In this document: positions 1-64,000 of the stretch, piece by piece
Layout: each line of letters opens with the position of its first letter
Numbering within the stretch: position 1 is the first letter of the stretch
Assembly: GCF_006345805.1 (NCBI RefSeq)
Contig: NC_043003.1
Coordinates: forward strand, 88,350,001-88,414,000
Direction of reading: 5' to 3'
Source: Octopus sinensis
Taxonomy: Eukaryota
DNA length: 64,000 nt
The notes under the pieces: model-generated
What the model saw: the letters and a program-made list of their open reading frames with translations, nothing else
What the model was told of the DNA's origin: nothing
Databases searched by the model: none
Program-made: the position numbers and the translations under genes

Positions 1-2267
1 ACGGATGGTGCAAAGTCCCTTCCAGACCTAGAGTTACATGGTGGTACGGTAGACAAAGCCATTAGAGAAAAGAAAAAAGACTGGAAAGCCTGGAAGGGTG
101 GGGGTAGCAGAGAACTGTACCAGGTAGTGAAAAGGGACGCTGGGCAGCAGGTATACATAGCCAAAGGTGAAGCAGAAAAGAAGTTTGCCAATGTCCAGCG
201 CTGTGAGGACCAAAGAACTGAAGTATTTCAAATTGCAAGACAGTGTGTAAGAGATAATAATGATGTCACAGGAGAGAAATGTGTCTGCATGGATGATGGT
301 GCACTTGCTTTCAATAATTCTGAAAAGAAAGAGGCTTGGAGAAGCCATTATGAAAGACTGCTGAACACGGAGAATGAATGGGAGGAGGAGAGCCAACCGA
401 ATGTTGACCCAGTAGAGGGTCCAGCTATCCAAATAGTCAGCTCCCTGGTAGATAAAGCAATTAAGGGTATGAAGCATGGAAAAGCCCCTGGGCCATCAGG
501 AATCACTGCTGAAATACTTAAAACATCTGGTGGTGTGGGCTATGGCCTAGTCATCTGCATTGTCAACCAGGTAGTTCATGATGGAGTCATACTCAATGAC
601 TGGCATAGCAGCATCATAGTCAACTGCTACAAGGGTAAAGGTGACGCTTTAAATAGAAATAAGTACAGGGGTATCAAACTGCTGGATCAGGTGACGAAGG
701 TCATAGTCCATCTCATTAGGGAGAGAGTCTGCTTAGATGAGATGCAGTTCAGTTTTGTACCAGGTAGAAGCACCGCTGGTGTGGCAACTGCAGGAGAAAT
801 ACTTAGCTAAAGATAAACCCCTATACTTAGCTTTTGTGGACTTGGAGAAATCCTATGACAGGGTCCACCCCTCCTTTATCTGGTGGGCAATGCAGAAACT
901 GGAGATTGACGAATGGTTAATAAGGGCTGTACAGGCCCTATACAGAGAGACCATTAGTAAGGTTAGGAATGGCAATGAGTAAAGTGAAGAATTCTGGGTA
1001 GAAGTAGGGGTTCACCAAGGATTAGCCCTCAGTCCCCTTTTATTCATCATAGTCCTCCAGGCAATAACAGAGGAATTCAAGACAGGTTGCCCCTGGGAGC
1101 TCCTCTATGCTGATGACCTGGCCCTCATAGTAGAATCACTACCAGAACTAAAGAAAAAATTTTAGGTGTGGAAGCAAGGTGTAGAATCGAAAGGCCTTAG
1201 AGTCAATGTTGCAAAGACCAAAGTTCTAGTAAGTAGGAAGGCAAACACATCACACACACCCTCAGGGAGGTGGCCCTGCTCAATCTGCAGAAAAGGTGTA
1301 CGTAAAAACTCCATAAGATGTACCCAGTGTAAGCTATGGACACATAAGAGGTGCAGCAACATCAAAGGAAGATTAACTGGGAAGATAGCTTTTGTGTGCG
1401 GCAGATGCACAGGGTCAATAAACACCACAGATGCTCAGAAAACAGATTCCATCACACTCCAGTGGGAGAAACTAGAAGTAATTGATAGTTTCCGCTATGT
1501 AGGTGACCAAGTTAGTAGTGGTGGTGGATGCTCAGAGAGTGTTACCACTACAATAAGTATAGCCTGGGCAAAGTTTAGAAAGCTTCTACTCCTACTGGTG
1601 ACAAAGGGCCTCTCACTCAGAGTTGAAAGGTAGATTGAACAATGCATGCGTGCAAACTGCCATGCTTCTGTGGCAGTGGAACATGGGCCATGACTGCGGA
1701 GGACATGCATAGGCTCGAAAGAAATGAAGCTAGCATGATCCGTTGGAAGTGTAATGTCAGTGTGCACACACGACAGAGTGTAAGCACCCTGAGAGATATG
1801 CTGGACATAAGAAGCATCATATGTGGTGTGCAAGAGTGATGTTTAAACTGGTATGGACATGTACTGCGGATGGATGAGGAGAGATGTGTGAAGAAGTGCC
1901 ACTCCCAAACAGTTGAATGTATCCGGGGGAGAGGTAGACCCAGGAAAACATGGGATGGGGTGGTCAAGCATGACTTTCGAATGTTGGGTCTCACAAAGGC
2001 AATGATGAAAGACCAAGACCTCTGGAGATATGTTGTGACTGCGAAGACCCGGCAAATAAAGTGTGTTCATGGCTGTATCCTACACCAGTTTCGCATAACC
2101 AGCCCCAGCTCATTCAAAAGTACCTTGGATCATAGGGCTACCTATGCTGGTGGCATGTAAAAAGCACCATCCGAACGTGGCCCATGCAAGTGCTGCCTTG
2201 ACTGGCTTCTGTGTCCAACCCATGCTAGCAGGGAAAACGGACATTAAATGATGATGATGATGATGAT
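1..2267 (+). mobile_element. RTE-clade LINE, 5'-truncated at window edge, disrupted RT-PHD-thumb, 3' UTR, (GAT)n tail
   Basis: ORFs 127-810, 737-982 and 1166-1633 carry KAPGPSG, LAFVDLEK, LYADD and PCSICRK..CTQC..H..C..CGRC. Several stops and frameshifts. Ends ACATTAAATGATGATG. Confidence 0.93.
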
Positions 2268-2389
2268 ATATATATTTGTATGTATGTATATACTAGCTGG
2301 TGTAACCGGTAATTCTTGGGGGTAAAATATACATTAAGTGAAAATACATTAAGTATTTAGTTTTCACTTAATGTATATTTTATATTTTG

Positions 2390-2515
<126 letters not shown>

Positions 2516-2526
2516 TTAAATATTTT

Positions 2527-3827
2527 AAGTCCTAATAAGTAGGAAGGTAGACAAATCACAAACGCCTTTAGGTAGATGGCCCTGCTTGATCTGTAGAAAA
2601 GGCGTAGGTAGAAACTCTATAAGATGTACCAAATGTAAGCTATGGACACATAAGAGGTGCAGCAATGTCAAAGGAAGGCTAACTGGGAAGATAGTTTTTA
2701 TATGTGGCAGATGCTCAAGAGCAATAAACACTGAAAATGTGCAGAGAACAACTTCCAGGGAGAAAAACTAGAAGTAGTTGATAGCTTCCATTACCTAGGT
2801 GACCAAGTCAGTAGTGGGGGCGGGTGTGCTGACTGTAACTGCTAGAGTAAGAATAGCCTGGGCAAAGTTCAGAAAGCTCTTACCTCTGCTGGTGACAAAA
2901 GGCCTCTCGCTCAGAGTAAAAGGCAGACTGTATGATGGGTGTGTACGAACAGCCATGCTACATGGCAGTGAAACATGGGCCGTGACTGCTGAGGATATGC
3001 GTAAGCTCACAAGAAATGAAGCCAGTATGCTCCGATGGATGTGTAATATCAGTGTTCATACGCGACAGAGTGTAAGTACCTTGAGAGAAAAGTTGGACCT
3101 AAGAAGCATCAGTTGTGGTGTGCAAGAGAGACGATTGTGCTGGTATGGTCATGTGGCAAGAACGGATGAAGATAGTTGTGTGAAAAAGTCCCACATCCGA
3201 GTGGTTGAGGGAACCTGTGAAAGAGGTAGACCCAGGAAAACCTGGGACGAGGCGGTGAAGCACGACCTTTGAACATTAGGTCTCACCGAGGCAATGACTA
3301 ATGACAGAGACCTTTGGAAATATGCTGTGCATGAGAAGACCCAGCAGGACAAGTGAGACCATAACCCGTGGCCTTTACCTGGGATGTAGCCAGTCCACTT
3401 ATACATACCTTTCCTTCTTGGGACACAAAACTCTGCTTGCAAAGACCTGTTGAAGCAAGTGAAATCGAAATCGAATAAAAATAAATGGAAATTGTAGTTG
3501 TGATACTCGTGCTGGTGGCACGTAAAAGAACCATCTGAACGTGGCTGTTGCCAGCGCCACCTCGACTGGCCTCTGTGCCGGTGGCACGTAAAAAGCACCA
3601 ACTGATCGTGGCCATTGCTAGCTTTGCCTAGCACCTGTGCTGGTGGCACGTAAAAAGCACCCACTACACTCATGGAGTGGTTGGCATTAGGAAGGGCATC
3701 CAGCTGTAGAAACACTGCCAGATCAGACTGGGCCTAGTGTAGCCTCCTAGCTTCCCAGACCCCAGTCGAACCATCCAGCCCATGCTAGCATGGGAAGCGG
3801 ACATTAGACGATGATGATGATGATGAT
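2527..3827 (+). mobile_element. RTE LINE 3' part
   Basis: ORF 2799-3272 ([16 protein letters not shown]), UTR and (GAT)n tail; homologous to 1-2267. Confidence 0.92.
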
Positions 3828-3931
3828 TATATTTTGTGAAATTTGATTTAGTATTTCTAAACTGAATTTTTCCCTGTAAGTTTGGAATAATATTCCTTCA
3901 TATTATTATTATTATATATATATACACACAC

Positions 3932-3967
<36 letters not shown>

Positions 3968-3976
3968 ATATATATC

Positions 3977-4075
3977 AACATCATCGTTTAACGTCCGTTT
4001 TCCATGCTGGCATGGGTTTGGACGGTTTGACTGAGGACTGGTGAACCAGAGGTTGCACGTGCCGGTGGCAAAGTA
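3977..4075 (-). mobile_element. RTE 3' tip
   Basis: catcatcgtttaacgtccgttttccatgctggcatggg is the reverse complement of the RTE 3' end. Confidence 0.8.
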
Positions 4076-4132
4076 AAATGAATCAGTACTTTAATAGAAA
4101 AAGAAAAAGAAAAAAGAAAAAACCCAACTAAC

Positions 4133-4297
4133 TGTGTACATCAGGCCAGACTTGATATTAGCCCTAAGAATATTGGTGATACTTTCTGCAGCTTTTACTG
4201 GTACAGTGCTCTTTTCTACGACAATCTTGGGGCTTTTTGCCACCTCAGCAATCTGCCGAGCTGCTCCCTCAATATATTTAAGATCAGCAGCTCGACC
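4133..4297 (-). CDS. UGDH: Internal coding exon of UDP-glucose 6-dehydrogenase (55 aa, phase 0/0)
   Basis: Translates [55 protein letters not shown], with the UGDH motifs GRAADLKY and EKSTVPV. Bounded by polypyrimidine+CAG acceptor (tttctgttttcag) and GTTAGT donor. No other UGDH exon found by eye. Confidence 0.93.
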
Positions 4298-4394
4298 CTG
4301 AAAACAGAAAAGATGAGAATTCAGCTTTGAATAAAATAAAATTGTTGACAAATAAATAAATAAATATGTATGTATGTATGTATGTATGTACGTA

Positions 4395-4790
4395 TGCTAA
4401 CAGCTATGCTACATGGCTATGAAACATGGGCTGTGACTGCTGAAGACATGCACAGGCTTGAAAGAAATGAATAAAAGTATGCTCTGCTGGATGTGTAATG
4501 TCAGTGTGCATACACAACAGAGTTAAGCACCCCGAGAAAAAAGTTAGACATAAGAAGCATCAGATGTGATGTGTAAGAGGGACAACTGCACTGGTATGAT
4601 CATATGTTGCATATGGATGAGGATGGTGGTGTGAAGAAGAGTCACACCCTAACAGTGGAGGAAACCTGTGGAAGAGGTAGACCCAGGAAGATATGGGATG
4701 AGGTGCTGAAGCATGACCTTCGAACGTTGGGCCTCAAAGAGGCGTTTGGAGATATGCTATGCTTGAGAAGACCCAGCAAGCCATGCCTGA
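4395..4790 (+). mobile_element. RTE ORF2 C-terminal fragment
   Basis: [24 protein letters not shown] in ORF 4604-4870. Confidence 0.85.
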
Positions 4791-4799
4791 TGCCAGGAA

Positions 4800-5545
4800 A
4801 TAGGTGTGATGAGGAGAGAGGAGAGGGGAGGAGGTTAGATGAAGAGGAGAAGAGAATTGAGCCCATGTAGCACAAAGGAGCGAAGAGAGAAGATTAATCG
4901 CTGTTCACAGCGCAGATGAGTCCGGATGGACCCTGTGCAAGGACAATCCGAGCACAGACAGGTGTTGCAAAGAGTGACCGGTAGAGTGAAAATGGTACGA
5001 GACCGGAGTGTCATTGCCGAGTCGGATGTCTCGGAGATGTTCTGTGAACTGGTCAGCCAAGTGACGTCCCGTTTGCCCAATGTATAGAGAAGGGCAGAGA
5101 GCAGGAGATGCAGTAGATGACATTGGTAGAAGTGCAGGTGAAGGAGTCAGTGATATGATAGGGTCAATGATAGGTGCCAGTGAGGAGGGTGGTGTTGGAG
5201 AGGTAAGGGCAAGTGTGGAAGTGTGGGTGGGAGAAAGGGAACAAGCCAGTTGGGAGGTTGGGTTAGGGAAGAAGCTATGGACCAAGAGGTCTCGAAGGTT
5301 GTGGGCTTATTTGAAGGAGGGGAGGAGTCAGACTGGAGATATATATAATATAACGGGAAGGTTTATGAAAATAAACAAAAGACGAAGGCAGGTGGAGTAC
5401 AAACAAACAAATGTATTAGTATGGCGCTCAGGAATAGAAATAGAACAAGTCTTTTACGTTTCGCGCCTACGCTCTTCGACAGAAAGATACACAGAAAAAA
5501 ACCAAGGAGAGAAAAAAATGCGTGTAGGAGCTAACAATTTATCAT
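4800..5545 (-). mobile_element. Penelope-like element family A: partial pLTR plus GIY-YIG fragment
   Basis: ORF 4905-5285 contains LYIGQTGRHLADQFTEHLRDI. 5340-5545 repeats the pLTR end seen at 5660-5870. Confidence 0.85.
5450..5487 (-). ncRNA. Minimal hammerhead-like motif (variant core CUGUCGA), PLE-A
   Basis: TCTTT-CTGTCGA-A-GAGC gtag GCGC-GAAAC-GTA-AAAGA on the minus strand. Confidence 0.55.
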
Positions 5546-5612
5546 GGCGTCCTGGTGTGTGTGTATATATATATTATATAATATATATGTATGTATGTAT
5601 AGGTAATATGTA

Positions 5613-5659
<47 letters not shown>

Positions 5660-5663
<4 letters not shown>

Positions 5664-7350
5664 CGGGAAGCTTTATGAAAATAAACAAAAGACGAAGGCA
5701 GGTGGAAAACAAACGAACAATTGTATTAGTATGGCGCTCAGGAAATATAAATAAAACAAGTCTTAACGTTTCGAGCCTACGCTCTTCAACAGAAAGATAC
5801 ACAGAGAGAGAAAAACACAGAAAGAAGGAGAGAAAAAAAATGCGTGCAGTAGCTAACGAATCAACATGGCGATCTGATTTCGGCCAGAGGTCAAAGATCA
5901 AACATGAGACGCGAGAGCGAAATAAGGGGAGATAATAGGGTTGATAACGGGTTGGGACCAGCTAAAAGTGCGTGGGAGGGGTCTGGATGTGTGTATGTAT
6001 AGGGTTGGTGTATGTATTAGTATGTATAAGGGTGTGTGTGTATGAGAGAGTATTAGTGCGTAAGATTGGTCTGGACGTGCGTATGTATGGGGTTGGTGTA
6101 TGTATTAGTATGTATTAGTATGTATTAGTACGTATTGGTATGTATAGGTATGTGTGTGTGTGTGTGAGAGAGTATAAGTGCGTATGCGGGGTCTGGACGT
6201 GTATGTATAGGGTTGGTGGTGTAAGTATTAGTATGTACTAGTATGTATTAGTACGTATTAGTATGTATTAGTGGTGTGTGTATTAGTATGGCACATCATA
6301 TGTGATGTGATGTGTAAAGTCATGTGGTGTAGTGAGGAGAAGAGGGGGAGGGGGAGAAGAGAGGGGGGAGGGGAGAGAGGGGAGGGGAAGAAGAGGGGGA
6401 GGAGAAGGGGGAAGAGAGGAGAGGATGGAGGAGAAGGAAGGGGAGGAGGGGGATGAAGGAGGAAAGAGGGAGAGGGGGAGAGAGGGAGTGAGGGAGCAGA
6501 GGGAGGGAAGGGGAGGGAGGGAGAAAGAGGAAGAAGGGAAGGGGGAGTAGGGGTGAAAGGATGAAGGACTGAAGAAGTAGGGGTCGGGGGGAGAAAGGAT
6601 AGGTGAGGAGGGGGGGAGAGGGGGGTTAGATGAGGAGGGGGGGAGAGTTGAGACCAAATGGCGTATAAGAGCGAAGAGAGAAGATTAATTCCTGTTCACG
6701 GCGCAAACGGGAATCCGGATGGCCTCTGTGTAAGGACAAAACGAACACAGATAGGTGTTGCAAGGAGTGACGGGTGGAGCGGAAATGGCGTGAGACCGTG
6801 TGTGTCGTTCGCAAGGTGGATGTCACGAAGGTGTTCCGCGAACCGGTCAGCCAAGCGGCGTCCCGTTTGTCCGATGTACAAGGAATTGCAGAGAGAGCAA
6901 GAGATGCAATAGATATATTGCTGGAGGTGCAGGTGAAGGAGTGGATGATGGGATAGGGTCGATGGTGGGTGCTAGTGAGGCGGGTGGTGTTGGAGAGGTA
7001 AGGGCAAGTGCGGCAACGTGGGCGGGAGCAGGGGAACGAGCCGGGTTGGGAGGTAGGGTCAGGGAAGGAGCTATGGACCAAAAGGTCTCGAAGGTTGTGG
7101 GCTCGTTTGAAAGAGGGGAGGGGTCGGTTAGGGAAGAGGTGTGAAGTGGACGGGTCGGACTGGAGATGACGGAAAGCTCGAAGAATGGTGCGTTGGAGAC
7201 GTAGGGTCGTGGGGTGGTAAGTGAGGGGAAAAGGGAGGCGGGAGACTACAGGGCGGGTTCGGGGAGAGAGAGCAGATACACGGTCCACGGACCGTGCTCT
7301 GGCAAGGGCGGTGTGGATAGTGGTGAGGGGGTATCCACGTAGGGTATATA
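5660..7350 (-). mobile_element. Penelope-like element family A, 5'-truncated: RT-thumb/linker/GIY-YIG plus 3' pLTR ending at (TA)n
   Basis: ORF 6626-7378 (LPFPLTYHP, FKRAHNLRDLLVHS, GSFPCSRPRCRTC) and frameshifted MYIGQTGRRLADRFAEHLRDI. 3' end TTCCCGTTA(TA)n is shared with 38445-39185. Confidence 0.9.
5761..5797 (-). ncRNA. Minimal hammerhead-like motif (variant core CUGUUGA), PLE-A
   Basis: TCTTT-CTGTTGA-A-GAGC gtag GCTC-GAAAC-GTT-AAGA on the minus strand. Confidence 0.55.
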
Positions 7351-7352
7351 TA

Positions 7353-9195
7353 CAAGATAAGAAAATGGAGAAATACATCTAAATCAAATATCAATTACCA
7401 GGTAATACTCAATCACATACTTTATTAAACCACCACATAAGAGACTGTAGGGTTAAACATAAAAAAGCAGAACAAATCAGTGTACATAAAGGAATGTACA
7501 TAAAAAAGTGTACATAAAAGAGTAATGTTGTATAATAAGTAGAATATATATAAAAAAGAGAATATAAATATAAGTATAGATTACATCTTACAGCTGTTTC
7601 GGCCATGTAGATAAGTATGTCTCATTTTACCAATATTAGCCTTTTATGGTAGGTCAATATATAGATATAAATGAGACATTTACAAAAATATCATAAGGCC
7701 TCTTCGGAGATATACATATACATATGAGTGCATATACTCACACTCCTATACATATAAAAATATACATATACATAATAATGAAAATAAATAATATAAATTA
7801 GTAAACATATACATGTTCTATATTCAACGTTTCAGTTCTTCAACTTAATATTGTGATAATAAACATACACATATTAGTACCTAGATGCAAATATACATAG
7901 TCAATAGTACATTATATTACTTCCTACAAATTTCCAAAGTGTCATTAAAGTTAGCATTATTATCGTTGTCAATACCATTAATGCTACCATTATTATCATT
8001 CATAATATTATTAATAACGCTTACATTAGGATCCAAAGTGGCACATATGTATGTCCCGGTTCCAGTTAGTAATTTTCCTTATGACATAAATACACTATTG
8101 GATTTGAATTTAAATTATCATTGTCTTCATCATGGTTGGTCTGTTGAGAGCCGCCCGACCTCCACCACACCGCACAAGAAAAACATACACATCCAACCCA
8201 AAACCCACACACACATGCACACACACATGAATACACCCCAACACATCCCTACACATTCTCTAGATTGCAGAGTGTATGTCTGTCATCGCATGGCTTATAG
8301 ACAAATCAGTACAGGCAGCAGTGTCTATACACTAACACACACACTCACATCCGCATATACTCATAAATATTAATACACTCTCATATACTGTATCAGGGAA
8401 CATTCGTACACACATATATACATATTTAAATATAAGTCTGCGCACTCATACGTACAAATAAAACCTATACTTATATCTACCCATGAATAAATATTTGCAT
8501 ATACATATATATATATATCCAAATACGCACCTGCGTACTCATATGTATAAGAAAAACATACATTTGTACGTCCACCCACGAACATACCTATACGTACGAA
8601 AACATACATACGTACACATACACATTTTCACACACCTCGACACCACAACCCACATCCACTAAATCATAAATTAAAATATATGTCTGCCCATCCAAAGACG
8701 TATATATATACATACACAAAAAGTAAACAGAAGTTACTATTAACTTATATATAAGTTCATTAATTATAAATTAAATTAAATTAATTATAAGTTAGTAAGT
8801 GCCAAATAAACAAAAATAAATAATTAAATAAATAAATATAAATATATATATATGTATAGATAAATAAAATGGAATACAAATTAAGAAGAGCACAAAGATA
8901 AACCTAATATAGTAAATATAAGTGGTATGTGCATGTGGGTGCATTTCGGCGTATCCACTTATATTTACTATGTGATTGAGTATTACCTGGTAATTGATAT
9001 TTGATTTAGATGTATTTCTCCATTTTCTTATCTTGTGGTAAATCATTTTACCCTTGCCCATATAATACAGTAAATGAATTGATTGCATCGCAATCCTTAA
9101 CATTTATGTATTAACTTTGTTGGGTACTTCACTAGCAGTATATTGGATGTATGTTATCCCATAGAGGGTTGCATTTACAACCCCTATCTCAATTT
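7353..9195. mobile_element. PLE family B pLTR-type sequences in inverted arrangement, no ORF recognised
   Basis: Perfect 67-bp inverted repeat 7353-7419 / 8969-9035. 9020-9190 is homologous to 21600-21750. HHR-like motif inside. Confidence 0.6.
7585..7711 (-). ncRNA. Hammerhead ribozyme-like motif, family B (core mutated to CCGAAGA)
   Basis: ATCT-CCGAAGA-GGCC..long loop..GGCC-GAAAC-AGCT-GTA-AGAT on the minus strand. Confidence 0.65.
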
Positions 9196-9212
9196 GTATA
9201 TATATATATACA

Positions 9213-9835
9213 CACCATAAATCCTTGAGTATAGTCCGCCCTTGAGTATAATACGCAGGGGATTTTTAGGAGACTGTACCTCTAAAAAACCTAAACCTTG
9301 TGAATAATACACACCCCTTCTCTAACTTGGGTCAAGGAGGTCTATATAACATCCTTGGTTTGTAAAAATGTATACAGTAACGTCCTTTATTATTATTGTA
9401 TATATAACATAATGCAAACCTGTAGCTTTTTTGTGCATTTTGTTTGCAGAAAATAAAGAAATAACAGTAATAACATCAGTGAAAAATAAATATTAAGTAA
9501 ATTGCCATTACATACTTATCACTATCAATTACAAAAGCTAAAACATTTATTCAAATCCTTCAAGGTCAACATCACTTTCAGCATCAAATAACTGTTCCAT
9601 TTGTTCCTCCGTAAACATGTCAGCATCATTGTAGTGCAAATCTCCATTATCTCCATTATCGTCAGATTCATTGTCAACATCAGAAGATTCATTTTCATTT
9701 ATTTCATCTTTCCATACAACGTCATCCTGAGTAGCATCCAGTGCAGACAATATACAACATTTGATAAAACTTTTCACAATAATCTGGGGTTCAAGTTCAT
9801 TCCATGCATACACGATCCATTTGTATACCAAATGT
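9213..9835 (-). mobile_element. pogo/Tigger-like DNA transposon 3' remnant
   Basis: WIVYAWNELEPQIIVKSFIKCCILSALD plus acidic tail ending DLEGFE. TIR-like caccataaatccttgagtatagtccgc at 9213. Cut by the RTE at about 9835. Confidence 0.7.
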
Positions 9836-10551
9836 TGGACATAAGGAGCATCGGATGGAGTGCAAGAGAAACGTTTGTGCTTGTATGGCCATGTACTATG
9901 GATGGATGAGGAGAGATGTGTGAAGATATGACACTCCCAAACAGTTGAAGGAATCCGGGGTAGAATTAGACCCTGGAAGACATGGGAGGAGGTGGTCAAG
10001 CAAGACCTTCGAACATTGAGCCTCATAGCGGCAATGATGAAAGACCAAGACCTCTGGAGATAAGCTGTGACTGCGAAGATCCGGCAAATAAAGTGTGTTC
10101 GTGGCTCGCAGGACAGCCTGCTGTGCTAACCTTGGATCATAGAGTGACCCGCTGTTCTTGAGGAGACCTATTGAGTCAAGTACATCAACACCAACATCAA
10201 AATAAAAATCAAATGGAAATTGTAGTTAAGATACCTGTGCCGGTGACATGTTAAAAGCATCATCCAATCGTGGCAGTTGCCAGCGCCACCTGACTGGCGT
10301 CTGTGTAGGTGACACGTAAAAGCATCAACCGATCGTGGTCGTTTGCCAGCCTCATCTGGCCCCTGTGCCAGTGGCACATAAAAAGCAGACTACACTCATA
10401 GAGTGGTTGACATTAGGAAGGGCATCAAGCTGTAGAAACACTGCCAGATCAGACTGGAGTCTGGTGCAGCCTCCTGGCTTCCCAGACCCTGGTCAAACAA
10501 TCCAACCCATGCTAGCATGGAAAACGGACGTTAAACGATGATGATGATGAT
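9830..10551 (+). mobile_element. RTE LINE 3' part
   Basis: Homologous to 1800-2267; (GAT)n tail. Confidence 0.88.
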
Positions 10552-11303
10552 ATACATTATATATACAGCTATATAACTATATAGATATAATTATAATTAA
10601 GAATACTGAGAAAGCAGCACCTACATGCTAGAAATAGACATCAAATCATCATCATCATCATCGTTTAGCGTCCGTTGATGATGATGATTATATACATATA
10701 TATAATGTATGACTCTAAAAAATGCATGTGGCTGAGATGAATAATGGGAGTTGCCTTGTATATACATGTGAATATATGTATTTGTGCATATAAGCATGTA
10801 TTTGTATGGGTATGTACATATATAGTTGCATGTATGTACATTTTGATACATTCTACTGGCAAAGGTGAAGTAATTTTTATATTTCTAAACCAGAAATCGT
10901 TCAATCAAGAATCAACCTTAAAAAAATTTTGCCAAATTGTTTTTTATTCATTTACCTTGCTTTCAACCTGTGCTAATGGACTGAAAAAAATGATGTGCTT
11001 TGAGAGTCATTTTGTGTCTATTTTTAGTGTGTAGGTGTTGCTTTCTCAGTACCCTTAATTATAATTATAGCTATATACTTATATATCTGTATTAATATTG
11101 TCTTTTTCTTATGTCTCTGCTAGAATTCAGTTAAATTTTCTGTTTATTGTTTTTCTTTCAGTTATTCTCCTCTAACATAGGAGTTTCTCAATGACAGCTT
11201 TTAGCTCCTGCTTGAGGACAATCAGTTTGCAATTGAGTGTACTCTTCTTGCTATTTCTAAACATCATTTCCATTTCCTTCTTCACTTTTTGTTGGTGAGA
11301 TGA

Positions 11304-11523
11304 AGGAGGGGGTGCTGAAAAGTTCCTGGTTTTGGGTAAAAGAAAGTACAGGAGCATCAGTTAATTATGATTTTATCCAACATCTTCACCTCTCAGATTC
11401 ACACACTTATTGCAGTGGTCCTTCAGTTTTCCTAAGTCCTGTAAAAGAACTTAGAAGGTTGGGCCTACAACCAGGCCTTTTGCAACACCCTTAAAGCCAA
11501 GAATTTTTTCGCACCCCTTTGTA
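11304..11523. mobile_element. Mariner-type MITE (about 220 bp)
   Basis: Imperfect TIRs gagggggtgctgaaaagttcctgg / ccaagaattttttcgcacccctt, ending at TA. Confidence 0.65.
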
Positions 11524-12559
11524 TAGTCATTTGCTTGTTTGCAAGCAATAAGCATTGTCACTGGTTGATGGTCTTCCATAAATCAGCCATGATGGCTTTT
11601 TTTTCAATGTTTCAGTTTTGTCTACTTTTTGAGTGTTGCTCATGTACTGCTTTGCAGTAGTAGACAGGGCATATAGACAAGCATTAATCTGCCAAAATGA
11701 GGGTCCATTACGTAGCTGAAAGTACCCCCCCCCCAACAATTTTCTTTACAATATTTGATACCATGTCTGTTGATCTTTTAATTACTTTGGTAGAGAGTAT
11801 GCTCTCTTTGAGAGAGTACTTCAAAGCCAAAATTATTCTTTCTTGAAAAATTTTATTAATGGCATATTTCACTGATATATAACTTTGACTTCTATTAATA
11901 CAATGATTGTTGCAGTTCTGCTTGCTATTTACATTAGTCTTAGGAGAGGAACAGTGGTCAAATTTCTTTAGCCTGGAAGGCAGTATGGTATTTGTTGGAA
12001 AATCACTAAGTGTGAAACAACGCAGTGTTGTAACATCATTCACACAGTTTTGTTTATCATATTTGGAAGAAAGTTAATATTAGATCTTTTTTAATCAAGT
12101 TAAATTCACTAACTTTCTTCTTATGTTCCACAAATGATTCTTGTTGGCATAATTGTCTTGCAGTAAAATATTTTAGTTCTGGATGCAGATCATCCCAATA
12201 TGCTTTTAATCTATTCATATATCCAATAGTGGGATTTTGTTTAGTTTTTTATGACAGCTAAATGTGTATGTTCTTTGTTGCCTACCCACTTTCTACTTTT
12301 CCTTCCATACTTCAAAACAATCTTTTCCCTTTCCTGGCACACAACATTGGTTGTTTCTTCTCAAATTTTAACATCTTCCCTCTTCTTTGTTCACCCTTCA
12401 CTTCTGACTTTCAACTCTCTCACACCACTTTCATCTCTCCAATTTGGCTTTTATTTAAGAGGTTTGTGATAAGATATGCCCTCACTCATTTTCATGATAT
12501 GTCATCTCATCTGTAAGGATCAGCATTCAGAGATCAAACCTCATCACTACTTTCCAGGT

Positions 12560-12800
12560 TTCCAGTCTTCTTCTGCAATGGCCTTCTTCAGCAGATTGTC
12601 AACATATATGTGATATTGATTCATCAGGCAGCTGTCATCCAAAGCACAATTTCCCAGATTATGCAAAGAGATTGTTCTAAAACAGCTGACTCTATACCTT
12701 CAATACCTAAACCTATTCAGTCAGATAATTTCTCTCCATCATTCCAAATGTCTCTCAACACCCTTAACACAAACAGGTGCAGCAACAAACTTAACGGGAA
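12560..12800 (-). pseudogene. Highly degenerate non-LTR RT fragment
   Basis: RDIWNDGEKLSD*IGLGI and CALDDSCL resemble RT motifs B and C. Weak. Confidence 0.3.
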
Positions 12801-13357
12801 ACTAATGGATGATTTGGGGGTTGCCTGCATTACAATGAAATTATTTAATTTATTTATATTAAACCAAGAAACAAAAGAAAGAGAGAAAGACAGCTAATAA
12901 AACCAAAATGATCACAGTCAAACAAGTGTTGACATGGCATATAAAACACTTTTTAAGTAGCTTCTATCAATGACATACCTTTTAATATAGGTGACAGATT
13001 TATTCCACCAATATTCCAACTTTATTTTCTTCTATACTATTCAGTCTATATTTTATATTTGGCAACAAAACACTCAGGTAAAAACTAGCTACCACACAAA
13101 TACATTTTTTGATACATACTGAAGTACTTTTGATATAACTTGAAGAGGTTTTGTATATTGACATTATGTTGTTATTATCATCACTATCACCACCACAACC
13201 ACCATTTTACATCTGTTTTGAGGCACTTATTTAAGTTCAATGAATCTTCTTCAGTACAGTGTCTCACCACTAGTTGCATTCTTTAGTGTGTGTGTAGGAG
13301 GGAGGGGCATCAATTTCCTGAGAACACTGTCCACCCCTTTATATAGTTGTGAATATA

Positions 13358-13631
13358 CAGGGTGGTTGGGCAAAATTACACAGTTTGCATAAGCAGAAAA
13401 GAAAACAATATCTCATCCAAAAATAAAAATATTTTAAAAAATCAAAACATATAGGCGCAGGAGTGGCTGTGTGGTAAGTAGCTTGCTAACCAACCACATG
13501 GTTCCGGGTTCAGTCCCACTGCGTGGCATCTTGGGCAAGTGTCTTCTGCTATAGCTCCGGGCCGACCAATGCCTTGTGAGTGGATTTGGTAGACGGAAAC
13601 TGAAAGAAGCCTGTTGTATATATGTATATAT

Positions 13632-13675
<44 letters not shown>

Positions 13676-13677
13676 AT

Positions 13678-13708
<31 letters not shown>

Positions 13709-14120
13709 TTGTGTGTGTTTGTCCCCCTAGTATTGCTTGACAACCGATGCTGGTGTGTTTACGTCCCCGTCACTTAGCGGTTCGGCAAAAGAGACCGATA
13801 GAATAAGTACTGGGCTTACAAAGAATAAGTCCCGGGGTCGATTTGCTCGACTAAAGGCGGTGCTCCAGCATGGCCGCAGTCAAATGACTGAAACAAGTAA
13901 AAGAGTAAAAGAGAGTATATCAATTTAGATAATGGCTGGGAGGTAACAGTTTACTCCACACAGTGTCCCTGGGAAGATCTTTGAACACCTCCTTGATCTT
14001 GGCCTTGCTATTTCAGGCAGAGCAGTTGGTGTCTTTCTGAACTGTGTCCCACATTGAGTAATCTATGTGATTACATACAACTGAGGGAATTAGTAGACTG
14101 TCTAAATTGGGTGTAAGGCT
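13358..14120 (-). mobile_element. Tc1/mariner-superfamily remnant interrupted by a SINE
   Basis: TA-CAGGGTGG terminus at 13356. Minus strand reads DYSMWDTVQKDTN..KAKIKEVFKDLPRDTV, resembling a DDE transposase C-terminus. Confidence 0.55.
13454..13915 (+). mobile_element. tRNA-derived SINE family 1, full length with internal microsatellite
   Basis: Head GGCGCAGGAGTGGCTGTGTGG..GGGTTCAGTCCC, CORE-like GGCAAGTGTCTTCT block, (AAAAGAGT)n tail. Seven copies in the window. Confidence 0.88.
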
Positions 14121-14389
14121 CTGTTCAAAGATGCGGGGATAAATTCCGATATGTTCACACAGTCAGAATACCTACTATGTCCCTTCCTGCTTGCCACAGC
14201 TTTGTATTCTCTGTTGCAGCTGCCCGTATCAGCCTTTACAGTATTCACAGAGCACTAAGTAGCCGTCATGATATTGGCATTATGATACTCAGCACAAATC
14301 ATCCTAATATAGGTAATTCTTTTACCTTGCTTAGAAATAGGTGAGGGTTGGTGGCAGGTTGTGGTAAATATATATATTATTGAAATAGC

Positions 14390-15200
14390 TAAGGCACTCC
14401 ATGAGGCAATGGCAACAGTAAACAACTCCATGGGACAATGACATCCTGAATCTAATTCATGAGACAGTGACATCCTAAAACTGCTCAATAGGAAAATGAC
14501 ATCCCTAAGCTACTTCATGGAACAATGATATTCCCAAACTAGTCTATGAGATAATGACGCACCTAAGATACTCCATGGGATAACAACATCCCAAAACTAC
14601 TCTATGAGACAATGACATCCCTAAGCTACTTTATGTGACAATGACATACCTAAGCTATATAATGGAACAATGACAACCTGAAGCTAATCCATTAGACAAT
14701 GATATCCCAAAACTACACCACAGAACAACTGACATCACTGAACTACTCCATAGGACAATGACATCCCAAAAGTACTTTATGGGACAATGGCAACTCTGAG
14801 CTACTCAATGAGACACGGACATCCTAAAAGTACACTATGGCATAATGACATCACCAACCTACATTATGGGACTGATATCCTTGAGCCACCACATGGAACA
14901 ATGACATACTTCAGCTACTTCATGGGACATTGGCATCTAAAAATGACTATATTGGACAATGACACTCATAAGCTACTCCATGAGATGATAGCATCTCCAA
15001 ACTACTCTACAGGACATTGACGTCCAAAAACTACTGGGTCAATGACATCCCCAAACTATTTCATGGGACAATGACATCATTAAACTACTCCATGGGACAA
15101 AGACTTCTCTAAGCTATTCCATGGGACAGACATCACAAAACTACTATATGGGACAATGACATCCCTAAGCTACTCCATGGGACAATGGCATCCCAACACT
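14390..15200. repeat. Degenerate 29-bp minisatellite, about 28 units
   Basis: Consensus approximately CTACTCCATGGGACAATGACATCCCTAAG. Confidence 0.9.
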
Positions 15201-15228
15201 GCTAGGAGAAGCACTTTTAATTACAACT

Positions 15229-15372
15229 GGCACAGGAAAAGTTGTGGGTTAAGAAGCTTGTGTTTTCGAGTTCAGTCCCACTGCACGGCACCATGCACAG
15301 GTGTCTCCTACAATAGGTTAGTGTCAAACAAAGCCTTGTGAGTGAATTTGATAGACAAAAAGAAACCCATCA
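15229..15372 (+). mobile_element. SINE family 1, degenerate 5' half
   Basis: gagttcagtcccactgcacggcacc..aaagccttgtgagtg. Confidence 0.7.
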
Positions 15373-15397
15373 TATGCATATGTGTGTGTATATGTAT

Positions 15398-15904
15398 ACT
15401 AGCCAATGAAAAATGCAGATGCGTACTTGTACTTGTACTTGTGGTGACATTCACCCTGGGCGGGTTGAGTCAGCTTCTTCTACCACCCTTGAGGCATCTC
15501 GAAGAAGTTGGAAGAAGTTTCGTGGGAATATGTAGATTTCACAAGCGGTCCCCAACAATGCCGCATGTAGAGATTGATGCATACTAACAATATTCTTAAC
15601 AATTAAACCTGGAAAAGCAGAGGACAAGAAAAAACTCATTAAAATTAGACCTTAAAATATTTCTGCTAAAATTAAAATTAAAAAGTACCTCTTAGGTACT
15701 TTCTCAAATTTTTTTAAAAATTCAATTAATTTCACTTTTCATTTTATTTTTTATACTAAATGAATTAATAAAAAAATTTTAAATTTTAATTTTAGTAGTA
15801 ATATTTTAAGCTCTAATTTTAATGAGTTTTTCTTGACTTCTACTTTTCCAGGTTTAATTGTTAAGAATATTGTTAGTATGCATCTGCATTTTTCACTGGC
15901 CAGT
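15398..15904. mobile_element. Foldback/MITE-like element with about 120-bp inverted arms; left arm interrupted by an insert
   Basis: 15398-15422 plus 15581-15679 is the reverse complement of about 15781-15904, with a few mismatches. Confidence 0.75.
15423..15575 (-). mobile_element. Short 5'-truncated non-LTR retroelement 3' end with (ACAAGT)n tail
   Basis: Flanked by GATGC(G/A)TAC near-duplication at 15418-15426 and 15576-15584. Minus-strand LHAALLGTACEIY resembles the QKAxLLGTA end of REL-type (R4/Dong-like) ORFs. Confidence 0.55.
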
Positions 15905-16689
15905 CCAGTGTTTTTACAAGAATTGTGGTAACAGTAAAATTTTAATTAAAAATATATAAAATTACCACTTTTTGCAGTCATTTTGAATTCAAAAATTTCC
16001 AAGAAAATTCAAACACAATTTTGATTTTTTCATTTGACTAATTCTCATTTAGAAATCAAATAAAAATGAATGATAATCATTGCAACTTTGCCTTTTCTGG
16101 ACATAATGTATATATTGTAATTTTGGCATTGTACAGAGACAAAGTTACAAATGTATATATTTAAAGAATTTTAAAGATAATGAAAGAAAAATGACTTCAT
16201 TTTAAATAAATTGAATTAAATTAATATTGAGTAGAATATGATTACAAGTAGTATTTGACTTTTCTGAACAGCCTTACTACTGACTTCAGTACTGCTCATA
16301 GTTACAAAGTCACAAATGATCATATTCTATTTACTATAAAATTAATAAATAAATTATAAATAAAGTCATTTTTAGCATGCAAATAATTAACTGTATGTTT
16401 GAAAATTTAAAAATAGTGAAAATTGACTGTTAAAATATTTGAATTGTTGTCATTTGCCTTTTCTGAACAGGCCTGCTAAATGATTCAGTACTGCTCATAG
16501 AGATAAAATAAAAAAATTTTAATATTTTATTAAATAATCTTGTTATTAAAATAATTTAAACTAATGAAAATAAATATTAGAACTCTTTGTAATCGATTTG
16601 TGTTGTCTTTTATCTTTTGTTGTGTGTGTGTGTGCCTAAGAAATGGTTTAGTTCATTCACAATTAGTGGGCATAACTATAGATTTCTTC

Positions 16690-16968
16690 CTCCACCCCTA
16701 ATTTTGGCTGATCATAACTTTCAGAAAAATGGGTATTTTTTAATGAAATTTTCTACAAATATGTGTTATACCATGTAGATTCCGAATATACAAAAGTTTG
16801 GTGTTTAAGTGTTTTAGGAGGAGGTGGAGTGAGGAATTTTGGAAAATTCACCGGAGTCCACTTGAAAGTTAAGACGAATTAAAGTGGACTCCAGTGGATA
16901 TTCATAGAAAATTTAATTAAAAAAATATTCATTTTTCTAAAGTTATGATCATCAAAATTTGGAGGGGA
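16690..16968. mobile_element. MITE-like element with about 70-bp imperfect TIRs and an internal hairpin
   Basis: aattttggctgatcataactttcagaaaaatg / catttttctaaagttatgatcatcaaaattt; internal ggagtccactt / aagtggactcc. Confidence 0.6.
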
Positions 16969-17559
16969 TGAAATTCTCAATGCACAATACCACATTTCCA
17001 GGTGGTGACACTCAGGGTAGGTTTTCTAGATTACTCATCTTCCAGGCGGCCCTGGGAGATGAATTCTTGATGCATAATACTACATTTCCCAGGGTAATGT
17101 TTGTAGCAGGTCTTCCAGATCATTCATCATCTTCTAGTAATATTCTTTTGCTTTTAAAGCACTTGTACCACTCAAAACATTTAGGTCCAAATATTTATGT
17201 AATATGTTAAATCTTCTGCAGTAGGCTTGTAACTGATAATTATCCTGTATTTTGAAATTGCAATTGGAGCTATTTAGTTTAGGGATCTTTCTATTAAGTG
17301 TATTATTATTGGTGTAACTAGAATACATATGATGAGTTAGGTCCATTTGATTCGCTCCCCTCATATGTGCTATTTTCTATGTCATCCATGCCATCATTAT
17401 AAGTATTGGTGATAGAGAACATAGATATTCCTATCCACTGAAAGATCTCGCATGGCTGCCATGGTTGGTGGTGTAACCACTATTATTTTGTATATGCATG
17501 CACATGCATAGATGGATATATAAATATGCTTATGTATGTTTGAGTGTATATATATATAT

Positions 17560-17680
17560 TACCAACCATATGGTTCTGGGTTCAGTCCCACTGCATGGCA
17601 CCTTGGGCAAGTGTCTTCTACTGTAGCCTCGAACTGACCAAAGCCTTGGGAGTGGATTTGGTAGATGGAAAATGAAAAGA
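17560..17680 (+). mobile_element. SINE family 1 fragment
   Basis: ggttcagtcccactgcatggcaccttgggcaagtgtcttct. Confidence 0.75.
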
Positions 17681-18279
17681 AATCAGTCGTATGTATGTAT
17701 GTATGCATGTCTGTCTGTCTGTATACGTATGTATGCATGTATGTATGTATGTAGGTAGGTAAGTATGTGTATGTTTGTATGTTTGGCAATATGAGGTTCT
17801 AGAGAAGACCTGCCCACGTCAGCAAAACTGAGAGCTAGAAGAGTTGTGTCCTACCCACATGTAACAACAAACTTTTCACACACCCTACCCTAAGACACTG
17901 AACTACATCTCCTCTTCTAAACAGCCTCTTTCTCTTTCTCACAATTCTTTTTCATAAACTATGACTGCCTTCCAATCCCGTTTCCTGCCCTCACTGCCCT
18001 CTACCAAGGCTTTCACCTGTCACTGCAATCTCCACTCCCAACTTGCACCTTCTCAGCAACACCTGACCACGTATATAATGAACTTCATACCTCTATTTTC
18101 TTTACCATCACATCTATGCTCTGATCTTTGTTACTTGGCATTTCACCATCTCTTCTGCTCTCTCTTACATTTTTGCTGGTTCATGCTCTCCCTCTCTCTT
18201 TCCCTTGATCTTCCCTCTGGCTGGGTAGCCATATATCTCTTCTACAGCAGTATAACTATTTCTATCCTCATTCTTGGTT

Positions 18280-18328
<49 letters not shown>

Positions 18329-18379
18329 AGCAAGACACATATTTCTGCCTCCCTATTTCTCTGTCACACTATAACCTTT

Positions 18380-18610
18380 CATCATCTAATATTGGATCAC
18401 CTGTCTCTTTGTCACCCTCTAAACTTTCATCCTCTGGCATGAGTTCCCCTCCTCCAATGCCCCTGCCCATCTCATTATTCCTTGCCTTGCGAGTTACTTG
18501 GTGACCCTGTCACTGTTGGTGCCGTGTAAAAAGCACTGAGTTCACTCTGCAGAGTGGATAGTGTTAGGAAGGGCATCCAGCTATAACAACTCTGCCAAAA
18601 TAGACAGAGT
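18380..18610 (+). mobile_element. RTE-type 3' UTR fragment
   Basis: gtaaaaagcac..ttaggaagggcatccagct matches the RTE UTR. Confidence 0.55.
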
Positions 18611-18613
18611 AGC

Positions 18614-18667
<54 letters not shown>

Positions 18668-18669
18668 AT

Positions 18670-18957
18670 GCGCAATGGCCCAGTGGTTAGGGCAGCGGAC
18701 TCGCGGTCGGAGGATTGCGGTTTCGATTCCCAGACCGGGCGTTGTGTGAGTTTATTGAGCAAAAACAGCTAAAAGCTCCACGAGGCTCCGGCAGGGGGTG
18801 GTGATCCCTGCTGTACTCTTTCTCCCACTTTCTTCTGTTGGTCTGCTCGCTTAGCCAGCGGGGTGGCGTCGTTCGAAGTCTAAAACAATGCAAACACATT
18901 GTGACCAGCAATGTGTAGCAACATCTGATGGTCTGGTCGGTCATGTGATCACGTGAT
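18670..18957 (+). mobile_element. tRNA-derived SINE family 2
   Basis: Box A TGGCCCAGTGG (18676) and box B GGTTTCGATTCC (18719); CpG-rich body; ends at (TA)n. Confidence 0.75.
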
Positions 18958-19064
18958 ATATATATGTATGTATGTATATGTATGTATATGTATGTGTGTG
19001 TATATATATGTATGTATGTATATCAATATGTATGTGTGTGTGTGTATGTATGTGTACATATATA

Positions 19065-19097
<33 letters not shown>

Positions 19098-19203
19098 ATA
19101 TATGCATATGTATGTGTGTATATATATATATATATGCATATGTATGCATATATATATATATATATTGCATATGTATGTGTGTATATATATATGTGTGTGT
19201 GTG

Positions 19204-19235
<32 letters not shown>

Positions 19236-19258
19236 ATATATATTATATATATATATAC

Positions 19259-19368
19259 ATTGCCAGATCAGACTGGGCCTGGTGCAGCCTTCTGGCTTCC
19301 CAGACCCCAGTTGAACCGTCCAACCCATGCTAGCATGGAAAGCGGACGCTAAATGATGATGATGATGA
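19259..19368 (+). mobile_element. RTE 3' tip, inverted duplicate of 19626-19738
   Basis: Identical to the reverse complement of the neighbouring RTE end. Confidence 0.85.
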
Positions 19369-19471
19369 TATATACACATACATACATATATATATGTACA
19401 CATACATATATATATACATATATATATACATACATACATATATATATATATATATGTGTACACATACATAC

Positions 19472-19533
<62 letters not shown>

Positions 19534-19625
19534 TGTGTACACATATATATATATATATATGTATGTATGTATATATATGTATATATATATGTATGTGTAC
19601 ATATATATATGTATGTATGTGTATA

Positions 19626-20375
19626 TATCATCATCATCATCATTTAGCGTCCGCTTTCCATGCTAGCATGGGTTGGACGGTTCAACTGGGGTCTGGGAAG
19701 CCAGAAGGCTGCACCAGGCCCAGTCTGATCTGGCAATGTTTCTACGGCTGGATGTCCTTCCTAACGCTAACCACTCCATGAGGGTAGTGGGTGCTTTTTA
19801 CGTGCCACTGGCACAGGTGCCAGAAGGGGCTAGCAAACAGCCACGGTTGGATGGTGCTTTTTATGTGCCACCGGTAGAGAGGCCTGTCGGGGGCGGTGCT
19901 GGCAATGGTCACATTCGGATTGTTCGCTTACATGCCACCAGCACTGGTATCACAGCTACAATTTCCATTGACGTTGATAAATTTCGATTTTGATTTTGAT
20001 TTCTACTTGCCTCAACAGGTCTTCACAAGTAGAGTTTTGTGTCCCAAGAAGGAAAGGTATGCATAAGTGGATTGGCTACATCCCAGGTAGAGGCCATGGG
20101 TTATGGTCTCACTTGTCCTGCCGGGTCTTCTCACGTACAGCATACTTCCATAGGTCTCGGTCTCTAGTCATTTCCTCGGTGAGACCTAAAGTTCGGAGGT
20201 CGTGCTTCACCACCTCGTCCCAGGTTTTCCTGGGTCTACCTCTTCCACAGGTTCCTTCAACCGCTAGGGTGTGGCACTTTTTCACACAACTATTTTCAGT
20301 CATTCTCGTCACATGACCATACCAGCGCAAACGTCTCTCTTGCACACCACAACTGATGCTTCTTAGGTCCAACTT
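19626..20375 (-). mobile_element. RTE LINE 3' part
   Basis: [31 protein letters not shown], (GAT)n tail. Confidence 0.9.
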
Positions 20376-20502
20376 ATACATATATATATGTGTGTGTGTG
20401 TATATGTATATATATGTATGTGTACATATACATATATATATATGTATGTATGTGTATAGATATATATATATGTATGTATATATGTGTATATATATGTATA
20501 TA

Positions 20503-20547
<45 letters not shown>

Positions 20548-20559
20548 GTGTGTATATAT

Positions 20560-20592
<33 letters not shown>

Positions 20593-20602
20593 GTATGTCT
20601 AT

Positions 20603-20656
<54 letters not shown>

Positions 20657-20660
<4 letters not shown>

Positions 20661-21760
20661 AAATAAGAAAATGGAGGAATAGATTTCTTTCAATCATCAA
20701 CTTCCAGATAATACCATTCATATAATTTATTAACTAATTATTTAGATTGTATGATATATGAATGTAATGACATTGTATATTGTTTTGCATTATTTTATTT
20801 TATTGAATTAATTTACAGCCATCTCCCATATGCATCTGTCTATATATTATGTTACACTATATTATATATTGTATATTTAATATGTCATATAATATATTAT
20901 AATTATTATGTTGTGTTACACTATTATACTATATTTTATGTGGTATTTTCCATCTATGTATTGTGAATAGCAGAATGCACATATTCCTTTATTGGTATTA
21001 TTAATAATAATAATAATAATATTAATAGTTTTAGTAATGTAATACAATGAACTTTGGACTTTGTTTATGTACACTTTGATGTGGATATATATATGTATAT
21101 TCCAGTATATAGATCTGATTAACTGTAACCTTGTGTGTATGTATATTATTATGTATATACTTATATATATGTATATGTAGGTGTATATACACTTATATGT
21201 ATATGTATATATGCATATTCTTGTATATGTGTGCCTTGTTTAATATTCATATTTGCATTTTATATCTTCATTTTATATCTTTATAATTGTACTTTATAAT
21301 CTCTGACGAGGCCTTGAGATATATATATATAAGTAACTCGTTTTTAACTGCATATCACCTCAATACATCTGACTAATATGGGTATAATGAGATACTCTTA
21401 TCTACAGGCTGAAACAGCTGTAAGATCCATTTTATATGTATTATTCTTATGGTATTATCTTACTTATTGATGTATATTGTTTTATTCTGTCTTATTCTGT
21501 TGGATTTGGATGTTCCTATTTAATTTAAATAATTAGTTGATAAATTATATGAATTGGTATTATCTGGAAGTTGATGATTGAAAGAAATCTATTCCTCCAT
21601 TTTCTTATTTTGTATTATGAATTTGAGGTAAAACATTTTACCTTCACCCATATAATACAATAAATAAATTAATTGCATTGCAATTATTAGCATTTATGTA
21701 TTAGCCTTCTGGGTACTTTACTGGCAGTATATTGGATAAATGATATCCCATAATGGGTTA

Positions 21761-21765
<5 letters not shown>
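20657..21765 (+). mobile_element. PLE family B pLTR with 5' inverted partial copy
   Basis: About 88-bp inverted repeat 20657-20744 / 21526-21614; intact HHR core inside. Confidence 0.65.
21299..21426 (+). ncRNA. Type I hammerhead ribozyme motif, family B
   Basis: ATCT-CTGACGA-GGCCT..about 90-nt loop..AGGCT-GAAAC-AGCT-GTA-AGAT. Stem III region ACAGCTGT is a perfect palindrome. Confidence 0.75.
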
Positions 21766-21808
<43 letters not shown>

Positions 21809-21981
21809 GTATGTTTATATATTTGTTTTGCAAGATTCTTGATGTGAAATCGTGTGTTGAAACAGACGTATTTAGGAATGGTCATTTTGCCAGTTTAGCC
21901 AATAAAAACACATGCACTATATATTTGGTGTTAATTTGCTTCAGCGTTATTTATTTTTTACATTAATCTTCATCTTATTTT

Positions 21982-22025
21982 GGCCAGAGTTCTTTCGTCA
22001 CACTTCTGTGACCTCATCAGTGGTC
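21982..22025 (-). ncRNA. Hammerhead motif in the inverted pLTR of PLE-D
   Basis: Reverse-complement copy of 23619-23662. Confidence 0.65.
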
Positions 22026-22335
22026 CTTTGCTTTCTTCTTTCTTATTTGTGTGTCTCTCCTTACTAACGGTCAGCCATTTTGTATTCCTATTCTATGTGT
22101 CTTCATTTGCGCATGTGTATATTTCTATGTGTGTCTATGTTTAGTTAGTGTGTGTGTGGGGGGAAGTGCCTGTAATATTTGTGTCTCTTGTTTATACATG
22201 TTTGTGTAATTTGTTTTTGTTTATTTTTATTTTGTTCAAGTGTTTACACCTACTTATTATTATTATTTTTTTTGGTTGTATTCAGTTAAATTTTTTTTTT
22301 AATGTATATAGTTATTTACTTACTATGCCAAACCT

Positions 22336-23256
22336 ATGGACTCCAAATACTTGATCCACCAGAACTCAACTATCGCGGACAATGCCAAATTCAATATTTT
22401 GGTGGCAGACCCTGTCAAAATAATGCGAAATGTGTCCCACATGTGCAAGCCTACAGAGTTAAAGAGACACATACAACATTTCGTTCACTGCATGCAGTTC
22501 TCAGGTTACAGCCATAAAGAAAGGATCAGAGTATACAAAGGAGCCACGAAGAAATTTTATACTATTTTATGTAATGATAGGAATGTGATTTGCCCACTCT
22601 ATAGGAACAAGTCATGGAATACTATTGAAAGGACTAAGAAGAAAATAGGGAAGGCCAACTCTTGGTATGATAGCCACAAATACCAGAGTGTCATGTTCGT
22701 CGACACCACCCCTAGAGGCGAACTGGCGTACCGCTTTAGAAGGGCCCTAGACAAACTTAAGCTAAGGATTAAGGTTGTTGAAAAGCCAGGCAACCCTATA
22801 AAATCCCTAATCGGTAGAACCTATCCTTTTAGTAGAATCCCCTGTACGGAGAGGAACTGTACTGTGTGTAGATTTAGTCCACAAACAAACTGTAAAGCCA
22901 GAAATGTAGTCTATAGTATAAGATGTATAGAGGGACGATGCAGTAACAAGACAACGACATACGTAGGGGAAATGGCATGGAGCATAGGAGAGCGAGTAAA
23001 TGACCATTGGAGAGAACTTAAGGAAGGAAAGAGCTCATCGGTTCTGTACCAACACACCGAGCAGGAACACGGGGGTTCACTCAACAACATAGAAGTTAAA
23101 ATCTTGTCCACACATAGAACAGACGCAACAATCAGACAAATTACGGAAGCTACACACATAATAGAAGATAAACTTAGCCTGAATAGGAAACTTGAATGGA
23201 ACACTAGCACACACCCCCAACACACCACAACATATGACAGAAGAAGATCCCCATAA
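22336..23256 (+). pseudogene. PLE ORF C-terminal part (thumb/linker plus GIY-YIG endonuclease), open for 306 codons
   Basis: CTERNCTVC linker, NVVYSIRC..TYVGEMAWSIGERVNDH (GIY-YIG), RQITEA..LNRKLEW. No RT core. Confidence 0.85.
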
Positions 23257-23618
23257 ACTGGTAACAATATAAACAAAATTAAAAACATAATAAAATACAC
23301 ATAAATAAACAAATGGAAGTAAATAACTATATACATTAAAAAAAAGAAAAGAAAATTTAACTAAATACGACAAAAAAAAAATAATAAGTAGGTGTAAACA
23401 CTTGAACAAAATAAAAATAAACAAAAACAAATTACACAAACGTGTATAAACAGGAGACACAAATATTACAGGTACTTCCCCCCACACACTAACTAAACAT
23501 AGACATACATAGAGGTATATGCATGTGCAAATGAAGACACATAGAATAGGAATACAGAATACAAAATGGCTGACTGTTAGTAAGGAGAGACACACAAATA
23601 AGAAAGAAGAAAGCAAAG

Positions 23619-23662
23619 GACCACTGATGAGGTCACAGAAGTGTGACGAAAGAACTCTGGCC
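23619..23662 (+). ncRNA. Hammerhead motif in the 3' pLTR of PLE-D
   Basis: GACCA-CTGATGA-G-GTCACA gaag TGTGAC-GAAAG-AA-CTC-TGGCC. Confidence 0.68.
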
Positions 23663-23808
23663 GAAATAAGATGAAAATTAATGTAAAAAATAAATAATGC
23701 TGAAGCAAAGTAACACCAAATATATAGTGCATGTGTTTTTATTGGCTAAACTGGCAAAATGACCATTCCTAAATACAACAACATATACATATATATATAT
23801 GTATGTAT

Positions 23809-23866
<58 letters not shown>

Positions 23867-24521
23867 TTGTCTCACATGAAGTGTTGCATTTGAAATAGGA
23901 AACATTAAAATTGTTTTTTAAGTTTTAGAATTTTTATTTATTTAATCAAAATATGATTCTTCTTCATTATGACCTTCATCTAACATTGTTCCAAGAATTT
24001 GTTATCTTTTACACTGATAAACTGTTTGAATGCTTCAATTACCTCTTCTTTATGTAAGAATGTTTTATTGCATATAGCAAGCTCAAAGTGTTTAAATATG
24101 TGATAATCAGTAGGAGAGATATCAGAAGAATAAGGAGGATGTGCCAAAGTTTCATAATTCAGGCTTTGCAACATGTGGACCATGGCTTGAGAAGTGTGAG
24201 GTCGTGCATTATCATGAAGCAAAATTGCGCCATCTCTATTCACTAATCTGGGTTGTTTCTTTTTTAATTTTTCGTGCATACAATCAATTTCCTGACAATA
24301 GGGTGTTGCTGTTACAATTTTTCCTTGTTGCAAAAATGAATAATAAATAACCCCCTTTGTTGGTCATCACACAATGACCATCAACTTTTTAGGGTGCAAC
24401 AGTGGTTTTTGGGTAGTGTTTTGGTGACTCTCCAGCATCTAATTACTGTCCTGTCCTCCTGCTGTTATCAAAGAGTGACCATTTCTCATCACACGTAATG
24501 AGTCAATACAAAAATAGTTCT

Positions 24522-24775
24522 ATGTTTAAGAGATGAGGAATTATGTTCATTATTTACATTTGACGGATATTTGCCCTCATCTTGTTTGTTGTTAACACAA
24601 TGTTTCAGCTGATATACCCTCCAGCCTTCATCAGGTGCCTTGGGAAATTTTGAACCTGGGTTCTCATTCCTAAAGTATTTTTCGATGTTGTTATTATTAT
24701 TATTACACAGGTCACTGCCTGGAATCAAATGCAGAATTTTGGGGTTAGTAGCCCGTGCTCTTAACCACTACGCCA
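24522..24775 (-). mobile_element. tRNA-head SINE family 3 carrying a hammerhead module (copy A)
   Basis: Head TGGCGTAGTGGTTAAGAGCACGGGCTACTAACCC..TTGATTCC, (AAT/AAC)n linker, HHR at 24594-24639. Confidence 0.8.
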
Positions 24776-24783
24776 CTGGCATA

Positions 24784-24883
24784 TGGCATAGTGGTTAAGA
24801 GCACGGACTACTAAGCCCAAGATTCCAAGCAGACTACTACTACTACCACCACCACCACCACCACCACCACCACCACCACCACC

Positions 24884-24949
<66 letters not shown>

Positions 24950-25095
24950 TTGAAAAATACCTTAGGAATGAGAACCCAGGTTTTAAATTTCCCCAAGACA
25001 CCTGATGAAGGCTGGAGGGTATATCAGCCGAAACGTGTTAACAACAAACAAGACGAGGACAAATATCTGTCAAATGTAAATAATGTAAATGATGA
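24784..25095 (+). mobile_element. tRNA-head SINE family 3 carrying a hammerhead module (copy B)
   Basis: Head TGGCATAGTGGTTAAGAGCACGGACTACTAAGCCC, expanded (TAC)(CAC)(CAA) linker, CTGATGA-A-GGCTG..CAGCC-GAAAC at 25002-25034. Confidence 0.8.
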
Positions 25096-25512
25096 ACAAA
25101 AATAGTTCTCTTTCCAGTTGAGATATCAACATAGAATACACTGTAAGGTGTTTGTTTCTTTGAATGTCATTAAGTTGATGGGGAACAAACCTATCCATCT
25201 TTTTGACTTCATGCATACAATTTTCTTCAAGTGTTGAGGAGTTGCAGGAGATGTCTGGAGCTCTGATCCGATTTTTCGGATAGTTGTTCTCAGATTTCAT
25301 TTAACCAAAGCATTGAATTCATCATGCCAAATAACTGATTTTGTTTTCCTCTTGGTTCATTTTTAAGGCTTTCATTTCCTGAATGAAATGCAGGAGAAAG
25401 GTTGTTTTCAGCCGATCTCCCTTGATACAATTATAAACATTATTATTAATTTAATGTATTAATTGCCTATAAACTTTTATAGCAAGCTGACTACTTGATA
25501 AAAATCATTATA

Positions 25513-25893
25513 GGTGCAGGAGTGGCTGTGTGGTAAGTAGCTTGCTAACCAACCACATGGTTCCAGGTTCAGTCCCACTGCGTGGCATCTTGGGCAAGTG
25601 TCTTCTGCTATAGCCCTGGGCCAACCGATGCCTTGTGAGTGGATTTGGTAGACGGAAACTGAAAGAAGCCTGTCGTATATATGTATATATATATATGTAT
25701 GTGTGTGTGTTTGTGTTTGTCCCCCTAGCATTGTGTGTTTACGTCCCCGTCACTTAGCATTTCAGCAAAAGAGACTGATAGAATAAGTACTGGGCTTACA
25801 AAGAATAAGTCCCGGGGTCGATTTGCTCGACTAAAGGCGGTGCTCCAGCATGGCCGCAGTCAACTGACTGAAACAAGTAAAAGAGTAAAAGAG
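25513..25893 (+). mobile_element. SINE family 1
   Basis: Near-identical to 13454-13915. Confidence 0.88.
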
Positions 25894-26081
25894 TAACATG
25901 ATTTTTATCCTTATATTCTTTTATGAATTAATAAATATATAATGCATGTATGTATGTATATATCTAAATCTATATGTATGAGTGTGTAGATATATATGTG
26001 TAAATATATATATAATGTATGTATGTATATATCTATGTATGTATGTATATATATATATATGTATGTATATATATATATATT

Positions 26082-26114
<33 letters not shown>

Positions 26115-26284
26115 GTATGTATATATATATTATATATGTATGTATATATATATATATACATACATATTTATATATATATGTGTATATATATTATATATAT
26201 GTATGTGTGTATATATTATATATTTATGTGCATATATATGTATGTATGTATATATATGTATGTATGTATATATATGTATGTATG

Positions 26285-26317
<33 letters not shown>

Positions 26318-26367
26318 TATATGTACGTATACACATATAAGCACGTACATATACAGGTATAGATAGG

Positions 26368-26460
26368 CACCTGGGGCAAGTGTCTTCTATTATAATCCAG
26401 GACCAACCAAAGCCTTGTGAGTAGATTTGGCAGATGGAAACTAAAAGAAGCCCACCACAT
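26368..26460 (+). mobile_element. SINE family 1 fragment
   Basis: ggcacctggggcaagtgtcttct..aaagccttgtgagtag. Confidence 0.7.
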
Positions 26461-26699
26461 ACATGTATGTATGTGCATGTATATATGTAGGTATGTTGAT
26501 ATGTTATATATGGACACATACATACACACACACACACATACAAATACAAATGAACATATTTATATATACTTATGTGCACTTATATGTATATGTGTGTGTG
26601 CATGTGTGTATATACATACATATATATATATATATGTTATAATTTAGAAAAAACAGTAAAAGTTTGTCATTATAGTAATCAGAATATCAAATGTCAGAG

Positions 26700-27700
26700 C
26701 AAAAAGCTAAGATACATTCTCATTGGCTATGAAAGGTTACAGATGCTTTGTTATTCAGATTTACTAATGGGGAGGAGGGGTTAGTTTTAATTTATAGACT
26801 AGTTAATCAAGTCTAATAAATACTAGAATCTATCCTTTATGGATAGGGTAAAAAAAGACAGTTTAAGTGGCAGAGTCATAAATCAAGATTTCTTGAAGTA
26901 AAAACCATTTGGTTCAGTAAGAATATACTTCAGCTAAGTTAGCAGGCTAATGCTAGTGGGTTAGGGAGAGTAAAACATATAGCATTAACTATTTGACAAT
27001 TATAAAAGCAGTGTTATTTATAAATACATAGGTACATTTTAGAGTTGTTTCAAAAAACAATAAGAAGAATATTTCAGAATATTTCCAGTGTTATCAAAAG
27101 ATTTTACACAATAGAGGGATGGAGAATATAGAAATAATTCCATATTTATATATTTCTACACTAACTTAATATATATTTATTGATAATTATTAAATAGTAA
27201 TTTTTGGTATTAGTAAAGGAAAGTTAAGTTAAAGGAATATGTTAACAATTTATATATTATATGTTAATAATTTTATTTAGAGCATATTTTTTATATTATA
27301 GAATAAACAGTGAATTATACCAGTATAGTTTTATATAAGTTGAGTATGAAGTTTAGAGATATATTTTAAATAAAATGATATAGTGAGTAAATAGGTAAGA
27401 AATTGGTTTGAAATTAAAGTAAAGAAATAAAAATGAATATAATAAAAATATAAATCTTTGTAGAATGTTATAGACAATGAGTTAAACAGATTTGTGTTCC
27501 AAAAACTTATTATAAGATATACTTAGCTTATTTATATTAATAGGTAAGGTAAGTTGTTGGAAGAAATTTTATGATTTTATAATTTTTAGACTAAAAATCA
27601 TATTTACTTATCATGAGAATATCTATAAAAGACTAGTGTTTAATGTCGGGTAAAGAAATGATCAAGTTATTGGACAAAAATTGTATTATTAACAAAACTT
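26700..27700 (-). pseudogene. Possible ancient degenerate LINE RT remnant
   Basis: Minus-strand PTSISLL..ILTEPNGF is loosely like RT domains 1-2; many stops. Confidence 0.2.
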
Positions 27701-27722
27701 TTTTCTAGAATTATGGGTTTTA

Positions 27723-30250
27723 TTATCATCATCATCGTTTAACGTCCGTTTTCCGCGCTAGCACGGGTTGGATAGTTTGACCGGGGTCTGGGAAGCCAGG
27801 GGCTGCACCAGGCTACAGTCTAATCTGGCAGCATTTCTACAGCTGGATGCCCTTCCTATAGCCAACCACTCCGCGAGTGTAGTGGGTGCTTTTTACGTGC
27901 CACCGGCATAGGTGCCAGGGGAGTCTGGCATCGACAACAATCGGTTGATGCTTTTAACGTGCCACTGGCACAGAAGCCAGTCGAGGCGGCGCTGGCATTG
28001 GCCACGTTCGGATGGTGCTTTTTATGTGCCACCGGCACAGGTATCACAACTACTATTTCCATTGATATTTATTTCGATGTTCATGTACTTGACTCAACAG
28101 GTCTCCTCAAGCACAGCGGGATGTTCTGGAATCCAAGGTACTTTGAATGGGCAGGGGCTATGCGGAGCTGGTGGAGGAAGCAGCCCGGGTCTTTGCAGTC
28201 ACAACATATCTCCAGAGATCTCGGTCCTTCGTCATTGCCTCAGTGAGACCCAGCGATCTGAGGTCATGCTTGACTACCTCATCCCATGTCTTCCTGGATC
28301 TAGCTCTCCTCCTGATACCTTCAACTGTTTGGGAGCAGCACTTCTTCACACATCCCTCCTCATCCATCCGCAGTACATGACCATACCATCGCAAGCGTCG
28401 CTCTTGCACACCACATCTGATGCTTCTTATGTCCAGCATTTCTCTCAGGGTGCTTACCCTCTGTCGTGCGCGCACACTGACATTGCACATCCAGCAGATT
28501 ATGCTAGCTTCATTTCTTTCAAGTCTACGCATGTCTTCCGCAGTCACGGCCCATGTTTCACTACCGTGAAGCATGGCATTTTGCACACATACATCATACA
28601 ATCTACCTTTCACTCTGAGCGAGAGACCCTTTGTCGCCAGTAGGGGTAGGAGCTTTCTAAACTTTGCCCAGGCTATTCGTATTCTAGTGGTGACACACTC
28701 TGAGCATCCACCTCCACTACTAACTTGGTCACCCAGGTAGCGGAAACTATCAACTACTTCTAGTTTCTCCCCCTGGAGTGTGATGGAATCTGTTTTCTGA
28801 GTATCTGTGGTGTCTATTGTCCCTGGGCATCTGCTGCACATGAAAGCTATCTTATCAGTTAATTTCCCTTTGATGTTGCTGCACCTCTTATGCGTCCATA
28901 GCTTACACTGGGAACATCTTAAAGAGTTTCTACCTACACCTTTCCTACAGATCGAGCAGGGCCACCTGCCCGAGGGTGTGTGTGCTGAGTTCAACTTTCT
29001 GCTAACTATAACTTTGGTCTTTGCTACATTTACTCTAAGGCCCTTTGATTCTAACCCTTGCTTCCACACCTGAAATTTCTTTTCTAGTTCCGGTAGTGAT
29101 TCTGCTATGAGAGCCAGGTCTTCAGCATAGTGGAGCTCCCATGGGCAACCTGTTTTGAATTCCTCTGTTATTGCCTGGAGGACTATGATGAATAAAAGGG
29201 GACTGAGGGCTGAGCCTTGGTGTACACCTACTTCTACCCGGAATTCTTCACTATATTCGTTGCCAATTCTAACCTTGCTGACAGCCTCTCTGTATAGGGC
29301 CTTATTAGCCATTCGTCTCCAGTTTCCGCATCGGGCACCAGATAAGGGATCGGGGGACCCAGTCAAAGGCTTTCTCCAAGTCCACAAAAGCTATGTAGAG
29401 GGGTTTATCTTTAGCTAGGTACTTCTCCTGCAGTTGTCAGACCAGGAATATAGCATCAGTAGTGCTTCTACCCGGCACAAAACTGAACTGCATCTCATCT
29501 AAGCAAATTCTCTCCCTAATGAGATGGGTTATGACCCTCTCTGTGACCTTCATCACCTGATCTAACAGCTTAATACCCATGTAGTTATTTCTATCTAGAG
29601 CATCACCCTTACCCTTATAGCAGTTGACTATGGTGCTGCTACGCCAGTCATTGGGTATGACTCCATTATGCACTACCTGGTTTACAATGCAGGTGACTAG
29701 GCCATAGCCCACATAACCAGCTGTTTTAAGCATCTCAGCAGCGATTCCTGATGGGTCGGGGGCTTTACCTGGTTTCATACCCTTAATTGCCTTAATAACA
29801 AGGGAGCTGTCTATTCGGATAGCTGGTCCCTCTACTGGGTCAACATTTGGCAGGCTCTCCTCCTCCCATTCATTCTCCACATTTAGCAGTTTTTCATAAT
29901 GGCTTCTCCAAGCCTCTTTCTTTTCTCCAACATTAAAAGCAAGTGCCCCATCATCCATGCGGACACATTTCTCTCCTGTAACATCACTATTTTCTCTCAC
30001 ACACTGTCTAGCAATCCGAAATACCTCAGTTCTTTGGTCCTCACGTTGCTGGACATTGGCAAACTTCATCTTTTCTGCTACATCTTTGGCTATGTATACC
30101 TGCGCCCAACCTCCCTTTTGGCTACCTGGAACAGTTCCCTGCTACCCCCATCACTCCAGGCTTTCCAGGCCTGTTTCTTTGCTCTAATGGCTTTGTCTAC
30201 TGCACTATTCCACCACCACGTAACTCTAGGTCTGAAAGGGACTTTGCACC
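27723..30250 (-). mobile_element. RTE LINE, 5'-truncated, RT-PHD-thumb
   Basis: ORFs 29437-30069 and 28158-29387 (HQGSALSPLLF, HYAED, PHD); (GAT)n tail at about 27723. Confidence 0.93.
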
Positions 30251-30356
30251 ATCCTATACACACATATATGCATATATATATACATATATATATAAATGTA
30301 TATTCATATATGTATATATATGTATATACATATGTGTATATATATGTATATACATA

Positions 30357-30398
<42 letters not shown>

Positions 30399-30532
30399 CA
30401 CATATATATATATGTATGATGATGATGATGATATATATGTATATATATGTATATATATATATGTATATATATCTATGTATATACATATATATACATATAT
30501 ATATGTATATATATACATATATATACATACAC

Positions 30533-30894
30533 TCTCAGCATACACGCCCCCGCTACTGACTTGGTCACCTAGGTAACGGAAGCTATCAACTATTTCTAGT
30601 TTTTCTCCCTGGAATGTGGCAGAAGTTGGTCTCAGAGCATTTTCAGTGTTTATTGCTCCTGAGCATCTGCCACATACATAAACTATCTTCCTTGTTAGCC
30701 TTCCTTTGACATTGCTGCACCTCTTATGTGTCCATAGCTTGCACTTGGTGCATCTTATAGAGTTTCTACCTACACCTTTTCTACAGATCGAGCAACGCTA
30801 TCTACCTGAAGGCGTTTGTGATTTGTTTACCTTCCTACTTATTAGGACTTTGGTTTTAGCTAGATTAACTCTAAGGCCCTTCGATTCTAATCCT

Positions 30895-30895
<1 letters not shown>
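30533..30895 (-). mobile_element. RTE fragment (PHD region)
   Basis: Homologous to 45060-45400. Confidence 0.85.
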
Positions 30896-30927
<32 letters not shown>

Positions 30928-30949
30928 AATTATATATATATATTATATA

Positions 30950-31310
30950 CTAGCACTATGACCCAGCAATGTCGAGTCATAGTGCTAGTGCATGCATATA
31001 CAGCTGCGTGCGTGTGCACATACATGCGAGTACTATCGAAATCTCCAACCAGTCACATACAGCTAGCTGGCATTCAATTGACGTATCAAGTTTCGGGCAT
31101 TATGATTGGGTTTTGGATAGAAAATTCACAAAAAAGTCACTTCTATTGATTTTTTAATGGCTTTGCGGGGTGACTGGGGAAATGTAAAGATGTGAATGAT
31201 CACCCTTGGATGGTTTTGAATGACCATAGAAAGTGCGAGCCCTCTAACTGAAAAATTGTGGATTTGTTTTAAAGACACACACACAAACATTTTGCTGTTT
31301 ATATATATAT
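30950..31310 (-). mobile_element. Non-autonomous Helitron-like element
   Basis: Minus-strand 5' TATATATAAACAGC..(TG)n, 3' CTAG|T, terminal hairpin 30949-30989. Confidence 0.55.
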
Positions 31311-31438
31311 ATACATATTATATATATACATATATATATATATATATTATACATATATATATTATTATTTATATATATATATATATCTTATTTATATATA
31401 TACATATATATATATATATATCTTATTTATATATATAC

Positions 31439-31573
<135 letters not shown>

Positions 31574-31686
31574 CATAATAATAATTATTTGAGGGAATAT
31601 TATTCCTAACTTACAAGGTGAAATTCAATTTATAAATACTAAATCAAATTTAACAAAATATAATATATATATATATATATATATAT

Positions 31687-31923
31687 AAATTAGAAAAAAA
31701 CACCTTTTATCAATTCAAAATGAACAATTAAATTATACCATCTAGAAAATTACATATAAGAGAAATATTAAAATTAAAATAACAATAATATACTGATGAT
31801 TACTTAATCATCGGTATATTATCGTTATTTTAATTTTAATATTTCTCTTATATGTAATTTTCTAGATGGTGTAATTTAATTGTTCATTTTGAATTGATGA
31901 AAGGGGTTTTTTTTTCTAATTTT
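31687..31923. repeat. About 235-bp AT-rich palindrome, 2-nt spacer
   Basis: Arms 31687-31802 and 31805-31923 with a few mismatches. Confidence 0.9.
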
Positions 31924-32222
31924 TATATATATATTACATATATAAATATATATATATATAATATATATATATATATGATATATATATATATATGATATAT
32001 ATATATATCATATATATATATCATATATATATATATTATTATATATATGATATATATATGATATATGTACCAATTAAGGACTGAACACGAAAAGTGGACA
32101 GTCAACATGCTAGATATAGACGTCAAATCGCCATTCACCACAAAAGATTATGTTCTCAGATCAAACTCAACACAAAACCATAGCAATAAACAAGTGAAAA
32201 ATATACGAAATAAATAATTACC

Positions 32223-32284
32223 CATGTACTAATTAGTTTCAGCTGTTATTTTCCGCAAGGAAAACTGCAGCCATCATCAGCATG
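32223..32284 (-). ncRNA. Mirror copy of the hammerhead ribozyme
   Basis: Exact reverse complement of 32281-32342. Confidence 0.8.
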
Positions 32285-32342
32285 CTGATGATGGCTGCAG
32301 TTTTCCTTGCGGAAAATAACAGCTGAAACTAATTAGTACATG
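32281..32342 (+). ncRNA. Type I hammerhead ribozyme, intact core
   Basis: CATG-CTGATGA-T-GGCTG..TTTTCC ttgc GGAAAA..CAGCT-GAAAC-TAATTA-GTA-CATG. ACTAATTAGT is a 10-bp palindrome. Confidence 0.82.
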
Positions 32343-32884
32343 GATAATTATTTTATTTCGTATATTTTTCACTTGTTTATTGCTATGGTTTTGTGTTGAG
32401 TTTGATCTGAGAACATAATCTTTTGTGGTGAATGGCGATTTGACGTCTATATCTAGCATGTTGACTGTCCACTTTTCGTGTTCAGTCCTTAATTGGTATA
32501 TATAAATATTTTAATCTTCGGATTCTTTTTTAATATGCTAGACCACTGGTCTTAATTGATAAATATCAATTTCTACCCTTAATTAATTTTATATGATATA
32601 TGTATATCATATATATATTATATAGATATATCATATATATTTCATATATATATTATATATGTATATCATATATATATATATATCATATATATATCATATA
32701 TATATATATATATATATAATATATATATATATATATAGATATATATAGATGTATCATATATATATATATATATTTTATATATATATATATTATTTATTTA
32801 TTTATTATCATATATATATATTTATATCATATATATATTTTATATATATATTATTATTTATTTATTTATTTAATTAATTTATTT

Positions 32885-32990
32885 TGACTGGCCTGGTGCA
32901 GCCTTCGGGCTTCCCAGACCCCAGTTGAACCGTCCAACCCATGCTAGCATGGAAAGCGGACGTTAAACGATGATGATGATGATGATGATT
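32885..32990 (+). mobile_element. RTE 3' tip
   Basis: gactggcctggtgcagcc..ttaaacgatgatgat. Confidence 0.85.
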
Positions 32991-35900
32991 ATGTAGTTTC
33001 AGCTCATGAGCTGTGGCCATCTGGGACACCTGACAGGAAGAGATCCAGGTTTATTTTAAAGACATCAGCATCCACCCCATGCAGGTCTCTCAGGTCCTTC
33101 AGGAGGATATTGAAGAGCTGTGGACCTCTGAAGCTCAGGCTACCACAGTATCTTGTCCTACATCTTGATGGCAAATTTGGAGTCCTTGGCACTATGCAGT
33201 GGCGCCCAGTTCTAGCATTTGTGTAACTCTCGATGCCAAAGTTTGGGACAAGTCCTTGTAGGATCTTCCAGATGTATATTATGGCATATCTTTCTCGCCT
33301 ACGCTCTAAGGAATAGAGTCTTAATCTCTTGAGTCTTTTCCAGTAGCTTATTTGCTGCACAGAGGCTACCTTCATCGTGTAGCTTCGTTGGATCGCCTCA
33401 AGTTCTGTGATTAACTTGACACTGGATGGTGACCATAGCTGAGAGCAATAGTCAAAGTGGCTTAGGACAAGTGTCCTCCAGAGGACCATCATGGTTTCCT
33501 GGTCTCTTGTTCTAAAGGTTCTAAGAATACATCCGGTCAGCTGCCTACATTTCATTGCCAATTTAGCAACATGCACATGAAAGGTTGCATCATCACGCAT
33601 GTAAATATCCAGGTCTCGCACTGATTGTGCCTCTGGGATTGCAATCCCTCCAGGTCCAGTGTATTTATTGGGTATTGCATGATGATAGCACAAGGCTTGA
33701 AACTTTTCAGCATTGAATTGCATGCTATTCTTTTCAGCCCACTTGTATATTCTGTTCAGCTCACATTGCAGGTGCTTAGTGTCTTCAGGGTTCTGTATTG
33801 CCTGTGAAACTTTTGTATCATCTGCATAACTTGTGATCATGGCTCTCTGCGTGGCTGAGGGCATGTCTGAGAGGGCCATTATGAACAGTAGTGGTCCCAA
33901 AACAGTGCCCTGCGGAACACCGCTCACTATTTGCGTGTTAATGGAGGTGGCCCCATTGGCTACTACCACCTCACTTCTATCCTTCAGAAAGTCATGAAGC
34001 CATTCTCCCAATTCTCCAACTATGCCAAGATCACGCAGTTTGTGACATATCATTCCATGATCGACTTTATCATAGGCCTTTGCAAAGTCGAGATATATCA
34101 TTTCCACATTTGAGTGGTTGAGCAGTTGTTTCAGCACCCAGTCATAGTGTCGTAAGAGCTGAGTTAGGCAGTTCCTTCCTGGTCGGAAACCATGTTGGGT
34201 GTCAGGCAGCAAGTTATTTTCTTCAAGGAAGGTGATTAGTTTCCTTCTGACTATTCGTTCCATGACCTTGCTGATGTGTGAGGTGAGAGAGATAGGTCTG
34301 TAGTTCTTGGCCTCCACTCTGCTACCTCCTTTATGAATAGGGCATATTTTACCTTCCTTCAGTTTTCTTGGAAGTTTGCCAGTTGCAAGGAAGCTCTGAA
34401 AAAGAGACTGCAGTGGTTTTGCTAGGGCTCTCTTACATGCTTTTAGAAGGATTGCCGGAAATCCATCGGGGCCAGTAGCTGAGTTTGGGTTCATTTCATC
34501 TATAGCCCTTATTATATCGTCTTCCTTTATATTGATGTAATCAATCATCATTGCCTCATTTTTATATCTGCAGGGGTAAAGACGTCAGTTGGATTGCTGA
34601 CTTGAAAATGCCCTAGGGGTGGAGTGAAAATACTCTTTAGTATTTCGCTTATCCTCATTGGATTTCCTGAGTGTACCATCCTTTTCAAGGAGTGGCCCTA
34701 TCCTACAGTGCACCATAGCTGTTTCTTTGGCAAACTTGTAGAAAGCTCTGGGGTTAGATTTTAGGTTGTCTATAGACCAGGCTTCTTTGTCTGCTCTTTC
34801 TTTTTCATGGGAGAGTTGCAGACATTTTTCAATTTCCAACAGTTTTATTTTCAGGCGGGACTTTCCATTGCTTTCAATTTGTTTGGTTAGGCGATTTGAA
34901 ACTTTTGTACGCCGTCTCATAAGAATTTTCCTCTCTCTGGGGATTTTGTTCTTGTGTACAGTGGCCTTTCTCTCTGGGACACATTTGTAGCATATGGCTT
35001 GCATTACAGACATGAATTGTTGAAGTTTCACGTTGATGTCTGGCGAGGAGAGACATTCAGGCCAGTTTTGTTTGAGGATCTCTTTCTCAATTTGTTCCCA
35101 GTTTGCCTTATGGAAGTTCAAGCTGGAAAGATTCTGAGATTTTCTTGTAGACTGCATGTCTATGCTTTCCTTTGGCCCGTACATGGTCAGCTCTACCATG
35201 TTGTGATCCGAGAGTAGTGTCGGTATCACTTTCACATTATGGATGAGATCCATATTATTTGTGAAGCAGAGATCCAGTATGTTACCTGCCCTGGTTGGTT
35301 GGAGTATTATTTTCTCCATGTACAGAGTGTTGATGAGGTTCAGGAGGGACCTCCTCTGTCCTCGTTCGCATCGTGTCATTCCTGGGAGAGTAAGGCCCTC
35401 GGGCCATCTGACATTGGGCAGATTGAAGTCTCCCATAAGGAGTACATTTTTTGTGTTGTTCTAATGTGACTAGAACTTCTATTTTTATAAGGCAGTCTTC
35501 AAACTTGCCTACACCAAGTTGCCCTATATGTACAATTAGTGTGTCACACACCGAATTTGAGTATGACAAAAGGATCTGGGGTGTGAGGTCCTCGCGGATG
35601 TACATAGCAACTCCACCATGACTCCTTTCTTTTCTGTCAGTCCGTAATACAACATACTGTGGTATGTGTATTTCCACATCTGCTATGTCCAGTTTCAGGT
35701 GTGTTTCCGTAAGTGCTATGCAACAAGGTCTCCCAAGAAAGGGATTTTTGTCCTGTTACTGAGTGTTAGCAGTCCTCTGATGTTCAGTCGGGGCATCAAG
35801 GTGATGTGTGTGTTGTTGCCAGTGGTGTCCACCTTGGGTCTATTTGCTGTGGCGGTCTTGTGTATTGTGGACAGTCCCATCTGCGAGTTCGAGTTTGATG

Positions 35901-36990
35901 GAGCCAGGTTAGCTGCTGTACAATCTTTTGTGCCATGCACAAAAAAGATTCTTGTTCAGCAGCTGCCCTTTCAATAACATGTTGATGGTTTGTAACACGC
36001 ACTACATCTGCGTACCTCTGTTTTGGGGCAGGTGGTGCGTAGTCCTTTCCTTTTCCTTTTGGCAGTTGGTTTCTGCCCTGTTTCATGTTTAATTGGCAGG
36101 GTCTTTGGTGTGCAAGACAGCAGCCTGCACCTTCCTCTCCGTGCCAGCAGACATCTTTCAGGTAGAATTTACACATTCGTTTGTGCTGTCTCTTTCTATC
36201 CTTTTTGGTATATGGATAGTCAGGTTTGCTTCTATCCTTGGCTGTTTCATCTTTTGGTTTTGTCTGAGTTTTAGTTTTTCCTTCTTTGGCTGTTTCATCT
36301 TTTGTTTTTCTTTTAGTTTTTCCTTTTACTTCTTTTTTGGCTCTTTCATCTCCATGGTTTTGACTTTTGATGCTGGTAGGGGCACTTGCACTTGGGTTTA
36401 CTTCCCGGGCAGGTTTCTCACTTGAATCTTCTTTGTTGTCCTGGGTGTCTACCAAGTGGGGGTGACATCTTTCATTAGCACCCGTGCCTCCATCCTTGTC
36501 ATCTTTTGTTTGTTGTCAAAGGTGGCATCAAGCATGCTGATGTGGGATCTTATGAGTGCATAGGAGCGTATAAACTTCTGCTTCTTTAGCTCTATCTGTG
36601 CCAACGTCCTTGTGTATCCATTGCTCTTCAGCGCAGCTGTAATTACGTTGTTCGGACTATCTTCGTCGGTGTATCCCAGGCTCTCAAGAACAATGCCAAT
36701 TCCATGCTCCTCCAGGTTCTGAACATTTTTTTTTAGATATTTTATTTATTTATCTAATTATATTTAAAATTTAACAGTGTGATAGAGGGTAGAGAAGAAA
36801 TGGAGAAAGAAAGTGTCTATGTATTTAGAGAGAAGTGGAGAAGTGAAGAGACAGAGAAGGAGGTGTGAAGGAGAGAAGTGAAGAGACAGAGAAAAGGCGT
36901 GAAGGAGAGAAGTGAAGAGACAGAGAGAGAAAGAAATGAAAGAGAGGGGGTTAAGCAACAAATAAATATATATATATATATATATAGGAC
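32990..36990 (-). mobile_element. CR1/L2-group LINE family F, near full length, disrupted (5' UTR, ORF1, APE, RT)
   Basis: RT ORF 33004-34551 (YRPISLTS, YLDFAKAYD, PQGTVLGPLLF, YADD), APE 34585-35940, ORF1 35796-36727. Confidence 0.92.
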
Positions 36991-37300
36991 AAGATTCTGT
37001 GATAGCCTGGGCTTCCGAGGCCCACAGCTCTTCAATATCCTCCCGAAGAACCTGAGAGACCTGCATGGGGTGGATGCAGATGTCTTTAAAATGAAGCTGG
37101 ATCTCTTCCTGTCAGGTGTCCCAGATGAACCAACTTCACGGCAGGAGGGGCAGATGAGGGCAGCTGCATCGAACTCTCTCATGCACCAAATGGCAGTTGC
37201 TAGAAAGCTTTCGTGAAGTGAAACCAAGTAGCAACACCAAATGGCGGTGCCCCAGCTCATAAGCTGAAACTAGAATCAATCAATCAATCAATCAATCAAT
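36987..37300 (+). mobile_element. LINE F 3' end fragment with (AATC)n tail
   Basis: FCDSLGFRGPQLFNILPKNLRDLHG; tail gaatcaatcaatc. Confidence 0.88.
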
Positions 37301-37659
37301 CATCTATCTGCAGCTATGAAAGTTCTTTTCTAAGCTAATTATAAATATCTATCTATCTGTAACTATGAGAGAAGTGAAGGAGAGAAGTGAAGAGACAGAG
37401 AGAGAAAGAAATGAAAGAGAGGAGGTTATGCAACAAATAAATATCTATCTATCTGCAGCTACGAAAGTTCGTAACTACGAAAGTTTTCTTCTAAACTAAT
37501 TACAACTATACTTCTAATGTTCGCGTCTATATATTTAGGAAGATTGAGAGGCTGAGTAAATATATATATATAAATAAAGCAACAAATAAATATATACCTA
37601 TCTAAAATTGAATAATTTTAAAGAGAAGAAATAGAGAAAGAAAGTGTCTATGTATTTAG

Positions 37660-37700
<41 letters not shown>

Positions 37701-37819
37701 TATATATATTATATATAATATATTATATACATATATATATATATATAATATATATATAATATATATATATATATATTATATATATAAATGTTATATATAT
37801 TATTATCTACGAAGCTACT

Positions 37820-38200
37820 GTGGACTCTATACCCTATAAAGACACCGTTTTGACAAAGAAATACGTGGGCCTTACAGAGGGTAATTTCAAGGCCAGGTCC
37901 AATAACCACACCTTGAGTTTTAGGCACTGGGACAAAAGGAAAGCGACAAAATTATCCAATCATATTTGGTCATTAAAAGATAAAGGTGTCAGTTACAACA
38001 TCCATTGGAAGATTTTAGCCAAATGTAAACCCTACATCAACGGCAGCGGAAAGTGCGGTCTATGTGACATGGAAAGATGGCTTATCTGGAAAAGCAGTTT
38101 AGACACTGCTACATGTCTAAACTCAAGGACAGAACTTTTCTGATGATGCCCATATGTGACCAAATTTTTGTTACGTTTTTGGTCGCCCCAAGACAACAGA
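37820..38200 (+). mobile_element. PLE family C GIY-YIG fragment
   Basis: YVGLTEGNFKARSNNH..LSNHIWSLK..KCGLC..LNSRTELF. Confidence 0.8.
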
Positions 38201-38444
38201 TAGAACTTGCTTTCTATATTATGTCCACGCAAAAATTTTTTATCTCATTATACCTTTTACTTTTAGTTTTTCATATATTTTTATATATATATTATAGAGA
38301 ATTTGGTTTATAGATATATTATTTCTTTACACATAATATTTTTTTTACTGTACTCTACCTTCTATCCATTTTCCTTTTGCCTAGACGTGTATATGGATTC
38401 ATTTGTACGTGTGGATATGTACGAGTGTGCGGTATGTATGTATA

Positions 38445-39185
38445 TATATCTTCTCTCTTCGCTCTTTTATGCCATTTGGTCTCAACTCTCCCCCCTCCTC
38501 ATCTAACCTCCCCCCTGACTCCTGCTTCTCTTCGGTCCTTCATCTTTTAACCCCTACTCTCTTTCCCTCCTCTTCTTTCCTCTTTCTTCTTCCCTCTTCC
38601 CCTTCTCTCTTTCTCTCTGCTCCTTCATTCCCCTTCTCTCTCCCCCATATCCTCCACCTCCTCTTCTCTCCTTCCTTCTCCCCCCCACCCTCATCACTCT
38701 CACCTTTCCTCTTCTCCCTCCTCCCCCTCATCTCTCCTCCCTCCTCCCCCTCCCCTCCCTCCTCCTCCACTCCCCCTCAAATCCTCTCTCTACACTACAC
38801 CATACGACATTACACATCACATCATACATACATACACACATCCAGACCTTTCATACGCACTCATACACACACGCACCCTTATGTTGGGGTGAAGTCATTT
38901 GACCCTGTTATCTCCCCTATTTTTGCTCTTGCGTCTCACGTTTGATCTCTGACTTCTGGCCAGAATCAGATTGCCATGTTGAATCGCTAGCTTCTGCACG
39001 CATTTTTTTTCTCTCCTTGTTTCTCTCCATGTTTCTTTTCTGTGTATCTTTCTGTTGAAGAGCGTGGGCTCGAAACGTAAAAAACTAGTTTTATTTATAT
39101 TCCTGAGCACCATACTAATACAATTGTTTGTTTGTACTCCACCTGCCTTCGACTTTTGTTTATTTTCATAAAGCTTCCCGTTATA
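38445..39185 (+). mobile_element. PLE family A 3' end/pLTR
   Basis: Reverse complement of about 5660-6680; ends TTCCCGTTA(TA)n. Confidence 0.85.
39047..39084 (+). ncRNA. Hammerhead-like motif (CUGUUGA variant), PLE-A
   Basis: TCTTT-CTGTTGA-A-GAGC gtgg GCTC-GAAAC-GTA-AAAAA. Confidence 0.5.
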
Positions 39186-39429
39186 TATATATATATATAT
39201 ATGTTATATATGTATATATGTATATTATATTATATATATAATATATTATATACTATATATAATATATATTATATATATATTACATATATATATATATGTA
39301 TATATATATATAATATATATTATATATATATATATAATTATATATTATATATATATATATATTATATATATATATATTACATATATATATATATATATAT
39401 ATATACATTATATATATATACATTATATG

Positions 39430-39460
<31 letters not shown>

Positions 39461-39461
39461 A

Positions 39462-39509
<48 letters not shown>

Positions 39510-39539
39510 TATATATATATATATATATTATATATAAAT

Positions 39540-42500
39540 CCTCCAATGAAGAATCGAATACCGCAGCTCATAGTAGAGAACTTTTTACCCACTCAAGATC
39601 AGCAATAATATATGGCAAAGCTGAATCCACCTGTGATACAGGCATAAACCGCCTAAAAGATGACATTATTTTGTTTCCATTTGGTTGGAGAATTGTTCTC
39701 TGTGAACGAAAATGTCAGTGTTCTTAAGGTCGCTCGGCTAAGACGATTCCAAGCGAACCCAACCGCAAATACTAGACCACGCCCAATAAGGGTAATCTTT
39801 TTCTGATCGGGAGGCTTCAGTCTTCTGAACAGAGCTCAGACGCATGCCTGGGAGGACCCCAATATGGGTTTTCGCGAGGAATACTCACTAAGAGAGAGAA
39901 TTCGCCGGAGGAACCTGATATCCGAACTAAAGATGAGGAAACAAATGGGAGAGAAGGGTTTACGAATCCAAGATGGACAGATAATCAAGTCCTACCTCTG
40001 GTCCCATGCTGTAGTGCTGACAGGGAAAGTGATGTGAGGGCAAATCGAAGTGAAGTTGATACCCCCGTCAACGATGCTATCTCTGATGCCCTTTATTCTG
40101 CTTGTTCCCCAACTCCCGCCCCTCAGACTTCACAGCTCAGCATCGTCTACACCAACTCGTGCTCCTTATTCCCAAAGTTCAGTGAACTATTTACACTGGC
40201 CATACGTGACTCCCCTGATGTGATAGCTATCACCGAGACTTGGCTGACTCCAGTAAAGGACTCAGAAATCCACCTGCAGGGCTACGTCCTTTTCAGATGT
40301 GACAGAGGAAAAAGGCGAGGTGGAGGTGTTGCTGTGTATGTTAAGTCTGAGCACAAACCGTCCTGCGGTATTCTACCCACAAATGCTCAACCTACAACAA
40401 AATTCGATGCCGTCTATTGCAAGCTGAGCCTATCTGAGTTTTGCCTGCCCGTGTTGGCTGTCTACAGGCCGCCTCTAGCCGACCCCCAGGACGATGCTCA
40501 TCTACTCGAAGCGATAAGATTCGTTTCAGCTTCGCAGGACTGCTTGGTACTAGGCGACTTCAACGCTCCCACGATCGATTGGCCCGCATCAATTTGTACA
40601 ACATCTTCCCGGTTCGGCTAGGCCCTTCTTGACGTGGCTGAAGATTGTTTTCTATCACAACATGTTGAATATCCGACAAGGCATCGGTCTGGGCAGCAGC
40701 CATCTATGCTAGATCTGGTATTCTCCCACTATCCAGATCAGTGTCAGACCGTACCGGTGTGCGCCCCTTTTGCCAAGAGTGATCATGCGGTCCTGAAGTT
40801 CGTCATGCACACAACTTTTTCTACGCCCACGATTACTTCGCTGCCACGTAGAGTCTTCTCTGCAATTAATCTTGAAATTCTAACCGAGGCTTCCGCGCTT
40901 CTGGACTGGCGATCCCTGATGACGTTGTCCTCAGTTGACGAACTATGGTCATCCCTCAAAGCATATGTAATCTGTTTGACTGACCAGGCAGTTCCCGTTG
41001 GGCTTCCCAGGAGAAACACAAGCCCTAGGTGACGAAGAAGGTTAAACGAGGAACGTCGACTCAGAGATATTGCTTGGGCTGAATTCAAAAATCTGGATTC
41101 GACTGCAGCTTTTGAGGTGTACAAAACTCAACGAGACCGAGCCGTGAAAATTGAAAAGAAAGAATGCTTCAGTTATGAATACAAAATCGCGGCAAATGCC
41201 AGTAGCAATCCAAAAACCTTCTTTGCCCATGTCCAGCGGAATTCCTGCTTGAACAACCAGATTGCAACGTTGGTAGACTCAACAGGCGTATCGATTGAGG
41301 ACCCTTATCAACAGAGTCAATTATTTGCCGAGGCTTTTTCAACTATTTTCAAACAAGATGATGGTCGTGAACCCCCTCCATTTGATAGATCAGTACCTCC
41401 AATGCTTCGATTGGTCATCACGCGGGACGAAGTCAAACGTGTTATTCAAGGCCTCGATGTCAACAAGGGTCATGGCCCTGACAGCATACACCCACGGGTT
41501 ATCAAAGTGTTGGCTCTGGTCATCTGCGAGCCCTTAACACGACTATTCAATATGTCATTGGCGACGGGTGTTATACCTGCAGACTGGAGAACAGCGATAA
41601 TCTGCCCAATTTTCAAGAAAGGGAGCCGCGAAGACCCGCTTAACTACCGACCGGTTTCCCTTACATCAATAATCAGCAAGATGTTCGAAACTATCCTTAA
41701 GAAAAGTATGATGCTCCACCTCCTAAACACAGCCTCGATCACTGATTCCCAACACGGCTTCGTGCCGAAGAGATCATGCTTGACCAACTTACTAGTAATG
41801 GAAGAATTGGTAACGCGCATCCTCGATGATAGTGATGCTGTTGACATCGTTTTTGGACTTTGCCAAAGCTTTTGACTCGGTAACCACACCCGCCTACTAC
41901 TTGTCAAGCTTCAAGCATATAGTTTCCATCCGGATATTGTACGATGGGTTGGTGCCTTCCTCTCAGATCGCTCCTTCCAAGTTCAAGTTAATGGTTCGCG
42001 GTCCGACGTCTCCAGTGCGAGCAGTGGCGTGCCTCAAGGTTCAGTGCTTGGGCCCTTGTTGTTCTTAGTCTTCATAAATGACTTGCCCGACGACCTCACG
42101 CAACACACCTTCTATTTGCCGACGATATCAAACTGGTCGCTCCTCGCGGTAGTATAGAGGATCTTCGTCGATGCCTCCACCAAATTTGGAAGTGGTCTAA
42201 CGATTGGGACCTGTGTCTGAATGTGTCAAAGTGCTGTCATCTGCCTGTCGGCTCTACTCCTGCAACTCAACTTGATTTCGAGCCGGGTCGTCTGCTGCTG
42301 GAGAGGACCGATCAGGTAAAGGACCTGGGTATCTTGGTGGATTCCTCCTTTTCGCCTTCGGCCCAGTGCGTCCATGCTGCCAACAAAGCGTGCGGAATTC
42401 TGTTTTTGATTCGACGGTCATTTGGAATGCTCACAGCAGCCATATTCCTACCACTCTATGTCACGCTGGTGAGACCCATATTGGAGTATGGGATTCAAGC

Positions 42501-42975
42501 CTCTTCTCCTTATCTCCTCAAAGACATACAGCATCTCGAAAGAGTCCAGAGGCTGGCTACCCGCATTGTTCATGGTCTCAAAAATTTGTCCTACGAAAGG
42601 CTGAGGACGCTCGACCTTTATTCTCTTGAAAAACGCCGCCGCCGTGGTGATCTGATTCTCGCTCACAACATCATAAGCGGGAAGTGTAACCTCTCGAAAC
42701 AGCTGTTCTTCACTCCTGCTCCGGAGCGTCGGCTGCGGGGTCATTCCGAAAAGCTCTACCTGCGACGATTTCATCTCAATCGAAGGAGAGGAGCTTTCTC
42801 CGTCCGGGTTGCGGATCCGTGGAACAAGCTGCCAGACGAGATGGTGAAGATGCCACGACCGCTTTGTTCAAAGCCTCCCTGACCTCAAGTGGCCTGAACT
42901 CTTTACATGAACACCACCCTGTACTTAACTCCATGTCCCCCTACATGGCCTTGCTATTTGCTTTTGAGCCATATA
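39540..42975 (+). mobile_element. CR1/L2-group LINE family E (ORF1 remnant, APE, RT), disrupted
   Basis: APE 40034-41032 (IAITETWL, GDFNAP, SDH), RT 41117-42882 (YRPVSLTS, LDFAKAFD, PQGSVLGP). Confidence 0.92.
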
Positions 42976-43069
42976 TATATATATTATATATATATATTTT
43001 ATATATATATATATTTTATATATAGGCAGGCAAGGAATACAGGCAAGGAATACTCACAGGCAAGGAATA

Positions 43070-46000
43070 CAGGTACAAGATTTTCTGGGCAGGGAACACA
43101 GACGGGGTTGGGTGCGTGGGTATACTTCTTGCAGAGAAATGGGTTGATAAGGTAGTCGAAGTAGTCAGAGTATGTGACAGAATCCTTAAGATTAGACTAG
43201 TGCTTTATCATAGGTCAGCAACCATCATCTCGGCATATGCCCCTCAGTCGGGGCTACCAGAAGGACAGAAAGACCGATTCTATGACACCCTATTACAGAC
43301 TACCTCGTTGACAAATGACAGTGATCTTCTCTTTGTGGTAGGTGACTTCAATGGACATGTTGGACGGCATGTTGGGGGCTTCCACGGCATACGCGGGGGC
43401 CACGGTTTTGGCTCTCGCAATGAGGAGGGAACCAGACTGCTGGAGTTCTGCGATGCAAATGACCTCATGATTTGCAATACCAACTTCAGGAAACCCACCT
43501 CTCACCTAGTCACCAACCGTTCTGGCAGACACACTACCCAGATCGACTACATCCTCGCCAGAAAGAGGGAAAAAGGGCTGCTTATTAATGCTAAAACCTT
43601 CCCAGGCGAGGAATGTACCCCTCAACATAGATTAGTAGTTAGCGACTTCAGAATCAGGGCCAAATGGATGCCCAGAATAAGACCAGTTCGGAGGGGAAGA
43701 GTCTGGAAACTTAAAAATCCTGTAAATGGACGGAGATTTAGAGAAGTTCTACTCGAAGCTTTCGATGAAACAGAAGGGGATATAGCATCACATAATGTGG
43801 AAGCCAACTGGAGGTTTCTACGGGACAATCTGCTGAAAGCCACTGACCAGATCTGTGGATGGAGCAAAGTCCCATCTCGTCCCAGGGTAATGTGGTGGAG
43901 GAACAATGTTGTAGACAGGGCTATTAGAGACAAGAGACAGGCTTGGAAGGACTGGAGGAAAGACGGTAGTAGGGAATTGTATCAGACTGCGAAAAGAGAA
44001 GCTAGGAGACAGGTATATTTAGCTAGAGGGGAAGCAGATAAGAAAAAATTTGCCAATGTTCTGCGCCGTGAGGACCAAAGACTTGAGGTGTTTTGTGTTG
44101 CAAGACGGTGTGTGAGAGAGAATCGTGATGTGTTCGCATGGATGATGGTTCACTTGCGCTGAATGAGGATGCAAATAGATGCCACTATGAAAGATTGCTC
44201 AACAAAGAGAATGAATGGGATAAAGAGAGTCTGCCGAATGTCGACCCAATAGAGGGACCAGCTATCCGAGTTGACAGTTCCATGGTAGTTAAGGTAATTG
44301 GTAGCATGAAGACAGGGAAAGCCCCAGGCCCATCAGGAATTACTGCTGAGATGCTCAAAATATCTGGCAGTGTCGGCTATAGCCTAGTCACCCATATAGT
44401 TAACCAGGTGATACACGAAGGAGTCATACCCAATGACTGGTGTAGTAGCATAATAGTCAACTGCTACAAAGGTAAGGGTGACGCTCTTGATACAAGTAAT
44501 TACAGAGGTATCAAGCTGTTGGATCAGGTAATGAAGGTTACGGAAAGCGTCATAGCCCAACTGATTAGAGACAGAGTCAACCTAGACGAGATGCAGTTTG
44601 GTTTCGTGCCAGGGAAAAGCACCACTGATGCCATATTTCTGGTGAGACAGCTGCAGGAGAAATACCTAGCGAAAGATAAAACTCTGTACCTGGCTTTCGT
44701 TGACTTGGAGAAAGCCTTTGACAGGGTCCCCCGTTCCCTTATCTGGTAGTCAATGAGGAAACTAGGTATAGATGAATGGTTAGTGAGAGCTGTGTGTGTC
44801 ATGTACAGGGACGCTGTTAGTAAGGTGAGGGTTGGCAACAAGTACAGCAAAGAATTCTGGGTAGAGGTTGGGGTCCACCAAGGCTCAGTCCTCAGCCCCC
44901 TCCTATTTATCATAGTCCTCCAGGCAATAACAGAGGAATTCAAGACAGGATGCCCCTGGGAGCTCCTCTATGCTGATGACCTTGCTCTAATTGCTGAATC
45001 ACTATCGGAACTCGAGGAGAAGTTTCAGGTGTGGAAGCAAGGATTAGAATCGAAGGGCCTTAGAGTCAATCTAGCTAAAACCAAAGTCCTAATAAGTAGG
45101 AAACTAGACAAATTTCAAACGCCATCAGGTAGATGGCCCTGCTTGATCTGTAGAAAAGGCGTAGGTAGGAACTCTATAAGATGCACCAAGTGTAAGCTAT
45201 GGACACATAAGAGGTGCAGCAATGTCAAAGGAAGGCTAACTAGGAACATAGTTTTTGTATGTGGCAGATGCTCTGGTGCAATAAACACTGAAAGTGCGCA
45301 GAGACCATCTTCCGCCACATTCCAGGGAGAAAAACTTAAAATAGTTGATAGTTTCCGTTACCTAGGTGACCAAGTCAGTAGCGGGGGTGGGTGTGCCGAA
45401 AGTGTAACTGCTAGAGTAAGAATAGCCTGGCAAAGTTGAGAGAGCTCTTACCTCTGCTGGTGACAAAAGGCCTCTCGCTCAGAGTAAAAGGCAGACTGTA
45501 TGACGCATGTGTGCGAACAGCCATGCTACATGGCAGTGAAACATGGGCCGTAACTGCTGAGGATATGCATAAGCTTGCAAGAAATGAAGCCAGTATGCCC
45601 CGTTGGATGTGTAATGTCAGTGTTCATACCAGACAGAGTGTAAGTGCCTTGAGAGAAAAGTTGGACCTAAGAAGCATCAGATGTGGTGTGCAAGAGAGGC
45701 GTCTACGCTGGTATGGACACGTAGTAAGAATGGATGAAGATAGTTGTGTGAAAAAGTGCCACACCCTGGCAGTTGAGGGAACCTGTGAAAGAGGCAGACC
45801 CAGGAAAACCTGGGACGAGGTGGTGAAGAACGACCTTCGCTCTTTAGGTCTCACCAAGGAAATGACCAGAGACCGAGACCTTTGGAAGTATGCTGTGCGC
45901 GAGAAGACCCGGCTGGACAAGTGAGGCCATAACCCATGGCCCCTACCTGGGACGTAGTCAGTCCACCTCCGCATACCTTCCTTTTTGGGATACATATCTC

Positions 46001-46392
46001 TACTTGTGAAGACCTGTTGAAGCAAGTGAAGATGGACAAAAATGGATAAAATCAAAAGCAAACTCGATGAACATTAATGGAATTTGTAGTTTTCTGGTAC
46101 CAGTGCCGGTGGCACATACGAAAACTGTCTGAACGTGGCCATAGCCAGTACCGCACTGACTGGCCTCGGTGCCGGTGGCATGTAAAAAAAACCATCCGAG
46201 CGTGTCGGTGGCACATAAAAAGCACCCACTACACTCAGGGAGTGGTTGGCGTTAGGAAGGGCATCCAGCTGTAGAAACACTGCCAGATCTGACTGGCCTG
46301 GTGCAGCCTTCGGGCTTCCCAGACCCCAGTTGAACTGTCCAACCCATGCTAGCATGGAAAGAGGACGTTAAACGATGATAATGATGATGATG
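43070..46392 (+). mobile_element. RTE LINE, most complete copy (APE-RT-PHD-thumb-3' UTR), frameshifted
   Basis: APE 43116-44162 (SAYAPQ, GDFNGH, QIDYIL, QHRLVV), RT 44138-45439 (LYADD), tail (GAT)n. Confidence 0.95.
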
Positions 46393-46420
46393 ATATATAT
46401 ATATATATTATATATATATA

Positions 46421-46622
46421 TCTATATATATAAAACTGTAGTTGTGTGAGTGTCTGTCCCCTTCAATTTAGATTCCTAACTACTCCCACATTTTGCGGCG
46501 CAGTGTAACCAAAAGCAGGTATCTTATAGTCGTGATTCATATTGAGCCCGTCTGGCTATTAGCGCGCGTCTACGATGAGTCTACGATTTAAAAAATAATT
46601 TAACATAATTTTTTATTCCATT
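46421..46622 (+). mobile_element. Helitron-like 5' fragment
   Basis: A|TCTATATATATAAAACTGTAGTTGTGTG; homologous to 56270-56465. Confidence 0.6.
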
Positions 46623-46643
46623 TTATATATATATATATATATA

Positions 46644-47050
46644 TTCCGTTATATCTATTCTATATATATTATGTGTTGCTCTGTTTATATATGTTGTGCA
46701 CACATGTGTGTATATATCTGTATGTATATGTATATGTGTATGTTAGAAGTATAGTCGCAATTAGTTTTATTTTACCGTTAATTCCGTTATATCTATTCTA
46801 TATATATATTATTTGTTACTCTGTTTATAAATGTGTATGCGCACATGTGTGTATATATCTGTACGTATATGTATATGTGTATGCTAGAAATATAGTCGCA
46901 ATTAGTTTTATTTTACCGTTAGTTCCGTTATATCTATTCTATATATATTATTTGTTACTCTATTTATATATGTGTATGCGCACATGTGTATATATATCTG
47001 TATGTATATGTATATGTGTGTGTTAGAAGTATAGTCGCAATTAGTTTTAC
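46644..47050. repeat. About 140-bp tandem repeat x3
   Basis: ttccgttatatctattct recurs at 46644, 46782 and 46923. Confidence 0.85.
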
Positions 47051-47289
47051 TTTAGAAGACATTGTCTGTAGCGACGGACAAATATATATTTCCATATTTC
47101 CTTTTCTCTTTTTCTCTGCTTAAATTCTGTAAAATCTCTTGGCTTGTTTTCTTTCAGCTGTTTTATTATTATTATTACTGTTTCTTTATATACTCACTTG
47201 TTACTCTTGTTTATATATGTGCATGTGCACACGTGTGTATATATGTGTATGTATATGTATGTATACATGTGTATGGGTGTGTACAAATA

Positions 47290-47875
47290 GCTTCGTTTAG
47301 AATTCTTCCCTCTCTGTCTGTCTCTTCAGTTCTCTCCCTCACGCTTCTCCTTGTCTCTTCATTACTCTCTTCTATCTTACTCCCCTCTTTCAGATATATA
47401 AATTCTTTCTATATTTCTTCCTTCTCTCCCTGTCTCCTCAGTTTCTCTCCCGCTTCTCCTTGTCTCTCCATTACTCTCTTCTATCTTACGCTCCTCTCTC
47501 GGATACATATATTCTTTCTCTATTTCTTCCTTCTCTCTCTGACTCTGAATTCTTCCCTCTCTGTCTGTCTCTTCAGGTCTCTCCCTCACGCTTCCCCTTG
47601 TCTCTTCATTACTCTCTTCTATCTTACTCCCCTCTTTCAGATATATAAATTCTTTCTCTATTTCTTCCTTCTCTCCCTGTCTCTTCAGTTTCTCTCCCGC
47701 TTCTCCTTGTCTCTCCATTACTCTCTTCTATCTTACTCTCCTCTTTCAGAAATATAAATTCTTTCTCTATTTCTCCCTTCTCTCCCTGTCTCTTCACCCT
47801 TCAGTTCTCTCCCTCTTCTGCGAACAGATATATATATATATATGTGTATATGTATATATATATATTCTTTCTCTG

Positions 47876-47915
<40 letters not shown>

Positions 47916-50900
47916 TTCTTTCTCTATTTCTTCCTTCTCTCTCTGTCTCTTCAGTTCTCTCCCTCACACTTCTCCTTGTCTCCTCATTACTCTCTTCTAT
48001 CTTACTCTCCTCTTTTATATATATATATCTTACTCTCCTCTTTCAGATATATATATCTTACTCTCCTCTTTCAGATATATATATCTTACTCTCCTCTTTC
48101 AGATATATATATCTTACTCTCCTCTTTCAGATATATATATCTTACTCTCCTCTTTCAGATATATATATTCTTTCTCTATTTCTTCCCTCTCTCTCTGTCT
48201 CTTCAGTTCGCTCCCTCACGCTTCTCCTTGTCTCTTCATTACTCTCTTCTACCTTACTCTCCTCTCTCAGCTCTCAATCTCTCCTTAAGTACATAGACGC
48301 TCTCTTTCTCTATTTCCTCCCTACCCCCTATTGCACTATTAGATTAATATAAATTAATATAATTAGATAGATAGATAGATAGATAAAATATCAAGAATGT
48401 CCAGAACCTGGAAACGTGACGAATTGGCGTGGTTCCTGCGAGGAGGGCAATGCGCTGACGGAGAAAATCCAAATAATATAATTACAGCTGCGCTGAAGAA
48501 CAACGGATACAAAAGGACGTCAGCTCAAATAGAGCGGAAGAAGCAAGAATTTATACACTCCTACGCACTTGTCAGATCGCACATTAACACGCTGGATGCC
48601 ATTTTTGACAGCGAAAAACGCGAACAAAGTAAAGATGGCAAGGATGGAGACGCGGGCGCTGATGAGGAGGGTCACCCCCACCTGGTAGACGCCCAGGAAG
48701 AAAACTCCAGTGAGAGGCCTGCCCGGGAGGTGAACCCAGGTGCGGATGCTCCTACCGGCACCAAAAGCCATGGACATGGAGATGAAAAAACCAAAAAAGG
48801 AGGAAAAACTGAAGCTAAAACTCAGACAAAGCCAAGGGGCAAGGCAGCCAGGGATAGAGGCAAATCTAACTATCCATATGCCAAAAAGGATGGAAACAAG
48901 CAGCGCACACGGGTATGTAGGTTTTACCTGAAAGGTGCCTACCGGCATGGAGAGGAAGGTGCAGGCTGCCGTTTTGCACATCCGGGACACTGCCACAGAA
49001 ACCAACCACCGAAAGGAAATGGGATGTACCACGCATCACCTGCCCCAAAACGGAGGTACGCAGATGTGGTGCGTGCCACAAACCACCAACGTGTTGTTGA
49101 AAGGGCAGCTGCTGAGCAAGAATCTTTTTTGTGCATGGCACAAAAGATTGTACAGCAGCTAACCTGGCTCCATCAAACTCAAGCTCGCAGATGGAACTAC
49201 CCACAGTTCACAAGACCGCCACAGCAGATGGACCCAGGGTGGACACCACCGGCAACAGCATACACCTCACCTCGATGCTCCTACTGAACATCAGAGGACT
49301 ACTAACACACAGTAACAGGACAAAAGTCCCGTTCCTGAGAGACTTTGTCGCATGCAATCAAGCCTTATGCATAGCACTCACGGAGACGCACCTGAAACCG
49401 GACATAGCAGATGCGGAATTAGACATACCACAGTATATTGTACTACGGACCGACAGAAAAGAAAGGAGTCATGGAGGAGTTGCTATGTACATCCGTGAGG
49501 ACCTCACACCCCAGGTCCTTTTGTCATACTCAAACTCGGTGTGTGACACACTAATTGTACACATAAGGCAAATTGATGTAGTTGTGTGTGCTACATATCG
49601 CCCTCCAGATGCCCCAAGCCATATGGGCAAGTTCGAGGACTGCCTTTTAAAAATAGAAGAAGTTCTAATCACATTAGAACAACACATGAGTGTACTTCTC
49701 ATGGGAGACTTCAATCTCCCAATGTCAGATGGCCCGAGGGCCTTTCTCTCTCAGGAATGACAAGATGTGAACGAGGACAGGCGAGGTCCCTCCTGAACCT
49801 CATCAACACCCTGTACATGGAGCAAGTAATACTCCAACCAACCAGGGCAGGTAACACACTGGATCTCTGCTTCACAAATAATATGGATCTCATCCATAAT
49901 GTGAAAGTGACACCGACACTACTCTCGGATCACAACATGGTAGAGTTGACCATGTACGGGCCAAAAGAGAGCACGACATGCAGCCTACAAGAACCCTCAG
50001 AATCTTTCCAGCTTGAACTTCAATAATGCACAACTGGAAACAATTGAGAAAGAGATCCTCAAACAAAACTGGCCTGAATGTCTCTCCTTGCCGGACATCG
50101 ACATGATACTTCAACAATTCATGTCTGTAAAGCAAGCCATATGCTACAAATGTGTCCCAGAGAGAAAGGCCACTGTACACAAGAACAAAATCCCCAGAGA
50201 GAGGAAAATTTTAATGAGACGGCGTACAAAAATTTCAAATCGCCTAAACAAACAAATTGAAACCAGTGAAAAGTCCCGCCTGAAAATAAAACTGTTGGAA
50301 ATTGAAAATTGTCTGCAACTCTCCCATGAGAAGGAAAGAGCAGACGAAGAAGCCTGGGCTATAGACAACATAAAAACTAACCTCAGAGCTTTCTACAGGT
50401 ATGCCAAAGAAACAGCTACGGTGCACTGTAGGATAGGGCCACTCCTTGAAAAGGATGGCACACTCACAGGAAAACCAATGAGGGTAAGTGAAATACTGAA
50501 TGAACAATTCAAGAGTGTTTTCACTCCACCCCTTGGGCATTTCCAAATCAGCAATCCAACTGACTTCTTTACCACTGCAGATATAGAATCAGAGGCGGCG
50601 ACGATAAATTACATCGATATAAAGGAAGACGATGTAATAAGGCTATAGATGAAATGAAAACAGACTCAGCTATGGCCCCGATGGATTCCTGGCAATCCTC
50701 TAAAATCATGTAAGAGAGTCCTAGCAAGACCACTGCAGTTTCTCTTTCAGAGCTTCCTTGCAGCTGGCAAAACCTCCAAGAAACTGAAGGAAGGTAAAAT
50801 ATGCCCTATTCATAAAGGAGGTAGCAGAGCGGAGGCCAAGAACTACAGACCTATCTCTCTCACCTCACACATCAGCAAGGTCATGGAACGAATAGTCAGA

Positions 50901-52305
50901 AGGAAACTAATCACCTTCCTTGAAGAAAATGACTTGCTGCCTGACACCCAACATGGTTTCCGACCAGGAAGAAGCTGCTTAACTCAGCTCCTGCAGCACT
51001 ATGACTGGGTGCTGAAACAACTGCTCAACCACTCAAATGTGGAAGTAATATATCTCGACTTCGATAAAGTCGATCATGGAATGATATGTCACAAACTGCG
51101 TGATCTTGGCATAGTTGGAAAACTAGGAGAATGGCTTCATGACTTTCTGAAGAATAGAAGTCAGGTGGTAGTAGCCAATGGGGCCACTTCCATTAGCACG
51201 CAAATAGTGAGCGGTGTTCCGCAGGGCACTGTTTTAGGACCACTACTGTTCATAATGGCCCTCTCAGACATGCCCTCAGCCACGCAGAGAGCCACGATCA
51301 CAAGTTATGCAGATGATACAAAAGTTTCACAGGCAATATAGAACCCTGAAGACACTAAGCACATGCAATGTGAGCTGGACGAAATATACAAGTGGGCTGA
51401 AAAGAATAGCATGCAGTTCAATGCTGAAAAGTTTCAAGCTTTATGCTATCAGCATGCAAAACTGAATGCAATACCCAATGAATACACTGGACCCGGAGGG
51501 ATTGCAATCCCAGAGGCACAATCAGTGCGTGACCTGGGTATTCACATGAGTGATGACGCGACCTTTCATGTACATGTTGTGCTAAACTGACAATGAAATG
51601 TAGAGCTGGCTGGATGGATTCTTAGAACCTTTAGAACAAGAGAACAAGAAACCATGATTGTCCTCTGGAAGACACTTGTCCTAAGCCACTTTGACTATTG
51701 CTCTCAGCTATGGTCACCATCCAGTGTCAAGTTGATCAAAGAACTTGAGGCGATCCAACGAAGCTACACGAAGAAGATAGCCTCTGGTGCATATGAGCTA
51801 CTGGGAGAGACTCAAGAGATTAAAGCTCTATTCCCTGGAGCGTAGGCGAGAAAGATATGCCATAATATATATCTGGAAGACCCTGGAAGGTCTCTGTCCC
51901 AGACTTTGGCATCGAGAGTCACACAAATGCCAGAACCGGACGCCACTGCGTAGTACCAAGGACTCCAATTTGCCATCAAGATGTAGGACAAGATATTGTG
52001 ATAGCCTGGGCTTCAGAGGCCCACGCTCTTCAATATCCTCCCGAAGAACCTGAGGGACCTGCATGGTGTAGATGCGGATGTCTTTAAAGTAGTAGGACTG
52101 GATCTTCCTGTCAGGTGTCCCGGATGAACCAACTTCACGGCAGGAGGCGCAGATGAGGGCAGCTGCATCGAACTCTCTCATGCATCAGATGGCGTTTGCT
52201 AAAAAGCATCCGTGAGGTAAAACCGTGTAGCAAACCAAAATGGCGGTGCCCCAGCATGGCCACGGCTCATTAGCTGAAACTGGAAAATCAAATCAAATCA
52301 AATCA
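47290..52305 (+). mobile_element. LINE family F, near full length, with tandemly repeated pyrimidine-rich 5' region, open ORF1 (48397-49287), frameshifted APE-RT, (AAATC)n tail
   Basis: Colinear with 32990-36990; RT motifs at 50883-51590. Confidence 0.92.
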
Positions 52306-52445
52306 AAATATATAATATATAATATATATATATATATATATATTTTATATTATATATATATATTATATATATATTTTAGATATATTATATTATATATATA
52401 TTTTTATATATATTATATATATATATTTTATATATATATATATAT

Positions 52446-52612
52446 GGGAGTGGCTGTGTGGTAAGTAGCTTGCAAACCAACCACATGGTTCCGGGTTCAG
52501 TCCCACTGCGTGGCATCTTCGGCAAGTGTCTTCTGCTATAGCCCCGGTTCTGACCAATGCTTGTGAGTGGATTTGGTAGACGGAAACTAAAAAGAAGCCC
52601 GTCGTATATATG

Positions 52613-52688
<76 letters not shown>

Positions 52689-52910
52689 TATGTATGTGTG
52701 GTTTGTGTGTCTGTGTTTGTCCCCCTAGCATTGCTTGACAACCGATGCTGGTGTGTTTACATCCGCGTCACTTAGCGGTTCGGTAAAAGAGACCGATGAT
52801 AGATAAGTACGTGGGCTTACAAAGAATAAGTCCGGGGTCGATTTGCTCCACTAAAAGGTGGTGCTCCAGCATGGCCGCAGTCAAATGACTGAACAAGTAA
52901 AAGAGCAAAG
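52446..52910 (+). mobile_element. SINE family 1
   Basis: Same head, CORE-like block and tail as 13454-13915. Confidence 0.87.
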
Positions 52911-52914
52911 AGTA

Positions 52915-53879
52915 TTTTATATATATATATTAGTATATATATTTATATATATTTTATATATATATATATATAATATATATATATATTTTAATATGTATAT
53001 ATATATTATATATATATTTTATATATATATATTTATATATATATTTTATATATATATTTTTATATATATATATTTTATATATATATATTTTATATATATA
53101 TATTTTATATATATATATTTTATATATATATATATTATATATATATTTTATATATATATATTTTATATATATTATTTTATATATATATATTTTATAATAT
53201 ATTATATATATATATATTATATATATATATTTTATATATATAATTTTATATATATATTATATCATCATCATCATCATCATCATCATCGTTTAGCGTCGTT
53301 TTCCTGCTGGGACGCTATATATATTATATATATATATTATATATATACATTATAATATTATATATATATATAGTATATATATATATTATATATATATATT
53401 ATATATATATATATTATATATATAATTATATATATATTATATTATATATATATATTATATATATATTTAATAATATAATATATATCTATATTATATATAT
53501 ATTATATATATTATATATATAATATATATTATATCTATTTATATATATATCTATATATATATATATTATTTATTATATATTATATATATTATATATATAT
53601 ATTAATATTATATTATATATATATTATTATATATATATATTAATATAATAATATATATATATATATTATTATATTATATATAATTATATACTTTTATATA
53701 TTTTTTATTATATATATATATATATATATATATTATTATATATATATTATATATATACATTATATATATATATATATTATATATATATATATATATAATA
53801 TATATATTATATATATATTATATATATATATATTATATATCCATATATATATATATATATATATCTTATATATATATAT

Positions 53880-53925
<46 letters not shown>

Positions 53926-53981
53926 ATTATATCTATTATATATATATATATAATATATTATATATATATAATATATATATA

Positions 53982-54023
<42 letters not shown>

Positions 54024-54589
54024 TATATATCACCTGTGCATACCTTCCTTTCTTCTGTGGACACTTGTGAAGACCTGTTGAGGCAAGTGAAAATGAAATC
54101 AAATCAAATCAAAATAGATGAACATCAATGGAATTTGTATCTTGTGGTACCAGTGCCGGTGGCACACAAGAAAACCATCCGAACGTGGCCGTAGCCAGTG
54201 CCGCATAGACTGGCCTCCGTGCTTTGGGGACGTAACAAACACCATCCGATCGTGGCCGTCCGCCAGCCTCATCTGGCACCTGTGTCGGTGGCACATAAAA
54301 ACACCATCCGAGCGTGCCGGTCTGCCAGCCTCGTCTGGCACCTGTGTCGGTGGCACATAAAAAAACACCATCCGAGCGTGGCCGTTCGCCAGCCTCGTCT
54401 GGGACCTGTGTCGGTGGCACGTAAAATCACCCACTACACTCTCGGAGTGGTTGGCGTTAGGAAGGGCATCCAGCTGTAGAAACACTGCCAGATCTGACTG
54501 GCCTGGTGCAGCCTTCGGGCTCCCCAGACCCCAGTTGAACCGTCCAACCCATGCTAGCATGGAAAACGGACGCTAAATGATGATGATGA

Positions 54590-54628
<39 letters not shown>

Positions 54629-54710
54629 GATCTATATATATATATTATTTATATTATTTATATAATATATATTATATAGAATTATATATATATAATATAT
54701 TATTATATAT

Positions 54711-54741
<31 letters not shown>

Positions 54742-54792
54742 ATATATATATTATATATATATATATATATATATTATATTATATATTATATA

Positions 54793-54830
<38 letters not shown>

Positions 54831-54846
54831 TATATTAATATATTAT

Positions 54847-54880
<34 letters not shown>

Positions 54881-54917
54881 ATATATTATATATATATATA
54901 TATATATACTATATATA

Positions 54918-54973
<56 letters not shown>

Positions 54974-55057
54974 ATATATAATATATATATATATTATATA
55001 TATATATATATTATATTATATAATATATATAATATATATATAATTATTATATATATA

Positions 55058-55122
<65 letters not shown>

Positions 55123-55133
55123 ATTATATATAT

Positions 55134-55188
<55 letters not shown>

Positions 55189-55200
55189 ATATATATATTA

Positions 55201-55274
<74 letters not shown>

Positions 55275-55362
55275 ATATAATTATATATATATATATATAT
55301 TATTATATATAATATATATATTATATATATATATATTATTATATTTATATATTACATATTAT

Positions 55363-55400
<38 letters not shown>

Positions 55401-55457
55401 TAATTAATATATATCTATATTTTATATATATATAATTATATATATATATTATTATAT

Positions 55458-55492
<35 letters not shown>

Positions 55493-55493
55493 C

Positions 55494-55528
<35 letters not shown>

Positions 55529-55554
55529 TCTATATATATATTATATATATATAT

Positions 55555-55587
<33 letters not shown>

Positions 55588-55598
55588 ATATTATATAT

Positions 55599-55641
<43 letters not shown>

Positions 55642-55686
55642 AATATCTATAATAATATATATATATATATAAATATATATATTATA

Positions 55687-55719
<33 letters not shown>

Positions 55720-55799
55720 ATATATATTATATATTATATATATATAGATATATTATATAATATATATATATATATTATATTATATATTATATATATGAT

Positions 55800-55832
<33 letters not shown>

Positions 55833-55866
55833 ATATATTATATATATATATATTATATATATATAT

Positions 55867-55898
<32 letters not shown>

Positions 55899-55986
55899 AT
55901 ATATATATATATATCTTATATATATATATTATATATATATAGATATATATATATATATATATTATTATATATATATATATTCTATA

Positions 55987-56047
<61 letters not shown>

Positions 56048-56073
56048 CTATATATATATATATACATATATAG

Positions 56074-56123
<50 letters not shown>

Positions 56124-56200
56124 ATATATATTATATATATTATATATATATATATAATATATTATATATATATATATATATAATATATATATAATATAAA
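52915..56200. repeat. Degenerate (TA)n arrays with an embedded RTE 3' UTR at 54030-54590 (+)
   Basis: Direct reading. The UTR has about 60-bp internal repeats and a (GAT)n tail. Confidence 0.95.
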
Positions 56201-56269
56201 TATACCGTCCAACCCATGCTAGCATGGAAGCATGGAAACGGACGCTAAACGATGATGATGATATAATAT

Positions 56270-56779
56270 ATATATATATATAAAACGTAGTTGTGTGAGT
56301 GTCTCCTACGATTTAGATTCCTAACTCCTCCCACATTTTTGCGGTGCAGCTTAACCAAATTCGGGTATCCTATAGTCGTGATTAATATCGAGCCCGTCTG
56401 GCTATTAGCGTTGCGTCTAGATGAGTGTACGATTTTTAAATAATTTAACATAATTTTTATTCCATTTTAATGCATCATAATTTTTCGTGTGTCGATGGCG
56501 GCGGAGTTGGCGTCCACGCTCAAACACCTGCACTTGTTTTGCTTCTCCCCCCTTCTCCCTCCCTCGTGAAGCTGTGGGGAAAGGAATTTAGGGAAATCAA
56601 CGTCGTAAACGTTGTCAAGGAGACAGCGTTCTTTTAGAACAACGACTTCATGGCTTGAAGACACAAAACAGAAATGGCTAAGAAAGCCCGAATTGGCATC
56701 TATAAAGGAAGTAACTCTCTAAAAATGCTATATATAGTTATTTCCCTTACAAACCGAGCAACGCGGGCGATACTGCTAG
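56270..56779 (+). mobile_element. Non-autonomous Helitron
   Basis: 3' accgagcaacgcggg hairpin then gatactgCTAG|T; 5' matches 46421. Confidence 0.7.
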
Positions 56780-57014
56780 TTATATATATATATATATTAT
56801 ATATATAATACTATATATATATATATATTATATATATATATTATATATATATTATATATAATATATATATATATATATATATTATATATTATATATTATA
56901 TTATTATATATTATCATTATAATATATATATATATATATATATAATATTATATATAATATATATTTTATTATATATAATATATATATTTTATATATAATA
57001 TATACTATATTATA

Positions 57015-57176
57015 GGCGCAGGAGTGGCTGTGTGGTAATAGCTTGCTAACCAACCACATGGTTCCGGTTCAGTCCCACTGCGTGGCATCTTTGGGCAAGT
57101 GTCTTCTGCTATAGCCCTGGGCCAACCAATGCCTTGAGAGTGAATTTGGTAGACGGAAACTGAAAGAAGCTTGTCG

Positions 57177-57232
<56 letters not shown>

Positions 57233-57474
57233 TAATATATGTATGTATGTATGTATGTGTGTGTGTGTGTGACTGTGTTTGCCCCCCTAGCATTGTGACA
57301 ACTGATGCTGGTGTGTTTACGTCCCCGTCACTTAGCGGTTCGGCAAAAGAGACCGATAGAGATAAGTACTGGGCTAACAAAGAATAAGTCCGGGGTCGAT
57401 TTGCCCGACTAAAGGCGCTGCTCCAGCATGGCGCAGTCAAATGACTGAAACAAGTAAGAGTAAGAGTAAGAGTA
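57015..57474 (+). mobile_element. SINE family 1
   Basis: Full head to (AAGAGT)n tail. Confidence 0.87.
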
Positions 57475-57514
<40 letters not shown>

Positions 57515-57543
57515 CTATATATTATATTATTATATATATATAT

Positions 57544-57575
<32 letters not shown>

Positions 57576-57601
57576 AGTATATATATTATATATATATATA
57601 T

Positions 57602-57649
<48 letters not shown>

Positions 57650-57658
<9 letters not shown>

Positions 57659-58580
57659 ATTTTTTGGCTCAAAAGCAAAAGCAAGGCCATGTTGGGGGAC
57701 ATGGAGTTAAGTACGGGGTGGTGTTCATGCAAAGAGTTCAGGCCATTTGTGGTCAAGGGAGACTTTGAACCGAGCGGTCGTCAGCATCTTCACTATCTCA
57801 TCCGGCAGCTTATTCCACGTATCCGCAACCCGGACGGAGAAAAGCCCCTCTCCTTTGATTGAGATGAAATCGTCGCAGATAGAGCTTTACGGAGTGACCG
57901 TGCAGCTGACGCTCTGGAGCAGGAGTGAAGAACAGCTCTTTCGAGAGGTTACACTTTCTTCTTATGATGTTGTGAGCGACAATGAGATCAGCACAGCATC
58001 GTCGTTTTTCTAGAGAATAAAGGTCGAGCGTCTTCAGCCTTTCTTCATAAGACAAATGCTTGAGACCAAGCACCATGTGGGTAGCCAGCTTCTGGACTCT
58101 TTCAAGATGATGTTTGTCTTTGAGGAGATAAGGAGAAGAGGCTTGAATCCCGTACTCCAATATGGGTCTCACCAGCATGACATAGAGCGGTAGAAATATG
58201 GCTGCTGTGAGCATTCTGAATGACTGTCGAATCAAAAACAGAACTCCGCGTGCTTTGTCTGCAGCATGGACACTCTGGGCTGAAGGTGAAAAGGAAGAAT
58301 CCACCAAGATACCCATGTCCTTTACCTGGTTGGTCCTCTCCAGCAGCAGACGACCCGGCTCGAAATCAAGTTGAGTTGCAGGAGAAGAGCCAACAGGTAG
58401 ATGACAGCACTTTGACACATTCAGACACAGGTCCCATTTGTTAGACCATCTCCAAACTTGGTGGAGGCATCGACGAAGATCCTCTATATCACCGCAAGGA
58501 GCGACCAGTTTGACATCATCGGCAAATAGAAGGATGTGTTGCATGAGGTCGTCGGGAAGTCATTTATGAAGACTAAGAAC
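57650..58580 (-). mobile_element. LINE family E 3' fragment
   Basis: ORF 57810-58544 (LFADD) is highly similar to 42100-42882. Confidence 0.92.
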
Positions 58581-58779
58581 TGTTGTACTTCTTTATGTCC
58601 TTAACATGTCCCTGTTATCAAAGACTGTATATATACATGTAATGTGGCAATTATGTAAAAAACTTTTTTGAATTCATAATATTCTATGTTACTTTTGACA
58701 ATCTTTTTCCAAAGAGTGAAACCGGTTAAGTAAATAAACATCTTTTAAATTGCATTTTCAAACCTTCTTTCATATATAT

Positions 58780-59323
58780 TATATTATATATATATATTAT
58801 ATTATATATTATATATAATATATATATATATATATTATTATAATATATATATATTATATAGATATATATATATTATATATATATATATTATAATTAAGCA
58901 GATATATTAGATTATTATATATATATTATATTATATTATAATATATTATATTATATATATATTATATATATATATATATTATATTATATATATATTATAT
59001 TATATTATATATTAATTATATATATTTAGTATATATATATTATATTATAATATATATATTATATATATATATTATTATATATATTATTATATATATATAT
59101 TATATTATATAGATATTATATATATATATATATTATATATATATTATATTATATATATTAATATATAATATTATATTATATATATATTATATTAATTTAT
59201 ATATATTATATTATTATATTATATTATTATATTATATATATATATATTATTATTTATATGTATAGATTATATATATATATATTATATTATATATATATAT
59301 ATATTATATGTATATATATTATA

Positions 59324-59356
<33 letters not shown>

Positions 59357-59473
59357 ATATATATATTATATTATATATATATTATAATATATATATTATA
59401 TATATATATATATATATATTATACTATATATTCTCATATTATATATATATATATATATATAATATACATACCT

Positions 59474-59571
<98 letters not shown>

Positions 59572-59694
59572 CACATATACATTATATATATTATATATAT
59601 ATAGTAACATACATATATACATACATATATAATATATATATCTATATATATATATATACATACATATATATATAATACATATATATATACATAC

Positions 59695-59726
<32 letters not shown>

Positions 59727-59867
59727 CATACATATATATATACATACATATATACATACATATATATATACATACATATATACATACGTATATAATACAT
59801 ACAATATACATACATATATATACATACATATACATACATATAATATATATATATTATATATATCTAT

Positions 59868-59902
<35 letters not shown>

Positions 59903-59938
59903 TATACATATATATATATATATATATTATATACATAT

Positions 59939-59973
<35 letters not shown>
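58780..59973. repeat. (TA)n/(TACA)n low-complexity array
   Basis: Direct reading. Confidence 0.95.
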
Positions 59974-59974
<1 letters not shown>

Positions 59975-59999
59975 AAGTTTTGGGTAGGGAAATATGCAC

Positions 60000-60897
60000 T
60001 GTGACATACGGTATGTCTCTCTTCTGGCTGGACGACCTAATATATACGGATAGCGCTAAGTTGCAAGAGGGCAGTCACAGATGACAGGACAAGTGGCAGA
60101 CGTGGTCTGACAGACAGGGGCAGATGGAAAGGAGACCGGACAACTGAAAGACTGGTAAGCGATGTTGTTGGGATACTGTGCTTTGCCGAGTAGACGTAAA
60201 ATGAAGGAACTGTTTCAGTAAATGTTGTTTTTGTATGTTTTAAAGGAAATGAAGTGTGATATTTAAATGTTTCAAGAAAAAAAAGAGAAAAACCTTGTGA
60301 TGTTAACTGTTGAAAAGAAAAAGAAAAGGAACTTTGTTGTTAAATGATGAGAAAACTTTGACATTGACTGTTTGAAAAGAAAAAGAGAAGAAAAGAACAT
60401 TGTTGTTAAATGTGGTTATTTAAAAGGAAAGAAAGGAAGAAAAAAAGAACTGAGTTGTTGACTGCTTTTAAAAGGGAAAAGAAAAAGAAAATAAAGATGG
60501 AAAAGGACTGTATTAAATGTTTTGAGAAACGAACTTTGTGTAAAAAAAAAAGGGGGAAGAACTTTGTGTTATTAAATGTTAAATGTGTTTTTTTAAAGGA
60601 ACTAAGGAAAGAAAAAAAAAGAACTTTCCAAAGATGTTAAATGTTTTGTTGACCATTGTTGTTGAATGTTTAGTTAAATAAAAATAAAATTTTACTTTGA
60701 CTACGCAACGCTTGTGTGTGTTATTCTCTTTTGTTGTTGTTGTTGGGTCTACTGGCTGCGCTTCGCTGCTTCCCCCGTACGGAGTGAATTCCTGATTTAC
60801 TGAGCGCCATCACACACGAGCTTCTCGAGGCTAGCAAACTGCGGGCTGTTTGTGTGAGGGCCTGTGGCGGCATCGTAGGCCTGCGTGCGGCGTAACA
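60000..60897 (+). mobile_element. 5' LTR of an LTR retrotransposon (Gypsy-like)
   Basis: TGTGAC...GTAACA ends, AATAAA near 60677, followed by PBS and gag. The 5' boundary is inferred because no second LTR is present. Confidence 0.7.
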
Positions 60898-60899
60898 AC

Positions 60900-60917
60900 T
60901 GGTGTCAGAAGTGGGAT
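60900..60917 (+). promoter_or_regulatory. Primer-binding site complementary to tRNA-Leu(CAA)-type 3' end
   Basis: TGGTGTCAGAAGTGGGAT, 2 nt after the LTR CA; complement of ..ATCCCACTTCTGACACCA (tRNA sequence from memory). Confidence 0.85.
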
Positions 60918-60948
60918 CCTAATTGCTGCAGTGAATCAGTTATCCGCT

Positions 60949-61305
60949 ATGGCTTTGGAGGGAGCATGTACGAAGAGCCAGACCAGGAAGGAAGAGATAT
61001 CCCTGGCTACAGTTGTGGAGATGTTAAAAGTGCAGAGAACACAGCAAATGCAACTTCAGGATCAGCTAGAAACATTTATGGGAAGACTGGAGAAAAGGCA
61101 ACAGTGCTTTCGGAAAAATCACCAAGAGTTTAAGGATGCAGATGGGTCAGCTTTTGAGGGTGGATGCTGGACATGTGGTAAAAATGGACACATGGGCTAT
61201 GACTGCCCAGCAAGAGAGAAGGAAAATAAAGAAAGTGAACAGGAGAAACTTTTGCTACAGAGCCTAAGGTTGCTGAACCTGAAGTGGTTGCTGAACCTGA
61301 GGTAG
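60949..61305 (+). pseudogene. Short gag-like ORF (118 aa) with CCHC zinc knuckle
   Basis: Coiled-coil-like QQMQLQDQLE and CWTCGKNGHMGYDC (CX2CX4HX4C). No pol follows. Confidence 0.75.
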
Positions 61306-61698
61306 TTGCTGCTGCCGTTCCGTATCTTAATGCTTCAATGCCTGGGCCCTTGTCTCCCGGGATTCAGGATAGCTGTGTAGTGCCCATTGGATTGCTACAG
61401 AGGAATTACCAAGAAGACATACGAATTTCAAGATTCTCATACTAAAGTATATACAATTTTCTAAACTAACTACATGAACTATACTGGAATACAAGATAAT
61501 ATAATGGATTTTGAGAATGAATATTATGGATTATTGCAGAAGAATAATCAAGGAAATATATATGGATTTAAAGACTCTCATCAAAAGTAGTAATTTTTAA
61601 TTTTTAATTTACCTTTGAAACAAACACCATTTTACAATTTTACTTCAAATCTTTAAAAAAACTATCATTCGATATATTATACAATATTCATATTTTAT

Positions 61699-61788
61699 AT
61701 CTCTGAAGAGCAGAAGGGTTGTCTATAAACGCTTATCAATACAGGATTTCATTATAGGGACAATTCTTCTGCGAAACGATCGTAAGAT
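61699..61788 (+). ncRNA. Type I hammerhead ribozyme, intact core, long stem II
   Basis: ATCT-CTGAAGA-GCAGAAGGGTTGTC..GACAATTCTTCTGC-GAAAC-GATC-GTA-AGAT. Confidence 0.82.
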
Positions 61789-62093
61789 GCTTAAATAATT
61801 AATTCAAAATTTTTAAATTATGAAATTTATTTTATACATTATATTTATATTTTTATACTTATTTATACATATTTTTAATACAGTAATTTCTTTCACACGG
61901 GTTATGAGGAGTTTGGATATAGATCTTCTTTATTAATAATAATAATATATTATTAAAAAATATCTGTATATATCGCTCGTATTAAATATATAAATACTTT
62001 AATAGTATTAATATTTTTATACAAGAGAACACTCAATATAAATTCAGTATAAAATATTCTTATTGAATATATTTACCTAAAGATTTATATATA

Positions 62094-62481
62094 CTAGCAG
62101 TATCACCCGGTGTGGCTTGGGTTTGTTTCGACCCTATAGAATTGAAACTTTTGAAAAGTAAAAATTTTGCATTATGCAACTTGTTATTCTCTTCAAGTGA
62201 ACATTTTTCCAGTTGAAATACACCGAAAAATGGTGACACAGCAGTCAAAAATCGTAAAAAATAGGGATTTTCATAGAAAAAAAGCACCTTTTTGATGTAA
62301 ATAATTTTTGGTGTTAACATGGTCCGATTTAAATTTTATCGTCTACAGAATGAAGAGCAAGCCTTCTATCATACTCTCAATTTTGGTCAACTTGCGCTGC
62401 AGGGTCTCGAAGGAGATAGTGTTAGTTGAAGGCTATCAAACCTGCCACACACACAGACAACTTCAGCTTTATATATATAGA
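62094..62481 (-). mobile_element. Non-autonomous Helitron
   Basis: Minus strand A|TCTATATATATAAAGC...CCCAAGCCACACCGGGTGATACTGCTAG|T. Confidence 0.72.
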
Positions 62482-62482
62482 T

Positions 62483-63167
62483 TTGCTACACACTACTTTC
62501 CATCCTTAATAATGAAACTTGGTAGTTCCAAAAGTTAAACACACAGATATACACACAGACACACAAGTTGAGTTTTATATATATAGATTTCTCAACGGGG
62601 ATTTCAGGGGGAGTTTCAGGGAGTTGCTGGCGATGTATTGTGATGATCAAAAATCCGGCCTGCTAAAATTTGGTTAAAGTGATTCAAACTGCAGACTCAA
62701 TGCAAAATGGTCACATTTAATTCAAAGCGTTAAAAATGTTATGAAAACAATTGGTATGTGTTCACAAAGTTCAAACGATTAATACGAAAAAAAACCTCCA
62801 GGCTACATCCCGAAATTCATTTCTTTGCCGAATTTCTACAATGTTTATGGTGATTCGTTTTTATATCGTGATTTTTTTATTTTTCATGCAATTTACGCAT
62901 GCTTGCACGCGTGGTGAACACAGTTCACGTCAAACAGCTGCCTGAGTAAAGTTCACTATTCAATGCATGGGATAAGGCCTAAACAAACACATTATCGATT
63001 TTTGCACTTGCGAGATGAATTTCGGAACAGAAATAGCGCAGTTCAATTTTCATTCGCCTAAACTTTAAGTGACCCATGTTTGGTGGTTCTACAATTTGTT
63101 GGCTAGGAGGAGATGTGCCGGGAAGTTAAACACACAGACACACAAGTTGAGTTTTATATATATAGAT
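62483..63167 (-). mobile_element. Helitron-like 5' ends/fragments of another family (two copies)
   Basis: cacacaagttgagttttatatatatagat ends at about 62588 and 63167. Confidence 0.5.
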
Positions 63168-63214
63168 ATTATTATTATGTATATTTATTTATTTAATTAT
63201 TTTGTTTTTATCTT

Positions 63215-63297
63215 GGACCTGAAGAGTGACTATATTTAAATTGAATTGATTTTAATGTTATCAGTTTGAAAATATAGCCACGAAACACATGTAGTCC
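63215..63297 (+). ncRNA. Type I hammerhead ribozyme, intact core
   Basis: GGAC-CTGAAGA-GTGACTATATTT..AAATATAGCCAC-GAAAC-ACAT-GTA-GTCC. Confidence 0.78.
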
Positions 63298-63480
63298 TTT
63301 TACCAATTATATACTTTTTATTTATTATTTTGTACTTTACTCAATTATTGGTATATGTTTTATTGTATATTTAATTTTTTTCTGTATGGCATAATTTAAT
63401 CAGATCAATGTTATTTCATTGTTGAATTGATAAAAGGTGTTTTTTTTCTAATTTATACACACACGCCCACACACATACAT

Positions 63481-64000
63481 GGGGCCAGACAGAGCTGGCA
63501 AACGGCCACGAACGGATGGTGCTTTTACGTGCCACCGACATGGGGCCAGACAGAGCTGGCAAACAGCCATGAACGGACGGTGCTTTTACGTGTCACCGGC
63601 ACGGGGCCAGGCGAGGCTGGCAACGAACACAAAGCATCATCCGTTTGTGTTCGTTGCCAGCCTCGCCTGGCCCCGTGCCGGTGACACGTAAAAGCACCGT
63701 CCGTTCATGGCCGTTTGCCAGCTCTGTCTGGCCCCGTGTCAGTGGCACGTAAAAGCACCATCTGTTCGTGTCCGTTTGCCAGCTCTGTCTGGCCCCGTGT
63801 CGGTGGCACGTAAAAGCACCATCCGTTCATGTCCGTTGCCAGCCTCGGCTGGCCTCCGTGCCGGTGACACGTAAAAGCACCGTCCGTTTTTGGCCGTTTG
63901 CCAGCTCTGTCTGGCCCCGTGTCGGTGGCACGTAAAAGCACCATCCGTTCGTGTCCGTTGCCAGCATCGCCTGGCCCCGTGCTGGTGACACGTAAAAGCA
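63481..64000. repeat. About 61-bp RTE-UTR-derived tandem array with an inversion point at about 63638
   Basis: Unit ..gtggcacgtaaaagcaccatccgttcgtg..; orientation flips across the hairpin ggcaacgaacacaaa / tttgtgttcgttgcc. Confidence 0.88.

Follow-up and report, generated by a model that had tools for sequence, protein, structure and literature searches.

The locus considered here, in the genome of Octopus sinensis, raises the question of how a long palindrome devoid of any spacer, with a hammerhead ribozyme motif on each strand at its very centre, came into being, and whether it is a mobile unit in its own right or a by-product of retrotransposition. In the window (the whole stretch of DNA analyzed, 64,000 nucleotides), self-comparison reveals two arms that are reverse complements of each other, with the axis of symmetry between 32282 and 32283 in the hexamer GCATGC (32280–32285); the coordinates of the features are collected in Table 1. 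The element-derived core of the palindrome spans ~32068–32498, the outer 6 nt are TA-rich and ambiguous, and beyond 32062 and 32504 the symmetry is gone. The original prediction of a spacerless palindrome at 32068–32498 with about two differences between its arms was accurate on both counts: in this interval the arms differ by exactly one substitution (32221 C facing 32344 A) and one 1-nt indel (an additional T in the right arm near 32354), and a third mismatch, 32067/32499, falls within the TA-rich edge. Chance cannot account for 99% identity over arms of ~215 nt. A whole-window scan for palindromes of complex sequence with a spacer of no more than 6 nt returned only two, this one and its neighbor P1, all other near-spacerless palindromes in the window being (TA)n tracts. 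No third copy of the arm was found in the 64 kb with blastn or nhmmer, a 77-aa open frame running through the arm had no words in common with any protein, and no ORF (RT/GIY-YIG) of a Penelope-like element (PLE), a type of retrotransposon, adjoins the palindrome.

Table 1. Positions of the palindrome, its candidate hammerheads, and related features in the window.
Feature	Positions	Strand	Remarks
Spacerless palindrome, whole	32062–32504		about 440 bp; arms 99% complementary; one substitution, one indel, one edge mismatch
Left arm	32062–32282	− (sense)	one unit (hammerhead + ~160 nt); 3′ end at left outer edge
Right arm	32283–32504	+ (sense)	unit type identical to that of left arm; 3′ end at right outer edge
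Central CATG, within GCATGC	32281–32284		symmetry axis and common helix I 5′ strand of both hammerheads
PLE-type minimal hammerhead (candidate)	32281–32342	+	
Helix I 5′ strand, CAUG	32281–32284	+	
CUGAUGA box	32285–32291	+	
Extra U between A9 and 10.1	32292	+	
Helix II, GGCUG..CAGCU	32293–32324	+	closing pair G·U
GAAA box	32325–32328	+	
Helix III, ACUAAUUAGU	32328–32337	+	10 nt, self-complementary
A17	32338	+	predicted cut after 32338; GUA = 32336–32338
Helix I 3′ strand, CAUG	32339–32342	+	
Mirror hammerhead (candidate)	32284→32223	−	CUGAUGA 32280→32274; GAAA 32240→32237; A17 32227; helix I 3′ strand 32226→32223
Predicted cut site to unit 3′ end	32339–32498	+	160 nt; mirror 32226–32068 on −
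Left flank microsatellite, (TA)n/(ATATATGAT)n	31930–32061		presumed target
Right-hand microsatellite	32590–32870		same type as left; runs into A/T-rich tail of minus-strand LINE (ORF end 33004)
LINE	33004–36455	−	APE endonuclease and RT domains (Exo_endo_phos_2, RVT_1)
P1, near-spacerless palindrome	31686–31921		2-nt centre CT; 128 bp upstream of the palindrome
Sister copy of P1 unit	63215–63454		single, non-palindromic; minimal hammerhead 63215–63297; 161 nt from cut site to end
Locus C, 5′-truncated PLE + inverted copy	21868–23776		
Locus C ORF	22336–23256		GIY-YIG-type endonuclease
Locus C hammerhead	23624–23657		~120 nt from 3′ end
Locus C inverted copy	21868–22322		more severely 5′-truncated; head-to-head, directly upstream; own hammerhead 22020→21987
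Locus B	~24540–25100		older, degenerate head-to-head pair of SINE-like units
Solitary minimal hammerhead	61698–61789		CUGAAGA; 12-bp helix II; palindromic helix III ACGAUCGU; 5-bp helix I
GC-rich 61-bp tandem satellite, non-PLE	63472–64000		directly after the 63-kb element and a (CA)n tract; runs off window end

Both hammerhead cores read outward from the axis, one per strand, and the catalytic boxes are present (C3-U-G-A-N-G-A9, G12-A-A, A15.1-U16.1, and a position 17 other than G). Helix II is composed of 5 bp, an internal loop, and a further 6–7 bp, with UUUUCC/GGAAAA as the inner hairpin. The unpaired U32292, the long helix II, and the CAUG/CAUG helix I are traits of PLE minimal hammerheads, which in metazoans have one unpaired nucleotide separating A9 from 10.1, an extended helix II, a helix I of 4–5 bp, and a palindromic 15.2–16.2/loop 3 (PMC4209133). 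The core (CUGAUGA/GAAA/UH) and the palindromic helix III are likewise the same as in that class, whereas the G·U at 10.1–11.1 and the internal loop in helix II set the present motif apart. Its opposite-strand copies are 0 bp apart and have helix I nucleotides in common, unlike the published opposite-strand pairs lying 100–700 bp from each other (PMC4209133). The assignment of the motif to the PLE-type minimal hammerheads, with self-cleavage as a predicted property, is thus supported by its sequence.

Motif inspection bore out the proposed anatomy, i.e., two hammerheads sharing the axial CATG, as well as the proposed position of the predicted cut, after 32338, where the motif layout places A17. 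The term "intact" applies to the catalytic boxes but not to the whole motif: the conserved G10.1–C11.1 closing pair is replaced by G·U (CAGCU instead of CAGCC), and CA (32281–32282), half of the helix I 5′ strand, is contributed by the opposite arm. The G·U could stem from a CpG-to-TpG change predating the duplication; the CCG→CTG form is also present in decayed-looking hammerhead copies elsewhere.

Hammerhead-like patterns are far more frequent in the window than expected, with four occurrences of CTGATGA..GAAAC vs. 0.12 expected and five matches to a fuller, relaxed descriptor vs. 0.1 expected, to which inspection adds more. Rfam returned no hammerhead match either for the whole window at the gathering threshold or for the locus (70 nt alone) at E ≤ 10. 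This negative result is uninformative, since the same models also miss the hammerhead of locus C, the bona fide PLE of the window, so the class is not covered by them. The Rfam matches obtained (MIR8742, Phe_leader, and others) reflect the long hairpin only and were discarded. A pattern scan of metagenomes yielded 120 DNA stretches (L001–L120), none of them related to the palindrome unit; these comprised bacterial and phage(-like) type I hammerheads with a long helix III in gut metagenomes and PLE-like minimal copies (GAAAC-AUGUA) in termite-gut metagenomes, the latter being probably host DNA. According to the same scan, CUGAUGA-U-GGCUG..CAGCC-GAAAC, with the extra U after A9, is a widespread natural hammerhead core.

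The predicted RNA folding suggests how such a motif could operate. The minimum-free-energy (MFE) fold of the hammerhead monomer is not a hammerhead (−17.8 kcal/mol vs. −10.9 kcal/mol for the hammerhead fold), whereas two sense copies are predicted to cofold into a double hammerhead with a 10-bp intermolecular helix III (−41.4 vs. 2 × −17.8 kcal/mol). Hence, the ribozyme is predicted to need a second sense copy for the active double hammerhead. Cleavage by PLE minimal hammerheads is known to be weak and to require either dimers or the protein of the element (PMC4209133, PMC11167929). For the solitary hammerhead at the far end of the window, the predicted MFE fold of the dimer is also a double hammerhead. 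In the palindrome, no single transcript can harbor two sense copies, because they reside on opposite strands; an RNA spanning the axis is predicted to form a single ~220-bp hairpin (−378 kcal/mol) burying both cores, so it would be a plausible substrate for RNAi or ADAR, not a self-cleaver.

These folds bear directly on the suggestion that the palindrome propagates as such, either as hairpin-shaped mobile DNA (MITE/foldback) or as a functional ambisense or hairpin-primed retrozyme. The long perfect inverted arms, the TA-rich flanks compatible with a TA duplication, and the same ribozyme encoded on both strands speak for it. The unit also resembles the metazoan non-LTR retrozymes (PMC7229834; Li et al. 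2026 bioRxiv 10.64898/2026.07.22.740005) in that it is short (~220 bp), rich in AT, and non-coding, has a type I hammerhead, and probably depends on PLEs. Retrozymes, however, are direct tandem repeats with canonical loop–loop hammerheads and release circular monomers, and direct repeats are needed for the two cuts that free a monomer (PMC7229834); the palindrome is an inverted pair with a minimal hammerhead and would afford at most one cut per transcript. The "ambisense retrozyme-like unit" of the original prediction is therefore disfavored: each transcript would combine one sense and one antisense copy in the core-burying hairpin, and direct copies are absent from the window. As mobile hairpin DNA, the palindrome lacks a second copy in the window, and the P1 family occurs as a non-palindromic single unit (63215–63454). 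Altogether, propagation as a palindrome, whether as DNA or as a retrozyme, is very improbable. In a specific version of it, transcripts running outward from the axis would be two identical hammerhead RNAs that dimerize in trans via helix III and cleave, and hairpin- or self-primed reverse transcription, always folding at the helix I CATG, would regenerate the copies. This version appears extremely improbable; if true, it would constitute a so far undescribed architecture, an "inverted retrozyme".

In the original prediction, snap-back priming was placed at the palindromic CATG of the axis, and stems I and III were both described as self-complementary. This holds for helix III (ACUAAUUAGU) and for the CAUG 3′ strand of helix I, whereas the axial CATG is self-complementary by construction. 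As the centre of any perfect palindrome has this property, it was rejected as evidence in itself. The only informative point is that the helix I 3′ strand is itself palindromic, with a 1/16 chance of being so. The hammerhead cut site does not define the axis either, since it is located 55 nt away from it. Palindromic tetramers number 17 per arm, or roughly one per 13 nt, and the other inverted junctions are placed differently: in P1 the junction follows the ribozyme cut by 45 nt on the downstream side, and in locus C it falls inside the ORF/3′UTR. Thus, the placement of the axis at helix I looks incidental, and the view of its CATG as a special fold site is not upheld.

The neighboring loci provide more insight into the origin of the palindrome. 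The homologues of the locus C ORF begin at the RT motif YVDD and have in common a C-terminal domain with Cys/His and Y..GET..R..EH; only one of them reaches Pfam GIY-YIG (3.7e-5). The locus is therefore taken to be a 5′-truncated canonical PLE. Pfam gave nothing for the ORF itself, and the PDB profile search with the endonuclease gave only matches to histone H2B, dismissed as spurious. A contig with a homologous PLE fragment (L121) harbored no hammerhead box. The two arms of locus C, flanked on the right by a (TA)n tract, are unequal in length, and both include the 3′ end of the element, with 84–99% identity, and 99% in the outer 88 nt. Unequal arms that both possess the 3′ end imply two separate cDNAs, so locus C is taken to show that two-cDNA events occur in this genome.

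P1 is a head-to-head pair of 5′-truncated copies of the element found singly at 63215–63454. Its outer ends lie exactly where the sister copy has its 3′ terminus (...TTTTTTTCTAATTT), and all three copies end in this way beside different microsatellites; hence, the outer ends of P1 are true 3′ termini of the element. In the palindrome, the candidate 3′ terminus at the outer end of the arm is ...CCTTAATTGGTA; the distance from cut site to end, 160 nt, is comparable with the 161 nt of the unrelated hammerhead-bearing element 63215–63454, the respective distance in locus C being ~120 nt. A CTGATGA box reading inward is found 3 nt from the P1 axis and may be there by chance. Each unit of locus B combines a microsatellite with a tRNA-like head (GGCRTAGTGGTTAAGAGCACGG) and a box resembling a hammerhead, CTGATGA-A-GGCTG..CAGCY-GAAAC, which is probably inactive because both arms have G at position 17. 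No tRNA was called in locus B by ARAGORN, and its SINE-like units are reminiscent of the Schistosoma Sm-alpha SINE. Overall, the head-to-head geometry with outward 3′ ends is common to four PLE-related loci in 64 kb.

The sister loci are also relevant to the possibility that the palindrome is an artefact of sequencing or assembly, for instance a long read that folded back into a chimera or an inverted repeat that was joined wrongly. Tandem and inverted PLE structures are known to trouble assemblies (PMC8557442), and one of the two arm differences is a change in homopolymer length, a typical long-read error. By contrast, the palindrome has an internal position, the flanking sequences on its two sides are unique and unlike each other, there is a transition between its arms, and the arms of its sister structures have diverged as in real aged loci (91–94% identity in P1, 84–99% in locus C, and ~80–88% in locus B). 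We regard an artefact as improbable.

The palindrome resides in an AT-rich microsatellite. On the right there is TATATA, the microsatellite resumes at 32590, and the 86 bp at 32505–32590 match nothing else in the window. PLE insertions are expected to have a target-site duplication and, optionally, a tail of 30–40 bp; with flanks of low-complexity TA, a duplication is unreadable. The reverse transcriptase of the LINE further to the right has its best homologue in Argonauta hians (62% identity), an exact look-up of the LINE ORF gave no record, and the A/T-rich microsatellite tail of this LINE appears to be the target that received both palindromes. Other RT/endonuclease fragments are present at 28158–29387 and 43116–44162.

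Such a context suggests yet another route, a duplication at the DNA level, whereby an existing single insertion would be mirrored after a break in the AT microsatellite by resection, intrastrand annealing at a short inverted repeat, and fill-in, with no reverse transcriptase involved. It accords with the break-prone nature of (TA)n tracts and with the presence of two palindromes 128 bp apart within one microsatellite. In addition, the non-PLE 61-bp satellite flips its orientation at 63633–63644 (162-nt arms, 95% complementary, 10-nt spacer), so inverted structures are not exclusive to PLE material here. However, the mirror symmetry ends at the element boundary on both sides of P1 and within ~6 nt of it in the palindrome, which should be rare for a random break, and the head-to-head arrangement with outward 3′ ends recurs at the four PLE-related loci. 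A DNA-level origin is therefore distinctly unlikely.

The geometry of the palindrome fits an origin by reverse transcription: the sense strands diverge, the 3′ ends point outward, microsatellite is present on both sides, and each arm has the size of a pseudo-LTR (pLTR). Our favored reading, held tentatively and at somewhat less than an even chance, is that the arms are two 3′-terminal tails of a PLE, or of a PLE-dependent element, generated by target priming on two strands and annealed in register. Each arm would correspond to the 3′-terminal ~220 bp of a PLE, or of a non-autonomous RNA copied by a PLE enzyme, with the minimal hammerhead followed by ~160 nt up to the start point of PLE reverse transcription. 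The PLE RT-endonuclease would cut both strands of the AT-rich microsatellite, cDNA synthesis would be primed from each 3′-OH at the same start site of the template, and two identical antisense cDNAs would extend toward one another. They could pair only at a self-complementary sequence, so annealing in register at CATG and mutual fill-in would give a perfect head-to-head palindrome whose 5′ truncation lies immediately upstream of the ribozyme. The two arms would be truncated equally for the same reason, since identical strands have no other kind of site at which to pair. The product would probably be dead on arrival.

Published observations on PLEs are in line with this scenario. Their insertions often carry an inverted 5′-truncated copy at the 5′ end and prefer microsatellites (PMC8557442); in Adineta vaga, head-to-head inverted pLTRs of ~180–220 bp with junction palindromes were read as a result of self-priming (PMC3846280). 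PLE protein, when purified, cuts both strands of the DNA and extends them, favors AT-rich DNA, and begins reverse transcription on either strand at one and the same internal site, about 90 nt past the hammerhead cut; two-strand priming has been demonstrated in vitro only, for a lizard element (PMC11167929). Against the favored origin stand the lack of an adjoining PLE ORF and of any other arm copy in the window, so that the 5′ and 3′ limits of the unit are putative for this family.

The equal truncation of the arms is explained equally well by snap-back self-priming, in which a single PLE cDNA would reach CATG, its 3′ end would fold onto itself or onto a short palindrome already present, and the cDNA would copy itself back to the outer end, whereupon the free end would be joined to the other side of the break. 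Exact symmetry would be automatic in this case. The centre of P1, TTA-CT-TAA (TTAC as in the unrearranged sister copy), resembles 3-nt fold-back priming, and self-priming was inferred by Arkhipova et al. from palindromes at inverted pLTR junctions (PMC3846280). The PLE hammerhead, the head-to-head geometry, the microsatellite, and the PLE in the window thus lend credence to the earlier proposal of snap-back during PLE reverse transcription; what weakens it is the hairpin of one strand with a loop of 0–2 nt, which is sterically implausible. Moreover, self-copying should enter the flanking target DNA, whereas the symmetry ends within ~6 nt of the unit end, the arms of P1 end exactly at the element terminus, and the unequal arms of locus C cannot be made by snap-back. 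We consider snap-back rather unlikely on balance and continue to prefer priming on both target strands.

An inverted segment within one insertion is also produced by L1 twin priming (LINE-1 5′ inversions), with the second target strand as a primer. In twin priming, the parts joined come from different stretches of one RNA and nothing is duplicated, whereas both arms of the palindrome represent one and the same 3′-terminal segment.

Most likely, then, the palindrome is a PLE-derived inverted pair with PLE minimal hammerheads. It has in common with the known PLE inverted pairs (Evgen'ev & Arkhipova; PMC3846280; PMC8557442) the head-to-head orientation, 5′ truncation, arms of ~200-bp pLTR size, a hammerhead inside the repeat, a junction palindrome, and a microsatellite or AT-rich target. 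It differs in that both copies are truncated at the same nucleotide with no ORF copy attached, so that a single perfect palindrome makes up the entire insert (a "solo" inverted pair), and in its host, an octopod cephalopod. Head-to-head inverted pLTRs with palindromic junctions, microsatellite targeting, and the self-priming hypothesis have all been described for PLEs already; hence, the initial idea of a PLE reverse-transcription product was reasonable and not new. Slightly unusual are the perfect symmetry without an ORF copy and the two ribozymes sharing four nucleotides.

Differing at only two positions between its arms, the palindrome represents a clean, young natural example of a PLE hallmark. 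Together with its three sister loci in 64 kb, it displays both symmetric and asymmetric head-to-head products with outer ends at true element termini. Such loci are the in vivo footprint to be expected if the PLE enzyme primes both target strands, an activity so far seen only in vitro. Palindromes of this kind confound repeat annotation and assembly, and the long, perfect hairpins formed by the RNAs they encode could enter RNAi or A-to-I editing.
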